Source: Planctomycetota bacterium (GTDB lineage Bacteria > Planctomycetota > PLA2 > JAEUHO01). Taken from it: a DNA stretch of 64,000 bases. Below are positions 1 to 64,000 of this stretch, piece after piece; position 1 is the first letter of the stretch; every line of letters starts with the position of its first letter. Below the pieces are notes generated by a model. The model did not search any database, was not told where the DNA came from, and was given only the letters and a program-made list of their open reading frames with translations. Position numbers and translations under genes: made by a program. The DNA lies in assembly GCA_965223505.1 (NCBI GenBank), contig CBDCWP010000039.1, forward strand, positions 224,001 to 288,000, written 5' to 3'.

Positions 1-20
1 GACGGACCCCTGGTCACGCC

Positions 21-1484
21 TCAATCGAGTGCGAGCGGCTCACGGGCGAGCTTCCAGCCGCTCAGCTCGATCACTCTGGAAGTCGTCTTCGAACCGATCT
101 TGACCTTGAACAGGATCCGCCTCGGTGCGAGTACGCCGTGCGTCTTCGTGTAGGTCACCTCGGCTTCGCGAACGATCTCGTCGGGGCCGCCTTTGTCTAC
201 GACTTCGCGCCACGTGACCGGCACATGGTGAGGAAACGGCACCGTCTCGTGGAAGCCGGGCTCCCGGACCTGCCGGTGGTACCGGAACGTGGTCACGTTC
301 AGCATCTCGATGTCGTAGGCGTCCTCGTAGATCGTCGAGAGGACTCCATTGGGTTCGAACACGAAGGTCGAGATCGCGTCGCCCGGGGCGTCCAGTCCCT
401 CGGTGATCTCAACACGTCCGTCTTTCTTGTTCGTCTTCACGGGCTGGGACCCCAGCTGCCTGCGAACCCAGTAGCGCTGGAAGCAGTGGTCAAGGAGCTT
501 GCGCCAGTGTTGCGTGACGTACACGAACGTCAGACCGAACGGCTTCGTCTCGGCCGGCTCGTCCCAGTCCACCCGTCCCTGCTCGGACTCGAAACGGTAG
601 GTTCCCCGGATCGTCCGCTCACCCTCCGTGAATGAGACGCGACAGTTCGCGTCGCGGTACCGCCACAGCCCGGGGTGGTATCCGATCGCCTCCCAGCGCT
701 CGATGGCCTTGCGCGCATCGGCATCGAGCTCGGGCCCTCGCTCCCTGCCGAACTTCCACTGCCGCAATGTGAGGGCGAGGGGCACGGTCTGCGACGCGGT
801 CTTCATCTCCAGTGCGACGCGGACCGGGACGGCGTGCCCCCGAACACGCACCCACGTCAGCGTGCCGTCCTCGCTCATCGTGCCGTAGCTGGGGATCGTC
901 CGAGTGACCCGGTACTGCCGCAGCAGGTGCAGATCGTGCCACTTGCGGTAGCCGAGGGAGATCTCGACCGGGTGCGGCTTCACGCCGGGCATGCGCGCCG
1001 TTGCCGAGATGCCGACGAGTACTCCGGTCCGATCGAAGCGGAACGCGCGGTAGGGCGACTTCCCTTCGACGATCACATCGGTGCCTGCTGCGCCGGGTCT
1101 GGACCGAAGCCTGCAGTTTCTCAGGTACTGTTCCCGTCCGGTGGCGCGCAGCAGCGTCTCGAGCACCATCATCCACGAACCGTGCTCGTACGCACCGCCG
1201 TCTGCGGATACGTGCCAGGCGTACTTCAGACCTCTGAAACCGAACCTCAGAATGCCGTCGAGCACGGTCCGCCGCGGCGACGTCGTGGTGTAGAGCTGGA
1301 GTTTACACTCTCCACTCCCGGCGCCGCCTCGATCGAGGTTGTATTCCTTCGCCCGCCACCCGTTCAGCAGTTCTTTCGACCGCGCATCCATCTCGAGCCC
1401 GGGGATGGAGAGATCCTTGGCGAGGACGCAGGCGTCGTGTGAAAGGAAGACGAGGATGGGGAGGACGAGGCGAGACACGGACAT
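21..1484 (-). CDS. Hypothetical secreted protein (487 aa)
   Basis: Long ORF; N-terminal hydrophobic signal-like segment; GGAGG upstream of the ATG; no family recognised. Confidence 0.7.
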   Translation of the reverse strand: MSVSRLVLPILVFLSHDACVLAKDLSIPGLEMDARSKELLNGWRAKEYNLDRGGAGSGECKLQLYTTTSPRRTVLDGILRFGFRGLKYAWHVSADGGAYEHGSWMMVLETLLRATGREQYLRNCRLRSRPGAAGTDVIVEGKSPYRAFRFDRTGVLVGISATARMPGVKPHPVEISLGYRKWHDLHLLRQYRVTRTIPSYGTMSEDGTLTWVRVRGHAVPVRVALEMKTASQTVPLALTLRQWKFGRERGPELDADARKAIERWEAIGYHPGLWRYRDANCRVSFTEGERTIRGTYRFESEQGRVDWDEPAETKPFGLTFVYVTQHWRKLLDHCFQRYWVRRQLGSQPVKTNKKDGRVEITEGLDAPGDAISTFVFEPNGVLSTIYEDAYDIEMLNVTTFRYHRQVREPGFHETVPFPHHVPVTWREVVDKGGPDEIVREAEVTYTKTHGVLAPRRILFKVKIGSKTTSRVIELSGWKLAREPLALD

Positions 1485-2056
1485 GCGACCTCCAGCGCCC
1501 AGGATGCCCGCAGGCGGAGGTGGACTGCAAGCCTGCGCGCGCTCGCTCTTTCGTGGGGGCCCTGCGCCCGAGTCTCAGGCTCGTGGAGGCTGCATCTCTG
1601 GGTCCGGCGACAGGTTCATCGTGCTGGCATTGATCGCGGGCCGCCATCACGACCTCAGTTTGAGACATCGGCCGAAGTGCTCGAGGGCAGGGCCGAGCGG
1701 CGATCGCGCCATTCGTGGAGAGACGATCCACGAGCCGGCGGGTGGCGGGCCCCTGTCGTCCAAGAAATGGGGGCCCAGCGAGGTTCAGTTGCCAAGAGCC
1801 GATTCGGACGTTCAGGCCGCTCGCACGCAACCGTCTAGGTGTTGACGTCGAACCGCCGCTTGAGCAGGATCGCGGATCGTGAGAAGGACGAAAGTACGTC
1901 GGGGGCCGGCTGGGGACCCGAACGCTGCATGCGGCGCGGCCGCGACTCCAGGGCGGCGCCTCGTTCACGCGATGACCGCTTTCGTCGCGCAGATGGATTT
2001 CACTGTTTCGTCGTCAGATCCTGTATCTGCGCGGCGACTTGCTTGGAGGAAGTGAA

Positions 2057-2590
2057 GTGGCAGTCAGTAGAATTCTGAAGAGTGCAGTGCTTGTCGCGGT
2101 TTGTTCGGCCGTAACGGCAAGTGGGGGCGTGTCCCACGCGGGTGGTGACGGTGCGGTTCGCTTCGACGGAGTCGGGCACGGAACCATTCTCCCGCAGCCC
2201 GACCCGACAAAGGAGATCGCTGCGCTTTCGGGTGTGGCGACAGTCCTGGGCAGGTTCACGGCCCTGCTCGAGACCGACAAGACCTTGATCGAGTTCGTCG
2301 GTTTCGATCCGAAGACGGGCGCGCCCATTCTCCGAGGTTTCTCCGAGATCACGCTCACAGACGCGAACGGCGATGAGCTGTGGGCGCTCGGCATCATCGA
2401 GGGCGTCTTCGATGTCGTGGACGAGAACTGGCCGCAGTTCGAGCTGCACATGGAGTTGATCGGGGGCACCGGGCGCTTCGCCGGTGCAACCGGGTCGGCC
2501 GACGGCAAGGGTGGTCAGGCCACAATTCCCGGAGAGGACAACGACCTGATTCGCGGCAGGTGGACGGGCACGCTCTGCCTGGACGAATAG
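2057..2590 (+). CDS. Hypothetical secreted beta-rich protein
   Basis: GGAGGA then GTG at 2057; signal-peptide-like N-terminus; IGGTGRFAGATG motif seen in dirigent/allene-oxide-cyclase-like barrels. Confidence 0.65.
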   Translation: MAVSRILKSAVLVAVCSAVTASGGVSHAGGDGAVRFDGVGHGTILPQPDPTKEIAALSGVATVLGRFTALLETDKTLIEFVGFDPKTGAPILRGFSEITLTDANGDELWALGIIEGVFDVVDENWPQFELHMELIGGTGRFAGATGSADGKGGQATIPGEDNDLIRGRWTGTLCLDE

Positions 2591-3082
2591 GAGGCGCTGC
2601 GGCAGGTCGGAACTCCTGCCGCATTTCCTCGCGCGATCAGTTCGTGGCGTTCTCCGCGGCCGCCCTCAGCTGAGCGACCAGTTCGCCCAGGACGATTTGC
2701 GCCTCGGCCGTTGCGCCCGGGCGCCGGCACCGGGTTTGGGACGCCGCGAATATGCGCGAGGAGCTCCACCATCTCCGGGAGCTTGGGGGGGCTTGTCGAG
2801 GTTCGCCAGCCTGCCGACCAGATGCCGCTGCGCGCGGCGAGCCGTGCTGTGTGCCTCGACATTCGGGTGGAACGTGTCGAGCACTCGACACGCCGGCCAT
2901 TCAAGTCGCGGCCGGGTATGGTCGGGGCGACCCGAGTCGATACACATCCGCGACCCGTGCTGGGGGCGGTGCGGTTGGTCCTGTAGGTCGGCTGTTCTGG
3001 CGCCCCGGAGGTGGGTCGTGCCGGAGGAGAGGCAGCAGGACGCCGGCGCCCTTGCCTCCCGAGCACCGCTGGCGTGAAATGC

Positions 3083-3234
3083 ATGTGGCGAATCCCCGCC
3101 TCGTTGACGGAGCGCGTGCGCGTAGTAGCAGTTGTCACCGTCTGTGTGCTGACGCTCCTCGGCCCCGCTGCCGCTGAGGACGACAAGCGGGAGCCCAAGG
3201 CTCCGCCTGAGCCTCTCACCACGGAGCAGGCCGC
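3083..3234 (+). pseudogene. 5' fragment of a secreted-protein gene joined to a truncated IS256
   Basis: Signal-peptide-like MWRIP...VVTVCVLTLLGPAAA-EDDK that runs abruptly into IS256 internal sequence at 3235. Confidence 0.45.
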
Positions 3235-4294
3235 CGCCGCGGCTACGCCAACGGCTTCAAGCGCAAGCGCGTCAGAACCCGCTTGGGCGAGATCGACGTC
3301 CAGGTGCCCCAGGTTCGCGACGTCGAGGGCGGCGACACGTTCTACCCCTCCAGCCTCGAACGCGGCCAGCGAAGCGAGAGAGCGCTCACGCTGGCCCTGG
3401 CGGAGATGTACGTCCAGGGCGTCTCGACGCGGCGTGTCGAGGCGATCACGAAGGTGCTTTGCAACGGCCTGGAGATCAGCTCCACGAGCGTGTCTCGAGC
3501 AGCTGCGCTGCTCGACGAGGAGCTCGAGCGCTGGCGCACACGTCCGCTCGGCGCGTTCAAGTACCTCGTACTCGACGCTCGCTACGAGAAGGTGCGCCAC
3601 GGCGGATCGGTGCGCGACTGCGCTGTGCTGATCGCCATCGGCGTCGATTCTCACGGCAAGCGCAGCGTGCTGGGAACGAGCGTGAGCCTCTCGGAGGCCG
3701 AGGTCCATTGGCGCGAGTTCCTCGCTTCTCTCCAGGATCGCGGCCTTCACGGCGTCGAGCTCATCACCAGCGACGGCCACAAGGGCATTGCGGCCGCGCT
3801 GGCGGCGCGGTTCGCCGGCGTGGCCTGGCAGCGCTGCCAGTTCCACCTGCAGCAGAACGCGCAGAGCTACGTTCCGCGCCAGAAGCTTCGACGCGACGTT
3901 GCCGCTGACCTTCGCGCCGCGTTCAATGCGACGTCGCGTCGCGAGGCCGAAGAGAAGCTCAAGGCCTTCGTGAAGAAGTGGGACAAGCCCGCGCCCGACC
4001 TGGCGCGCTGGGCCGAAGAGAACATTCCGCAGGGCTTCACCGTGTTCGATCTCGGCCTGAACGAAGCGCAGCGCAAGCGCCTTCGCACCACCAACAGCCT
4101 CGAGAACCTGAATCAGCAGATCCGCCGCCGCACTCGCGTTGCCGGACTCTTTCCAAACGAAGCGTCCTTGCTGCGGCTCGCAAGCGCGGTGCTCATCGAG
4201 ATCAGCGAGGAATGGGAAACCGGACGGAGGTACTTGCCGAGGGACGACGCTTGATCAACCGCTCAGCGATTTACAGAAAGAACGTTGCTCTGCC
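3235..4294 (+). mobile_element. IS256-family element, 5'-truncated copy (partial transposase to 4254)
   Basis: Near-identical to 6909-7968 of the full copy; has the right IR but lacks the left IR and transposase N-terminus. Confidence 0.92.
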
Positions 4295-4575
4295 CTGAAC
4301 TTCCGTAGGGCCTTCTTGATGCGGAGGTAGGGAACCTTGGTGTAGTCCAAGGATCCGCCCTGGATGTGGTCGTAACTGGTGGGTGCCGGGCAGTCCTTCA
4401 CTTCGCAGAGGAGGAGGCCACTCGCGTGCTCGATGCCGTAGTCGGGGCCGCGATGCTGCTGGCCAGGTGCCGGTGGTGGCAGTCCGGGGCGAGGTTCTCG
4501 AAGCAGGTCCGGGTACTCGATCGAGTCCATGTACTCCTCGAAGAGGAGTTCAGAGGGGCGGTCGTCGTTGTCCAC
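4295..4575 (-). pseudogene. IS-truncated paralog of the PD-(D/E)XK-like gene at 24845-25597
   Basis: First ~94 aa nearly identical to the 25597 gene (DRPSE.LFEEYMDSI.YPDLLREPRPG...PDYGIEHA.GLLLCEVKDCP), then cut by the IS256 right end. Confidence 0.85.
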
Positions 4576-4664
4576 GCGGGAAGCCTACCGGCCTCGGGCG
4601 ACGTGGGGACACACGACTTCTTGGCATGGGGCAGATGCGCTCGATGTCCTGTAGCCTCGGAAGC

Positions 4665-5045
4665 ATGTCCGAGACCTCGGCCTCCCACCGCCATTCGTTC
4701 TCCGTCTCCATGATCGCGCCTGATGGCCTGGCGTGCATGGAGGAGCACCTCGCTGCGACAGCGCTGCCCCTCGTGCTCTGGCGCTCCGGATACAACGGGA
4801 AACACATCCTGCGTTCTGCCCCCGGGAGCGCGCGCGACTTCGATCTCGACATGGACTCAAACGACGATGATTGCATGTTCGCCTCCGGCGCCGTCAGGGG
4901 GGGGCTCGACGACGCTGCTCGGCTGCTTGAGTCCCTGTCCACCTGCTTGAGGGCGGCATCGGTTCCGCACGAGATTCTGTTGGACGATCCCAAGGGTGCC
5001 CTGGCCAAACGATGGGGTTGGCGCTGGTTGGAGCGAAAACCGTGA
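4665..5045 (+). CDS. Hypothetical protein
   Basis: ORF with natural composition; stop overlaps next start (GTGA). Confidence 0.5.
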   Translation: MSETSASHRHSFSVSMIAPDGLACMEEHLAATALPLVLWRSGYNGKHILRSAPGSARDFDLDMDSNDDDCMFASGAVRGGLDDAARLLESLSTCLRAASVPHEILLDDPKGALAKRWGWRWLERKP

Positions 5046-5956
5046 CCCCCAAGGCTCTAGAGGAACTCACACGCGATGCCTTGGAGGCCACAGCGGTTCT
5101 GGACGACAGCAGGGAACTTGAACCGTTCCTGTTCAGGGTGCTGGACGCTCTCAAGCGGAACACCGGCCTACGGGACTTCGCTGCACCGATGTTCATTGCA
5201 GAACTTGAGTGCTACCGCACCTTCGTTGCCGATCTGTTGGCGTACTGCATGCATGAGTTGCGGTGGCCCGAGATCCAGCGACGAGTGACCGAACTCATGC
5301 AGCCCGAGGACACAGAGCGATGGCGCCGCAAGAGCATGGAGTACCGCTACGTGTTGGCGTCGTACGAGGACGACTGGTCGTCGCGCGACTTGTACGCCTA
5401 CTACGACGAGGGGGTACCTCCTGTGCTTTCGTCTTCGGCGCGGGAGGCAGTGCCGAGGGGGAAGACCGTCCGTATCGACTTCGATGACCTTGTTGTCCAC
5501 GTCTACGGCGGCGATGGAAAGACCGCTCATCGTCCGCTCTCAGAACTCACGCCTGAGTCCAGGCACGTCCACGGGCGTCTCACGATCTGCATCGGTGGGC
5601 GCACGGTTCCTGGGTTGGGGTACTGGGGGCCCAGCGACGTATGCATGGTTGATTGGCTGGCTGAGATGAGGAGTGTCTTGCAGGCATTCGAGAGCGACGA
5701 TGTCGGCCAGCACGCCTTTGACGAGGGTGAGCAGGGGCAGCCATCCTTCGTCTTCCGCCGCATGAGAGATCGCGGTTTCTTCACGATCGCCGACTCAGCG
5801 ATCTCGGACGGCGTTGCAGATCCGGACTGGCAGGACGTGGAGTTCGTCGCGGGGGACCTAGCCCTTGAGGTCCGTCTCCTGCTCGCGCGTTGGCTCTACG
5901 AACTCCGGGCGGGAGCACCTCGGGTTGCTGATGCCTGGATGGATAGGTGGCTCTAG
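5042..5956 (+). CDS. Hypothetical two-module protein, immunity-like C-terminal half
   Basis: Coupled ORF; acidic/aromatic composition; apparent linker near YYDEGVPPVLSSS. Confidence 0.6.
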   Translation: MTPKALEELTRDALEATAVLDDSRELEPFLFRVLDALKRNTGLRDFAAPMFIAELECYRTFVADLLAYCMHELRWPEIQRRVTELMQPEDTERWRRKSMEYRYVLASYEDDWSSRDLYAYYDEGVPPVLSSSAREAVPRGKTVRIDFDDLVVHVYGGDGKTAHRPLSELTPESRHVHGRLTICIGGRTVPGLGYWGPSDVCMVDWLAEMRSVLQAFESDDVGQHAFDEGEQGQPSFVFRRMRDRGFFTIADSAISDGVADPDWQDVEFVAGDLALEVRLLLARWLYELRAGAPRVADAWMDRWL

Positions 5957-5977
5957 CCGCGCCCGGCTCGGAAGTGA

Positions 5978-6499
5978 CTACTTTCGACCTGTAATCCGAA
6001 TGTAGATGTCCTCGATCAAGAGCAGCGCGAGTCGGAACAGCAGGAACACGAGCATGACGGGGACGACGATTGGGGCCGCCATCCACCACCACTTACTCGC
6101 AGGTGGTGCGTCGGGATCGACAACACGTCGCTGAGGCGATCTGCTCTGTGAGATCCGCCCGTCCATGTCCCTGAGGTCGTACTCGAAACTGATGTTGCCT
6201 TCCTGATCGACCAGTGTCTCGGCGTCTTCGTCGCTGGCGAGAGCCTGCATGAACGCAAGGTTCGTGCGGTCTAGCACGTCGATGAACTCGGGCCACCGCC
6301 CCGACTGGCGCATCCACTCCTTTGACTCCCCGAGTCCGAAGCCGGTGCGGTGCAGGATTGTCAGGATGTTCCAGGGGTGGGTGCTACGCTGGTCGAGCAT
6401 TAGGGCAATCTGCTCCCGCGTTGCACCTCGTCCGTGTGCTTGCCGCGCAACGCGTTCAAGGCGCTTGAACTCGCGGCTCTCGGTGCGGAGGGGTTCCAT
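5978..6499 (-). CDS. Hypothetical protein with C-terminal transmembrane helix
   Basis: ORF ending in WWWMAAPIVVPVMLVFLLFRLALLLI. Confidence 0.55.
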   Translation of the reverse strand: MEPLRTESREFKRLERVARQAHGRGATREQIALMLDQRSTHPWNILTILHRTGFGLGESKEWMRQSGRWPEFIDVLDRTNLAFMQALASDEDAETLVDQEGNISFEYDLRDMDGRISQSRSPQRRVVDPDAPPASKWWWMAAPIVVPVMLVFLLFRLALLLIEDIYIRITGRK

Positions 6500-6570
6500 G
6501 TCTCTTCGATCTTGACCGGGACTGTGACGTTCTGATCAGGGTAGCGGCTCTCTCCGGCGCTCCTCGTCGA

Positions 6571-7968
6571 GAGGGTGTACCGTTCTTTCTGTAAATGGCT
6601 CCCCGGAGGAGAGGCGCTCGCTTCGCTTGAATCAGCTAGCTGATTCAAGCGAAGCGGGCGCGCCGCCATCTCCCGGGGCGAACTGAGTGGCGGATCAACG
6701 CCGTACCTTTGCAGGTAACGACACCACGCAAAGGAGGAACGACGTGACCCACCACGAACAGCGTACGCCTTGGGGCGACGCACTGGAAGCGCTCAGCGAG
6801 AACGGGTTCGACGGCATGGCTGAGGCGATGCGGGTGCTGGTGAACGAGGCCATGAAGGTCGAACGCAGTGCCTTCCTCGGCGCCGAGCCCCACGAACGCA
6901 CGGATCAGCGCCGCGGCTACGCCAACGGCTTCAAGCGCAAGCGCGTCAGAACCCGCTTGGGCGAGATCGACGTCCAGGTGCCCCAGGTTCGCGACGTCGA
7001 GGGCGGCGACACGTTCTACCCCTCCAGCCTCGAACGCGGCCAGCGAAGCGAGAGAGCGCTCACGCTGGCCCTGGCGGAGATGTACGTCCAGGGCGTCTCG
7101 ACGCGGCGTGTCGAGGCGATCACGAAGGTGCTTTGCAACGGCCTGGAGATCAGCTCCACGAGCGTGTCTCGAGCAGCTGCGCTGCTCGACGAGGAGCTCG
7201 AGCGCTGGCGCACACGTCCGCTCGGCGCGTTCAAGTACCTCGTACTCGACGCTCGCTACGAGAAGGTGCGCCACGGCGGATCGGTGCGCGACTGCGCTGT
7301 GCTGATCGCCATCGGCGTCGATTCTCACGGCAAGCGCAGCGTGCTGGGAACGAGCGTGAGCCTCTCGGAGGCCGAGGTCCATTGGCGCGAGTTCCTCGCT
7401 TCTCTCCAGGATCGCGGCCTTCACGGCGTCGAGCTCATCACCAGCGACGGCCACAAGGGCATTGCGGCCGCGCTGGCGGCGCGGTTCGCCGGCGTGGCCT
7501 GGCAGCGCTGCCAGTTCCACCTGCAGCAGAACGCGCAGAGCTACGTTCCGCGCCAGAAGCTTCGACGCGACGTTGCCGCTGACCTTCGCGCCGCGTTCAA
7601 TGCGACGTCGCGTCGCGAGGCCGAAGAGAAGCTCAAGGCCTTCGTGAAGAAGTGGGACAAGCCCGCGCCCGACCTGGCGCGCTGGGCCGAAGAGAACATT
7701 CCGCAGGGCTTCACCGTGTTCGATCTCGGCCTGAACGAAGCGCAGCGCAAGCGCCTTCGCACCACCAACAGCCTCGAGAACCTGAATCAGCAGATCCGCC
7801 GCCGCACTCGCGTCGCCGGATTGTTTCCGAACGAAGCGTCCTTGCTGCGGCTCGCAAGCGCGGTGCTCATCGAGATCAGCGAGGAATGGGAAACCGGACG
7901 GAGGTACTTGCCGAGGGACGACGCTTGATCAACCGCTCAGCGATTTACAGAAAGAACGTTGCTCTGCC
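6571..7968 (+). mobile_element. IS256-family insertion sequence, complete (1398 bp)
   Basis: Imperfect IRs GAGGGTGTACCGTTCTTTCTGTAAAT / GGCAGAGCAACGTTCTTTCTGTAAAT; 8-bp target duplication CTCGTCGA (6563-6570, 7969-7976). Confidence 0.95.
6744..7928 (+). CDS. IS256-family (Mutator-type DDE) transposase
   Basis: YLVLDARYEKVR, LITSDGHKG, WQRCQFH, RTTNSLENLN motifs; AGGAGG before GTG 6744. Confidence 0.95.
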   Translation: MTHHEQRTPWGDALEALSENGFDGMAEAMRVLVNEAMKVERSAFLGAEPHERTDQRRGYANGFKRKRVRTRLGEIDVQVPQVRDVEGGDTFYPSSLERGQRSERALTLALAEMYVQGVSTRRVEAITKVLCNGLEISSTSVSRAAALLDEELERWRTRPLGAFKYLVLDARYEKVRHGGSVRDCAVLIAIGVDSHGKRSVLGTSVSLSEAEVHWREFLASLQDRGLHGVELITSDGHKGIAAALAARFAGVAWQRCQFHLQQNAQSYVPRQKLRRDVAADLRAAFNATSRREAEEKLKAFVKKWDKPAPDLARWAEENIPQGFTVFDLGLNEAQRKRLRTTNSLENLNQQIRRRTRVAGLFPNEASLLRLASAVLIEISEEWETGRRYLPRDDA

Positions 7969-9015
7969 CTCGTCGAGCCGCTTCCTGGCCTCTCGCAGGT
8001 CAGCCCAGAGCCTCTCGGGGGCGCCCTCTCCGGCAGACCGAATCGCATCGTAGGCGGCGCAGACAGCCCTCTTGGCTTCGAGCACGGCCTGCGTGTCCGG
8101 TGTGCGCTGATCGTCTGGCGAGTACATGATCCCGAACGCGGCGAAGTTCGAGCGTGCCTGCGAGAGGGAGTAGGAACCATTGGGGCCGCCCCAGACCTCA
8201 TCGGCACGGGGGTCGTCTTGCCCATCGTCTTCCCAATCGCACAGAGGGCAGATTTCGTAGCCACCGCGCTCTGAAAGGGTCGGGTAGCCACAACAGGGGC
8301 AGGAGTACGTCACGCCTGGCTCCTCCGGCTTCATGACTCCTTCGTCGATACGCTGGCAGTACTGCGAGAACCAGTCAGTGCGGTCGGACATGATGACGAA
8401 GTTGTCGCCTTGGATGGTCCCCGGCTCCTCCCCTGATCCCTCGACCCTGCGAAAGTACGGCTTCGGATGCAGGGAAGTCGATCCCATGTTGTTGACCACG
8501 ATGTACATCCCAAGTCGCTCGCCGAGGATGACGTAGGTCTCTCCTACGGTCAGCAGTACGGAGTCTCGCTCGCCGGGCTCAGCCGCCACGAGGACACCAT
8601 TGCGATCAGCCATGAGCGCCTGGTCGCTTGTGCAGACAGCAGCGAAGGGATAGTCGCCACGATTGACGCGACGTTCTCCCGCCGATTCCCACCGCTTCCA
8701 GTACGTGAGGGCCTCGCCCTTGAGGTGAGCATGGAGGGGGTGGTCTGGCGCCGCGAGGTTCTCCAAGAAGCACGTGCAGGCTGCGTTGCTCAAGCGCTCG
8801 TCTTCACCGCCGACGATACGATTCAGAATCGGCCCCAGCGAACTCCAGGCGTCTTCGGCGACCTCGTGATCTCGCAAGAAGTGTGAGCAGGCGGCGAACA
8901 CACCATGGACGGAGGTCTTGTCGAAGAGGTTCTCGGGCGACTGGACGTATTCTCGGAAGCCGGGCAGGACTCCATCAAGCACGTTGACCAGGCTCTCGGC
9001 GGTCTTCGAGTTCAT
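7945..9015 (-). CDS. Multi-module protein with C-terminal CPCC-type Cys-rich domain; native C-terminus displaced by IS256
   Basis: N-terminal AACTCFLENL domain; C-terminal CPCCGYPTL..YEICPLCDWEDDGQD..GGPNG; removing the IS restores ...LDEERRREPLP* with stop at 6536-6538. Confidence 0.7.
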   Translation of the reverse strand: MNSKTAESLVNVLDGVLPGFREYVQSPENLFDKTSVHGVFAACSHFLRDHEVAEDAWSSLGPILNRIVGGEDERLSNAACTCFLENLAAPDHPLHAHLKGEALTYWKRWESAGERRVNRGDYPFAAVCTSDQALMADRNGVLVAAEPGERDSVLLTVGETYVILGERLGMYIVVNNMGSTSLHPKPYFRRVEGSGEEPGTIQGDNFVIMSDRTDWFSQYCQRIDEGVMKPEEPGVTYSCPCCGYPTLSERGGYEICPLCDWEDDGQDDPRADEVWGGPNGSYSLSQARSNFAAFGIMYSPDDQRTPDTQAVLEAKRAVCAAYDAIRSAGEGAPERLWADLREARKRLDEGRATFFL

Positions 9016-9254
9016 CAGGAGTGACCATCGGGGCGTCGTTCGTCACGTCGGGGCTCCACCCGGAAGCGTGCATGCGTACAGCCCGCTTCACATGTGACGT
9101 AGATCGCCCCGGCCTCGGGCAAGCGCTCAACGGTGACGGGGTCGCCGCACCAAGGACACGATACTGCACCGGCTTCAGTGCGATCCGCCTCCAGAGCCGC
9201 ATCAACCACCGACCTCAGGCGGCGTTGCCGGTCATCAGGACGGTCGGTGCTCAT
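9015..9254 (-). CDS. Small zinc-ribbon-like protein
   Basis: CPWCG...CEAGC; stop overlaps start of next gene. Confidence 0.5.
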   Translation of the reverse strand: MSTDRPDDRQRRLRSVVDAALEADRTEAGAVSCPWCGDPVTVERLPEAGAIYVTCEAGCTHARFRVEPRRDERRPDGHS

Positions 9255-9270
9255 GCTCTCCAGACTCAAC

Positions 9271-10416
9271 TCAGAAGTGTGACAGCCCGCCCAGCAACTC
9301 CATCCGGACGGGCTCGAACTCTGGCACGCCGAAGAGCCCGGGAAACCCCGCACATTCCAGGATGGTCGTTCTCAAGTACTCGATCAGAGTCGGCGCTCCC
9401 TTGGGAGCCGACATCGGCACGGCGGCTCCAGCCCATCGAAACTCCCGCCAGATCGGGTCCCAGTCTGCCCCGGGCCAGACACCATAGGCAGGGCCGCCGC
9501 TGATGTTGTCCTTGTGGTACCCGTCCGGTGAGAGGGACATCACAAAGCCGCCGTGGCCTTCGGGGATTCCCGTCGGCTCGGGGTTCTCTGCCATCCAGTC
9601 GCGATGCTCTCGGAAGTCCTCACGGACCATGTCGATCCACTCCTCCGAGATGCCGTCAATGTGCAGCGCGTCAGAGAACCCGTTCGGCCCCTCGATGCGA
9701 CGGTCTTCCCAGAACCTGCAATGCGTGTAGCCGTCCCCGTTCCCAGAGAACTCGACGAACGAGATACTCCCGACGATCCGCCAGAAGGCTGCGAGTGCGG
9801 GAGGAACCAACGCCGTCTCTGGCTCGATGAACTCCCGGATCGCGTCCTCCAGCGAGGCGATGAGAGCATCCACGTCCTGAGGTGGATCGATGACGACCGC
9901 TCTGGGATAGCCTAGGTCTGTGAGACGCCGAGCGAGTTCGATTGCCGTGGTGCGGCACCGCTTGAACAGATCCGGGGCGTTCTTCAAGGCATGTTCGGCG
10001 AGCGCGCCCCCCGCGAGAAGGTCCTCACGGAACCGTACCGAAGACTCGCGGATGTGCTCGGGGTTGGGGTGATTGCCCGAGTGCCAGTAACCGTCCTCCG
10101 CGAGGCGCTCAACGATCTCCCGGGCTCCTCTGGCGTACCAGCGGTAGTCAGGCGAGTCGTTGGCGACGTACCGGATGGCCTCGCAGCCGTACATCGTACC
10201 GAGCCGCCCGTTGGCCTCGTGGATCGCCTCAACGATGACTGACTTCAACCTGCCGATGTCGAAGGTGCCGTGATCGCAGCCTCCGATCGGATCAAGACGT
10301 ACAACCTCGGGGTCTGCCTCGGGCGTGTCGTTGATACGGAGACTGACCAAGGCGTGTCCAGGTCCCCAGATGTAGGCGACTTGGTACCAGCCGTCGAGAA
10401 GGGAGAACGAGGGCAT
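9271..10416 (-). CDS. Hypothetical two-module protein (immunity-like)
   Basis: 381-aa ORF; GAGGGG upstream of start; C-terminal SPDGYHKDNISGG..Y...YLR...GFPG module. Confidence 0.65.
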   Translation of the reverse strand: MPSFSLLDGWYQVAYIWGPGHALVSLRINDTPEADPEVVRLDPIGGCDHGTFDIGRLKSVIVEAIHEANGRLGTMYGCEAIRYVANDSPDYRWYARGAREIVERLAEDGYWHSGNHPNPEHIRESSVRFREDLLAGGALAEHALKNAPDLFKRCRTTAIELARRLTDLGYPRAVVIDPPQDVDALIASLEDAIREFIEPETALVPPALAAFWRIVGSISFVEFSGNGDGYTHCRFWEDRRIEGPNGFSDALHIDGISEEWIDMVREDFREHRDWMAENPEPTGIPEGHGGFVMSLSPDGYHKDNISGGPAYGVWPGADWDPIWREFRWAGAAVPMSAPKGAPTLIEYLRTTILECAGFPGLFGVPEFEPVRMELLGGLSHF

Positions 10417-10419
10417 CCG

Positions 10420-11049
10420 TCAGCCCCTCCGCTTTCGATCTTGCGCTTGACGCCCGTCCGGATGAGTCCAGAACTCACGACAAGACGGAGGCCAGTCCGG
10501 GTCTTCCCGATCGTGGATGGCGCACACCGGGCAGCCTTCCATGACCTGCCGCACTAGGGCAACTTCATCGGGGCTCGTAGGCTGCTTGTATACGATGGCA
10601 GTCAGAGTGGCCGCCTGAAGGGCAAAGAAAGCGGGCGCATCGTCAACACAGCACTCGTGCGTCAGGCACGCTTCCGGGTCTACGTAGAATCGACCCTCGG
10701 CAGCGGGCGCCATCGTGACCTTTGGATCTGCTTGCGACCGCCAGAAGTCCAAAGCACTTCCTCGAAGGTGGACCAGTATCGGATGGCCCGGCTGAGCCAG
10801 GTTCTCCAAGAAGCAGGTGCAGGCTGCTTCGTCCAACTCCCCGTCCTGTCCTCCAATCATCTCATTCAGCACTTCCGCGAGCGCCTTCCACCCCTCAGGC
10901 TGTACCTCCTTCTCCCGGACGAAGTGAGAGCAAGCGGCAAACACCCCGTGGACCGAGTCCGAGTCGAACGGGTTGTCGGTCGAGCGGACGTACGCCTGGA
11001 AGCCCTGCAGCACGGCATCGAGACGGGCGGTGAGGTCATCGGGTGTCAT
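10420..11049 (-). CDS. AACTCFLENL-domain protein fused to a single-cluster ferredoxin-like domain
   Basis: N-terminal half paralogous to the 9015 gene; C-terminal FYVDPEACLTHECCVDDAP...KQP...CPVCAI. Confidence 0.65.
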   Translation of the reverse strand: MTPDDLTARLDAVLQGFQAYVRSTDNPFDSDSVHGVFAACSHFVREKEVQPEGWKALAEVLNEMIGGQDGELDEAACTCFLENLAQPGHPILVHLRGSALDFWRSQADPKVTMAPAAEGRFYVDPEACLTHECCVDDAPAFFALQAATLTAIVYKQPTSPDEVALVRQVMEGCPVCAIHDREDPDWPPSCREFWTHPDGRQAQDRKRRG

Positions 11050-11227
11050 GATCGAGTTCGACGCCAGCCTATCCGGACCGCCTGCGCCCCGCCCGGCGAC
11101 CCGAAGTAGGCGGGGGCTGGCGGGTGCGCTCGTATCTATCGACTTCCCTACCCCTCCGATCCATGATCTGGAACATGCTCTGCGAGGGCCCAGGACCGCA
11201 CCGCCAGAGCACACGGAGACAGGGACG

Positions 11228-11443
11228 GTGACCAACGATGTGAAACGGGCCATCTTGCAGGTGCTGCGCGAGAGCGGGCCAATCGGCTGGTACGGCATCG
11301 AACTTAGGCTGCGGGTTCCACGGTCTGCGTTCGGTGACGGATACACCCTGATGACCTACGTTGAGGAGTTGATCGCGGCCGGATCTGTCGCGCGCGTCAC
11401 CGTCGATGGCGAGGAGCGCTTCGTGGCCGCCGACCAACGCTAG
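11228..11443 (+). CDS. Small hypothetical protein (possible winged helix)
   Basis: AILQVLRESGPIGWYGI...VEELIAAGSV pattern. Confidence 0.45.
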   Translation: MTNDVKRAILQVLRESGPIGWYGIELRLRVPRSAFGDGYTLMTYVEELIAAGSVARVTVDGEERFVAADQR

Positions 11444-11565
11444 TCTGCTGCGGGGTCCGGAGCCGCGAAAGGTCCTTTCACGCTCCAAACTGCGAGGCGC
11501 CAATCTGCAACAAGATTTCCCGGCTCGGTACGCCGTGAGGTGGCGACGGCACGGGCACGGATAGG

Positions 11566-11934
11566 TCACTCTGGCTGTCCCTCCGCCATGAGGGTCTCTA
11601 CGGATTCTCTGACACGCGGCGGCTCGATGTCATAGCCGCGCGCTCGGGCGCCGCTCCAATTGACCCCGACCTTCATGCCATCTTCGTTTAGCCCCGGCAC
11701 CCTCCGATCGCAGAACTCCTGCCACGAAACCTCATACGGCTGGAAGCCTGAATAGGCGGGGACCGTGTCGATGATGCTCTCCACGCGCGAGCGTGAAGAC
11801 CAGAAGGGCTGGGCGCGCGTGCCGTCAGAGGTCCGAGGCGCCGGGAATCCACGCTCGTCCTTCAAGGTCCACAGCACCCGTGTGCGAGCGACTTCGCGGT
11901 AGAACGCCCATGCCTGAGAACCTGCTTGGCTCAT
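11566..11934 (-). CDS. DUF2750-like protein
   Basis: LWTLKDERG..AQPFWSS..W.EF..VPGL..DG..VGVNWSG motifs. Confidence 0.7.
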   Translation of the reverse strand: MSQAGSQAWAFYREVARTRVLWTLKDERGFPAPRTSDGTRAQPFWSSRSRVESIIDTVPAYSGFQPYEVSWQEFCDRRVPGLNEDGMKVGVNWSGARARGYDIEPPRVRESVETLMAEGQPE

Positions 11935-12227
11935 GGCCCACTCGACCCCGGCTCAGTTGCGTGCAGGTACTTGCCATCGACTTCGCCGCCCTTGTACGGG
12001 CCGTCACCGGACCCGTCATCGGTGGGCTCGTCAAACCACACCCAGTAGGTGAGGCTCACCCCCTTGGGCGTGACGAGTGTCCGAGGCTGGCCCTCCTCCC
12101 ACTGTTCACCGGTGAGATTCCTGACCTCCTTGGGCCAATTGGCGACCGTGCCAGTAGTGCCGTCGGGCCACTCGGCGTGCCCGTGGATCGAGACCTTGGT
12201 TCCCGGGGGATGGACGTGATTGCTCAT
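11931..12227 (-). CDS. Hypothetical protein
   Basis: Coupled ORF; YWVWFDEP.DD..GDGPY motif. Confidence 0.55.
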   Translation of the reverse strand: MSNHVHPPGTKVSIHGHAEWPDGTTGTVANWPKEVRNLTGEQWEEGQPRTLVTPKGVSLTYWVWFDEPTDDGSGDGPYKGGEVDGKYLHATEPGSSGP

Positions 12228-12508
12228 GCGAACCCGCCGTAGTCCGGCCTCGACCAAGCCGATGACCCGTACTGTTCGCAAGGTCGAAGCCGGTTCTTGA
12301 CCATCGCTGCCCAACGGGGAGCCTCCCAGAGCACCCAGGAGATCAGGAACCAGAGCGGTACGGCGGCGAGCCAGGGCCACACGGATTCCGGACCGACCAG
12401 CGCAACGGCGGTGCCGGTCATGGCTGCGGCTGCCCCGAACAGGACGAGCGGCATCGGCGTGGAGGACACTCCCCTGACAGCACCGCACTCCCGGCATCGA
12501 GACTGCAT
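12224..12508 (-). CDS. Small membrane protein
   Basis: CRECG N-terminus and two hydrophobic segments; stop overlaps next start. Confidence 0.45.
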   Translation of the reverse strand: MQSRCRECGAVRGVSSTPMPLVLFGAAAAMTGTAVALVGPESVWPWLAAVPLWFLISWVLWEAPRWAAMVKNRLRPCEQYGSSAWSRPDYGGFA

Positions 12509-12588
12509 GCATCCAGGGTACCCAGGCTGGCCTCCACGTGCGCCGTCGCGGCTCGTATCAACCGAAGCGCCATGCCATGCTTGGGGCC

Positions 12589-12789
12589 ATGAAGATCCAC
12601 CGTCACGCTCCCAATGTGTATGTCATCTCGTCGTCCGAGCCCCAGGAGGTGAAGCAGTTCTTCGAGTCGCTCGGGCTCGTGTTTCAGGCTGAGAAGCATG
12701 GTGATGGACCTGAACATGTCGCGTGCGAGCGCAACGGTGTAGTCCTCGAAATCTACCCACTCGCCGCGCCGGAGAAGTCGCCGGAGTAG
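12589..12789 (+). CDS. VOC/glyoxalase-like small protein (possibly a half-domain)
   Basis: FFESLGLVFQAEKHGDGPEHVAC..VVLEIYP. Confidence 0.55.
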   Translation: MKIHRHAPNVYVISSSEPQEVKQFFESLGLVFQAEKHGDGPEHVACERNGVVLEIYPLAAPEKSPE

Positions 12790-12790
12790 T

Positions 12791-13390
12791 CTACGGCCAC
12801 TCGACGAGTCGCTCGGACGGGCCCTCAAGTTCGAGCCACAACCCAGGATGTGACTCGCCTGGATCACACCGGACGACACAATCGAGTTCCGCCGCAGCCG
12901 AACGAGCACAGTCTGCGTCCGTGTCCCACGGACGATGCACCGTGTTGAACCAAACGCTCAGCCAGGGACCATCTTCGATCTTGGGTGTGAGGATGATTGC
13001 GCCTGTTGAAGGGTAGAGCGCGACCGCTCCGTCGATGTCCTTGGGGCCATCGAGGGCTCCGGTGGCGGAGGACTTCACCCACTTGATGGCTCGTTCGATC
13101 GCGCAGTTACGCAGGTAGACCTCAACGTCATCCTGCCGTGCGGGATGCTCTGTCGTCTCGGCCCTGGGAGACTCCTGCTCTGGGGGCAAGACCTCCAAGT
13201 CAGCCCTCTGCACGATCTGCTCAACGTAGAGACCGTGCTCGGATCCGTCAGGCTTGTGAAACTCGACCTCGACGTGCTGCGGGTCATCGTCGAAAAGGTC
13301 CAGCACCCGTCCCACAGCGCCACGACGCAATCCCGCCTCAGGCATGTCCACACGCAGTCGCACAGGCTGGAAGAGTTGCACGATTGCCAT
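12791..13390 (-). CDS. DUF4926-like domain fused to a second small domain
   Basis: VRL..DMPEAGLRRGAVGRVL....VEVEF N-terminus; C-terminal WLSVWFN..PWDTDADCAR module. Confidence 0.6.
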   Translation of the reverse strand: MAIVQLFQPVRLRVDMPEAGLRRGAVGRVLDLFDDDPQHVEVEFHKPDGSEHGLYVEQIVQRADLEVLPPEQESPRAETTEHPARQDDVEVYLRNCAIERAIKWVKSSATGALDGPKDIDGAVALYPSTGAIILTPKIEDGPWLSVWFNTVHRPWDTDADCARSAAAELDCVVRCDPGESHPGLWLELEGPSERLVEWP

Positions 13391-13601
13391 CTTCGGAGAA
13401 GCGGCCAGCGCCCGCCAGCGCGAAGGGGCTCGGAGCAACCTCCGTGAATCGTCGGCATCGATCGCGTGGCCGCGTCCATGTACCTACCACGCTTCCTATC
13501 CAGAACGGTGCCCGCCGGATGCACACGGCTGCCGCTCGTTTCCGGTCCGGCCCGTGGGCGCTCGGAGACCCGATCTCCCCGAAACGGCCCGCAGACATGG
13601 A

Positions 13602-13635
13602 GAGAGCCCGGAAGAACGGTGTCTCCCGGGCTCTC
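13602..13635. terminator. GC-rich hairpin next to the att copy
   Basis: GAGAGCCCGG...CCGGGCTCTC inverted repeat just downstream (minus strand) of the duplicated tRNA 3' end; no clear U-tract. Confidence 0.4.
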
Positions 13636-13638
13636 AAG

Positions 13639-13681
<43 letters not shown>

Positions 13682-13932
13682 CTCCACGGTCTGATCCCTA
13701 CGCGCCTGTCTCGCTAGACAGTGGATGCTATCACCCTCCGATTGGGCACCACCACCACCTCCCGCCGCCGCGCCCTCCAACGAGGACAACGGTGAATTGG
13801 AGAGGGTAGGCCGAGCCCCAGACAACGAACCCGGCGCTAGTTCCTGAGGCTTCGAGCCGCTGTCCGGCCTGCCGCCTAGACTCCGCTACCGCGCCCACCC
13901 TTCCCGGTGCTCGCGCCACCTGGAGGGCCAAA

Positions 13933-14748
13933 GTGGCGCCTACACAGTTCCCGACCGCCGAGCTTCAGGGGATCGCCAATGCGATGCAGGAGTTCGAGGC
14001 TGGCGCTTCCGTTGCAAACACCGGCACGGGCAGCCGCCGCGAGGGGAACCAGTTTGAGAAACTCGTCGGTGAGCTTTGGACCGAAGCGGCCACCTACCTC
14101 ATCGCCAAGGGCGCCACGCCAACCAACGTCACGGGGCCGAAGGGCCACCGCTGGACGAAGCTGGAGTACGAGAGCAGGACGCTCTACCTCCCATCAGTCG
14201 ATGCGATCCCAATGGTCTCCAACCTGACGGAAGAGCGCTGGCTGGGCCTCACCTATATGGTCAGCGATCTCATCGCAGCCTTCCCGGGGGAGGCCGAGGC
14301 CATCGAGCGATACGGTCCCGACATAGGCCCCTTCCAAGGCGAGGACTACCCCAAGATGTACGGCAAACGGTCAACGAGGTTTGACGACGCCATCGTCTTG
14401 GAAGATGACGGAGTGCTCAAGGAGAAGATCCTCCTTGAATACAAGACGGCCAAGAGCACAAGCAAGCGAGCCATCGACGGCAACGCGCACGAACGCCTCT
14501 CATTCCAGGTCCTTCAATACCTCGAAATCGCTACGCGCTACACTTGCTGCACGATGGCGGTGCTCGCCAATGCAGCCTTCGTCAAGTACCTCAACAAGTA
14601 CCACGTCAGCTTCCACGTCCAGGCAGATCGGCTAGCCAACTTCAAGTGGTTCACGATGCAGCATGCCTGCACCGCGTTGGAATACGCGGGATTCGTCAAC
14701 GGCCTCTTTGACTGGTTGCTCACGGGACGCGAAAGGGAGACCAAGTAG
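13933..14748 (+). CDS. Putative type II restriction endonuclease (PD-(D/E)XK-like)
   Basis: EGNQFE...RFDDAIV...LLEYKTAK...GNAHER motifs; directly upstream of an adenine MTase. Confidence 0.6.
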   Translation: MAPTQFPTAELQGIANAMQEFEAGASVANTGTGSRREGNQFEKLVGELWTEAATYLIAKGATPTNVTGPKGHRWTKLEYESRTLYLPSVDAIPMVSNLTEERWLGLTYMVSDLIAAFPGEAEAIERYGPDIGPFQGEDYPKMYGKRSTRFDDAIVLEDDGVLKEKILLEYKTAKSTSKRAIDGNAHERLSFQVLQYLEIATRYTCCTMAVLANAAFVKYLNKYHVSFHVQADRLANFKWFTMQHACTALEYAGFVNGLFDWLLTGRERETK

Positions 14749-14749
14749 A

Positions 14750-15928
14750 GTGCCCGTCAAGTACATCGGTTCCAAGCGCAAGCTCATCCCCGTCATCCTT
14801 CAAACAATCCGCGAGCTAGGTAGAGACTGCACGGTCCTCGATCTCTTCTCCGGCACGGCGCGCGTCGGCCACGCCCTCAAACGCGAGGGCTACCGCGTCA
14901 TCTCCAACGACTATCTTGCCAGCGGGAAGACCATTGCCGAGTGCTACGTCCAGGCGGATGCGGAAGACTGGCTGCGCCAAGCGGAGATGCTCGTCAACGA
15001 GTTCAACGCCATCAAGGGGGAGCCGGGCTACTTCACCGACACCTTCTGCGTGCAGAGCCGCTACTTCCAGCCCAAGAACGGTGAGCGCGTCGATGCCATC
15101 CGCGAAGAGATTGAGCGCAAGGACTTGGAGCCCGAGCTGAAGGCCATCATGCTCGTTTCACTCATGGAGGCGGCCGACCGCATCGACTCCACCACGGGCG
15201 TCCAGATGGCGTACCTCAAGAAGTGGGCCGCCCGCGCCCACAACGATCTGGAACTCCGAGTGCCGGACATCCTCCCGCGCGCCCGAGGCGGCAAAGGCGA
15301 GGCGCACCAGACTGACGCCCACACTGGCGCCGGGAACTTTGAAGCCGACATTGCGTATCTCGATCCGCCGTACAACCAGCACAGCTATCTGGGCAACTAC
15401 CACATCTGGGAGTCGCTCGTCATGTGGGACAAGCCAGAGTTCTACGGCATCGCCTGCAAGCGGATGGACTGCCGGGAGCGAAAGAGCGCGTTCAACTTCA
15501 AGCGGAAGTTCTACGAGGCATGGAGCAGGGTTGTCCGCGAGGTGAAGGCGAAGCACCTTGTTATCTCGTTCAACAACGAGGGCTACATCAAGCGCGAAGC
15601 GATGGAGAGGCTCCTCTCCCGTCGCGGCGAAGTCTTGGTCATCGAGAACGACTACAAGCGCTACGTCGGTGCGCAAATCGGCATCCACAACCTCAAGGGC
15701 GAGCGCGTTGGCGAGGTGAGCCACCTTCGCAACAAGGAGTACATCTACGTCGTCAGCCCCGAGCGCGCCATCAGGGAGACGGAAGCGCAGACTAACGGGA
15801 CGCCCGTGCCGGACGCGACCCCTGAGCCCGACCCGAAGCCGAAACCCTCCCGCGTCTGCGAACACCTGCCCGAGCGCAAGCCCACCGGGCTCCCGGTCAA
15901 AGGGAAGCAGCTAGACCTGTTTTCGTAG
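14750..15928 (+). CDS. DNA adenine methyltransferase (Dam/FokI-like alpha class)
   Basis: KYIGSKRKL, LDLFSGTARV (motif I), AYLDPPYN (motif IV), VISFNNEG. Confidence 0.9.
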   Translation: MPVKYIGSKRKLIPVILQTIRELGRDCTVLDLFSGTARVGHALKREGYRVISNDYLASGKTIAECYVQADAEDWLRQAEMLVNEFNAIKGEPGYFTDTFCVQSRYFQPKNGERVDAIREEIERKDLEPELKAIMLVSLMEAADRIDSTTGVQMAYLKKWAARAHNDLELRVPDILPRARGGKGEAHQTDAHTGAGNFEADIAYLDPPYNQHSYLGNYHIWESLVMWDKPEFYGIACKRMDCRERKSAFNFKRKFYEAWSRVVREVKAKHLVISFNNEGYIKREAMERLLSRRGEVLVIENDYKRYVGAQIGIHNLKGERVGEVSHLRNKEYIYVVSPERAIRETEAQTNGTPVPDATPEPDPKPKPSRVCEHLPERKPTGLPVKGKQLDLFS

Positions 15929-16096
15929 CAGGCTCGCCATTCCGCCCGAAGAGGTCGAAGACGCATCGGAAGTGCAAGTGCTCAGCGCGGGTCTGGGCCA
16001 TGCTGTTTCCCCGCGCAACCTGGATAGGTGCAAGCGAGGCATCATATACCAGCGAGCAGAGTGGCCCGTGGGGCCAAGCGATTGCAAGGCATTGGC

Positions 16097-18250
16097 CTAG
16101 GTGGCAACCACCCAGGTCGTGAAGCGCCCGGCGACGCTGGCAGACGGCCTCTTGTCTGTGTCCCAGCCGTTCTCGCCAAAGATCGATGTCATGGCTTGCG
16201 GCACGAGCCTATAGGCGACGTCATCTCGGTCCTCCATGACGTCGGGCAACTCCTCCTTGATCCTCTCCAAGACGCCGCGCCACGGGACCCCTCGCTCCCT
16301 GATCCGCTCGATGAATGCTTCATCTTCCTGAACTGCGCGAATTGCGGCTGACTGATAGGTGGCAAGTGCGTCTTCGGGTTCATCGGCATCGGCGAACGGG
16401 TCTTCGTCGGGCTCAGCGCTAGGGGGCTCCGCAGGTTCCACAGGTTCCCCGGACACCTGAGGCACTGGCGCCTCGGCTGGAGCAGGGGCTGACCGCTTCG
16501 AGGCGAGTGCGCTCGCGAACCTCTGTTCGAGCTTTACCGCAGCGGTCTCGACAGCGCCCATCTCGTAGTTCGGGTCTCGTGTTTCGTAGAGGCCCTCGAA
16601 CAGCATCACCCTAAGAGGAATCGGATAGCTCTTCCCTCCCACGCTGCTCCAGAAGACGCCATGTCCTGGAATCGGCTCGTTCAGAAGCGAAGACAGTATG
16701 TCGTTGCTGAAGTGCGCATTTGCCTTCCGAACCGCTTGAAGATCACCGGCTGACAGCAGATGGAAGATGAACCAGTTGTCCCCCTGGCTCAGGATTTCGT
16801 GCGTAATCGCGCCCGGCTGCTGGGTGATCAACACTGCTCCTAGGTCGTACTTGCGTCCCTCCTTGACCCACTCTACGTATGGCCCCTCGCCAGAGCTTCC
16901 GCGCGATCCCAAGACCGACTGCGCCTCCTCCACGACAGCGATCACCGGCACAGTCTGGGGATCCGCCTTCGTGAATTCTTGCTGGTTTCGATCGAAGATC
17001 CGGCGCAGGATCAAGCCAGACAGCACAAGGGCTGGAGTCCCGCGCATTTGAGAGACATCGACGATGCAGATGCAGCCCTGTGCTAGGGCCGCGAAGAGCA
17101 TGTCGATCAACTGGCTGCTTGGATCGTGGAGCATTCGCACGACAGTTGTCATGTTGGCTCTCGCCGCGACCATTTCCGCGTCTTGACCATCCTCCAAGCG
17201 CATGAGGCGCCTGACAGTGTTCCCGTCAGCACCATTGCCGTCGCGATGTATGAGATCTACTAGCTCCTTCCAATCCGCGTCGTTCAGCCCTTTCAACTTC
17301 CGGACGTTCTGCTGCTCCTGTTTTTCGGGCGTGAGTGCGATGGAGAGCACATCACTGGGACGGAGTCGGCGGATGTCCAGTCGGATGTCGCCAGCAACGA
17401 ACGACTGGTAGAACGGACTAGGTCCACTCTTTGGAGTGAAGACTACTACTCGGTCCTCCAGCGCCGGAACGTCACAGAGCCCCGGCCGGTTCTTGTCGTC
17501 CGGCCAGAAGTACTCCCCATCCGGATCGAAGATCAAGGTCCCGACGGGTACCTCCCGCCCTCCACGTTTGGGAACCGTCGGCGTATCCGCGTAGAGGTCA
17601 GCGAACAGCAGCTTGACGAGATTCGACTTGCCGAAGCCTGCGCGCGCAAACACGAGTGTGCGACGGGCCACGAGGTGCGACACTTCGAATCGGGGAACGA
17701 CGCAAGGTGCCTTGATCTGCATCCAAGGCTGCGACTCGAATCGCGAATCGCCCGATGCGTAGACGAACTCGCCCAGCGCAAGGTGTCCAAGCTCGGCGGC
17801 ACCGGCTGAGTTGTGACCAGCTACTTCTTGCAGCACGTCGTCCGGAAGGAAGCCAACCTTGCTGCCGACGTGCGGCAACCGACGATGCGATGCCGCAAAG
17901 ATCAGGTTGCCGTTCTCCACGCGCAGGACACCGAGAACTCGCATGTTGATCCGGTACTTGAGGTACTGCTCGCGTAGATCCTCCGGTACGACGCGCTCCT
18001 CTGAGACGGCCCGAATCCCGTAGTCCTCTCCAGCGGGAGATGCGAGTCGGCCTTGGGACGCGATCGAAGTGATGCGTCCCAGCACAGCCTCCTCATCGTG
18101 CTCCAACTGGACAAGAAGGAACTGCCCGTGCATCGGGATGCTCTGGAATTCGCTCCGATACGGCAGAATGAGGTCAGCGTGAAACTCCATGCCTCCTTCG
18201 CTGAATCCCCTGAAGATCCCGACGGTCGTCGCACGGGTAAATAGATTCAC
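16097..18250 (-). CDS. HerA/FtsK-like ATPase (DUF87 type)
   Basis: N-terminal barrel; Walker A variant ARAGFGKS; IFDPDGEY; Walker B AVVEEAQ; EGRKY; ITQQP. Confidence 0.85.
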   Translation of the reverse strand: MNLFTRATTVGIFRGFSEGGMEFHADLILPYRSEFQSIPMHGQFLLVQLEHDEEAVLGRITSIASQGRLASPAGEDYGIRAVSEERVVPEDLREQYLKYRINMRVLGVLRVENGNLIFAASHRRLPHVGSKVGFLPDDVLQEVAGHNSAGAAELGHLALGEFVYASGDSRFESQPWMQIKAPCVVPRFEVSHLVARRTLVFARAGFGKSNLVKLLFADLYADTPTVPKRGGREVPVGTLIFDPDGEYFWPDDKNRPGLCDVPALEDRVVVFTPKSGPSPFYQSFVAGDIRLDIRRLRPSDVLSIALTPEKQEQQNVRKLKGLNDADWKELVDLIHRDGNGADGNTVRRLMRLEDGQDAEMVAARANMTTVVRMLHDPSSQLIDMLFAALAQGCICIVDVSQMRGTPALVLSGLILRRIFDRNQQEFTKADPQTVPVIAVVEEAQSVLGSRGSSGEGPYVEWVKEGRKYDLGAVLITQQPGAITHEILSQGDNWFIFHLLSAGDLQAVRKANAHFSNDILSSLLNEPIPGHGVFWSSVGGKSYPIPLRVMLFEGLYETRDPNYEMGAVETAAVKLEQRFASALASKRSAPAPAEAPVPQVSGEPVEPAEPPSAEPDEDPFADADEPEDALATYQSAAIRAVQEDEAFIERIRERGVPWRGVLERIKEELPDVMEDRDDVAYRLVPQAMTSIFGENGWDTDKRPSASVAGRFTTWVVAT

Positions 18251-19410
18251 GAGTACCTCCGCCCCGACACATCGCTCTTCAACTGAATGCCCTCGAAGAG
18301 TTCGCGCTCCTCATCGCCGAGGAGACTGCGGACGGCGCCAGACACTTCGTCCTGGAGTATGTCGAGGTCGAAGTCCACCACCTCTGCGTGCTCGTGTGCC
18401 TTCTGAAGGCATCGCGGGTAGAGCGGAACTGGAAACCCGTCCGTGGCATCCGCCAGCAGATAGGCGAACACCTCGGCGGCGCTGCCCGACTGGCTACTCA
18501 GGAGATCGACGGGCCAGATCGGATCGCCATCGCGTTCACCAAACCTCACGAGGTACATATCCCCTGCCACGAACTTTGGCGCTTCTCCCGCCGCCCCTTC
18601 TTCTTCGCTGCCGCGAGCGTACTCGGGCCAGACGTACGCCTTCGCCTCGATCGCACGCGGGACGCGCACGTACCGAGGGGATCCCGCTGCAAGCACCTTC
18701 TCCAGGGCCAGAGCCAAGCCGTACCGCACCAGCACCTTGCTGTGTTTGGCCAAGCCGACAAGGAACACGCGCCGCCTGTGGTCTGCGTGAATCCGCTCGA
18801 TGGCAGATTCGATTCGGCGCCGGAAGTCGATGAACAACTCTCCTCGGAATACTTTGCTCCGCAACAGCCCGTCCCGGACCATGAGGGTGTCGGTCGCAAA
18901 CTCGCGGTAGCAGATCCGCTCGTAGAGTGCCGCCCACTCACACAGGTCACGGTAGACGAGCACCCACGATGGCGAGATTGAGTGCGGCTCTTCCCGCACC
19001 CGCCTGCCTGAGGGGATCATGTGGCTGAGCCGCGTGAGGGTCCTCGGCTCGCTCAAGAGATCAGCCATGAGCGTGCCCAGAGCGGTCTGGGGTTCCCCAT
19101 GTTCATCAAACTGGGCGCGGCTCAGCGCATCCGTATCCGTGGTCGGCGTGACGGCGTCGAGGCACAACTGCTCACCGTACGAATCGACGACTCTCACGAG
19201 TTGCACGTGAAAGGGATCGAACACCAGTTTGTTGTTTCCGCCGTCGCTTGCAACAAGCGACACAGATGTCGTCGTTCGAGGTCGGATAGTGCGAGCTTCT
19301 GGCCGCAATACGCGAACGTCCGCCCGAAGCTCATCGAGAATCCGCCTGTCCCTAACTGTGGCGTTGCGAATCGCCGCGCGCAGGCCAGGAAGTTCGGCAG
19401 GGTCAAACAT
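18247..19410 (-). CDS. NurA-like nuclease
   Basis: VASDGG, MVRDGLL, GLAKHS, YPRCLQKAH motifs; coupled to HerA. Confidence 0.7.
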   Translation of the reverse strand: MFDPAELPGLRAAIRNATVRDRRILDELRADVRVLRPEARTIRPRTTTSVSLVASDGGNNKLVFDPFHVQLVRVVDSYGEQLCLDAVTPTTDTDALSRAQFDEHGEPQTALGTLMADLLSEPRTLTRLSHMIPSGRRVREEPHSISPSWVLVYRDLCEWAALYERICYREFATDTLMVRDGLLRSKVFRGELFIDFRRRIESAIERIHADHRRRVFLVGLAKHSKVLVRYGLALALEKVLAAGSPRYVRVPRAIEAKAYVWPEYARGSEEEGAAGEAPKFVAGDMYLVRFGERDGDPIWPVDLLSSQSGSAAEVFAYLLADATDGFPVPLYPRCLQKAHEHAEVVDFDLDILQDEVSGAVRSLLGDEERELFEGIQLKSDVSGRRYS

Positions 19411-20494
19411 GCCAGCCCCTCCACTTTGCGGTCACATCGATCTCACGCACGGGGTCGCTCGCGGAGGCAGAAAACTGCCTCGATTGGCGCTTGCCACTTG
19501 ACGCGGAGCCTGCGTCACGAACCGAGGTGACCCTCCATCGCCCACCGACTCCACGAAGCGACTCTCGGATCATCTCCTCAGGGTCAACAGGGAGACAGGG
19601 CAAGCAGCCGAATCTCACTACGAGCGTGGCATTCCGGGCACACACACCCGCAACATTCTTCCAGACCGTGCGTAGCTCCCTCACGAACTCCGCCTCGGTG
19701 TGCTGGAGTTGAGCGTCCTGTGCGTAGTCCACTCGTGGCGGGCCTCCCAGGAACCAGTTCCTTAGCCACTGATCTGGGACGTATGTGCGCATGCCGAAGT
19801 AGGGAGGCGACGTCACTACCCAATCGAACTGTGTGCTCATGCTCGCCGCAAGCTCAGTAGTCCTAGCGTCCGCCTGCACAACAGCACCTCTTGTCGGTGC
19901 CGGTAGGCTCTCCAAGCAGAAGCGCGCCCGACGCGAAATGGCGTCGAGAACATCTACCCTCGGCGGACGAGATAGAGCATTCCGCCCCCAGTAGCCCAGC
20001 GCAGGTCCTGGCTTTGTGGCGTACGTCCTTGGCATCTGATTCGAGAGGTACGTCGGTAGTCCCTTGTTCATCGGGCCGTGGAGGATGCCCAAGACGAGCG
20101 CTCTCAAGATGACGTCTGTCTGCGTGCGCACGCCCTCCAGGAAGGCGTCACGGAGCCTGCAAATGTCTCGCAAGGTCGATGGCGCGTAGCAGCTTCGCCA
20201 GAACTTCCCGGTCGGCGTGGAGCCTGGGACCCGATCGTTGATCAACTCGACTGCGCGATCAACGACGTCATCTGGCGTTGCTGACGCCAGCTTTGCCGCA
20301 GCAACGGCGGCGGCGACTGGGCTACTATCGATGCCAACGGTGGGCAGTCCGAGTAGGCGCGCGGCAAACGTCGTCGTCCCCCGGCCACAGAACGGATCCA
20401 ACACCCACTGTCCCGGAGTAGCTCTCTCTAGCGCGGACAGGGGGAACTCCACTGGGAACATCGTGTAGTAAGGGCATATCGTGTGAAGGCGCAT
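19403..20494 (-). CDS. DNA methyltransferase (probable N4-cytosine); start could lie upstream (ORF open to 20608)
   Basis: CPYYTMFP, VLDPFCGRGTT (motif I), VVTSPPY (motif IV); overlaps the NurA start. Confidence 0.85.
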   Translation of the reverse strand: MRLHTICPYYTMFPVEFPLSALERATPGQWVLDPFCGRGTTTFAARLLGLPTVGIDSSPVAAAVAAAKLASATPDDVVDRAVELINDRVPGSTPTGKFWRSCYAPSTLRDICRLRDAFLEGVRTQTDVILRALVLGILHGPMNKGLPTYLSNQMPRTYATKPGPALGYWGRNALSRPPRVDVLDAISRRARFCLESLPAPTRGAVVQADARTTELAASMSTQFDWVVTSPPYFGMRTYVPDQWLRNWFLGGPPRVDYAQDAQLQHTEAEFVRELRTVWKNVAGVCARNATLVVRFGCLPCLPVDPEEMIRESLRGVGGRWRVTSVRDAGSASSGKRQSRQFSASASDPVREIDVTAKWRGWHV

Positions 20495-20886
20495 CGACTT
20501 GCCGCTCGTCGTCGGTGCAGACGATGGCGGCCTAGGTGTCACCCGCCGCCTAAATGCAACGGGGCGAGCCGAGGACCGTGCTTCGGAGAATGTGACACCG
20601 TCAACCAAACCAGCAGACCTCTCACGCCACGATTACGACCGACTCCACGCCCTTCACGTGGCGCACAAGCATATTGGCGCCGTCGGACTGCGGCATAGCC
20701 CCGAAGTCAACCGCCAGACGCCTGACAGTTCAGGGATTCATGATCCCCTTCGAAGTGCTGGCGCGCTCGCCGGACCGGATCGCTCGCCAGCCCCAAGAAC
20801 TGGCCACTTCAGGAGAATCTGAGAAACATCGCCGTGCCGTCCTGGAGGCCCGCATTTGACCTCGTGGCGCCAAAGGACGCCGCGAC

Positions 20887-21117
20887 ATGCCCAAGAACAA
20901 CCCCAAGCAGGACCCGGACGGGCTCTTCACCCTGGAGAGAGCCGCCGCGTACCTCACCATCTCCCAGAGGACCCTTCGCTCGCATCGACAACTGGGACTG
21001 ATCCCCGTCGTCCAGGTCAGCAAGCGCCGAATCGCTTTCGACAAGGCCGATCTCGACGCCTACCGCGAGCAGCAAAAGCAGCGCGGCCCACGCCGTCGCT
21101 TCGGGAGGCGGTCATGA
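20887..21117 (+). CDS. Excisionase-like HTH protein
   Basis: LFTLERAAAYLTISQRTLR...GLIPVVQV...IAFDKADLDAY; ATGA overlap with the integrase. Confidence 0.85.
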   Translation: MPKNNPKQDPDGLFTLERAAAYLTISQRTLRSHRQLGLIPVVQVSKRRIAFDKADLDAYREQQKQRGPRRRFGRRS

Positions 21118-22550
21118 TTCCGCCTCGGGGACTTGGCCAAAGTGGGAATCGTGGCCAACTGGGGGACGCGATGACCAACGCATCTCCTCGACTCCCGCTC
21201 GCCGGTGTGATCGAAGCGCGCGCCGCCTCCGTGCCCAAGAAGAAGATCAAGCGCAGGCCCAAGGCTCCCACCGGCCTCTACCGACCCCCGTACGTCTGCA
21301 AGAAGTGCGACGTCTGCGTCCGGCGGAAGGCGAAGCAGGCCAAGAAGGGCGAGCGCTGCCTGGAACCGAAGAGGGTGAGGACCTGGTGGTACCGCAAGTC
21401 GATTCGCGGAGTCCGCCGCAAGCCAGTAAGCACAGGCTGCACGGATCTCCGCAACGCCATCGAGGTCGCGGCCCAGCTACGCGATGAGTGGGAACGGCAA
21501 GCAGTCGGGCTCAAGCGCCGTGGCCGCATGAGCATCGAGGAGGCCAAGGAGGGCTTCCGTAAGTACCTCACGACGCAGAAGGGCAGCCCCCAGTACATCG
21601 ACACGCAGATGGGTTACTTGGACGAAGTGCTCATCGCCGCCGGGATCCGCTTCGTAGACGAACTCGACGAGGGGGTCTTTGCTGACTGGCTTCCGATCGC
21701 CAAGAAGAAGAGGCTTCGGGCTCGCGGGAAGAACGTACGCCTCTACCCCCTCAAGCGCCTGGGAGAGTGGCTGCTCAAGAAGGGCGAGTGCATCGATCCC
21801 TTCGCGCTGCTTGTGCCCTACGACGAGGAGAAGGACCGCGCCCACGTCCGACGGGCCATGTGGCCGGGAGAGTGCGCTCGGTTCCTGAAAGCCGTGAGGA
21901 CACGTCAGATCGAGCGGGCTCGGGAGTACCGGGTGCGCGCGGGTCTCTCGCGTGGGGCCATGATCAAGATGCGGCGTGAGGGCCGAGTCCGGGCGCTGGT
22001 CTACAACACGGTGGCCCAGACGGGGCTGCGGCGCAAGGAGACGCGGCTGCTCCTGATCAAGAACGTGGACTTCGACGCCGGGGTCATCTGGATCCCCCAA
22101 GGCGTGGCGAAGTCCAGACACGAGCAGTACGTGCGGCTCAACAGCGATCTGGCTCGGCGCCTGAAGTCATACCTCCGGACGCTCGGTGATGTGTCCGACG
22201 AATCGCCCCTCTTCCCAGCGACCAGGACGCACTCGGGCAAGCGCGCGCCGAAGTCGGCCGTCCCCACGATCAAGACGTTCGACAAGGACCTGGAGGCTGC
22301 GGGCCTGCCTAAGAAGGACGCCCGCGACCGCGTCCTGGACTTCCACGCCCTCCGGATGACCTACATTACGCACCTTCGTGTAGCGGGCGTCGAGCTAGGA
22401 ATGGCGAAGCGGTTGGCCCGACACTCCGACATCAAATTGACCGAGGACATCTACACGGACTTCGACCTGATGGCTGGGCCGGAGCGCGAGGCCGCCGAGA
22501 TGCTGGTGCCGGAGCGGCGGCGGCAGCGGTTCGTGCCGGAGGTGAGGTAG
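21114..22550 (+). CDS. Tyrosine recombinase/integrase, apparently intact (start 21114 or 21170)
   Basis: TGLRRKE (R), AKSR (K), FHALR (HxxR), LARHSD (H), DIY (Y). Confidence 0.9.
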   Translation: MIPPRGLGQSGNRGQLGDAMTNASPRLPLAGVIEARAASVPKKKIKRRPKAPTGLYRPPYVCKKCDVCVRRKAKQAKKGERCLEPKRVRTWWYRKSIRGVRRKPVSTGCTDLRNAIEVAAQLRDEWERQAVGLKRRGRMSIEEAKEGFRKYLTTQKGSPQYIDTQMGYLDEVLIAAGIRFVDELDEGVFADWLPIAKKKRLRARGKNVRLYPLKRLGEWLLKKGECIDPFALLVPYDEEKDRAHVRRAMWPGECARFLKAVRTRQIERAREYRVRAGLSRGAMIKMRREGRVRALVYNTVAQTGLRRKETRLLLIKNVDFDAGVIWIPQGVAKSRHEQYVRLNSDLARRLKSYLRTLGDVSDESPLFPATRTHSGKRAPKSAVPTIKTFDKDLEAAGLPKKDARDRVLDFHALRMTYITHLRVAGVELGMAKRLARHSDIKLTEDIYTDFDLMAGPEREAAEMLVPERRRQRFVPEVR

Positions 22551-22551
22551 G
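22482..22551 (+). repeat. 70-bp direct repeat, copy 1 (integrase 3' end)
   Basis: 65/70 identical to 24029-24098. Confidence 0.9.
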
Positions 22552-22572
22552 AGGCCGAAGACGGACTCTCCG

Positions 22573-23211
22573 TCAGTCTGCTGGACCGTCTTCCGCATCC
22601 GCGTGTGGATCTTCAGACTTCGTTTGCGCCTCGAAGGCACTGAGGGCGATTCGAGTGTGTGCGTTCGGATCCTCGGCGGGCCGATCGTCAGCGTCTTCAT
22701 CAGAGAGGACTCCCACCTTCTCGACGATGGCCTCGAAGATCAGGTAGTTGTGGCCCTTGACGGTCTCCAGATCAATGTGCGCAAATTCAGGGTCAGCGCC
22801 GATCTCCATCTTGGTCCGATACTGGCTCAGCCTGTAGAGCGCCCGCTCAGCGTTGATCCACAGATCCCGATGGTCCGTGGGGTGGAGACGGGCGAGCCGG
22901 TCAACTACGTCATGGGCGATGACGTTCCTGTGCGCTCGCAGTGCCTGGATGGCATCGAAATCTTGGTCGTTGATGGCCTCCATGAAGTCGCGCAAGTACA
23001 TGAGGCACGCCTCGAACTCGTTCTTGTGCCGCGACTTCACATCATCATCGTAGTTCTTGAAGGGGCCGCCGGTGAACGTGACGTCCTCGTAGAAGAACTT
23101 AATCGGGCGAACGATCATGCTCGTCATCAACTCGTTCGCCACGAGGACGAACCCCGCGTACGTGAGCGCACGCGAGAGTCGCTCGGGGGGGAGGTCCTTG
23201 ACGTGCTCCAT
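22573..23211 (-). CDS. Hypothetical protein with HEPN-like RxxxxH motif
   Basis: Helical protein with RNVIAH; AGGAG upstream of start. Confidence 0.6.
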   Translation of the reverse strand: MEHVKDLPPERLSRALTYAGFVLVANELMTSMIVRPIKFFYEDVTFTGGPFKNYDDDVKSRHKNEFEACLMYLRDFMEAINDQDFDAIQALRAHRNVIAHDVVDRLARLHPTDHRDLWINAERALYRLSQYRTKMEIGADPEFAHIDLETVKGHNYLIFEAIVEKVGVLSDEDADDRPAEDPNAHTRIALSAFEAQTKSEDPHADAEDGPAD

Positions 23212-23233
23212 TTACAGGTCTCCTGCTGACCGG

Positions 23234-23935
23234 TTAGTTGCCCTCAGCTACGCCCAGCACCTTCCGAACGTGCTGAGCTTTCACGTCGTAGGTGTAGTCC
23301 GCCGCCGAGAGCAGTGACCTTGCCTGCCCAGCGATCTCGCCCCCCGCCAAGTCCAGGAAGCGAGGTACCGCAACCATGCGGCCTTGGTTCTTCACCGCCT
23401 TGATTGCCGGGATGAAATCGGCATCGCCGGAGACGACAACGGCGATTTCGTAGATCGGAGCAAGTGTCACCATCTCGACGGCCATGGCAACGTCAAGCCC
23501 CTTCTCCTTGCCCCACGTTTCGTCGCTCGCTTTGAAGAAGCGGTGCCCGACGGGCCGGAACTCGATGTACGGACATGAACGCTCGATCTCCCGGATGTGG
23601 TTGCGAGCCTTCACCCACAGTTTCCCTGCTTTGTCTCTAAGGTCGTCTCGCCGATCCTCCGCAAGATCCCAGTGGCCCTGAAGTTCGAAACCCTCGGGGA
23701 TGTACCAGTAGCAGCGAACGAGGTGCGCGGGGGAATACTGCCAAGCACTGTCAGCCAGCATCTGCCAGAGCGTTGTCCAGTAGTACTCCGACGGCCAGGG
23801 ATCACCTGCTGGATCGAAGCTGGATACGATCTGCGCGAACAGATTCCGGAAGTTCGTGCTGTCTACGAACACGCATGTGCGGGGCTTCTGGGGCGGCCCG
23901 CCTGTCCCTTGGGGCGGGAAGCCTGCTCCAGCCAT
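23234..23935 (-). CDS. NYN-domain (LabA/DUF88 PIN-like) nuclease
   Basis: VFVDSTNF, KEKGLDVAMA, VVSGDADFIPAI, L..AAD motifs. Confidence 0.85.
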   Translation of the reverse strand: MAGAGFPPQGTGGPPQKPRTCVFVDSTNFRNLFAQIVSSFDPAGDPWPSEYYWTTLWQMLADSAWQYSPAHLVRCYWYIPEGFELQGHWDLAEDRRDDLRDKAGKLWVKARNHIREIERSCPYIEFRPVGHRFFKASDETWGKEKGLDVAMAVEMVTLAPIYEIAVVVSGDADFIPAIKAVKNQGRMVAVPRFLDLAGGEIAGQARSLLSAADYTYDVKAQHVRKVLGVAEGN

Positions 23936-24028
23936 GGGATCCTCCAGGGAACGCGCCGCGACGATTAGCAGTTCCCGTGGCGCTTGGCCCAGCACTGTAC
24001 TCGGGTCTACCCCGGCTGCGGTTGCCCC

Positions 24029-24098
24029 GAGCGCGAGGCGGCCGAGATGTTCGTGCCGGAGCGGCGGCGGCAGCGGTTCGTGCCGGAGGCGCGGTAGG
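24029..24098 (+). repeat. 70-bp direct repeat, copy 2 (orphan integrase 3' end)
   Basis: Encodes EREAAEMFVPERRRQRFVPEAR* versus integrase EREAAEMLVPERRRQRFVPEVR*. Confidence 0.9.
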
Positions 24099-24142
24099 GG
24101 CTACGACTGCATCTCCTGCCGCAGAACAGACGGGCTATCGGG

Positions 24143-24811
24143 TTAGGCGTCCGCGTCCTCACCCGGGTGGAACGGCCGCTCCTCTGCGATCGTGAGCGGT
24201 GGGAGGTCCTTCTGGCAGATGTGCATGCTGTCGCCCTCTTGCCTGCTCCATTGGCCGGTTCTGAGGGACACGACGAAGTTAACGTAGTCAACCGTCGGCG
24301 ATAGCTGCGCAGGGAGTTCCGACATCAGGGCTTCGAGATCACGATACGTACCCAGGAACTCCTGCTCGTCGAGGCTCCAGTCCATGTGAGCGCTGATCTT
24401 GTTGCGCACCTGCTTGAGCGCTCCCATGTGCAGATCGGCGGCCTTCGTGAGGTCGTAGAGCGCCGTCTCGCGCTCGATGTCCTTCTCGGCTTGCCCGCGC
24501 CATCCCACCGACTGGAACCACTGGTGGAACTTCTTGACCGAGTCCAAGAGGGAGTAGGCCGCGACGACGAGCGCCTTCTTGACCGCGACAAGTTGGCTCG
24601 CATCAGTCTGGCCGTTGGCCACCGCGATCATGGCGGAGACATCCTCTGTCGCGATGGCGAGACGGTGGAGGCGACGGGCGTTCTTGTCGATCGGCTGCCA
24701 GAACGATGGCCCCGGGCGATGCACGGGGTGGAAGTAAGGCACGCCGCCAAGCGCACCGCCTGAGTCGTGAGGTGAGGCTCGCATAGCGCGGCCCAAGGTA
24801 GCGCTCCGCAC
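24143..24811 (-). CDS. Hypothetical protein with HEPN-like motif (start uncertain)
   Basis: Helical protein with VRNKISAH. Confidence 0.55.
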   Translation of the reverse strand: MRSATLGRAMRASPHDSGGALGGVPYFHPVHRPGPSFWQPIDKNARRLHRLAIATEDVSAMIAVANGQTDASQLVAVKKALVVAAYSLLDSVKKFHQWFQSVGWRGQAEKDIERETALYDLTKAADLHMGALKQVRNKISAHMDWSLDEQEFLGTYRDLEALMSELPAQLSPTVDYVNFVVSLRTGQWSRQEGDSMHICQKDLPPLTIAEERPFHPGEDADA

Positions 24812-24844
24812 CGACCGGGCGTCGAGCGCCCACCATCGGGGGAC

Positions 24845-25597
24845 TTACGACAGCCGCCGCCGCAGCGCCGGAGGCGCGTCCTCCCTGGCCTCGGGACCGC
24901 GCCAGACCTCCTCGAAGTCGCGCTCGCCCATGGCCCACCGGATGTCAGCCGGGCCACGAAAAAGATCGTCGGGAACAGGGCGAACCGCATGGGGGTTCTC
25001 GTAGACGGTGACCCAGGGCAGGGACTCGACAGGATCGGGCTCGCTGGTGACGAGGTCCAGATACGCCCTTGACCGCATGCCGTCAGCGTCTGCCAGCCGC
25101 CGGAGTTCGACAGCGTGCCGCTCCTCGGCCAAGTCACGGATGCCGAGGACGACCACAGCCGACACACGGGTGTTCGACCGCTCCGTCAGAATCGCCGGGC
25201 GATCGACGGGCCCGCCCCCGAATGCCGCGAGAAGGACGGCGGCGGGAAAGTCGAACACGGCGTCGGGTCGTCCCGCATTGCACAGGGCGACGTAGCACCC
25301 GTGGTCCGTGAACGCCTTGAACTTCTTCAGGGCGTCCTTGATGCGCGACCACGGCACCTTCGTGTAGTCCAAGGACCCGCCCGGGAGGTGGTCGTAGTTG
25401 GTGGGGGCCGGGCAGTCCTTCACTTCGCAGAGGAGGAGGCCGGTGGCGTGCTCGATGCCGTAGTCCGGCCCGCGATGCTGCTGGCCCGGGGGCGGCGGTG
25501 GCAGTCCCGGACGCGGTTCTCGAAGCAGGTCCGGGTACCCGATCGAGTCCATGTACTCCTCGAAGAGGCGTTCGGAGGGGCGGTCGTTGTTGTCCAC
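24845..25597 (-). CDS. PD-(D/E)XK-like hypothetical nuclease
   Basis: E..FE, PDY...LLCEVKD, YENPHA motifs; has a truncated paralog at 4295-4575. Confidence 0.65.
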   Translation of the reverse strand: MDNNDRPSERLFEEYMDSIGYPDLLREPRPGLPPPPPGQQHRGPDYGIEHATGLLLCEVKDCPAPTNYDHLPGGSLDYTKVPWSRIKDALKKFKAFTDHGCYVALCNAGRPDAVFDFPAAVLLAAFGGGPVDRPAILTERSNTRVSAVVVLGIRDLAEERHAVELRRLADADGMRSRAYLDLVTSEPDPVESLPWVTVYENPHAVRPVPDDLFRGPADIRWAMGERDFEEVWRGPEAREDAPPALRRRLS

Positions 25598-25647
25598 GGT
25601 GGAAGCGTACCGGCTCTGGCCGACGGGTGGAAATGCGACCGCTGGGC

Positions 25648-26007
25648 TCAGGCGGGCTTGGCTGCATAGACTTGCAGTGCGTAGCACCCCGGCTCTGACG
25701 TGCCATCGCACCAGAGACTAAGACTGTTGCTGATCTCCTCGACCTTGGGCGCTCCGCCAACACACTGCACGAACTCGATGACATCAAGGACGATCTCGGG
25801 CCAGGTTCCTCTGTGGTTTGTCTCAAACAGGGAGAGGAAGTACCCGTCGTGGTGGCGCTCGATCCTCGGAGGGCTCGTTGGCTCTCGGAGACGCTTGAGA
25901 AACCCATGCAGAACACGCTCGGCCTTCTGGGGCGTGCGAGCGTCGATGAAGAGACGCCATGAGCATGCCACGTCCAAGCGATCAGGGTCACCCACAGATG
26001 TCCGCAT
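25648..26007 (-). CDS. Hypothetical protein
   Basis: GAGGGG upstream of ATG; natural composition. Confidence 0.45.
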   Translation of the reverse strand: MRTSVGDPDRLDVACSWRLFIDARTPQKAERVLHGFLKRLREPTSPPRIERHHDGYFLSLFETNHRGTWPEIVLDVIEFVQCVGGAPKVEEISNSLSLWCDGTSEPGCYALQVYAAKPA

Positions 26008-26396
26008 CCGTCAGCCCCTCCGTAAGGGAGCCACTGACCTGGATCATGTGCCCCCAGAACAGGTCACCATCGTTGAACCAGAACTCGACCTCTCCTGTGG
26101 GGGACACGCTGATGGTCTCGATGATCATCCGCTTTGCGAAGGTGGTCTCTCACGACAGGCTCCTGCTGCTTCGCAGCAAGCGCTTCAAGTTCTTCGTCTC
26201 CCTCGACTTCACCAGTGATCCTCTTGACGAGGGCGTACAGATCCGGGGCCTGTAGGAGACCTAGCACCAGCCGTCGCTGCGGGAGAACGAGGCCACGGAT
26301 CAGCCCTCTGCCTGATCAGGCGGAAACTCGTCAGCCGTTGGCGGGCGCACCGAGCCGACACGCCTCGGTGCCGAAGCCCCCATCTCCCGGTAGTTC

Positions 26397-27385
26397 TTGC
26401 GGGCCTCGTTCAGACTGACTGGGTTCGGGCCAACCGCCCGGTCGGGACGCGCTCTGACCGAAGGAGAACTGACACAGCTCCTCGACGTGGCCCGCCAAAG
26501 ACCGGTGCTAGACGCCACCACCATCCGCCGGGGTGCTCGGAAGGGACAGCGAGTGGCCCGGATCAGTGACAAGACTCGGCGAGACAAGGAGCGGTTGGGG
26601 CTGGAGCGGGCCTTGATCTACAAGACGCTCGTCTTGACTGGATTGAGACGAAACGAACTCGCGTCGCTCACCGTCGCCTCTCTCGTTCTCGATGCCCCGG
26701 TCCCGCATCTTGTCCTCGACGCGCGCGATGAGAAGAACCGTCAGGGCGCTGAGATCCCCCTCAGAGCGGACCTTGCCGCCGACCTAGCGCAGTGGACAGA
26801 CGAGACTCTTCAACGCGCCAGAGCAGCAGCCAGAGCGTCAGGCGAAGCCGTCCCGGCTCGCCTCCCCGCAGATGCGCCGCTCTTCTACGTTCCCAAGGCG
26901 CTCGTCAAGATTCTTGACCGTGACTTGAAGTTGGCCGGGATCGCCAAGAAGGACAATCGTGGGCGCAGCGTCGACATCCACGCGCTCCGGCACAGCTTCG
27001 CAAGTCACCTCAGCAAGGGCGGCGTCGCACCGCGAACCGCGCAGGCCGCGCTACGACACAGCGACATCAATCTCACGATGGTCACCTACACGGATCCTGC
27101 GTTGCTGGACGTAGCGGGCGCGTTGGATGCCCTGCCGTCCCTATCCCTCGGCGAGGAGGCCTCTGACCGGGCACGTGCAGGGACCGGCACCGATGGCAAG
27201 ACCGAAGCGTCGGGACCGCTTGCACCAACGCTTGCACCAAACTGGCACAAGCGTGGGCAATCGCTGTCAACGCCTGACAAAGCTGAGAGCTTCAATGCGA
27301 GTGCGAGGAAGCGCCGCGCATCGCCACCGAGCCGCAAGAAGTTGGCTGCTGCGGCCATTGGCTCCCCCCGGGAGGGGGAGAGAGA
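26397..27385 (+). pseudogene. N-terminally truncated tyrosine integrase next to the tRNA; frame stays open through att
   Basis: TGLRRNE, EKNR, HALRHSF, LRHSD, TYTD present; no N-terminal domains or credible start; ORF runs to 27545. Confidence 0.75.
27217..27240 (+). repeat. Tandem 12-bp repeat (CGCTTGCACCAA x2), candidate integrase arm-type sites
   Basis: Exact tandem repeat about 150 bp from att. Confidence 0.5.
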
Positions 27386-27386
27386 A

Positions 27387-27463
<77 letters not shown>

Positions 27464-27598
27464 ACTCCACGTCGGACGACGGAGGATACCCGGCCCCCTA
27501 CGATCCCGGACCAATTGCAACCCCCCGACAAACCCCAACAAATAGGGCATCCCGAAAAAACTCTCGTACGACCCCGCCCCCCATGCATCTGAAAGGGC

Positions 27599-30500
27599 AT
27601 GAAGCAGGACCAAGAACTCCTCCAAGCCTGGCTCGCCCACGAAGACCGCGATGCCCTCGGAGAGCTCTTCGGACGCCACTACCCCGCCGTCTATCAGGTC
27701 GTCCTGCGCCTCGTCCACCACGAAACCGACGCCCGCGACGTCGTCCAATCCACCTTCCTCAAAGCCCTCCGCAAAGCCGACACCATCCGTCAACCCGACC
27801 GCCTGCGCTTCTGGCTCCTGCGCATCGCCGTCAACGAAGCCCGACAACACCACCGCCGCGCACGACCCGCCGTCTCGCTGGATGACCTCGCCGACGTCTT
27901 CGAAGAAGCCCGACGCGCCACCGTCGAGCACCGCGCCAGCCGCCGCGAGTTCGAGCTCGCACTCGAACAAGCGCTCGAGACCATGCCCGAACGCCTAAAG
28001 ACGCCGCTCGTCCTGCACTACTACCAGAGCCTCTCCCTCGCCGAGGTCGCGCACATCCTCGAGCTGCCCAAGTCCACGGTGCAGAGCCGCTGCGAACGCG
28101 CCGTTCGCTTGCTTCGCAAACGATTCCGCCGTTCCGACAACGCCGCGCTTCTTCCCGGTCTCGCCGCCTACCTCCCCGACCTCGCGTCGACCGCATCGAC
28201 GTCCGCCGTCCCGCTCGCCGCAGGAGCCCTCCTCGTGAAAGTCTGGATCCCCATCGCCGCCGTCGTGTTCGCCCTCGCCTGGTTCCTCGTTGGCGCGCTT
28301 CAAAGCGGCGACCCGGATCGAAACGACATGGCGCGCGACCCGTCCCCGCAGCTTGGCGACCTTCCCGCCGATGCCGCGACGAACGGCGCTCCCCGACTGC
28401 AACCCACGGATCGAGATCCGCCCCGCGAACCCGACGTCGCGAAGCGCGTCGTCGCCTCCGAAGGGCCCGGCCGCATTCGCGGGCGCGTCGTAGCCCTTCG
28501 AACCGGCCGCGGCGTTTCCGGCGCCGAGATCCGTCTCGTTCGAAGCGCCGCCGCGCGCAGCGCGCCGCGCGAAGCCGCGTCGTTCGAGAACGTCTACGTC
28601 TCCGGCCCCGACGGGCGCTTCGTGTGCGACGAGCTGCCGGCGCCGGACGTGTTCGACCTCTGCGTGCGTCATCCCGACTTCGGCTACGCCGAAGCGTTCG
28701 CGGTGCCGACCGCGACCGAAGGCGAAGCGCGGGACCTGGGCGTCGTCTTCCTTCGCGCCCCGCACCGACTCGAAGGGCGCGTCGTCGACGAGCGGGGCAA
28801 GCCCGTCGCGGGCGCGGACGTCCGCGCCGGAACCTGGCGCGAGCAACGCGACGCGGTGACGTTCGAGCTCTCCGCCTTCGCGCTCCGGGGCGCGACCACG
28901 ACCAGCGACGCGGCGGGACGCTTCGCGCTCGACGGACTCCCCGCGGGCGTTCATCGACTGCGGATCGACCGCACCGGCTACGCGACGGCCCTGCTCGGCG
29001 CCGTGCGCGTTCCCGACGCCGGCGTGCTCGACGTCGTCCTGCTCGCGCAGTCGAACGTCCTCGGACGGATCGTTGACGACGCCGGAGAAGCCGTCGAGGG
29101 AGCGCGCATCATGCTGTCGATCTCCGAGTCCCGTCGCCGGGGTGCGCAGGGCGTGGTGCGCACGGTGCCCTGGAAGACCGTTCGAAGCGATGCGGGCGGT
29201 CGCTTTCCCATGTCGCCGCTCCCCGGCGGCGAAGGCTTCGAGCTCGTCGTCGAGGCGTCGCATCCGGGCCACGCCGACCTCTGGATGGAGCAGCCGATTC
29301 CGCAGCAAGGCGTCTTCGAGGTGACGCTTCAGCGGCGCGTCATCCCGAGCGGCCATCGCGTTCGCGTCACGCCGGTCGTAGCGTCGGGCGCCATCGCGCG
29401 GGACGCCAAAGGACGTCTGGTGCTGTTGCAACAGGAGGGCGATCTCGAGCTCGCCGTCGCCTTCGATGCCGACCGCGGGTTGTTCGAGATCGACGATGTC
29501 GCGCCGGGTGCGTGGTACGCGCGACTCGCGGTCAGCGGCTTCGCCCCGGTCGCGCAGTCCATCGACGTCGGCGACGGGCCGCTGGAGTTGAACATCACGC
29601 TTCAGCGCGGTCGAACGCTTCGCGGTCGCATCCTCGACGCCGTGACCGGCGAGCCGATCGCGGGCGCCACCATCGGGCGTCCCGACAGCGAAGCCCACGT
29701 CGTGGTGAGCGACGAGACGGGCGCGTATCTGCTCCCCGGCTTGGACCTCGCGGAAGGACGGCTCCACGTCGGCGCGCTTCACGCGTACGCACCCGGTTAC
29801 CTCGCGCGCGGAGTGAACGTTCGATGGCCGAGCGGTGACGTCGCCGAGCAGGACGTAAAGCTCCTGCCGCGAAGCGCGCTCGTCTCCGTGCCGGGAACGG
29901 TGACGGTCGATGGGCAGCCGGTGCTCGGCGCGCGCGTCGCACTGCAGCCGACGCGGGGGTCGAGCACGAGGTACGGCGCGAGCTCCCGCGCGGACGGCTC
30001 GTTTCGGCTCACGGGGCTTCATCCGGATCACCTCGCCGCGCCCGCGATCCTGCGTGTCGATCACCCCCGCTTCGCGCCGCACACAGCGCTTCGCGTCGTC
30101 GCCGCCGGCGAACCGCTTCAGATCGTCCTCGAGAGCGGCCGGTCCGTATCAGGGCGTGTCGTCGACATCGAGAACCGGCCGGTGGCGGGCGCGACCGTCG
30201 GTTTCGTGACCGGGACCGACGCGGGCGTCATCCAGGAGGATCAGGTCTGGGCGCTCTCCGGACGGCTTCAGCGCGCGGGCACGAGCATGCCGGACGGCCG
30301 CTTCGTGTTGGATCGCGTTCCGTCAGGGGCTGGGCGCGTGCTCGCCTTTCATCAGCACGGTCGGTGGGTCGCGAAGGACGGGGACGCGGCGGGCGCTACG
30401 ATCGCCGCCGCCGGCGACGTGGACGGTGTCGAGCTTCGGCTCGAGATCGGACGCACGCTCAGAGGGGTCGTCGTAGACGACGACGGGCGACCGCTCGCCG

Positions 30501-30946
30501 GCGCCCGGGTGCGCGCCGACGGCGTCGTCGTCGCCACGCGCACCGACGCGCGCGGCCGGTTCGATCTCACCCCTCACTTCGGTGGCGAAGCCCGCGTCAC
30601 CGTGACCGTCACCCACGAGCGCTATCGAGCCGCCGTCAACGTGCCGGCGCCGGACCTTTCGCGCGTGCGCGTACAGGCGCGCGCGACGGGGACGATCGCG
30701 GGCCGCGTCGTCGCCGCCGGCGGCAATCCGCTCTCCGGCATGTCCGTTCGGCTCGTGTACGACGACCCGCCTCCCGTTCGGGCCGTGACGGACGCCGACG
30801 GCGTCTTCGTGTTGGCCGGCGTGTACGCGGGCCGAGGACGCATCGAGCTGCGGACGAACGCCGAGCAGGACACGGCGGACGTTGGCAGGGAGGTCGACAT
30901 CCCGCGGTGGACACGCCTCGACCTCGGCGATCTGGTCATGCCGTAG
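27599..30946 (+). CDS. ECF sigma-70 factor fused via a TM helix to carboxypeptidase-regulatory-like repeats
   Basis: DARDVVQSTF..FWLLRIAVN (sigma2), LSLAEVAHILELPKSTVQSR (sigma4), TM segment, repeated GRVVD..G.P..GA.V. Confidence 0.88.
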   Translation: MKQDQELLQAWLAHEDRDALGELFGRHYPAVYQVVLRLVHHETDARDVVQSTFLKALRKADTIRQPDRLRFWLLRIAVNEARQHHRRARPAVSLDDLADVFEEARRATVEHRASRREFELALEQALETMPERLKTPLVLHYYQSLSLAEVAHILELPKSTVQSRCERAVRLLRKRFRRSDNAALLPGLAAYLPDLASTASTSAVPLAAGALLVKVWIPIAAVVFALAWFLVGALQSGDPDRNDMARDPSPQLGDLPADAATNGAPRLQPTDRDPPREPDVAKRVVASEGPGRIRGRVVALRTGRGVSGAEIRLVRSAAARSAPREAASFENVYVSGPDGRFVCDELPAPDVFDLCVRHPDFGYAEAFAVPTATEGEARDLGVVFLRAPHRLEGRVVDERGKPVAGADVRAGTWREQRDAVTFELSAFALRGATTTSDAAGRFALDGLPAGVHRLRIDRTGYATALLGAVRVPDAGVLDVVLLAQSNVLGRIVDDAGEAVEGARIMLSISESRRRGAQGVVRTVPWKTVRSDAGGRFPMSPLPGGEGFELVVEASHPGHADLWMEQPIPQQGVFEVTLQRRVIPSGHRVRVTPVVASGAIARDAKGRLVLLQQEGDLELAVAFDADRGLFEIDDVAPGAWYARLAVSGFAPVAQSIDVGDGPLELNITLQRGRTLRGRILDAVTGEPIAGATIGRPDSEAHVVVSDETGAYLLPGLDLAEGRLHVGALHAYAPGYLARGVNVRWPSGDVAEQDVKLLPRSALVSVPGTVTVDGQPVLGARVALQPTRGSSTRYGASSRADGSFRLTGLHPDHLAAPAILRVDHPRFAPHTALRVVAAGEPLQIVLESGRSVSGRVVDIENRPVAGATVGFVTGTDAGVIQEDQVWALSGRLQRAGTSMPDGRFVLDRVPSGAGRVLAFHQHGRWVAKDGDAAGATIAAAGDVDGVELRLEIGRTLRGVVVDDDGRPLAGARVRADGVVVATRTDARGRFDLTPHFGGEARVTVTVTHERYRAAVNVPAPDLSRVRVQARATGTIAGRVVAAGGNPLSGMSVRLVYDDPPPVRAVTDADGVFVLAGVYAGRGRIELRTNAEQDTADVGREVDIPRWTRLDLGDLVMP

Positions 30947-31044
30947 CCCGGATCCACTACTTCAGTCCCGATGCATGCGTCGGTGTCGCATCAGCCCGGT
31001 GCCACGACGGACGGATCGGCGTTACCTGCAGAGGAGAAACCGCA

Positions 31045-31749
31045 ATGATCACCAGAGTGTTCGTCGTGTCCGCATGTCTCGTGCTCCTCTTCGCCTCGCC
31101 GGCGTCGGCCGAAAATGCGAAGCAGCCCGACACACCGAAGTCCCTTGCCAAAGCGCTCAAGAAGGGCCTTGGCGACGGCAAGACCGGCGGGCTGTGGGAG
31201 CGCGCGGCGGCGTTGAAGGGGAAGTTCTCCGACAAGGAGATGCAGCCCCTCGTCAAGGCGCTCGGCCGCGCGTTCAATCAGAGCAACAAGAACTTCAAGA
31301 TCCTCGCTCTGAAGACGCTCGCCGAGCTCGGCGTTCCCGGGTCGTACGGGCAGTTCTCGAAGCTGATGAAGATCCCCAAGAAGGTCGAGGGCCGAGAGAC
31401 GCGGGCGATCTACCTGCAGGCGATCAAGTCCGCGGGGGCGCTGCACGAGGAAAACGCCCTGGCCGACATCGAGAAGCTGCTCGAGCATCCGGACACGTCC
31501 TTCGCGCGCGGCGCAGTCTGGGCGCTGGCCGGGTACGTCGATCTGGAAGCGAAGAAGAAAGACAAGCTGATTCAGCGCCTCGTGAAGAACCTTGCGGCGC
31601 TCGAGCGCCAGACGAAGGACAAGAAAACCGAGATCAGCAAGCGCGCGACGACGCTCGTTCCGCACGTGAACACGACGCTCGAGAAGCTGACCGGCGAAGA
31701 GGGGCCCAAGACCGCCGCGGAGTGGGAAGAACGCCTCGCCGGCAAGTAG
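31045..31749 (+). CDS. Secreted HEAT-like helical protein
   Basis: GAGGAG RBS; signal peptide ending ASA; helical repeats. Confidence 0.75.
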   Translation: MITRVFVVSACLVLLFASPASAENAKQPDTPKSLAKALKKGLGDGKTGGLWERAAALKGKFSDKEMQPLVKALGRAFNQSNKNFKILALKTLAELGVPGSYGQFSKLMKIPKKVEGRETRAIYLQAIKSAGALHEENALADIEKLLEHPDTSFARGAVWALAGYVDLEAKKKDKLIQRLVKNLAALERQTKDKKTEISKRATTLVPHVNTTLEKLTGEEGPKTAAEWEERLAGK

Positions 31750-31821
31750 GTACGGGGCGACCCGGATCGACATGCAAGGTGTCGGGTTTCAACCACCGTC
31801 CCGGCCCCTTACGCTACCCCG

Positions 31822-32196
31822 ATGGCGGAACACGACTTCGTCGTCCTCACCGAAGAGAGCTCGTCCGTGCGCGCGCACTGGATCGCGGGGGCGATCAAGG
31901 CGCACGACATTCCCGTTCACGTCGTCGAGGACGAACGAGCCGACGAGTTCGCCATGGCGCAGAAGCTGATGGGCACCGCGCTCGTTCAGGTGCTCGTTCC
32001 CGAAGGCCGGCTCACCGAGGCGCGCACGATCTTCCTAAACCTCAGCCAGCCGATTCCCCTGATCGACGACGAGAACGAAGGGGACGAAGAGGACGACGAA
32101 CCGCCGCCTTCGATGATTCCGGCGCCGCTGCGAATCGCCGGCATGATCTTCGTCGCATTGCTCGTGCTCGGCACCCTGTGGATCTTGCTGGGCTGA
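31822..32196 (+). CDS. DUF2007-like protein with C-terminal TM helix
   Basis: AHWIAGAIKAHDIPVHV...VQVLVPE...EAR. Confidence 0.65.
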   Translation: MAEHDFVVLTEESSSVRAHWIAGAIKAHDIPVHVVEDERADEFAMAQKLMGTALVQVLVPEGRLTEARTIFLNLSQPIPLIDDENEGDEEDDEPPPSMIPAPLRIAGMIFVALLVLGTLWILLG

Positions 32197-32215
32197 CGAG
32201 CGGGCGCGGGCGGCG

Positions 32216-32581
32216 TCAGCCGTTCAAGGCTGCGACGAGCTTCTTCACCGAGAGCAGGCCGTACTCGAAGACGAACTCCTGATCGTTCGTGAGCCGGACG
32301 ACGGCGCGCTTCATCAACCCCTTCCGCGCCGCTTCCGCCTGCTTGATCAACGAACGGGGAATCACGATCTCCGCGTCCGAGCCCTCCTCGCGCAACGCCA
32401 CTAGATTCCCACCGGTGCCGACGAACGAGCCCGCCGCCAGCCCGATGTTCTTCGCGATCGTCTTGAAGCTCGAGTCGTACAACGCGCGGAAGACGACGTC
32501 TTCCGCGCCGACGGTGAGCGTGCCCGTAAGGCGACCGCCCTCCGGGGGTAGGTAGTTGAGTGTCCACGACTTGCCTGCCAT
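32216..32581 (-). CDS. Hypothetical (PH-like) protein
   Basis: GGAGG RBS; GC3-rich codon use. Confidence 0.7.
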   Translation of the reverse strand: MAGKSWTLNYLPPEGGRLTGTLTVGAEDVVFRALYDSSFKTIAKNIGLAAGSFVGTGGNLVALREEGSDAEIVIPRSLIKQAEAARKGLMKRAVVRLTNDQEFVFEYGLLSVKKLVAALNG

Positions 32582-32675
32582 AGCGCCTCCGTTGTCGATC
32601 GTCGTCCCCACAGCGTAGCGGACCCCGAGCGATCGTGTCTCTCGAAGAAACGGCCGCGCGGTTCTGCGTCGCGCC

Positions 32676-33629
32676 CTACTCGACCCGGCTGAGCTTCCGC
32701 TTGCTCCCCGATGTCAGGACGACCTTGCCGCCGTGCGCGACCGGAAAGGGGCAGTGGGGAAACGTGTCCGGCTCGAGATGCCAGAGGTAGCGCTCTTTCT
32801 TCAGGTCGATTGCGATCACCCGCTTCTCGAACGAGACGATCAGGATGTCGCCGGTCTTCGCGAACACCGCCAGGTTCAGGGCGCCGCCGAACAGCCCCTC
32901 GTCGAACGAAAGGCCCAGATCCTTCGAGAGATCACGGTGCCACACGAGCTTGCCCGTCGCGGGCTCGAAGCAGAAGAGATGCTCGTTCGCCTCGACATAG
33001 AGCTCGTCATCGATGACCTGGAAGATCATCCGCGCCAACGGCTTCTTGCGCCCGGTGACGATGTCGTTGAGATCGACCGCCCAAGCCTCTTCTTTCGCGC
33101 CGGCCTCGAGCGCGTGAATCACGCCCTCGTCGCTCATGTAGCTGAAGGCGTAGTACAAGAGGTTCTTCCAACAGGCCGCCCGATGCGGATACCCCTTCGT
33201 GTCGACCTTCCACACCACGTCGCCCGACTTGTCCTCGAACACGAAGGACTTGTCGTTGCCCGGGTTGAACACGCGCAGCCGCCAGCCGTTCGCGAGCTCG
33301 ATCTTCGGCAGCGGCCAGAACACCCCCGAGCGCGCCTTCGCCTTGGAGGCATCCGCTTGAAAAGCGTCCGTCTTCTTGCCGGTCGCGGGGTCGAGATGGA
33401 CGGGCTTCGTTCGATTCGCGCCGTCGTAATGGGGGAACATGACGACGCCGCGATCGTGCCACTCGAAATGCGCGTCGCTCAGCTTCGCCGGTGTGTGCGT
33501 CCACAGCAGCTTGCCGGTGCGCGCGTCCAGACAGATGACCTCGTTGTCGGTCTTCGCCTCCCAAGAGTCGGCCCAGGCGGGTAGGACCAGCAGCAAGATC
33601 AGCAGCGAAGCGTGTACGGCGCGACCCAT
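32676..33629 (-). CDS. PQQ-like beta-propeller secreted protein
   Basis: Signal peptide; CLDARTGKLLW and CFEPATGKLVW repeats. Confidence 0.8.
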   Translation of the reverse strand: MGRAVHASLLILLLVLPAWADSWEAKTDNEVICLDARTGKLLWTHTPAKLSDAHFEWHDRGVVMFPHYDGANRTKPVHLDPATGKKTDAFQADASKAKARSGVFWPLPKIELANGWRLRVFNPGNDKSFVFEDKSGDVVWKVDTKGYPHRAACWKNLLYYAFSYMSDEGVIHALEAGAKEEAWAVDLNDIVTGRKKPLARMIFQVIDDELYVEANEHLFCFEPATGKLVWHRDLSKDLGLSFDEGLFGGALNLAVFAKTGDILIVSFEKRVIAIDLKKERYLWHLEPDTFPHCPFPVAHGGKVVLTSGSKRKLSRVE

Positions 33630-33701
33630 GGCTCAAAGGCTAGACGGATTCCGGGCCGCCGTTCGTGCGCGGGCGACCGAACCGGTACTCACGCCCCGGG
33701 G

Positions 33702-34130
33702 CTAGACGTCGGCCCAGGTCGTGCGCGCGACCGCGGCGCAGGCGCCGATACTCAGGAATACCGGGATGAGCGCGACGTAGAAGGAGCGATCGAGTGGAAC
33801 GAGAAGCACCGAGATGACGGCACCCAGCGCGACCGCCAGCACGGACGCGGCGCCGGCCATGACGGAGGGAATCCACCCGGCGAAGTTCACCGCGTCGTTC
33901 AAGCCGCGTCCGAAGACCAAGCCGACCGTCACTCCCGAGGCCAGGCTGAAACATGCGATCATGATCATGAATGCGGAGAACTCGTCGGCGACGGCGCCCA
34001 GGTTGGCCCAAAGGCTGAGTATCAGCATGAGCGCTGCCGCCAGCAGGACGCCCCAGGGCGCCCGCCTGGTGAGGAACCGGCGCACGTCGTGAACGCCCTC
34101 GGTGAGCGTCCATGGCTCGTGTTCGTTCAC
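33702..34130 (-). CDS. Membrane protein
   Basis: About four hydrophobic segments. Confidence 0.6.
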   Translation of the reverse strand: MNEHEPWTLTEGVHDVRRFLTRRAPWGVLLAAALMLILSLWANLGAVADEFSAFMIMIACFSLASGVTVGLVFGRGLNDAVNFAGWIPSVMAGAASVLAVALGAVISVLLVPLDRSFYVALIPVFLSIGACAAVARTTWADV

Positions 34131-34215
34131 GGCGCGATGATACAGGGCCAGGCGCCGGTTCACGGGCCGACCGAAGCGCATCCGTTCGAGGACGCCGGGG
34201 TATCTTCGGCCCCTC

Positions 34216-34644
34216 ATGGATGAGACGCTCACACGCGCGCGGGAGATTCTCGACCGGCGCACCGCCATTGCGATGCTGGCGACGACCGCGCCGAACGGTC
34301 AGCCGGACGTGTGCCTGCTCATCGCGCCGCGCCTCACCGACGACGACAAGCTCGCCGGCGGCGAAGAGGAGTCCGTCTGCGGGCAGGCCTTCAAGAACCT
34401 GCGGCGCAGCCCGCGCGCGACGGTGCTCGTGCTCGATCCGATCATGGACCCGCGCGCGCGTGACGGCGTGCGTCTGGAGGTCGAGTTCCTCGGCGCTGAA
34501 GAAGACGGCGAAGAGCTCGGTCACCTCAGCCAGTGGCTCGAGAGCTTCGCGCCAGGACGACGCGTCGTTCGCCGGCTGATCTTCAAGCTGCTCAACGTGA
34601 GCCCGTACCGGCCGCCCGAGAAGGGGCCCGTGCTCCTGCGGTAG
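34216..34644 (+). CDS. Pyridoxamine 5'-phosphate oxidase-like protein
   Basis: MLATTAPNGQPDV...FKNLRRSPRATV. Confidence 0.75.
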   Translation: MDETLTRAREILDRRTAIAMLATTAPNGQPDVCLLIAPRLTDDDKLAGGEEESVCGQAFKNLRRSPRATVLVLDPIMDPRARDGVRLEVEFLGAEEDGEELGHLSQWLESFAPGRRVVRRLIFKLLNVSPYRPPEKGPVLLR

Positions 34645-35622
34645 CTACGGCGTCGGCTGCGAGACCGGCCGCTGCTCCATCTTCAGCCGCATTCGGACTT
34701 CCGTGCCCGACTCGTTCCAGCTCACGTCGTCCATGTAGTGCTGCATCAGCGTGATGCCGCGGCCGTGGAGCGCCGTGGTGTCCGCGAGCGGCTGCACGCG
34801 CGCCTTTTGGTGGTCGAAGCCCCGGCCTTCGTCGCGAACGCGAAACTCCACGCTCCCGTGACCGTATTCGACGGACACGTGAATCTCGCGCTTCGCGAGC
34901 TCCTCGTCCTGCATGCGCTGCTGGATCAACGCGCCGACGCCACCGGGCTCCGCCATCGCCTTCGTCTTCTCGTCGAAGCTGATTCCGAGATTGCCGTGCT
35001 CGAGCGCGTTCGCGAGCGCTTCGTACAACGCGAGCTTGATCTCGGTGACGGGGATCTCGTAGGTCGGGTAGTTGTTCTGAAGCTCGCGGCCGAGGTAGGC
35101 GACGATCTTCGAGAGCATGGCCTGGTCGTTCGGGATGCTCAGCTCCGTCACGCGTCGCTCGACCGAGGCGAGCATCTCGACGACGTCGGCGTCTTCCTCG
35201 ATCGCGCGATAGACGCGGTCGAGGACGAACTCGATCTCGTCGGGGATCAGCGGCTTCTGGAGGAAGTTGACGGCGCCCAGCTCGAGCGCCTCTTCGACCA
35301 TCTCCTTGTCGTTCGCCGCCGAGATGATCACGACCGACACGTGCGGGTCGAATTCGCGGATCTCCGAGAGGGCGGTGATCCCGTCCATCTTCGGCATCTG
35401 GATGTCGAGCAGGATCAGATCAGGGCGCCGCGCCCGCGTGATCTCCAGCGCGGCTTCGCCGTCCGCCGCCTCGAGCACGTCGAACTGATGGCGTTCCGCG
35501 AGGGCGACGAGGATCGCTCGAATGTCCGGCGCGTCGTCGACGATGAGAGCGAGCGGGGTGCGACGTGACTCGATGGCTCTACTCCTTCGCACCCATGATG
35601 TCGATCTCCGGTCGGCATTCAA
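34645..35622 (-). CDS. Response regulator with C-terminal HATPase_c (anti-sigma-like) domain
   Basis: LIVDD, LLDIQMPKMDG, FLQKP; EALANALEHGN, VRDEGRGF, GRGI. Confidence 0.88.
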   Translation of the reverse strand: MNADRRSTSWVRRSRAIESRRTPLALIVDDAPDIRAILVALAERHQFDVLEAADGEAALEITRARRPDLILLDIQMPKMDGITALSEIREFDPHVSVVIISAANDKEMVEEALELGAVNFLQKPLIPDEIEFVLDRVYRAIEEDADVVEMLASVERRVTELSIPNDQAMLSKIVAYLGRELQNNYPTYEIPVTEIKLALYEALANALEHGNLGISFDEKTKAMAEPGGVGALIQQRMQDEELAKREIHVSVEYGHGSVEFRVRDEGRGFDHQKARVQPLADTTALHGRGITLMQHYMDDVSWNESGTEVRMRLKMEQRPVSQPTP

Positions 35623-35786
35623 CCCGGCCGTTCGCCACTCTCCAAGGCTCCCGTTTCGGGGAAGCCTGGCGCCGCCCCGGCCGGTTCCCTATTCTCCCTC
35701 AGCCTCTCAGAATCCAGGGTGCGGGTCGACCCCCCGCCGCGTTCTTGAGAGGGGCGGACCCGAACCAACTGCCGCGCGGAGGACGC

Positions 35787-38588
35787 TTGAGCACCGACGA
35801 CCGAGTCGCCTGCCCGAGCTGCGGGACGCGCTTTCGCGTCGCATCCGCCGACGTCCCCGAAGGCGGCAAGGGCCTCAAGGCCCGCTGTCGGCAGTGCAAG
35901 AACGAGTTTCGGGTGACGAACGTCGGCGGCGCGCTGTCCGTTCGGTCCGAGGCCGCAGCGGCGCCCGCCGAAGCGCCCCCGGAGCCGGCGAAGAAGAAGG
36001 CGGCGTCCCGCAAGCGGGCCGCGCGCAAGCGCAAGCGTGTCGCCACCGCGCCGCCGGCCGAGAACGACAAGCCGGCGATCGACCCGCGCGTCGGGATGTC
36101 GACGGAGGGATTCGACACCGGCGACCGAGCCGGCCGCTACGAGATCGAAGGCGTGCTCGGCCGCGGCGGCATGGGCACCGTCTATCAGGCCTACGATCCC
36201 GCCGCCAACCGGCACGTCGCGTTGAAGATCCTGTCGACCAACACCCATGAGCTCGACGCCCTTCGGTTCCAGCGCGAGGTCGAGGTCCAGGGCAACATCC
36301 AGCACGCCCACATCATGCCGATCTTCGACTCGGGCATGGTGGGCGACCGGCGCTTCTACACGATGGAGCTTCTGAAGGACCCGCTGGACCTGCGCGCGAT
36401 CACGTCGATGGCGCGCACAGGCGAGCTTCAGAAGGACCCGCGTTTGCGTTCGTTGGCGCGCATCGAGGGCATGATCGAGCGCATCATGCTCCCGATCTGC
36501 GAGGCCGTGTATCACGCGAACGTGAACGAGGGCGTCCTGCACCGCGACATCAAGCCCGCCAACGTGCTGCTGGACCGCAAGGGCCTGCGCCCCTGGCTCA
36601 TCGACTTCGGCGTCTCGACGATCCTCGACAAGAGCAATGCGCGGCTCGCTCACCTCGACCGCGAGAATCCGATTCCGCTGAGCGGCACGGGGATCCGCGT
36701 GACGGGCACGCTGGCGTTCATGCCGTCGGAGCAGGCGCGGGGCGAGGCGAGCCGGCGCGGCGACGTCTGGGCGCTTGGCGCCTTGCTGCACTACCTGGTC
36801 ACCGGTGAGCCGCCGCTCGAGCCCGCGGTGCGACCGCAGGTTCCTCGAGCGGAGCGCATTCGTGGTCTGAAGATGCTGATCGAGATGGCGCGGCGGGACG
36901 GCCGCGACGACGAGATCGCCGAATTCGAGCGCAAGCTGGACGAGATCGAGTCGGGGAGCGAGCGCACGGTCGAGGACCTTCAGCGCGACGTCTCGCTCGG
37001 CCGGTATCAGCAGCGCCCGCAGGGACTGAGCCGCGGGTTGGATGCCATCATCGAGAAGGCGATGTCGGTGGACACCGCCCGCCGCTATCGACATGCCTTG
37101 GAGCTCAAGGGCGATCTCATTGCGTGGCTCCAAGGCCGGCCGGTGCGCGCCCTGGTCAAGTCGTCCGGCGCGGCCGGGAGCGCTTGGTACCGGACGCGCC
37201 TCTACCTACGACGCCATCGCACCGGACTCCTCGCGCTCGGCGCCATCGCCTTGGCCGTGTTGGCGGTGGTCTTCTGGCCGTCGTCCGACGGCCGCGACAT
37301 CGAAGCGGAGGTCGCGAAGCAGCTCGACGCCGCCTACGCCCACGAAGCCGCGGGTCGAATCGTCGATGCGCGCAACGCGGGCAAGGAAGCGCTGGTCCTC
37401 GATCCACGCAACGAAGACGTGTTCGCGCTGCTCCAGCGCCTCGACCGCGCGACCCGGCTCTTGATCGACTTCGAGCGCGCACGCGCGTTGCGCAAGGAAG
37501 CCGCGACGGCGTTCGCCGCGAACGAGACGGACACCGCGCTTGGCAAGCTGGCGGCGCTCGACGAAGTCCTGCGGGAACGGATTCTTCCGGTGCTGCCGGG
37601 GACCGCGCCAAAGGAGCGCCACGCCGAAGCCGAAGCGCTGCTGGCCTTCGCGAGAGCCGAGCAGCCGCTCGTCGTCACGAACGCGCCGCCGAACGCCGCA
37701 TACTTCCTGATTCCGGTTCTCGGAAGCGTCGGACCGACGCGCTGGGACGAGGCGCGCGAGCTCACGACCACGGACGGACAGCTCGTCGACGCCCGTGTTC
37801 GGTTCGGCAAGTGGATCCTGCGCATCCAAGCCGGCGAGGGCGAGGTGCTCGTTCCGTTCGAAGCCGACCCCGGCGCGCAGGGCGTGACGCTCGCGTGCCC
37901 GTTCGATCCGTCCAAGCTCGACGGCGGCACTCGCTACGTCGGCGCGGGGCGCCCGCGCTGTCCGCTCGGCGTGGTTCCGGTGACGGCCCTGCTCTGGGAC
38001 CGCACCGAGGTGACCGTGGAGCGCTACGCGCGGTTCCTGGACACGCTCGCGCCGGAGGAACGTCGCCGCCGCGTACCGCGCGTCGCCGGTGTGCTCGGCG
38101 CGCCCGAGCGCGTGCTCTGGGAACGTGACGGGGATCGCTTCAAGCCGCCGGCGGGGGCGTTGCGACTGCCGGTGGACGGCATCTCGCTCTACGACGCGCG
38201 GGCCTTCGCGCGCTGGGAGAAGAAGCGTTTGCCGACCGCGGCGGAGTGGAGCTGGGCGGCGACCGGTCCCGATGGACGCCTGTGCGCCGTCGGTCCCATC
38301 GAAGACCTCTGGAACGATACGGCGCACGTGGGCCGGCCGAGCGACGGCGTCGGCAGCATCGGCGTCATGTCGGCCGACCAAAGCCCGTTCGGTCTGCTCG
38401 ACATGGCCGGCAACGTCGCCGAGCTCACGTCCACCCTGACGACGCTCGACGGCGTGAACGGTTGGATCGTGATGGGGGGCTCGTACCTCGAAGGCCCAGC
38501 GCGCGCGATCGTGACCAACGGCCGCACCGTGCCCGGATGGCTGCCGCTGCAGGGCGTCGGGTTTCGCTGCGTGCGCGACGCCGAATGA
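35787..38588 (+). CDS. Ser/Thr protein kinase with N-terminal zinc ribbon and C-terminal FGE-sulfatase domain
   Basis: CPSC..CRQC; GRGGMG, VALK, HRDIKPAN, DFG; TM; TEVT, RLPTAAEW, DMAGNV, GFRC; GGAGG before TTG 35787. Confidence 0.9.
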   Translation: MSTDDRVACPSCGTRFRVASADVPEGGKGLKARCRQCKNEFRVTNVGGALSVRSEAAAAPAEAPPEPAKKKAASRKRAARKRKRVATAPPAENDKPAIDPRVGMSTEGFDTGDRAGRYEIEGVLGRGGMGTVYQAYDPAANRHVALKILSTNTHELDALRFQREVEVQGNIQHAHIMPIFDSGMVGDRRFYTMELLKDPLDLRAITSMARTGELQKDPRLRSLARIEGMIERIMLPICEAVYHANVNEGVLHRDIKPANVLLDRKGLRPWLIDFGVSTILDKSNARLAHLDRENPIPLSGTGIRVTGTLAFMPSEQARGEASRRGDVWALGALLHYLVTGEPPLEPAVRPQVPRAERIRGLKMLIEMARRDGRDDEIAEFERKLDEIESGSERTVEDLQRDVSLGRYQQRPQGLSRGLDAIIEKAMSVDTARRYRHALELKGDLIAWLQGRPVRALVKSSGAAGSAWYRTRLYLRRHRTGLLALGAIALAVLAVVFWPSSDGRDIEAEVAKQLDAAYAHEAAGRIVDARNAGKEALVLDPRNEDVFALLQRLDRATRLLIDFERARALRKEAATAFAANETDTALGKLAALDEVLRERILPVLPGTAPKERHAEAEALLAFARAEQPLVVTNAPPNAAYFLIPVLGSVGPTRWDEARELTTTDGQLVDARVRFGKWILRIQAGEGEVLVPFEADPGAQGVTLACPFDPSKLDGGTRYVGAGRPRCPLGVVPVTALLWDRTEVTVERYARFLDTLAPEERRRRVPRVAGVLGAPERVLWERDGDRFKPPAGALRLPVDGISLYDARAFARWEKKRLPTAAEWSWAATGPDGRLCAVGPIEDLWNDTAHVGRPSDGVGSIGVMSADQSPFGLLDMAGNVAELTSTLTTLDGVNGWIVMGGSYLEGPARAIVTNGRTVPGWLPLQGVGFRCVRDAE

Positions 38589-38591
38589 GGT

Positions 38592-38621
38592 GGAAGGGCG
38601 GCGCTCGCGCACCGCCCTTCC
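38592..38621. terminator. Hairpin between convergent genes
   Basis: GGAAGGGCGG...CCGCCCTTCC. Confidence 0.55.
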
Positions 38622-38651
38622 GTGTTCGAGGTTCGTCAGCCTGTCTACGCC

Positions 38652-40718
38652 TCAGATGATCGTCAACACCTCGGCCATCAGGTCGCAGTGTGCGCGGTAG
38701 TTGACGTTCTTGCTGATGCGGGCGAGCGACGGGATCGACTCGAGGTCCCCGATGACGCCCAGACCCGCGCAAGCCAGCGCGCGTGTCAGTCCCTGCTCCT
38801 TGGGGTTGCGCAGGAGCATCTCCATCGGCTCGACGGCGCGCTCGTCGCCGATCTTCGCGAGCGCCAGAACGACCTGGCCCTTCACGCTCTGGCTACGCGC
38901 GTTCTGCAGCTCCTCGAGCAGGAGATTGACGGCTTCGCTGTCGCGCAGAAGCCCCAGCGCCGTCGCGCACTGCACGCGCATCTCCTCGGAGCGGCGTTCC
39001 TTCATGGCCTTGCGGATCGCGACGAGCGAGTCCTTGCGCGCGTAGCCGATCAGGCCGAGGCCGAGCGCCGCGTAGCCGCGCAGCTGGTGGTCGCCGTTCC
39101 GGTCGGCCACGATCTCGGTCAGCGCCTTGACGCTGCGCTTGTCGCGGCCGATGCCGAGCGCGGTCGCGAACGCCGCGCGCCGGCGGGTGTCGAGCTTTTT
39201 GCTCGTCAGCCCGGAGCGCAACGCGTCCAGGTACTGCTGGCGCAGCTCGCCGTACGCGATGATGTCGGCCTCTTCGCCGATCTCCCGAACGATGAGGGCG
39301 GTCGCCATCGCACCGTAGGGGCGTTCGGCGTACTTGCCGTCCTCGCACATCTCGAGCAGATACGTCTCCGCCTGCGTGCCGTCGATGACGTCGGTCTTGT
39401 TGGCCTTCACGTCTTCGTTGATGCAGTACGCCAGGCTGATCATGGCGAAGTTGCGCGCACCGATGTCCTTCACCCGCTTCTTCGAAGCCAGCAGGCTCTC
39501 GGCGACCGCAACGCGGTCCGCGCCCGTCACCAGACGGCTCATGACGCCCAGGCCGATCGCGGCCGAGCGCTGGATGACCGGGCTCTTGCCGCGACCGCTC
39601 AGCAGCGCGCCGCGTAGCACCGGGATGTCGCTCGTGTTGCCGATGCGGCCGAGGGTCAGCGCGGCGTAGGAGCGCACGAGCTCGCTCGCGTCGAGCGTGT
39701 ACAGGCGCCCGCGCATCACGCAGTCGTGCAGGACCTTGCGTTGGTTCTCGTCGACGCTGTCGCCGCTCTGCATGCCGATCGCCATCAGCAACCCGATGGG
39801 GAGATCCTCCTGGCTGTAGCGCGACTTGAGCGCCTCGAACAGCTGGGCCGTGGTGGCCTTGGCGGCGCCGCGCGCGTCGCTCGCGTACGTTCCGGAGCCC
39901 GTGGGCTGATCGCCGAGGAGACCGATCGACAACGCGGCCATGCCGCGCGTGCGAGTCGGGTACTCGTCGTCGGCGAACACCTCGAACAGGAACGCGCGCA
40001 CGCGGTCGAGCTCGGACGCGCTCAGCTGCTCTGTCGGATCGGCGCGTCGCAAGAGACCGAGGCCCAGCGCCGCGCTCTCCATCACGATGTTGTGGTGGTT
40101 CATCCGCAGATCCAGGCCCTTCTTGACGTGCTCGATGTGAACCGGGCCCCGCGCGACCTTGGCGAGCGCGATGTAGGCCGCCGACTCGACGTCGGCGTTC
40201 CCCGCGTTCTTCGGATCCATGGCCCACAGAAGCGCCGGGATGATGGTGGACTTCACCTTCGCGCGAATCTCGTGGGTGTTGTCCGGCCGGTTGCCCGCGC
40301 CGCGGTCACCCGCGTCTTGGAGGATGCTGCCCGTGTTGACGCCGAAGTAGATCGCGTCCTTCAGGAACTCGATGTCCGAGTTGTTGTGCGCGTACCAGAA
40401 GCTGAAGTCGTCGTACGTGAGCGCGCGGCTGGAGCGCGGGCGCCCGCCGACCGGTGCCCCGGTGATCGGCGGCGTACCGGCGGGGGTCGGCGTACTCGTG
40501 GGGTTCGGATTGCTGCCCCCCGTCGACGGCGTTCCGGGCGTGACGGGCGGCCCCGGCGAGACCGGAGGCGGCGGGGGCGGCGTGGGGTCGTGCGGCTCGC
40601 GCATTCGCGGCGGCACGCTGCCGCCGGGGCCGCGGAACTGGCCGCCATGGGCCCACGCGTCGGTTGCGATCAGGCTCAGCGCCAATAGGCCGAGCAACGT
40701 CACGGATAGCAGTCTCAT
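38652..40718 (-). CDS. Secreted HEAT-repeat protein (paralog A)
   Basis: Signal peptide, AHGGQFRGPGG, Pro/Thr linker, repeated R..AA.ALG. Confidence 0.85.
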   Translation of the reverse strand: MRLLSVTLLGLLALSLIATDAWAHGGQFRGPGGSVPPRMREPHDPTPPPPPPVSPGPPVTPGTPSTGGSNPNPTSTPTPAGTPPITGAPVGGRPRSSRALTYDDFSFWYAHNNSDIEFLKDAIYFGVNTGSILQDAGDRGAGNRPDNTHEIRAKVKSTIIPALLWAMDPKNAGNADVESAAYIALAKVARGPVHIEHVKKGLDLRMNHHNIVMESAALGLGLLRRADPTEQLSASELDRVRAFLFEVFADDEYPTRTRGMAALSIGLLGDQPTGSGTYASDARGAAKATTAQLFEALKSRYSQEDLPIGLLMAIGMQSGDSVDENQRKVLHDCVMRGRLYTLDASELVRSYAALTLGRIGNTSDIPVLRGALLSGRGKSPVIQRSAAIGLGVMSRLVTGADRVAVAESLLASKKRVKDIGARNFAMISLAYCINEDVKANKTDVIDGTQAETYLLEMCEDGKYAERPYGAMATALIVREIGEEADIIAYGELRQQYLDALRSGLTSKKLDTRRRAAFATALGIGRDKRSVKALTEIVADRNGDHQLRGYAALGLGLIGYARKDSLVAIRKAMKERRSEEMRVQCATALGLLRDSEAVNLLLEELQNARSQSVKGQVVLALAKIGDERAVEPMEMLLRNPKEQGLTRALACAGLGVIGDLESIPSLARISKNVNYRAHCDLMAEVLTII

Positions 40719-41031
40719 CGTCTTCTTCTCCTCGTTTCGTAGCGCAAAGGCCGGACGTCGCCCACCGCGTCCGGCGACCTGCAAGTCGCACAGCCGGTGC
40801 CGATCGCCGGGCGGCCCTGACGAATGAGGACGTGCGCGACACGGTCGTGCGGTCTTCGTTTCCCGTAGGTTCCGCCGTTCCGACACACGTGTGTCGTGGT
40901 CGATGCGCTCGCCGTCGATCGACGGCGAGCTGCCTCGCCGAGAGCGCTACCCGTACGTAGCAATCGGGCGATCAGGGAACGTTCTCGCGGCCGGTGGGGG
41001 TGCTACGTCGCGGTAGCGTGTCCGCCTGGCG

Positions 41032-42861
41032 CTACAGCAATGAGAAGAGCTCGTTGACGACGTCGGTCGAAGCGCGGTAGTTGCCGCCCGCGGTGACGAT
41101 CGCGTACGGAGACGGCTCCTCCCGGGCGCACGCGAGGCCCAGCGCAGAGATCGCGACGGCGCGCGTGAGATCCTGTTGACCGTCGTCGACGGCGAGCTCG
41201 ATCAGCTGAGACACGGCTTGATCGTCGCGCATGCGCGCGAGCGCGCGTCCGGCCTCGCCCTTCACCACGTGCGATCGGGCTTCCTCCAGCTCCTTCAGGA
41301 GGAGCGCTCTCGACGTCGCGCTCGGAAACGAGGACAACGCGCTCGCCGCCAGGACGCGCAACCACTCGTTGCGTCGCTCCTTCACGGTCGCCTCCAACGC
41401 CGACCCGATGTCGGCCGGCGGCTTCGACGCGTACGAGAGCGCGAGCGCCGCGTACCCGCGCAGCGAGTGCTCCCGCTTGGGATCACGGAGGATCGCCGCG
41501 AGCGCCGGGAGCGATGCCTCGTCGTCGGCGATCCCCAATGCGACCGCGAAGGCGTTCTGGCGGCGCGGGTCCAGCTTCTTGGTCGTCAATCCCATCCGCA
41601 GCGTCGCGATCGACGCCTTGTGTCGTTGCGCGAAGCGCGCCTGGTTGCCCGCCTCCCGGAGGAAGAGCGAAAGCGCCAGGGCGGCGTGGGGCCGGTTGAG
41701 GTAGTGCCCGTTCCGGGCGATCTCGACCAGATGATCGACCGCCTCCGCGTCGAAGGTGGCCGCCTTGGTGCGCGCAGCATGCGCTGACAGCACACCCAGG
41801 CTCATCAGCGCGAAGTTGTTCGTCGTCAGGTCCCGTGTCTTGAGGTGGCTGTCGATGAGCCCCTTCGCGATCCGGCTTCGTCCCTTGGCGGAGACGTGCC
41901 GGCTGAGCGTCCCCAGCGCCACGGCGGCGCTGCGGCGAATGGTCCGATCCCCGCGACGGCTCCCGATCCGGCGTAGCAGGGGGGTGATGTCGTCCTCCGT
42001 ACCCAGCGAACCGAGCGCCAGGGCGATGTAGCTCGCCGAGACGCTCGTGAAGGTCGAAGGGGTCGAGCGACGGCGGTGTTCCCGCATCCACGCGCGTAGT
42101 TGCTCGCGCTGCGGCTCCGTGATCGAGCTGCGGGGTTGCGACCGCAAAGCCAACAGCAGTCCGATGTAGAGGTCCGGGTAGGGATAGCCGTCGCGATCGA
42201 GTCGATCGAACAGCCGCGCCGTCGTCTTGGCCGCGTCGCCCGTGGGCTGGTCGCCCAACATGCCGATGGCGATCGCCGCGAATGCCCGTGCGCGACCCTG
42301 GAAGTCGCCGTCGTCGAAGATCCCGAACAGGAATTGGCGAACGCCGTCGAGCGTGGCCGCGTCGAGCTGGTGCGCGGGATCGTCGCGGCGCAGCAGACCC
42401 AGCGACAGGGCCGCCGCCTCGAGCACAATCACGTCGTACATCTTGTGCTTGGCTCTCTTCTCGAGGCCTTCTTTCAAGAGCTCGATGTCGGACGCATCGC
42501 GTCGAGGCATCCGAGCGAACGCGAGAAATGCCGCCGACTGCGTGTCCTGATGACCGGCCGCCTTCGCGTCCGACATCAACCGGAGGGTCGCCGCGCGCGC
42601 TCTCTCGAGCGTTTCGGCCTTCAGCGCGGGACGCGGCTCCTCGCGAACGCGCCGCTCGATGGGCTCGACGTTGTAGTGCAACCAGAACGGCCAGTCGTCG
42701 AACGTCATGCTGCGCGGGCTGTGCCCGGCGCCCGGCGGCACCATGCCGCCGGGACCGCGGAAGCGACCCCCGTGCGCGTGTGCGTCCGCCGCAAAGAGTG
42801 AGAGCGCCCATGCGACGAGCACGACGCGTCGCATCACCACCGCGGTCTTCGATCCCTGCAT
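41032..42861 (-). CDS. Secreted HEAT-repeat protein (paralog B, lacks the Pro/Thr linker)
   Basis: AHGGRFRGPGG, WPFW, HEAT repeats, NYRAS C-terminus. Confidence 0.8.
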   Translation of the reverse strand: MQGSKTAVVMRRVVLVAWALSLFAADAHAHGGRFRGPGGMVPPGAGHSPRSMTFDDWPFWLHYNVEPIERRVREEPRPALKAETLERARAATLRLMSDAKAAGHQDTQSAAFLAFARMPRRDASDIELLKEGLEKRAKHKMYDVIVLEAAALSLGLLRRDDPAHQLDAATLDGVRQFLFGIFDDGDFQGRARAFAAIAIGMLGDQPTGDAAKTTARLFDRLDRDGYPYPDLYIGLLLALRSQPRSSITEPQREQLRAWMREHRRRSTPSTFTSVSASYIALALGSLGTEDDITPLLRRIGSRRGDRTIRRSAAVALGTLSRHVSAKGRSRIAKGLIDSHLKTRDLTTNNFALMSLGVLSAHAARTKAATFDAEAVDHLVEIARNGHYLNRPHAALALSLFLREAGNQARFAQRHKASIATLRMGLTTKKLDPRRQNAFAVALGIADDEASLPALAAILRDPKREHSLRGYAALALSYASKPPADIGSALEATVKERRNEWLRVLAASALSSFPSATSRALLLKELEEARSHVVKGEAGRALARMRDDQAVSQLIELAVDDGQQDLTRAVAISALGLACAREEPSPYAIVTAGGNYRASTDVVNELFSLL

Positions 42862-42914
42862 GCCCCGCACGCCGCACCTCGCGTGCCACTCTGGCCACGT
42901 GTGTCGAACGCAGG

Positions 42915-43388
42915 CGTTCTTCGTTGCGGTCTTTCGAGGGGCGAGGAAGCGTCCTCGTGATGTAGGTGCGATGCGAGCGAGGACGCGGACGCTCACCCTT
43001 CGGAGGGGGGCCTGGGGGCACGTGCGGAGTGGGCCTTGAACCTCGATGGAGACGTTCTTCGTTGCGGTCCTTCGAGTGCCGCGAGGAAGCGTCCTCGTGA
43101 TGTAGGCGCGATGCGGAGCAAGGACGCGGGCGCTCACCCTTTAGAGGGGGTCCTGGGGGCAGCGCCCCCAGAGTGGAGACGTTCTCCGCCGGGGTCTTTC
43201 GAGCGCCGCGAGGAAGCGTCCTCGTGATGTAGGCGCGATGCGGAGCAAGGACGCGGGCGCTCACCCTTGAGAGGGGGTCCTGGGGGCAGCGCCCCGAGTG
43301 GAGACGTTCTCCGCCGGGGTCTTTCGAGCGCCGCGAGGAAGCGTCCTCGTGATGTAGGCGCGATGCGGAGCAAGGACGCGGGCGCTCA
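42915..43388. repeat. Structured tandem repeat array, left part (units ~125-140 bp)
   Basis: Units start at 42915, 43053, 43180, 43305; shared core GAGGAAGCGTCCTCGTGATGTAGG..AGGACGCGG.CGCTCA. Confidence 0.92.
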
Positions 43389-43465
43389 GGCTTTGGACGC
43401 TAGTTGGAGTACTTAGGGAAGAAAAGGGCAGGTAGTTCAGCTTCAGAACCACCTCCTCCTTCCCG

Positions 43466-43723
43466 ATGCGGATGTCGACACTCGATGACAGAATCGAGAC
43501 CCTTACTCTGCGCCAAACAGAAGCTGAAGAGCGAGCGACGCATGAGATCTGGAAGTCGCGGGAGCTGAACAAGTCCGGTGACACTGATGCCGGGAAGTCC
43601 GCTGAGGAGCGCGCCCAAGAACTCCTTGCCGATGTGAAGCGCATTGGGGCTGAGATTGACGAAGCGCTTGATGAACGCAGCAAAGTCAAGCGACTTCTCG
43701 CCTCGTTGGGCGAGTCCCCATAG
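43466..43723 (+). CDS. Small coiled-coil hypothetical protein
   Basis: E/K/R/L-rich heptad-like sequence. Confidence 0.5.
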   Translation: MRMSTLDDRIETLTLRQTEAEERATHEIWKSRELNKSGDTDAGKSAEERAQELLADVKRIGAEIDEALDERSKVKRLLASLGESP

Positions 43724-44246
43724 CGCTTCGGCTGAAGGGACCCCATGCGTGGCCCGCGTCGTTTACGGCACTGGATCATCCAACAGCTCTAGGCGCCTAG
43801 CTGCTAGCTGTGAGATTGGGACGCTTCGGACGCTTCGCATACGACGCAGTCTTGAGACGTCTGACCACCTGGCTACAGTCCGAACGTGGTCGCGTCAGTA
43901 GTTTCTCGAACTCGTTCGAGCTCTACCCAGTGTCTGTCTTGCAACTGCTCTTGGTGGAATGGCTGCTGGCGCGCCACACCCACTTCCCGGACTTTGGTTT
44001 CTCAGATTTGGTCTTGACGGCCCCAAGCGCCTGAATACCGTGGAGCTTGCAAGACAGACACGGCTAGCTGGGAGCTAGAGCGTTCGAGGGGGACTGGGGT
44101 TCTCTTCGCGGCGACTTGTGCGCCGGCGGCCACTTCGGCCATTCGTGAAGTCGATGCTGCAACCGCTGCACATCGACGCGGGATGGTCATTGGAAAGACA
44201 TGTTGGCGAGAGCGGCCTCGAGAGCGTTGCCGAAAGCGCAGCGACG

Positions 44247-44708
44247 ATGGAGACACTGAGCGTGTCGCCGATCGCATACCCCAGCCAGCAAGACCAGCTT
44301 CGGCATGGGCACTCCAACTCCTTCGGCCGTCCGCCTCTGACGTTGCTCAAGAACTTTCCCTATGCCGCGGACCTCGTTCAGCCTTTTCGCACGAAGTGGG
44401 TCCCTGTTGACTCCGAGTTTCAGTTCGCGACAGTGCACGTCCATTGCCAGACGCTCTTTCCCGCAACGTTGCCTTCGCCGGGCGTAACGATCGGCGTGTT
44501 CACTTCATTCGATACCGTCGAGTTCACTTCATTCGATACCGTCGAGTTCTATCTGATCGGAACGTCAGTCAACGTGACGGGGACGGGCTCTCAAAGTGTC
44601 CCCGTAACGACAGATCTTGGCCCAATGGTGCGCGTGGAGATCGCGAATGGTGCAACTGTGCCCGTCTTCGCCACGCTCAGTGTTTGGCTGCAACCCAAGA
44701 GTACCTAG
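44247..44708 (+). CDS. All-beta paralog 1 of 4 (start uncertain; internal 24-bp duplication)
   Basis: PLTLLKNF..W.P.DSEFQ.ATVHVHCQT..SFDTVE..LSVWLQPK. Confidence 0.7.
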   Translation: METLSVSPIAYPSQQDQLRHGHSNSFGRPPLTLLKNFPYAADLVQPFRTKWVPVDSEFQFATVHVHCQTLFPATLPSPGVTIGVFTSFDTVEFTSFDTVEFYLIGTSVNVTGTGSQSVPVTTDLGPMVRVEIANGATVPVFATLSVWLQPKST

Positions 44709-44724
44709 TCGAAGAGCAAGGGAG

Positions 44725-45087
44725 ATGAGTATGGGACCGCTAGTATTGGCAAAGAACTTTCCCGCCGTCGTGGATGAGAATCAGACATTCGTCAGTGATT
44801 GGCTCCCCATGGACAGCGAGTTCCAGAACGGAACCATCCACGTCCATTGCCAGACGATCTCGCCGAACTCGGGCGTTACGACGGGATTCGAAGTCCAGGT
44901 CGAGACGTCCTACGACACAGTCGAGTCGAACCAGATCGGGACGACGATCAATGTGATCGCAACAGGCAGCTCCAACTCTGCGATCAGCGCCAACATCGCC
45001 GCGATGGTGCGCCTGAAGATCGAGAACTCCGAGACCTTCCCGATGTTCGGCATCCTGAGCGTGTGGCTCCAGCCCAAGAGCGAATAG
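44725..45087 (+). CDS. All-beta paralog 2 of 4
   Basis: AAGGGAG RBS; MGPLVLAKNF..SDWLP..HVHCQT..SYDTVES..LSVWLQPK. Confidence 0.85.
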   Translation: MSMGPLVLAKNFPAVVDENQTFVSDWLPMDSEFQNGTIHVHCQTISPNSGVTTGFEVQVETSYDTVESNQIGTTINVIATGSSNSAISANIAAMVRLKIENSETFPMFGILSVWLQPKSE

Positions 45088-45107
45088 TTCGCCGGAGGGC
45101 TCGGTAG

Positions 45108-45467
45108 ATGGCGCCGATCGTTTTAGCCAAGAACTTCTCATTCGTTGCAGCCTCCGGGCAGACGCTGCTTGGCGACTGGATCTTCATTGGGGATCTGAGT
45201 GAGTTTCAGAACGCGAACGTTCACGTGCACAGCCAGACGCTATCGCCGTCAGGCGGAGTCTCGGGTCTTGCGGTGGATGTGCGCAGCTCATTCGATCGAG
45301 TCGAGAGCTATCAAGTTGGAGGGAGCGTCTCTGTGACTCTCCCTGGCAGTTACGACCAGACCATCTCCGCCAATCTCGCTGATTACGTGCGACTGGCCCT
45401 TACGAACAACACGGGTGGATTGCTCATCGGGATCGTCAGCGTGTGGCTGCAGATGAAGGCAGAGTAA
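45108..45467 (+). CDS. All-beta paralog 3 of 4
   Basis: GGAGG RBS; MAPIVLAKNF..GDW..HVHSQT..SFDRVES..VSVWLQMK. Confidence 0.85.
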   Translation: MAPIVLAKNFSFVAASGQTLLGDWIFIGDLSEFQNANVHVHSQTLSPSGGVSGLAVDVRSSFDRVESYQVGGSVSVTLPGSYDQTISANLADYVRLALTNNTGGLLIGIVSVWLQMKAE

Positions 45468-45492
45468 GGTTTGAGAGAGAAGGGCTTGGAAG

Positions 45493-45846
45493 ATGGGACC
45501 GCTGGTTCTGGCGAGCAACTTCCTGATGGCAGCTGGTTCAGGCCAGGTGTTTATCGGAGATTGGCTGCCGATCAACAGCCAGTATCAGCTCGCCACGATC
45601 CACGTTCACTGTCAGACGATCACGCCGTTCCCGCCCGTCACGGGCTACGAGGTGATGGTGGATAGTTCATTCGACACCGTCGAGAGCAATCAGATCGGAA
45701 CCACGATCGTCGTGTCGACGACGGGGAGCCTGAGTTCCCCGGTGACAACCAACCTTGGACCGTTTGTGCGCTTGCGAATCGAGAACCCTGAGTCGGTGGC
45801 GATGCTGGCGATCATGAGTGTCTGGTTGCAGTTGAAGAAGACGTAA
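45493..45846 (+). CDS. All-beta paralog 4 of 4
   Basis: MGPLVLASNF..GDWLP..HVHCQT..SFDTVES..MSVWLQLK. Confidence 0.85.
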   Translation: MGPLVLASNFLMAAGSGQVFIGDWLPINSQYQLATIHVHCQTITPFPPVTGYEVMVDSSFDTVESNQIGTTIVVSTTGSLSSPVTTNLGPFVRLRIENPESVAMLAIMSVWLQLKKT

Positions 45847-46142
45847 GTAGCCGTCGAGTCGATGCCATGGTTCGCGGGTAGCGAGGAGCTAAACAAGAAT
45901 GCCGGATTTCACACAGACTTACTCGCGTAACAACGACGACCTTAACGGCGTGGACGCCACGAACAACAGTGAGTACGAAACAGCCAAGCTGACTGTGACG
46001 TTGTCGGCCAACACGGACGACTGTAAGTCGATAGCGAGGACGACGACTCCGACGAGAACTGATACGCCGTCGTCAACTGATACGCCGGCGGATCTGTCGC
46101 GCCCGCTGGGGTTCACCGAGGAGGATAGACTTCCGGGAGGTG

Positions 46143-47540
46143 GAGGGTGTACCGTTCTTTCTGTAAATGGCTCCCCGGAGGAGAGGCGCTCGCTTCGCTT
46201 GAATCAGCTAGCTGATTCAAGCGAAGCGGGCGCGCCGCCATCTCCCGGGGCGAACTGAGTGGCGGATCAACGCCGTACCTTTGCAGGTAACGACACCACG
46301 CAAAGGAGGAACGACGTGACCCACCACGAACAGCGTACGCCTTGGGGCGACGCACTGGAAGCGCTCAGCGAGAACGGGTTCGACGGCATGGCTGAGGCGA
46401 TGCGGGTGCTGGTGAACGAGGCCATGAAGGTCGAACGCAGTGCCTTCCTCGGCGCCGAGCCCCACGAACGCACGGATCAGCGCCGCGGCTACGCCAACGG
46501 CTTCAAGCGCAAGCGCGTCAGAACCCGCTTGGGCGAGATCGACGTCCAGGTGCCCCAGGTTCGCGACGTCGAGGGCGGCGACACGTTCTACCCCTCCAGC
46601 CTCGAACGCGGCCAGCGAAGCGAGAGAGCGCTCACGCTGGCCCTGGCGGAGATGTACGTCCAGGGCGTCTCGACGCGGCGTGTCGAGGCGATCACGAAGG
46701 TGCTTTGCAACGGCCTGGAGATCAGCTCCACGAGCGTGTCTCGAGCAGCTGCGCTGCTCGACGAGGAGCTCGAGCGCTGGCGCACACGTCCGCTCGGCGC
46801 GTTCAAGTACCTCGTACTCGACGCTCGCTACGAGAAGGTGCGCCACGGCGGATCGGTGCGCGACTGCGCTGTGCTGATCGCCATCGGCGTCGATTCTCAC
46901 GGCAAGCGCAGCGTGCTGGGAACGAGCGTGAGCCTCTCGGAGGCCGAGGTCCATTGGCGCGAGTTCCTCGCTTCTCTCCAGGATCGCGGCCTTCACGGCG
47001 TCGAGCTCATCACCAGCGACGGCCACAAGGGCATTGCGGCCGCGCTGGCGGCGCGGTTCGCCGGCGTGGCCTGGCAGCGCTGCCAGTTCCACCTGCAGCA
47101 GAACGCGCAGAGCTACGTTCCGCGCCAGAAGCTTCGACGCGACGTTGCCGCTGACCTTCGCGCCGCGTTCAATGCGACGTCGCGTCGCGAGGCCGAAGAG
47201 AAGCTCAAGGCCTTCGTGAAGAAGTGGGACAAGCCCGCGCCCGACCTGGCGCGCTGGGCCGAAGAGAACATTCCGCAGGGCTTCACCGTGTTCGATCTCG
47301 GCCTGAACGAAGCGCAGCGCAAGCGCCTTCGCACCACCAACAGCCTCGAGAACCTGAATCAGCAGATCCGCCGCCGCACTCGCGTCGCCGGATTGTTTCC
47401 GAACGAAGCGTCCTTGCTGCGGCTCGCAAGCGCGGTGCTCATCGAGATCAGCGAGGAATGGGAAACCGGACGGAGGTACTTGCCGAGGGACGACGCTTGA
47501 TCAACCGCTCAGCGATTTACAGAAAGAACGTTGCTCTGCC
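46143..47540 (+). mobile_element. IS256-family insertion sequence, complete (1398 bp)
   Basis: Same sequence as 6571-7968; 9-bp target duplication CGGGAGGTG (46134-46142, 47541-47549). Confidence 0.95.
46316..47500 (+). CDS. IS256-family transposase
   Basis: Protein identical to 6744-7928. Confidence 0.95.
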   Translation: MTHHEQRTPWGDALEALSENGFDGMAEAMRVLVNEAMKVERSAFLGAEPHERTDQRRGYANGFKRKRVRTRLGEIDVQVPQVRDVEGGDTFYPSSLERGQRSERALTLALAEMYVQGVSTRRVEAITKVLCNGLEISSTSVSRAAALLDEELERWRTRPLGAFKYLVLDARYEKVRHGGSVRDCAVLIAIGVDSHGKRSVLGTSVSLSEAEVHWREFLASLQDRGLHGVELITSDGHKGIAAALAARFAGVAWQRCQFHLQQNAQSYVPRQKLRRDVAADLRAAFNATSRREAEEKLKAFVKKWDKPAPDLARWAEENIPQGFTVFDLGLNEAQRKRLRTTNSLENLNQQIRRRTRVAGLFPNEASLLRLASAVLIEISEEWETGRRYLPRDDA

Positions 47541-48251
47541 CGGGAGGTGGGTGGCCGGCGAAGATCCCCGGCGGTGTCCCTTGGGGTTCGCCGGACGCGG
47601 AAACCATCGAAGAGCCGCCTCCAGTCGAGACAGAGGACGACGAACCTGCTGGAACAGAGGGTGGTGGAGACACTTCTGTCGTTTGGAGATGCACCGGCGA
47701 AGTCAAGATCACGCTTACCGTGAAGGCAGAGCAGAAGACCAGTGATCCTCTATTCATGGAGGGGGGGCAGGGCTACCGACTGAGAGGTGCAGTCATTGGG
47801 AGGAGAGAACCGATCATCACCGGTCCCTTCGTGCAGCCTCCTCCTCCGGGCCTCGGAGAGCCAGCCCCCTTGGAGTTGACCGCGACGATTGATCTAGGTA
47901 CGTTGCCGTGTACGGGTGGTCGCCTGCGAGGGACAGTGTACGCCAACATGATAAACAGCAGGCACCGAGTTCGACTGCCCGCGAGTAACGGGCGCCCAGA
48001 GAGAACTAGGGTCCTGCCTCGAACGCAGTTGCAGATCAGTTTCACATTGAACGTCAAGGAATGCGGAGATGTGGAGTGCCAAAGGTTGGAGACCGAAGTA
48101 CCTGCGTGGTTGCACCAGACCTATGACCGTCGATTCCGGATGCGGCGCTCCAACATGCTCAGACACACGGGAAGCAACTTCGAACGTGCCCCCGCGACCG
48201 GTTGGCCTCAACCGTTCCGTAGGAAGGTGGAGCGTTAGGCGAGGGGGGGGT

Positions 48252-48719
48252 GTGCACGAACGTAGACTCTTGGCTTCATCGCTGTGCTTGCTGGCACTCG
48301 TCCTGAGTGCTTGCGCAAGTGCCTCCAGTCAGCGACTGCCCGCATACGAGCCCTACGTGTTTCCTGTGCTCGAGTGCCGTCTTGTCCGCGCGGAGGAGTA
48401 CGTCATGGTCGTGCGATCGAACCGGACGTGGTGGATTGTGGACCAAACGCTCTCGGATCATGACAAGAACAAGGTACAAGTGGGCACTTGGCGGGCGCTT
48501 GATCAATCTGTGTTGCAGTTTCGGCGATACGGTAGCCGGCGGCCAACCGGCTATCTAAGGTGCGATCTATCGGACCGCTCCGGAACAACGTGGGCCTTCT
48601 CTCGCGATCAGGGATTCCAGCGTTCGACTCGCTTGGTCGTGTCCGACCCGAGTGAAGTCCATATCCTATGGAATGCGCTCTCTCCGGTGAAAGACCGACT
48701 AGCTCTGGCCGCCCGATGA
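48252..48719 (+). CDS. Putative lipoprotein
   Basis: MHERRLLASSLCLLALVLSA-C lipobox-like signal. Confidence 0.55.
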   Translation: MHERRLLASSLCLLALVLSACASASSQRLPAYEPYVFPVLECRLVRAEEYVMVVRSNRTWWIVDQTLSDHDKNKVQVGTWRALDQSVLQFRRYGSRRPTGYLRCDLSDRSGTTWAFSRDQGFQRSTRLVVSDPSEVHILWNALSPVKDRLALAAR

Positions 48720-48864
48720 CCCAGTTTTCGCGCTGCGGCTTGAAGCATCCCCTTGCCGAGAACGACAGCCAGACGTCCGTATCCACAGGAGCTTGAAGGA
48801 GACACGGACACGCGGCGACGGCTGCAGTCGCTCGTGGCGGGCAGCGATAGCACTCTCCGAGTTC

Positions 48865-49377
48865 CTACTTGACGTTTGCTTGCTCCTTCGTCAGCGCAGT
48901 CGCAGCAACCGCGATAGCGTCAAACATGTTGGAGTGATAGCGCGTCTTCCATTTGCGGTTGAGGCCGAGAAAGGCCCGAAGCCGCGGGTATCCCTGACAG
49001 ATAGCGGAAGCGACTCGAGCCTTGCTGGCGTTTCCGTCTCCGGTGACTCGTTTTTTCGCTGTGCTCGGGGAGACCAGCACGACGCGCACTCCCAGCGCCT
49101 CCGCTAGTGACTGGATCTCGTCGGCAACCAGGCGCAGCAAGCCAGAGTGAGAGCTTGCTGAGAAGAAGATGCGCTCGATGACCACAGCCTCGGGTTGATA
49201 GGCCTCGATGAGGCGGCCAACGACCTTGCGTGCTGCCGCCAGAGTCTGTTGCGGTCGGCACTCCCAGATCTCAAAGACCTGATGATGAATGAGCTCACGG
49301 CCTTCAAGCACAGCCGTACCCAGATACCTCGTTCCCGGATCTATCCCCAGCACCCTTTCTGGTCTTGGACCCTTCAT
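48865..49377 (-). CDS. RuvC-like (Holliday-junction resolvase family) nuclease; ORF open to 49407
   Basis: VLGIDPGT, VVIE, SP..AKKRVTGDGNASKARV, MFDAIAVA; no ruvA/ruvB nearby. Confidence 0.85.
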   Translation of the reverse strand: MKGPRPERVLGIDPGTRYLGTAVLEGRELIHHQVFEIWECRPQQTLAAARKVVGRLIEAYQPEAVVIERIFFSASSHSGLLRLVADEIQSLAEALGVRVVLVSPSTAKKRVTGDGNASKARVASAICQGYPRLRAFLGLNRKWKTRYHSNMFDAIAVAATALTKEQANVK

Positions 49378-49697
49378 GAAAGCAGGGTGCGGTACTTCTC
49401 CAGGCAAGCCAGCCAGGAAGAGTTCCCAAGGAAGATCGAATCCGCTCCTAGGGCCCAGGTGGATCGCCCAGAAGCGCTCTGAGCTTCCACCAATAGCGCC
49501 GAGCCACTCGGTACTCGCTCAGTTCCCAGGCCTTCCAGGTGCGGTGAGCGACACCCACCCGGACTGCAGCCTCACGCTGCAATAGACCGAGCCGTCGTCG
49601 GGACCGGCGAATCCAGTTGCTCTCAGCTCGTCCGTCGAGCCGAGGAAATGGCGGCACCGGGACTGACAAAGTGGCATTCCAACAAGGCTCCAAACCC

Positions 49698-50130
49698 CTC
49701 ACCCTTCGGAGGGGGGCCTGGGGGCACGTGCGGAGTGGGCCTTGAACCTCGATGGAGACGTTCTTCGTTGCGGTCCTTCGAGTGCCGCGAGGAAGCGTCC
49801 TCGTGATGTAGGCGCGATGCGGAGCAAGGACGCGGGCGCTCACCCTTTAGAGGGGGTCCTGGGGGCAGCGCCCCCAGAGTGGAGACGTTCTCCGCCGGGG
49901 TCTTTCGAGCGCCGCGAGGAAGCGTCCTCGTGATGTAGGCGCGATGCGGAGCAAGGACGCGGGCGCTCACCCTTTAGAGGGGGTCCTGGGGGCAGCGCCC
50001 CGAGTGGAGACGTTCTCCGCCGGGGTCTTTCGAGCGCCGCGAGGAAGCGTCCTCGTGATGTAGGCGCGATGCGGAGCAAGGACGCGGGCGCTCACCCTTT
50101 AGAGGGGGTCCTGGGGGCAGCGCCCCCAGA
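49698..50130. repeat. Structured tandem repeat array, right part
   Basis: 49698-50094 matches 42992-43388 with one visible mismatch, followed by the end of the last unit. Confidence 0.92.
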
Positions 50131-50167
50131 AAAGAAAAAGGGTGCCGACGCTTGCGCGCCGGCACCC
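50130..50167 (-). terminator. Rho-independent terminator of HEAT paralog C
   Basis: Minus strand GGGTGCCG-loop-CGGCACCC followed by TTTTTCTTTT. Confidence 0.8.
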
Positions 50168-50193
50168 CACAAGAGACTCAACGGTCGGCACCT

Positions 50194-52311
50194 CTAGATG
50201 ATGGAGAGCACCTCGTTGATCAGGTCGGTCGAAGCCCGGTAGTTGACGTCCTTGCTGATGCGAGCCAGCGAGGGAATCGACTCGAGGTCACCGATGACGC
50301 CCAGGCCGGCCGTGGCCAGCGCGCGGGTGAGGTCCTGCTCCTTCTTCTTGCCTTCGTTGAGGGCAATCTCGACGAGCGGACCGACGGCTTCTTCGTTACC
50401 GATCTTGGCGAGAGCCAGCACGACCTGGCCCTTGACGCTCTGGCTGGAGGCGTTGCGCAGCTCCTCGAGCAGCAGCTCGACGGCCTTGTCGTCCTTCAGC
50501 AGACCGAGCGCCGTGGCGCACTGCTGACGCATCTCCTCGGAGCGCTTCTCCTTCAGCGCTTCGCGGATCGCGACCAGCACCGGCTTCGGGCCGTGGCCGA
50601 CCAGACCGAGCGCCAACGCCGAGTAGCCGCGCAGCTCCTGGTCTTCCTTGCGGTCGGCGACGATCTCACGCAGGACACGCTGGCTGTGCTCGTCCTTGAT
50701 GATGCCCAGCGCGCAAGCGAAGGCAGCGCGGCCGCGCTTGTCCATCTTCTTGCTCTGAACACCGTTGCGCAGGATCTCGAGGGCCTTCTGGCGAACCTCG
50801 CCGTAGGCGTTGATGTTCGGCTCCGCCGTGATCTCGCGGCCCATCAGCGACAGGGCGAGCGCGGCGAACGGACGGTGCATGTACTTCCCGTCCTCGGCTT
50901 CCTTCAGCAGGAACTCCTCGACGCGGGAGCCGTCGATGACGTCCGTCTTGTCCTGCTTGACGTCGTTGATGACGACGTAGGCAAGGCTGATGTAGCTGAA
51001 GTTGCGAGCACTGGAGTCCTTGACCTTGTTCTTCTGGATGGCTTCCAGGAGACCGTTGGCCAGGTTGACACGCTCCGCGGCCGGAATCAGGCGGCTGAGC
51101 ACGCCGAGGCCGATGGCGGCCGAGCGCTGGATGTTGGGGTCGTTGTTGCGGCGAGCGGTGAGCGCACGCTGCAGGACCGGAATGTCAGCCGTGTTGCCGA
51201 TGCGACCGATGGTCAGAGCGGCGTACGAACGCACGAGGTTCGACGCGTCGCCCTTGTACATCTTGCCCTTGAGGACGACCTCGCGCAGCACCGCGCGCTG
51301 GTCTTCCGTGAGGCTGTCCTTCGGCTGAAGGCCGATGGCCATCATGAGACCCACGTACAGGTCCTGGTTCGAGTAGTCGGCCTTGAGGAGCTCGAACAGG
51401 CGAGCCGTCGTGGCGGCGGCGGCGCCCTTGGCGGCGCTGCCCTCGTCCGTCGCGCTACCCGGGTAGTCCGCGGAACCCGTCGGCTGGTCGCCGAGCAGGC
51501 CGAGGCTCAGCGCGGCGAAGCCGCGTGTGCGAGCCTGGTAGTCCTTGTCGTTCTCGAACACGTCGAAGAGGAACGTGCGGACCTTGTCGAGGTCGGCGGC
51601 GGCGAACTGGTACTGCTCTTCCTGGCGGCGAAGCAGACCCAGCGCGAGCGCGGCGGACTCCTGCGTGATGAGGTCCTTCTTCTCCTTCGGATCCAGACCC
51701 TTCATGAGCATCTCGATGTGCTTCGGGTCCTTGTTGGTCATCTTGGCCAACGCGATGTAGGCCGCGGACTCGGTGTCCTGGTGACCGGCCAACTTCGGGT
51801 CGTTGATGAGCTTCTCCATCGCCGGGATGATCGTGCTCTCGACCGCGGCGCGAATGTTGTGCATCGCATCCGAACGGTTCGAGCGCTCGCGACCACCCAG
51901 GTCGAAGATGAGGCTCTCGGACGAGACCACGCTGTAGAGGATGTCCTTCAGCGTCTCGATGGTCTCCTTGTTGTTGTGGTACCAGAACGACCAGTTCTCG
52001 AACGTGATCGCCGACGGGCCCTTGCGGGGCTGGTTGCCCGAGGTGGGCTGGGTCGGCGTGGTCGTCGGTCCGACGGACGTCGGCGTCGGGTTGCTGTTGG
52101 GCGAGCCCGGCGTCGTCGGCGTGCTGGGGGTCGTGGGCGGGCCCGAGGGGGGCGGCGGCGGAGGCGGCGTCGGGTCGGTCGGCTCGCGCATGTTGGGCGG
52201 AACCGCGCCACCGGGGCCGCGGAACTGGCCGCCGTGTGCCCAGAGGTCACCGGCGAAGAGGAGCACGGCGACGGTGACGGCCAGCGCTCCGAAGATCGTT
52301 CGCTTCATCAT
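50194..52311 (-). CDS. Secreted HEAT-repeat protein (paralog C)
   Basis: GGAG RBS; signal peptide; AHGGQFRGPGG; Pro/Thr linker; HEAT repeats. Confidence 0.88.
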   Translation of the reverse strand: MMKRTIFGALAVTVAVLLFAGDLWAHGGQFRGPGGAVPPNMREPTDPTPPPPPPPSGPPTTPSTPTTPGSPNSNPTPTSVGPTTTPTQPTSGNQPRKGPSAITFENWSFWYHNNKETIETLKDILYSVVSSESLIFDLGGRERSNRSDAMHNIRAAVESTIIPAMEKLINDPKLAGHQDTESAAYIALAKMTNKDPKHIEMLMKGLDPKEKKDLITQESAALALGLLRRQEEQYQFAAADLDKVRTFLFDVFENDKDYQARTRGFAALSLGLLGDQPTGSADYPGSATDEGSAAKGAAAATTARLFELLKADYSNQDLYVGLMMAIGLQPKDSLTEDQRAVLREVVLKGKMYKGDASNLVRSYAALTIGRIGNTADIPVLQRALTARRNNDPNIQRSAAIGLGVLSRLIPAAERVNLANGLLEAIQKNKVKDSSARNFSYISLAYVVINDVKQDKTDVIDGSRVEEFLLKEAEDGKYMHRPFAALALSLMGREITAEPNINAYGEVRQKALEILRNGVQSKKMDKRGRAAFACALGIIKDEHSQRVLREIVADRKEDQELRGYSALALGLVGHGPKPVLVAIREALKEKRSEEMRQQCATALGLLKDDKAVELLLEELRNASSQSVKGQVVLALAKIGNEEAVGPLVEIALNEGKKKEQDLTRALATAGLGVIGDLESIPSLARISKDVNYRASTDLINEVLSII

Positions 52312-52661
52312 GAATTCTTACTCCCGTGGGAGCCGCTTCAGGCAGCCAGTTCCCGAACGCGGAACTCCCTGGCTCATCGTAAGCACAAGGGGTGCCGAGT
52401 GATACCCACGCATGACCCTGCCGACATCCTTCTTCACACGGCGCGTAACCCAGGCACTGAAGCGAAGATACGTGAGGGCGCCCGGATCGCCCTCGGCCGC
52501 GTCGGGGGCGGCGCGCGACGGCTCGAGTGCTACCGTTCGGTAGCACCTTGCAAGCCACGAAACGGCCGTTCAAACGCGTCCACGAACCGCCGCTCCCAGG
52601 CTCCGTGGGCCGTGGGTAGGGTGAGCGGCCCGAAAACGTCGCCGGTGGAGCGAGGAGAACG

Positions 52662-54641
52662 ATGTACGTCACGCCCCAAACGGACGACGGCTGGGTTCGA
52701 AGCGTTCAGGCCGCGGCGAACGCCCACTTCGAGGTCGAGGTCGTGTTTCCGGTGACGGACGCCTTCCGGGACCGCGTGCAGGGCCGCGAGAAGGAGATCG
52801 TCTTCGCCGCCCGCAGCCGGCTCGCCCGGCTCGGCATCAACGTCGTCCCCTCGACGCCGCCGACCTGGGACGGGGATCGCATCGAGATGCGGGCCACCGT
52901 CAGCGCCACCGTCTCGGCGTACGGCGTGGAGCCGTTCCTGAAGGACCTCGTGCGGCCGGGGCTTCACGTCGGGCGCCTCGTGTTCTGCCCCGCCGAGCAG
53001 CGGCTCACCTCGACGGAGATCCTCGAGGCGGTCCGCGACAACACGCTGCAGCTGCCCGTCGACTACTCGATCGACGGCGACGGCCGCTTCACGATCCGAC
53101 CGAGCGGGCACATCTACGGACTGCACCCCGCGCTCACGTTCGAGGACCTGATGACGATCGCCGTGCGTGCCGACGGCAAGGACCTGCTCAACCGCATGCA
53201 GGTGCGCGAGCGCGTCGATCAGATCGTCCTGCCGCCGGGCGACGGGGTCATCACGTCGTGCGCGATGTTCCTGCACAAGCACTACGTCGTTCTGGATCCC
53301 GAGGCGGGTCCGCTCGGGCAGCATCTCGAGGCGGTGGTGCTCGATCCGATCTCGACGCGCGGTACGAGCGTGTTCCTCGAGTTCGCCAATCACGGCGACA
53401 ACACGATCGTCAATCCGACCGTTCGTGCGGAGGTCTATCACGCGGATCCGCTGCTCAGTCGCACGCGGCGCTGGTACGGGACGGGCGTCGAACTGCAAGT
53501 CGAGGCGAAGGGACGCAGCCGAGCGCAGCTCGAGTACGAAGAGCTCGTCGGTGTGTTCGAGCGGCTCGAAGAAGGCGCGACGCCCGGGCGCTACTCGCAC
53601 CGTGTCGTCGCGGCCGTCGATGATCCTCTCGAGCTCGTCGCCGGCAAGCCGCCGATCGCGTTGTGGGTGAAGCCGCATCCGGAGGAGGACCGCACGCCGA
53701 TCCTCGACGTGTCGTCGCGCCTACGCGATGGCGTGGAGGTCGCGGCGCGCCGCGAGCACGGCACGCGCATGCTGGCCGACCTGCCGAGCGGCGCGGGCGC
53801 GACCCTGCTGCTCGGCTACTTTCCGAACCTCGTCGAGCACTTGGAGATCTGTGCGGCCGCGTTGGACCGGCGCATCAAGCGCATCATCTTCCGGCGGGCT
53901 TCCTACGAGCATGGTTCGTTCCTCTCGGCGCGCGACCACGGACGGCTCGCCGACTACGAGGGGTTGGGCGTCGAGGTCTTCTGGTGCCACGAGGAGCGGC
54001 AGCACGTGGTGCGGCACGTCTTCCGGGGGCTGCGGGGGTTCTTCGTCAAGCCCGAGGACGTCGAGCGGTTCCGGACGAGCCTGATCATCGCGTCGTACGG
54101 CTCCGCGTTGCGTTTGCCCGACCAGACGTTCGCGTCGATGCGGACGCTCTTCGCCGACGTGAACGCGTTCTTCGGCAACAACGTGTCGATCATGACGGGC
54201 GGCGGTCCGGGGTCCATGCAGCAGGCGACCGACGTCGCGGACGAGCTCGACATGCTGGTCGGGGCGAGCTTCATCGAGGCGGAGGGCCAGAAGACCAACG
54301 AGAGCGCGAGCTACTACCAGACGTTCCAGGGCCGCAGCCGGCAGGCGCGCCAGCGTTGGTTCGAGGTCGCGAGCTTTCACCTGTTCTTCATGGGCGGCGT
54401 CGGCACGCTCGAGGAGGTGGGGCTGACGCTGACGGACATGAAGCTGGGCGTGATCGAGCGTTCGCCGATCGTGTTCTTCGGGCCCCACGGCGACGAGCCG
54501 TACTGGACGCATCTGCGCGAGCAGCTGGACGTGATGATGGCGGAAGGGCGTGCGCCGGACTGGCTCAGCACCCATACTCTCGTGACGAGTGATCCCTACG
54601 AGGTCACCAAATTCTACAAACAGGTGCTCGAGCTCGGTTGA
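52662..54641 (+). CDS. LOG-family protein with long N-terminal extension
   Basis: C-terminal IMTGGGPGSM and GGVGTLEE; AGGAG RBS. Confidence 0.8.
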   Translation: MYVTPQTDDGWVRSVQAAANAHFEVEVVFPVTDAFRDRVQGREKEIVFAARSRLARLGINVVPSTPPTWDGDRIEMRATVSATVSAYGVEPFLKDLVRPGLHVGRLVFCPAEQRLTSTEILEAVRDNTLQLPVDYSIDGDGRFTIRPSGHIYGLHPALTFEDLMTIAVRADGKDLLNRMQVRERVDQIVLPPGDGVITSCAMFLHKHYVVLDPEAGPLGQHLEAVVLDPISTRGTSVFLEFANHGDNTIVNPTVRAEVYHADPLLSRTRRWYGTGVELQVEAKGRSRAQLEYEELVGVFERLEEGATPGRYSHRVVAAVDDPLELVAGKPPIALWVKPHPEEDRTPILDVSSRLRDGVEVAARREHGTRMLADLPSGAGATLLLGYFPNLVEHLEICAAALDRRIKRIIFRRASYEHGSFLSARDHGRLADYEGLGVEVFWCHEERQHVVRHVFRGLRGFFVKPEDVERFRTSLIIASYGSALRLPDQTFASMRTLFADVNAFFGNNVSIMTGGGPGSMQQATDVADELDMLVGASFIEAEGQKTNESASYYQTFQGRSRQARQRWFEVASFHLFFMGGVGTLEEVGLTLTDMKLGVIERSPIVFFGPHGDEPYWTHLREQLDVMMAEGRAPDWLSTHTLVTSDPYEVTKFYKQVLELG

Positions 54642-54894
54642 TGAAGTACCGGACGTGGCTGTTGTCCGCACTCCTGCTCGGTGGGACCGCGCGTGCGGAC
54701 GACCGTCCGTTTCCGAGGACGCCGGCGGACTGCGCCCGGGGATGCTCTTGCTGCGCCTGGCCCGAACTCGGAACCTCGTCCTGGGCGGGCACAGAGCCCC
54801 CTGCGGCGAGAACCGCTCGTTCGGGCTCGGGCTCGCATCGGTCTCCCAGGGCTCGCGACGCGGCATTTCGAAACAGAGCCTAGGGAGGTGATCG

Positions 54895-55077
54895 ATGGCA
54901 GAGCGTGAACCGAATCCGTATCAGTGGCGCTTCTTCCTGCTGGGGTTCTTGTGCCTCATCGGAACGCTGGTGTTCGGCTTACGGGACGATGCTACATATC
55001 GCGGAATGACCTTGCCGTTGTCGATCTTCGGCAGCACGGCCTTTGCGCTCGGGACCTGGATCCACATCAAGTCGTAG
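54895..55077 (+). CDS. Small two-TM membrane protein
   Basis: GGAGGTG RBS; two hydrophobic helices. Confidence 0.6.
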   Translation: MAEREPNPYQWRFFLLGFLCLIGTLVFGLRDDATYRGMTLPLSIFGSTAFALGTWIHIKS

Positions 55078-55105
55078 CGCCACCCGATTCACATTCCAGA
55101 CCGGA

Positions 55106-55274
55106 CCTGATCGACGACCGGTTGGGCGACCACGAGGGTCGCCCCTACGAATCGTGCATGTGTCCGCGCCTGATCGACGACCGGTTGGGCGACCACGAGG
55201 GTCGTCCCTACGAATCGTGCATTTGTCCGCGCCTGGTATACGACCGGTTGGGCGACCACGAGGGTCGCCCCTAC
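55106..55274. repeat. Three tandem GTAG-type REP units (63-bp period)
   Basis: Minus strand GTAG-GGGCGACCCTCGTGGTCGCCC palindromes between convergent genes. Confidence 0.85.
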
Positions 55275-55325
55275 ATCCGCGTTCACCGCATCGCGGTCCA
55301 AGATGTCGCACGCCGACGTTGCCCA

Positions 55326-56438
55326 TTACCACGGCGCCGGGAACGTCTGCTCGATCGCTTCGCGCTCCACCACCAGGCGCTCGGTCCACTCCCGGCCGTC
55401 CGCGCGCCTCAGCACCACGTTGTAGACACCCGGTGCGAGATACCCCTCGAAGTGGGCGCCCCCGTGCATCTCCCCCGTCTGCCAGCCGGCCGGCAACACG
55501 CGCGCGGCCGCGGCGCCCTCACCGGCCAAACGCACGCGCAACGTAAGACTGCGGTCGACCTTGCCGCCGCGCGTGGCCCCGATCAAGCGCACGTACGCGC
55601 GGTATCGAACCCGCACGTCCACCGCCTGCGTTCGTCCGGTTCGGACGTAGATCTCTCGATCGTCCACCCGCTCGATGGGTTGATAGCGCACGGCGTCCTT
55701 CATGACGGCATCGACGATCGAAAGCGTGTATCGGCCACCCGGCAACGTAGAAAACGTGAGCGCCTTCGGCCGTCCGCGCCCTCCGATGTGCTCGTCATGC
55801 CGGCTCCCGAAGTCGCGGTTCGTATCCAGATGCATGAGCTTCATCCGCAGTGCCGCGGAGATCTCGACCGGCTCCGACGTGTCGTCCAGAAGCTGCAACG
55901 TGAGCACGCCGGCGGCCTCGATCGCCATCGTCACGCGATGGGTTTCGTTGCCTTCGACGGCGATCATGTTCGATGCTCGTCGGTAATACGGAGCCCGGGC
56001 AAGAACCATGAGCCCGACGCGCGGGACGTCGCGAAAGATCGCGATGCCGGCCTCGTCAGTCGCGCGCTTGACCCGAAACACCACGCGGCGGCGAGCGGGC
56101 TGCTCGACGGTCACCTCGGCGCCCGACACCGGCCGGCCGGAGTCTTTGTCGATGACCTCCACCTCCAGATCCACCCCGCTCGCCGTCGGCTCCGCCTCGA
56201 CTCGTTCTTCGGATCCGTCGATGTCCGTGGTCTCGGCTTCGGGCGCCGGTTGAGGATCCGCTTCGCCGCCTCCGTGCACGCGGCCTTCGAGCATCGCGCG
56301 CGCGGCCTCGTCGTTCTCCGGCGACACGGTGCTGGGGCCGGCATCGGGCCCGCCTGTCTCCCCGCCGAACAACCACGCCGCGAGCCCAACCACCGCGATC
56401 AACGGCAAGAGCAGCAGCGATGAGCGCCCGACGTTCAT
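55326..56438 (-). CDS. Membrane-anchored carboxypeptidase-regulatory-like domain protein
   Basis: N-terminal TM; VIDKDSGRPVSGAEV..TDEAG. Confidence 0.7.
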   Translation of the reverse strand: MNVGRSSLLLLPLIAVVGLAAWLFGGETGGPDAGPSTVSPENDEAARAMLEGRVHGGGEADPQPAPEAETTDIDGSEERVEAEPTASGVDLEVEVIDKDSGRPVSGAEVTVEQPARRRVVFRVKRATDEAGIAIFRDVPRVGLMVLARAPYYRRASNMIAVEGNETHRVTMAIEAAGVLTLQLLDDTSEPVEISAALRMKLMHLDTNRDFGSRHDEHIGGRGRPKALTFSTLPGGRYTLSIVDAVMKDAVRYQPIERVDDREIYVRTGRTQAVDVRVRYRAYVRLIGATRGGKVDRSLTLRVRLAGEGAAAARVLPAGWQTGEMHGGAHFEGYLAPGVYNVVLRRADGREWTERLVVEREAIEQTFPAPW

Positions 56439-56478
56439 CCGGTCGCAGTATCGCACCGGGACTGCGGTGAGGCCGCTG

Positions 56479-58305
56479 CTAGTTCGCTTCCGCCTTGCGC
56501 GCCCTGCGAAGGGCCTTGCGGCGGTCCACCTCGTTCAACATCCGCTTGCGGAGACGCAGGCTCTCCGGCGTCACCTCCAACAGCTCGTCGTCCGCCAGGA
56601 ACTCGAGGCTCTCCTCGACCCCCTTGCGGATCGGCGGCGGGTAGTCGGCCTTCTCGTCGGCGCCCGACGAGCGCATGTTCGTCAGGTTCTTGGCACGGCA
56701 CGGGTTCACCAGCACGTCTTCCTCGCGCCGGTGCTCGCCCGTGATCTGCCCCATGTAGACCTCTTCGCCGGCATCGACGAAGAAGTTGCCGCGGTCCGAG
56801 AGCGCGTTCAACGCGTACGCGCGCACCTTGCCCGTGTCGCTCGAGACCTGGCTGCCCGTCTTGCGCCGCGGCAGCTCGCCGCGGTACGGCGCATAGCGCT
56901 TGAACACGCTGCTCAGCACCGCTTCACCGCGTGTCGCGCTCAACAAGCGCGTGCGCAAACCGATCAGCCCGCGCGCCGGCGCCTCGAACTCGAGGAACAC
57001 CAGGTCGCCCTGCGTCTTCATGTCCTGCAACTCGCCCTTGCGCCGGCCGAGCATCTCGATGACCTTGCCGGCGTCGTCCGGCGGCACCTCGACGTGCACC
57101 GTCTCGATCGGCTCCTCGCGGCCGTTCTCGGTGTCGTGATAGAGCACGCGCGGACGACCGACGGCGAACTCGTACCCCTCGCGCCGCAGCGTCTCGATCA
57201 AGATGCCCAGGTGCAGAATGCCCCGGCCGTGCACCTCGAACGCGTCCGTCTCCCCGGTCCGTCCCACCTCGAGCGCCACGTCTTCCTGCGCCGCGCGTTC
57301 GAGACGCGCCTTCAGGTGACGCGACGTCACGTACTTGCCTTCGGTGCCCGCCTTCGGCGAGTCGTTGACGCGGAACTCCATCCGCAGCGTCGGCGCTTCG
57401 ATCGTCATCTGCCACGGCTCGACAGGATTCTCGGGATCGGTGAGCGTGTCGCCGATCTCGACCTGGTCGATGCCGCCGATGGCGACGAGGTCACCCGCGA
57501 GGACCTCGTCGACGGCCCTGCGGCCCATGCCGTCGAACACGAACGTGCGCGCCTGCGCCTTCTGCTTCTGCGTGCCGTCCGGCTGGTAGATGGCGATCGT
57601 CTGGCCTTCCTTGATCGTGCCCGACTCGAGGCGGCCGATGGCGACCCGCCCGTGATAGCGGTCCACCTCGACGTCGCACACGGGCAGGCCGACGGTGCCC
57701 GCGGGATCGCCCTTCGGCGGTCGCGCGTGCTCGAGGATGCCGTCGAGGATCGGGATCAGGTTCGACTGCATCTCGTCGGGCTTGGTGCCCGAGAGACCGT
57801 CGCGGCCCGACGCGTAGAGCACCGGGAAGTCCAGCACGTCGTCGTCCGCGCCGAGCTCGATGAAGAGGTCGTAGACGAGGTCGAGCACCTGGCCCGGACG
57901 CGCGTCGCGGCGGTCCATCTTGTTGATGATCAGGATCGGCTGCAGCTCGTACTCGAGCGCCTTGCGCATCACGAAGCGCGTCTGCGGAAGCGGACCTTCG
58001 TAGGCGTCCACCAACAACAGCACCGAGTCGGCCATGCGCAGCACACGCTCTACCTGACCGCCGAAGTCGGCGTGGCCGGGCGTGTCGATGATGTTGATCT
58101 TCACGTCCTTGTAGTGAATCGTGCAGTTCTTCGAGAAGATCGTGATCCCGCGCTCGCGCTCGAGATCGTTGCTGTCCATGATCAGCGCCTGGTCCTCCGG
58201 CAACGAGGCCACGGCGCCCGCCGTCACGAGGAGGCGGTCGACCAGGGTGGTCTTGCCGTGGTCGACGTGGGCGACGACGGCGATGTTGCGGATCGGCTGG
58301 GTCAT
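56479..58305 (-). CDS. typA: Translational GTPase TypA/BipA
   Basis: RNIAVVAHVDHGKTTLVD, ERERGITI, DTPGHADF, NKMD, GRGILHL, EVTPESLRLRK. Confidence 0.97.
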   Translation of the reverse strand: MTQPIRNIAVVAHVDHGKTTLVDRLLVTAGAVASLPEDQALIMDSNDLERERGITIFSKNCTIHYKDVKINIIDTPGHADFGGQVERVLRMADSVLLLVDAYEGPLPQTRFVMRKALEYELQPILIINKMDRRDARPGQVLDLVYDLFIELGADDDVLDFPVLYASGRDGLSGTKPDEMQSNLIPILDGILEHARPPKGDPAGTVGLPVCDVEVDRYHGRVAIGRLESGTIKEGQTIAIYQPDGTQKQKAQARTFVFDGMGRRAVDEVLAGDLVAIGGIDQVEIGDTLTDPENPVEPWQMTIEAPTLRMEFRVNDSPKAGTEGKYVTSRHLKARLERAAQEDVALEVGRTGETDAFEVHGRGILHLGILIETLRREGYEFAVGRPRVLYHDTENGREEPIETVHVEVPPDDAGKVIEMLGRRKGELQDMKTQGDLVFLEFEAPARGLIGLRTRLLSATRGEAVLSSVFKRYAPYRGELPRRKTGSQVSSDTGKVRAYALNALSDRGNFFVDAGEEVYMGQITGEHRREEDVLVNPCRAKNLTNMRSSGADEKADYPPPIRKGVEESLEFLADDELLEVTPESLRLRKRMLNEVDRRKALRRARKAEAN

Positions 58306-58408
58306 GGATGGGGCTTCACGGGTCTCTTCTTGATGTCGGCGAATTCACGACACGAATCGCGCAGGGTACCCCGCGAATCGCCGATCGTTGCCGATAGACT
58401 CCGCGTCC

Positions 58409-59839
58409 ATGCACGAGGCCCGCACGAAGATCCTGTGCACCGTCGGACCCGCCTGCGCAGGCGTCGACGCGCTCCTGGACCTGATCGACGCCGGCGCCGA
58501 CGGCTTCCGGGTCAACGGCGCGCACGTCGCTCCCGCGGATCTCGCGGGCTGGATCGGCCGCATTCGTCAGGCCTCGCGCAGGGCCGGTCTCGACGTCGCC
58601 GTCATGGTGGACCTGCCGGGCACCAAGCTGCGCGTCGGGCCGCTGCGAGGCGGCGTCGCGACCCTCGCAACCGGCGCGGCGGTGCGCCTCTTCACCGGCC
58701 GCGGGACCGGCGATGCCGAGAACGTGCGTGTTCGCGGCATCCGTGACCTCTCCGCGGTCCGCGCCGGTGCGGTCGTGCTGCTCGTCGACGGACGAATTCG
58801 GCTGCGTGTGAAGCGACGGCGCGGGACGTCGCTTCACTGCGTCGTGCTCGACGGCGGTGAGCTCGAGGAGGGCAAGGGCGTCGACTTCCCCGGCGCGCGG
58901 CTGAAGACGACGGTGCCGACGGCAAAGGACCGCAAGATCGCACGCGCCGCCGTCGCGGCCGGCGCGGACATGCTCGCCCTCTCGTTCGTGCGCAGCCCCG
59001 ACGCGGTCACGCGACTGCGCCGGTTGCTGGCGCGCGAGGGCGCGCCGGACCTGCCTGTCGTCGTCAAGATCGAGCGCGGCGACGCGGTCGACGCCGTGGA
59101 CGCGATCCTCGGGCGCGCCGACGCGGCGATCGTCGCGCGCGGCGACCTCGGCGTCGATGTGGGCCCCGAGCGCGTTCCGACCATGCAGAAACGGATCATC
59201 GAAGCAGGGCGGCGTGCCGGGCGGCCGGTCCTCGTCGCGACAGAGATGCTCGAGTCGATGATCGAGAACGCGCGGCCGACGCGCGCCGAGGCAAGCGACG
59301 TCGCGAACGCCGTGTTCGAAGGCGCAGACGGCGTGATGCTCTCGGGCGAGACGGCGGTCGGAAAGCACCCGGCCGCGGCCGTTCGCACGATGGCCCGCAT
59401 CGTCGTCGCCGCGGAGGCCGATCCGCACGCGCCGTATGCCGGCAGCGCTTCGCTTGCGCACATGCGCATGCCGCGCGGCCGGCCCGACCAGCACGTCGTG
59501 CACGCGGCGGTCACGCTGGCGGAGCACGCCGAGGCGGAGGCGATCGTGGTGTTCACGCGCACCGGGATGTCGGCGCTGCGGCTGTCGAAGGAACGGCCGC
59601 ACGCCCGCATTCACGCGTTCGCGCCGACGGACGCCGTTTGTCGGCGGCTTGCGTTGTGTTGGGGCGTGCGTCCGAAGCGGTTGCCTGCCGGTCGTTCCAC
59701 CGACGCGCTGATCCACCGCGTGACGAGCGTACTGCGCGACGCCGAGGGCCTCGATGTCGGCGCGCGCGCCGTCCTGGTGATGGGCGGCGCGCAAGATCCC
59801 GCCGGCGCTACGACGCTCATCAAGCTGCTTACGTTGTGA
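58409..59839 (+). CDS. pyk: Pyruvate kinase
   Basis: RTKILCTVGP, DLPGTKLR, KIE, ARGDLG, ATEMLESM, PTRAEASDV, MLSGETA. Confidence 0.95.
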   Translation: MHEARTKILCTVGPACAGVDALLDLIDAGADGFRVNGAHVAPADLAGWIGRIRQASRRAGLDVAVMVDLPGTKLRVGPLRGGVATLATGAAVRLFTGRGTGDAENVRVRGIRDLSAVRAGAVVLLVDGRIRLRVKRRRGTSLHCVVLDGGELEEGKGVDFPGARLKTTVPTAKDRKIARAAVAAGADMLALSFVRSPDAVTRLRRLLAREGAPDLPVVVKIERGDAVDAVDAILGRADAAIVARGDLGVDVGPERVPTMQKRIIEAGRRAGRPVLVATEMLESMIENARPTRAEASDVANAVFEGADGVMLSGETAVGKHPAAAVRTMARIVVAAEADPHAPYAGSASLAHMRMPRGRPDQHVVHAAVTLAEHAEAEAIVVFTRTGMSALRLSKERPHARIHAFAPTDAVCRRLALCWGVRPKRLPAGRSTDALIHRVTSVLRDAEGLDVGARAVLVMGGAQDPAGATTLIKLLTL

Positions 59840-60067
59840 ACCGCTGCGTCTCGCGCGCCCCACACAAGTTCTTGACCGCCGGATTGCTCCATCAGTCCCG
59901 CAGAAACGGAGGTCGACAGGACTCCGGATGTGGTGGAGGCCACTGTGGCAAGACGTTGCGGCGAATGGAACAAGGGGGGCTTGCTCGCCGAGCAGGCCGT
60001 GTCAGATGGACTCCTTCGGGAGCGTCCTCCTTGGGAACCTCGGCGGGAGGCTGCCTAGCGCAGTGTG

Positions 60068-60352
60068 TTCCTCGCGGCCTACCGGCCGCGACCGGTCGTC
60101 TTCCTCGCGGCCTACGGCCGCGGTCCCTCGCTTCGCTCGGCCCTCGGGCTCCGCCCTCGGGAGACCCGCGCTTCGCGCGCGTCCGACCTGGAAGAACGTT
60201 CTCAAGGGGGATGGCCCCCCTTACGGGCTCCGCTTCGCTTTGCCCTATCCCCCCGTGTGGCGCCTTCGGCGCATCCGGGATTCGATCGGTCCGATCCCGA
60301 ACCCGAATCCAAACCCGATCCCGAACCCGAACCCGAACCCGAACCCGAACCC
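60068..60352. repeat. Intergenic palindrome cluster plus (CCGAAC)n microsatellite
   Basis: TTCCTCGCGGCCTAC(C)GGCCGCG x2 (60068-60122), further hairpins, hexamer run 60291-60352. Confidence 0.7.
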
Positions 60353-60377
60353 AAAAGACCCCGCCCGCGATCCCGCC

Positions 60378-60584
60378 CTACCCGAACAGCCCGATCAACC
60401 ACAGACCCAGGGCCAGCACGAGCACCGAGATGCCCGCCGTCACCGCGCCCTGCTTGACCGCCCTCTCCGTCATCGCGATCAACCCCATCAACAAGAGCGC
60501 CAAGCCCGCCAACGCGAGCACGACGCCCACGACGATGCTGAACACCTCGCCGAACGACAGGGCCAGGACCAGAGCGGCGATCAT
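60378..60584 (-). CDS. Small membrane protein
   Basis: Hydrophobic 68-aa ORF; start overlaps the AI-2E stop. Confidence 0.6.
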   Translation of the reverse strand: MIAALVLALSFGEVFSIVVGVVLALAGLALLLMGLIAMTERAVKQGAVTAGISVLVLALGLWLIGLFG

Positions 60585-62183
60585 GCCTCGGCCTTCTCCT
60601 TCTTGAAGAGCCCGACGAACGCCTTGATCTTCTGCCGGAACCACTCGCCGTGCGGTGCGTGTTCCTCTCGCGGCAGCCCTTCGATCTCGTGCAGATAGAA
60701 ACGGAAGCAGCTCTGGATGATGCTCATCGTCGGCACCGCCAGCAGCGCGCCCCAGACGCCGAACGCGTGCTCGCCCGCCAACAGCGCGAACACGATGATC
60801 ACCGGATGCATCTGCGCGTGGGAGCCCATGATCAGCGGGTTCAGCAAGTTCGCCTCCAGCATGTGGATGAAGACGATCCACACCAACGCGAGAATGGCGA
60901 TGTCGATGCCCTTGGTCAGTCCGATGAGCACGATCGGAATCGAAGACACGATCGTCCCGAAGATGGGAATGAGACTCAATACCGCCGCCACCAACGCGAG
61001 CAGCCACGCGCCCGGAATCGAAAGGAGCAGGAGGCCGATGTAGGTCAGCACGCCGTTGACGCCGCAGATGACGAGCTGCCCGCGAATCACGCCCGCGAGC
61101 CCGTCGTCGATGTAGGTCATCAGCTTGTTGTAGGCCGGCTTGTACGTGTCCGGCGGCAGGCTCGAGAAGAACCGCGCGATCCCGCGGCGATCCGTGACGA
61201 TGAACGCGGTCAACATGAGGATCAGGAAGAACTCGTAGATCGAGAGCGCCACCTGCCCCGCGAAGTTCACCGCGCCCTTCGTGAGCTGTGCCGGCAGGTC
61301 CTCGCTCAACGCCTCGGCCTTGAGCGAGACGAATTGACGCACGACCCTGGGCTCGACGTCGAAGTCCGCGTTCTTCAGGTTGCCGACGATGGGGGAGATC
61401 AGCCTGCGTTCGAGGAAGAGCTCGAGACCCTTGGCCGGCTCGCCGAGCTTGACTTCGATCGGATGCGGCGGCTTCGTCTTGCCGTCCGCCATGGTGATGG
61501 CCGCGAGGCCCGCCGGGGCGAGCACGACATTCGGCGGCTTCTCGTCGAGGCTGTCGGTCGTGAACTCGTAGTCCGCGAAGTAGTCGTCCGGCGTGTCGAC
61601 GCGCTCGACGATGGAGTTCGCGTCGTCCTGTCCGGGTTCGATCTTGACCTCGTACAGCGTGCGGTAGCGCCAGGCGCGCGGCACGACGTGCGCGCCGCGA
61701 AGCCGAGCGATCTCCGTGCCCTTCGGGAATCACGATCGGTTGGTCGTGCGCCTCCTTGGGCGCGCCGTCCTCGCCGGTCTCCCCGGGCGGCGTGACCAGG
61801 CGGAACTCCACCCGCGGCGCCTCCTCCTTGGCGGCCGCGGCGATGTTGCCCGACGTCTCCTTGATCATCGTCGCGGCCTTCGTGACGCCGCGCCACGCCA
61901 GCAGCAAGACCCCGCCCAAGACGACGACGTAGACCGCGACGATGGCGGGACCGCGCGTCCACTTCATGCCGAAGATCTTGCTGCGCGTGATGTAGGCGAC
62001 CAGCGGCTCGACCAGATAGGCGATGAAGATCGCCATCAGGAACGGGAACAGCACCGTGCGGAACACGATGATCAAAAGCACGAACGCGCCCAGGAACGAC
62101 AGCAGCGCGACGAGATTGGGGCGCCGCACCTTCCGCGGCGGTTGGTCCCGCTTGCTGCCCTGGTCCGCTTCCGTGCCCGCCAT
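60581..62183 (-). CDS. AI-2E (PerM) family transporter, one frameshift near 61725-61727
   Basis: PFLMAIFIAYLVEPLV in one frame; IRGQL, IPIFG, LEANLLNPLIMG, GALLAVP in another. Confidence 0.8.
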
Positions 62184-62296
62184 GCGAGTACGATACGGAC
62201 CCGCGGGGCCTCGGCACAGAGCGGAAATCTGCGGGGGACGGGCCTCCGCCGGCGTTGAGAGGGATGGGACCGAGCCGTAACGAGGGACTGCGATCG

Positions 62297-63650
62297 ATGC
62301 GCTGCGCGCTTGCCGGTTTGCTGCTCTGCCTGTCGGCGACGCCGGCGGCGCTCGCGGACGACGCCGTCGACGACGTGCCGGCCGACCTGCAGGACGTCCT
62401 CGCCGGGTTCCACGCGCGTGACGTCGCCGCACGCATGGACGCGTACGCGCGGCTCGAGATCGTGCTGGTCGACGATCCCGAGCTCGGGTCGCGGTGTCTT
62501 CCGCGGCTGCGGGACGTGTTGCGCCGTCGCGGGCCGAAGGAGCGCGCGCGCGTCATGCCGCTGCTCGCGTTGGTCGACGATCCGGCCGCCGTCGAGACCT
62601 GGTTGGACCGGCTCGATCCGGAGACCGAGCCGGACGCGCGCGTTCGGCACGCGGCGGTCGATGCCGCGCGACTGCGCGCGGGCGATCAGGCCGTCGCGCG
62701 TGCGTTGATCCGGCTCATTCGAACGCCGACGACCCCCGTCCCGGCGCGGTCGCTCGCCGTCGAGGCGCTGGGGCATCTGCGCGACGCGGCGCCGCTGGTG
62801 CTGCTGGCGAAGGGCGCGCCGAACGATCCGTGGGTCGTGACCGCGTGCCGCGCGCTGGCGCTGGGCCATCGCAAGGACGACGCGTCGATCGAGCCGTTGG
62901 TTGCGCTCATGGTGCACGACGATCTCGGTGTTCGCGTCTGTGCGTGGGAGAGCCTGACACGTCGCACGAGCCAGAACCTCCCGCCGGAGGCGAAACCGTG
63001 GCAAGCGTGGTTCGAGCGGTGGTGCGCGCGCAAGCAGGAGAAGGCGCCGCCCTCGAACCCCGACGAAGAGACACGCTACGCGCCGACGAAGCACGTGCAC
63101 GTTCCGACGTATTACGGCATTCCCATTCCGCGCCCGCGGAGTCATGTCGTGTTCTGCCTGGACGTGAGCCAGAGCATGTACGGCGACGGCATCGGTCACG
63201 CGCGCAAGCACCTGCGGAAAACGCTTCGCGACCTGCCGGGCACGCATCACTTCGAGATCGTGGCGTTCAACGAGAACATCATGCCGTGGTCGAGCCGGCT
63301 CGTGCGCGCGCACCCCCGTCGAGAAGTACCTGGCGATCGAATGGCTCGACGAGCTCGAGACGCTCACCTACACGAACATCTACGACGCGGTCGAGACGGC
63401 GTTCCAGTACATGGGACGCGGGCGCAAGCCGGCCGACGATCCCGTCGTGCTCGACGCCGTCTTCCTGCTTTCGGACGGCGCGCCGAATCGCGGCCGCCAT
63501 CGCACGGACGACCGGGTGGTCAAGCACATCGGGCTGCTCTCGAAGCGCGACGTCCCGGTGCACACGATCGGCGCGGGCGAGAAGGTGTTCGACCTGCTCA
63601 AGCGCATCGCGCGGGAGACCGGCGGCACCTTCGTCGACGCCTTCGAGTGA
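62297..63650 (+). CDS. HEAT-repeat + vWA domain protein, one frameshift near 63313-63317
   Basis: Signal peptide, HEAT repeats, TYYGIP, VFCLDVSQSM; shifted frame gives TNIYDA, FLLSDGAP, VHTIG. Confidence 0.8.
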
Positions 63651-63688
63651 TCGCTTTGGATCGCCCGAATTCGCGGTAGCTTGCTCGC

Positions 63689-64000
63689 ATGACTGCCAGC
63701 GCTACCGAGATCCGCTCCCGCCTCAAGGACCTGCGCGCCCGCTTCGAGCGGGTTCGGGGGCGTCTTTGACCTCGCCGGCAAGAAGGAAGAGCTGACCGAG
63801 CTCGAAGCGCAGATGGCGAGGCCCGACTTCTGGAACAACCAGGAGAAGGCGCAGCCGGTCATCGCGCAGGTCAAGATCCTGCGCGCCGTCGTCGAGCCGT
63901 GGGGGGAGTTCCAGCAGAGCCTGGACGACGGCGACGTCATGCTCGAGATGGCGGAAGAAGAGTCCGACGCGGACATGCTGCAGGAGGCGGACACCCAGAC
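63689..64000 (+). CDS. prfB: Peptide chain release factor 2, programmed +1 frameshift; runs off the window
   Basis: GGGGG-CGT-CTT-TGA-C at 63756-63770, then DLAGKKEEL..PDFWNNQEKAQ. Confidence 0.92.

Follow-up and report, generated by a model that had tools for sequence, protein, structure and literature searches.

Probable member of a serine-recombinase element lineage, immobilised in a structured repeat of a planctomycete genome

The low-GC segment that interrupts a structured repeat in the 64,000-nucleotide stretch of planctomycete DNA analysed here (the window) probably belongs, as a copy now immobilised, to a lineage of integrative elements that a large serine recombinase (LSR) mobilises. 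In relatives, elements of this family share a layout in which the LSR gene lies at one end and runs outward across it, a small helix-turn-helix (HTH) gene runs inward from the opposite end, and the two ends are formed by arms of ~24-25 bp that are mutually inverted. A full LSR, with Resolvase, Recombinase and zinc-ribbon domains, is absent from the window, which holds only a 30-codon C-terminal remnant. Since the relatives carry the full gene, the window copy is best seen as a decayed derivative. The features are collected in the table.

More tentatively, we suggest that the window copy is the decayed representative of an undescribed serine-recombinase lineage homing to a fixed GA core in structured REP-like repeats, which would act as multi-copy landing pads, dispersed in one genus and tandem in the window. 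An earlier sequence-only reading had described a mobile insertion that has true inverted arms but lacks a functional mobility gene, and both points stand; its interpretation as a cargo transposon mobilised in trans probably does not. Its statement that no described system could be recognised was too strong, given that LSR integrative elements and transposons are a well-known kind, although a lineage of such elements that home to repeats is apparently undescribed.

Features of the insert and its surroundings (window coordinates)
Feature	Position	Strand	Remarks
U0, diverged repeat unit	42865..42991		left of duplicated block; ~90% to units' 3' part
Left 397-bp repeat copy	42992..43388		U1 141 bp, U2 127 bp, U3 125 bp, plus CTCA
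CTCA (TGAG on other strand)	43385..43388	+	proposed crossover core region; holds GA dinucleotide
LSR gene 3' remnant	43387..43476	-	30 codons; outward across left arm; tblastn
Low-GC insert	43389-49697		6,309 bp; foreign DNA in structured repeat
Left inverted arm	43389..43412	+	proposed recombinase-side attP half-site; 18/24 to right arm
Coiled-coil-like ORF	43466..43723	+	85 aa; doubtful gene; no family match
Short repeat family piece	43889..44132		five other places in genome
Small jelly-roll paralogue A	44334..44708	+	24-bp tandem duplication at 44498-44549
Small jelly-roll paralogue B	44725..45087	+	AF2 pLDDT 85.6, eight strands
Small jelly-roll paralogue C	45108..45467	+	
Small jelly-roll paralogue D	45493..45846	+	
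Thr/Pro-rich gene	45899..48238	+	310 aa; split by IS256-family insertion
IS256-family insertion sequence	~46143..47541	+	secondary; transposase 46259-47500 (PF00872, E 5e-101)
Putative lipoprotein	48255..48719	+	…LALVLSAC…; no family match
Stand-alone RuvC-like resolvase	48865..49407	-	phage/mobile-element type; PF02075, phrog_159
Small XRE-like HTH gene	49448..49690	-	inward from right arm; weak HTH matches
Right inverted arm	49674..49697	-	proposed HTH-side attP half-site
Right 397-bp repeat copy	49698..50094		CTCA first; identity to left copy
Partial last array unit	50095..50130		abuts terminator of HEAT-repeat gene 50194-52311 (-)

Inverted arms and the recombinase remnant

The imperfect inversion of the two ends is confirmed: GGCTTTGGACGCTAGTTGGAGTAC and the reverse complement GGGTTTGGAGCCTTGTTGGAATGC agree at 16/20 and 18/24 positions. 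When 2,000,000 pairs of 24-mers were drawn at random within the window, 36 of them reached at least 18 matches, and 29 of these 36 were identical 24-mers from repeated DNA; the window arms sit exactly where flank homology breaks. Counted on alignments, the arm pairs of relatives match at 19/24 (G415:C27) and 17/24 (G417, contigs C49 and C61).

The remnant crosses the left arm, and in tblastn it matches the C-terminus of the LSR of G415:C27 (67%, E 4e-7) and the LSRs of G417:C49 (52%, E 2e-4) and G417:C8 (45%, E 2e-3), with no further LSR sequence upstream of it in the window. Compared with the left end of the G415:C27 element, the left arm together with the following 78 nt shows 81% identity. 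Across a comparison set of 29 genomes of the same family, four contain LSR homologues, and LSR genes, full or partial, occupy the same position with the same arms in four other genera. Two of these enzymes, G417:C49 and G417:C8, are intact, with Resolvase, Recombinase and Zn-ribbon domains. At 7 of 10 places an arm follows the end of the LSR gene, and behind the arm at those seven stands TGAG in five and GGAG in one. TGAG comes after the recombinase-side arm in the window, on contigs C27, C31 and C23 of G415 and on C49 of G417, and GGAG on C2 of G001.

The gene that the element family conserves next to its end is the HTH gene: homologues occur at 10 places in 5 of the 29 genomes, and an arm-like motif stands before every one of them. 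At eight places this motif is a GGGT..CCTTGTTGGA-type arm; at the other two it is a variant matching the arm on the LSR side of G417:C8. On contigs C31 and C27 of G415 the LSR and HTH genes share a strand and lie at opposite ends, which is also the arrangement in the window. On G415:C30 two HTH-type ends face each other, implying that rearranged forms exist.

Why should an element bounded by inverted repeats lack a transposase? The attP of an LSR is a pseudo-palindrome in which half-sites of 25 bp surround a central dinucleotide (PMC3783163), and from that account an integrated element should end in inverted arms and a tiny direct repeat. In half-sites of this size around a central dinucleotide, and in the adjoining of recombinase gene and attachment site, the window element resembles elements and prophages with serine integrases of the phiC31, Bxb1 and A118 type. 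It differs from them in that the recombinase gene is cut to 30 codons, the target is a repeat unit (tandem here, dispersed in G415) instead of a unique gene, and the cargo is not a phage genome.

A competing view, which we consider unlikely, is that the segment is a mobile insertion cassette (MIC), that is, a non-autonomous DDE transposon whose 24-bp terminal inverted repeats (TIRs) are IS ends, mobilised in trans and flanked by a 4-bp CTCA target duplication. MICs consist of passenger genes between IS-related inverted repeats and are activated by a cognate transposase (PMC4337579); TIRs with a short direct repeat, enclosing passenger genes and no transposase, fit that definition as far as the accessible text gives it, and a solo end of the arm type, as is usual for MICs, occurs on contig C8 of the window's own genome. 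However, no IS or other transposase-bearing element with related ends was found in that genome, where the autonomous IS with the same TIRs envisaged by the sequence-only reading was looked for and none was found, and a search of 185,579 species genomes for the end pattern gave a single match, without any element gene beside it. Moreover, the only DDE transposases inside the relatives' elements belong to IS66-family insertions with their own accessory genes, and the LSR remnant overlaps the left arm, at a place where relatives have full LSR genes. Mobilisation in trans of a DDE-type cargo transposon is thus probably not the explanation.

No cognate LSR was found in the window's own genome, in which PF07508 has 0 matches. 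Two distant serine recombinases on its contig C40, 27-28% identical to the family LSR, might conceivably act in trans on the window element.

The RuvC-like protein

The RuvC-like protein is the sole recognisable nucleic-acid enzyme of the insert besides the IS256-type transposase, as first noted from the sequence, these two being the only Pfam matches. It scores 50.2 bits against PF02075 (cut-off 22.2; E 3.3e-13) and matches phrog_159 with E 1e-21, and a PDB profile search returns only canonical RuvC structures. With the NCBIfam RuvC equivalog its score is 46.6, against a cut-off of 163, and it is accordingly not a housekeeping RuvC. The catalytic acidic residues D23, E78 and D163 are aligned, and an Asn stands three residues before D163, at a position occupied by H or D in canonical RuvC. 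The description of a resolvase-type RuvC without IS110 domains holds, since Pfam finds only RuvC and a weak RuvX match in the 180-aa protein. An IS110/IS1111 DEDD transposase was also considered and rejected, as neither PF01548 nor Transposase_20 is found in this protein by Pfam or PDB profiles.

The subfamily is rare and divergent, with one protein above 50% identity among 5.8 billion clusters; its relatives form tandem pairs at 11 of 14 loci, and the nearest of them lie in other LSR-bearing elements. It resembles the phage RuvC-like Holliday junction resolvases of phrog_159, but as a divergent, single-gene representative in place of tandem pairs. It was not found in G001, G004, G009 and G021, the genomes that carry the jelly-roll cargo family, in which only housekeeping-like matches (E 1e-4 to 1e-8) appear; one or two of these four, G001 included, also carry the HTH gene and LSR. 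Such inconstancy within the family makes movement driven by RuvC, which the sequence-only reading had entertained, unlikely, and the protein is probably accessory cargo, not a mobility enzyme.

These data bear equally on the idea that HTH and RuvC together form the mobility machine, a split transposase in which an end-adjacent DNA-binding HTH protein partners an RNase-H-fold nuclease. Some IS families have an OrfA/OrfB arrangement, which the order arm, HTH, RuvC resembles; the HTH gene always adjoins an arm, and the RuvC retains D23, E78 and D163. We nevertheless regard this as highly improbable: the RuvC subfamily was not found in the four genomes named above, no RuvC lies beside the HTH gene on contig C8 of the window's own genome, at G001:C24, or in G014, G415 or G417, and the nearest relatives of the RuvC are paired genes of other LSR-bearing elements. 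The Asn before D163 and the canonical nature of all the sequence-nearest solved structures also speak against it.

Target repeat, crossover core and flanks

CTCA was seen beside both ends (43385-88 and 49698-701), and a short common core is present at both window junctions, although which dinucleotide within CTCA would serve as the crossover is ambiguous from sequence. On the LSR strand the core takes the forms TGAG, TGAA or GGAG in relatives. Six of the seven LSR-side junctions have GA, as do five of the seven HTH-side junctions with the main arm type; the HTH-side junctions lacking GA beside the arm are those on C8 of the window's own genome (GTCA) and in G014 (AACC).

The proposed fixed position within a structured repeat is confirmed by G415, a genome that is only 75% complete. 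There an element of this kind interrupts a dispersed structured repeat at TGAG/TGAA, and intact copies exist. On either side of a filled site lies one half of a repeat that is also present uninterrupted, as ...GCAGCACCG TGAG GGGTGCAG..., and contigs C27 and C31 carry split copies; of 41 matches to this repeat, 16 run across the site, 8 start at 39-42 and 12 stop at 40-52. Since attL and attR of G415 differ as TGAG versus TGAA, the exchange falls within TGA. No clear dyad symmetry was found around the window CTCA in the host sequence, nor any similarity between the window's host target and that of G415 beyond the core. Because filled copies in G415 are split at TGAG/TGAA, the equivalent of CTCA, the window "TIRs" agree with what is expected of P and P', the halves of an LSR attP, and on comparison of these sequences they are most likely such half-sites around a GA core, not IS ends.

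On this basis the following course may be envisaged for the LSR lineage. In an excised circle the two arms would abut around the core (TGAR on the LSR strand, CTCA on the window + strand), forming with it a pseudo-palindromic attP that the LSR would recombine with a matching core in the host repeat; once integrated, the element would appear TIR-bounded, with a short direct repeat. In the window copy the LSR gene has decayed to its last 30 codons and no cognate LSR was found in the genome, so that self-mobility is lost; an IS256-family element later inserted into one of the cargo genes. The left 397-bp copy is proposed to be the host-side (B-type) flank of the recombinase-side junction.

Homing to one fixed position in a structured repeat is a property of the REP-targeting insertion sequences, such as IS1397 and ISKpn1 (IS3) and IS110/IS1111/IS621. 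These use DDE or DEDD enzymes, unlike the serine recombinase implicated here, and the RuvC-like protein lacks the IS110 domains; if our reading is correct, the family would be their serine-recombinase counterpart. Among LSR-moved elements of small to mid size, Tn4451/Tn4453 (TnpX) and Tn5397 (TndX) are comparable, but their hosts are Firmicutes and they bear genes for resistance or conjugation. The target sites of Tn5397 always have a central GA dinucleotide (PMC4430133), and in the element family described here, too, GA is what is conserved of the core. Multi-targeting LSRs have relaxed specificity and/or have evolved towards multi-site host sequences (Durrant et al. 2022, PMC10083194), which the many split repeat copies in G415 fit. 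That clade is marked by DUF4368, however, which Pfam does not find in the two intact family LSRs, and the accessible part of that paper makes no mention of homing to structured repeats.

More generally, a TIR-bounded element without a transposase is not necessarily a transposon, as the attP half-sites of serine recombinases look alike; here a 30-codon gene remnant and the relatives decided the reading. The element family is also a candidate recombinase system: in a bacterial family without cultured members, its LSR elements land in a structured genomic repeat. Genome engineers take an interest in LSRs whose targets are naturally multi-copy and well defined, and for the intact G417 enzymes attP and attB can be inferred and directly tested.

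The earlier description of the flanks as CTCA was correct but incomplete, overlooking a 397-bp direct repeat, 42992-43388 and 49698-50094, that is identical at 396 of 397 positions. This duplication is not a product of LSR chemistry. The array may already have contained a higher-order duplication, or two copies that had integrated at different array units may have undergone homologous exchange; alternative integrations in one array, followed by such exchange, would duplicate blocks and so yield the repeat.

A single crossover yields direct repeats flanking the integrated DNA, and a 397-bp direct repeat around foreign DNA is the expected outcome of Campbell-type homologous integration of a circle carrying one 397-bp block. 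RuvC-type enzymes, for their part, resolve palindromic junctions in poxviruses, and the window arms, if abutted, would make a 48-bp palindrome of the kind expected of a RuvC-resolved, hairpin-ended linear replicon. In either case the arms would not be recombinase sites. Both are very hard to sustain: the 397-bp block has a host-like GC of 0.69, unlike the element, and the conservation of arms, core and gene order extends to other sites, where repeats of such length are absent. The contig depth of the element, which is weak evidence, is like that of its flanks and also speaks against these readings.

The insert is a real piece of foreign DNA, its non-IS parts having a GC content of 0.55-0.61, compared with 0.62-0.68 across the IS256-family copy and 0.67-0.70 outside the insert. 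Both of its junctions are present, over 30 nt each, in short-read contigs of public runs, which carry the transitions from U0 to U1, from a U3-type end to the element and from the element to a U1-type start, each over 30 nt with 0 mismatches. The four runs, available as contigs from one study, probably derive from the source sample and are thus a different data type, not an independent sample; neither an excised circle nor an empty site of the window's array was seen in their contigs. An assembly artefact that misplaced foreign DNA or a duplicated flank can be virtually dismissed, for although the draft genome consists of 44 contigs at 92% completeness and exact 397-bp repeats are prone to errors, the three junction types are held without mismatch in these contigs and, taken together, are incompatible with a four-unit array and a simple insertion.

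Cargo and secondary insertions

The cargo would comprise the four jelly-roll paralogues, the Thr/Pro-rich protein, the lipoprotein and the RuvC-like resolvase; the window copy is a dead island whose cargo is unexplained. The Thr/Pro-rich protein shares 25% identity across 171 aa with a protein of G004, its 310-aa frame having been recovered with the IS-free joint of a public contig (run X2). This contig joins 46132 to 47540 and represents an IS-free allele; as it skips 1407 bp, the size of 4902 bp first proposed for the element without IS256 is confirmed. The inserted copy belongs to the IS256 family, has arms that match at 19/20 positions and is one of many 100% identical copies in the genome.

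Two smaller changes were also observed. The short repeat family piece contains a 158-bp MITE-like insert with inverted ends (43923-44080), and the joint 43922 to 44081 is found in contigs of all four runs. The 24-bp duplication in paralogue A is absent from the contigs of three runs.

Boundaries of the insertion and its later IS

The low-GC insert marked out in the sequence-only reading runs, as described there, from 43389 to 49697 between two copies of CTCA, and its imperfect inverted ends match at 16 of 20 and 18 of 24 positions. When 24-mers of the window were paired at random 2,000,000 times, 36 pairs reached 18 matches, 29 of these being identical 24-mers from repeated DNA. The point at which flank homology breaks off fixes the register of the two ends independently, so their match is not due to chance. 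The GC content is 0.67-0.70 in the flanks, 0.62-0.68 in the IS256-family copy and 0.55-0.61 in the rest of the insert. Only two Pfam families are named in the element, the Mutator/IS256-type transposase and RuvC (PF02075, E 3.3e-13), the second of which confirms the RuvC-like nuclease that had been recognised near the right end.

The IS256-family copy is repeated many times in the genome at 100% identity, implying that this IS is probably active. It is also polymorphic: in X2, one of four public sequencing runs available as contigs, one contig passes directly from 46132 to 47540. The existence of this IS-free allele bears out the length of 4902 bp deduced for the element without its IS, and the cargo gene split by the IS reads across this joint as an open frame of 310 aa.

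Features of the insertion and its surroundings, in window coordinates
Feature	Coordinates	Strand	Remarks
HEAT-repeat paralogues	38600-43000 and 50194-52311		three in tandem
397-bp direct repeat, left copy	42992-43388
Left CTCA	43385-43388
Match to end of large serine recombinase	43387-43476	-
Left arm	43389-43412		recombinase side
Doubtful ORF			85 aa; leftmost of element
Piece of short repeat family	43889-44132		holds MITE-like insert
MITE-like insert	43923-44080		158 bp
Four tandem jelly-roll paralogues	44334-45846	+	~118 aa each
Perfect 24-bp tandem duplication	44498-44549		inside first jelly-roll paralogue
Thr/Pro-rich gene			310 aa; split by IS
IS256-family copy	46143-47541
Lipoprotein-like ORF			between Thr/Pro-rich gene and RuvC-like gene
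RuvC-like gene	48865-49407	-
Small HTH gene		-	start lies inside right arm
Right arm	49674-49697	-	HTH side
Right CTCA	49698-49701
397-bp direct repeat, right copy	49698-50094
63-bp tandem repeat	55106-55274		2.7 copies, 94% matches

A recombinase remnant and related elements in other genomes

A pair of arms also encloses a 13.8-kb low-GC island on contig C27 of a relative, G415. The left end of this island is 81% identical to that of the window element over 78 nt, its outer flank likewise ends in CTCA, and an outward-reading ORF across the end encodes the last 302 aa of a large serine recombinase (LSR), with a Recombinase domain, a Cys-rich zinc ribbon and a coiled coil. The window element matches the last conserved 30 residues of this protein at its own left end (43387-43476, minus strand; 67%, E 4e-7), a stretch also matched by two intact LSRs (E 2e-4 and 2e-3); no further LSR gene sequence was found in the window beyond these 30 residues. 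LSR homologues occur in four of 29 genomes of the family. Those on contigs C49 (639 aa) and C8 (518 aa) of another relative, G417, have Resolvase, Recombinase and zinc-ribbon domains and share 61% identity. The elements of the relatives are read from crude ORF calls, the G415 genome being 75% complete.

When the ten LSR places are aligned from the 3′ end of the gene, seven have the order gene end, arm, flank, with a core between arm and flank that is TGAG (CTCA on the other strand) in five of the seven and GGAG in one. The remaining three are uninterrupted copies of a structured repeat, picked up only because flank sequence codes for the final part of the query. The other end of the element is marked by the small helix-turn-helix (HTH) gene. 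Because a solo end on contig C8 of the window's own genome has an HTH homologue on its inward side, the HTH was searched for in 29 family genomes, and homologues were found at ten places in five of them. An arm of the GGGT..CCTTGTTGGA type lies about 60 nt upstream of the gene at eight of these places; the other two have a variant arm, which matches the recombinase-side arm of G417:C8. The NCBIfam Xer-activation family VC1465, whose cut-off is 70 bits, matched the HTH protein with a score of 22, which we take as generic HTH likeness.

Both filled and uninterrupted copies of the target are found in G415. There the HTH-side flank consists of the left half of a repeat plus TGAA, the LSR-side flank consists of TGAG plus the right half, and the uninterrupted repeat reads ...GCAGCACCG TGAG GGGTGCAG... 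Its 41 matches comprise 16 that span the site, 8 that begin at positions 39-42, 12 that end at positions 40-52 and 5 other partial ones. On contig C31 the two halves are ~11.7 kb apart, with LSR and HTH genes at the two ends and on one strand, in the same order and on the same strands as in the window. The elements land in this ~115-nt repeat, which is dispersed and hairpin-rich in G415 (L162:1470-1620 and 40 other places) and occurs also in two further relatives, G021 and G001. Ten of its left halves in G415, most of them identical 28-mers, end at positions 40-44 and may reflect insertions of another kind, or else a sub-family.

These arrangements suggest a model of LSR recombination drawn from assembled sequence. 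In a circular form the two arms would abut around the core as half-sites of a pseudo-palindromic attP, and the LSR would swap strands at the central dinucleotide with a host site having the same core. The step shared by nearly all junctions is GA, and the difference between the TGAG and TGAA junctions in G415 would place the exchange within TGA. The model agrees with the serine integrase attP, described in the passages cited as 25-bp half-sites about a central dinucleotide (PMC3783163), and the GA core agrees with that of Tn5397, which is moved by the large serine recombinase TndX and whose targets, in the source excerpt, always have a central GA dinucleotide (PMC4430133). Multi-targeting LSRs are portrayed, in the part of the source cited, as having relaxed specificity and/or having evolved toward sequences present at many host sites (PMC10083194). 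MICs, as outlined in the cited text (PMC4337579), are likewise transposase-less cassettes bounded by terminal inverted repeats, whereas the ends here would be recombinase half-sites. Integrative elements and transposons moved by LSRs are a known kind, to which the window copy is a decayed addition. This LSR lineage and its homing to repeats may be new; a literature search on LSR elements homing to REP-like repeats found no paper on the subject, although one may exist. The window copy itself is most likely immobile. Its genome has no Recombinase-domain protein, and the serine recombinases present are just two distant ones, with 27-28% identity to the LSR of the family.

The sequence-only reading had also allowed for mobilisation in trans by an autonomous transposon with the same ends. 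Arm and inverted-pair scans found no such partner with related ends in the own genome, where the only inverted pair beginning with the arm tip is the element itself, and where its non-IS parts and both 60-bp ends are single-copy. Of the further copies of the ends that had been envisaged, the approximate arm scan recovered a single convincing case, a related solo end on contig C8. This HTH-side end (G000:C8:80560-80788) has four mismatches to the right arm and follows a gene terminator and a (CCCGGT)n run; its opposite end was looked for within 20 kb at ≤8 mismatches and not found. Against 185,579 species genomes the end pattern gave one match, in a Bacteroidetes MAG, and this was set aside; none of the element's genes adjoin it. 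Among 40 relatives, all of other genera, element DNA matched only G001, in the jelly-roll paralogue genes, and G021, in one 75-nt stretch at the left end of the element.

Several other loci carry parts of such elements. On contig C30 of G415 (L153:10780-19273) two identical HTH-type ends in facing orientation bound 8.5 kb of DNA that holds IS66-family insertions, a gene with a DddA-like deaminase domain and an Imm1 immunity gene. The arrangement resembles a rearranged composite and not a simple element, so that rearranged forms exist. In the relative G014 (contig C7, L145:1797-1873) an HTH-side end lies ~70 nt from a tRNA-Arg(ACG) gene, with no GA core beside the arm. Contigs C24, C60, C69, C41 and C104 of G001 hold, in several diverged copies interrupted by contig ends, genes for an HTH protein, secreted proteins, jelly-roll paralogues and a Pro-rich protein of 516 aa. 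An overlap shared by C24 and C69 suggests an element of ~5 kb with a gene order rearranged relative to the window; no clear arm was found at the opposite end of the G001 module on C69.

The duplicated flanking array

Overlooked in the sequence-only reading is that the flanks form a direct repeat of 397 bp, 396 of 397 positions being identical. Each copy consists of three tandem units (141, 127 and 125 bp) plus CTCA, and the array is bordered by a diverged unit at the left and a partial unit at the right. It lies between two of the three HEAT-repeat paralogues, beginning directly after the terminator of gene 50194-52311. These paralogues are secreted proteins of ~700 aa, and tandem pairs are kept in several relatives. 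Three contig junctions, from diverged unit to first unit, from unit end to element and from element to first-type unit, are all present in the public runs, so the duplication is real in short-read-contig data; the runs, contigs and not raw reads, come from one study and probably include the source sample.

The duplication is not a product of LSR chemistry. Two readings of its origin are possible. Two three-unit blocks might already have been present, the element entering the core between them. Alternatively, copies at the first and last core of a four-unit array might have recombined through the element, which would yield exactly the observed order, with the borders of the duplication at the element ends. 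A search of the public runs for an empty site or a circle listed no joint from 43388 to 49698; as these runs are contigs, its absence is proof of nothing. One contig of run X2 leaves the array at 43214 in a loose end whose 30-mer is absent from the genome and which may belong to another strain or organism.

The unit family is not genome-wide, being confined in the own genome to the window array and a weaker array of 3 x 124 bp on contig C33 (G000:C33:24388-24759; L027:4388-4759) that has no insertion; the two have the core ..GCGCTCACCCTTCAGTGGGGGTCCTGGGGG..CCCCCAG in common. Array DNA gave no matches in the 40 relatives, and the arrays and element gave only sub-threshold matches to Rfam.

The RuvC-like protein and the remaining cargo

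The RuvC-like protein was rightly described as of resolvase type: it matches Pfam RuvC and phrog_159 (E 1e-21), and the solved structures matched by sequence are all canonical RuvC. The suggestion that it might drive the element was not borne out, its subfamily not being found in four related genomes that have the jelly-roll family, G001 with its HTH and LSR among them; we read it as accessory cargo acquired from a different mobile element. Its scores do not reach the NCBIfam cut-offs set for housekeeping RuvC, and it is rare, with one protein at 53% identity, one at 36% and the rest at 25-37%, the named ones annotated as RuvC. JGI metagenomes hold 14 specific relatives, 11 of them with a tandem pair. 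Such pairs of divergent RuvC-like genes may form a heterodimeric module for resolution in integrative elements. Their conserved neighbours on long contigs (L054, L056, L059, L061 and others) include an LSR, a PD-(D/E)XK nuclease, RadC and DUF932. These LSRs were considered as a tie to the present family and set aside, being only 23% identical to the family LSR.

PADLOC gave no family for any of the element's ten proteins, and viral contigs searched with the RuvC and one jelly-roll paralogue yielded no close relatives. The short repeat family near the left end is represented by five further partial copies elsewhere in the genome, and on contig C30 an IS256 copy is flanked by two pieces of it. 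The MITE-like insert has inverted ends (..GTGTCTGTCTTGCAA), and a joint that skips it is seen in all four runs. The 24-bp duplication in the first jelly-roll paralogue is absent from contigs of three public runs, whether through polymorphism or through a difference in assembly.

The four tandem paralogues are predicted to form an eight-stranded jelly roll (AlphaFold pLDDT 85.6). Matches to this modelled fold are generic, the best being at TM 0.57 in the PDB and at TM 0.75 in a viral library, to an unnamed protein, and they would offer a lead, not a function. Neighbours in the ESM Atlas are phage hypothetical clusters at 0.95, recognition falling short of the stated mark. The family is rare, with 57 representatives at E ≤ 0.001 among 1.84 billion, and within the phylum it occurs in 5 of 401 genomes, all five in the window's own family.
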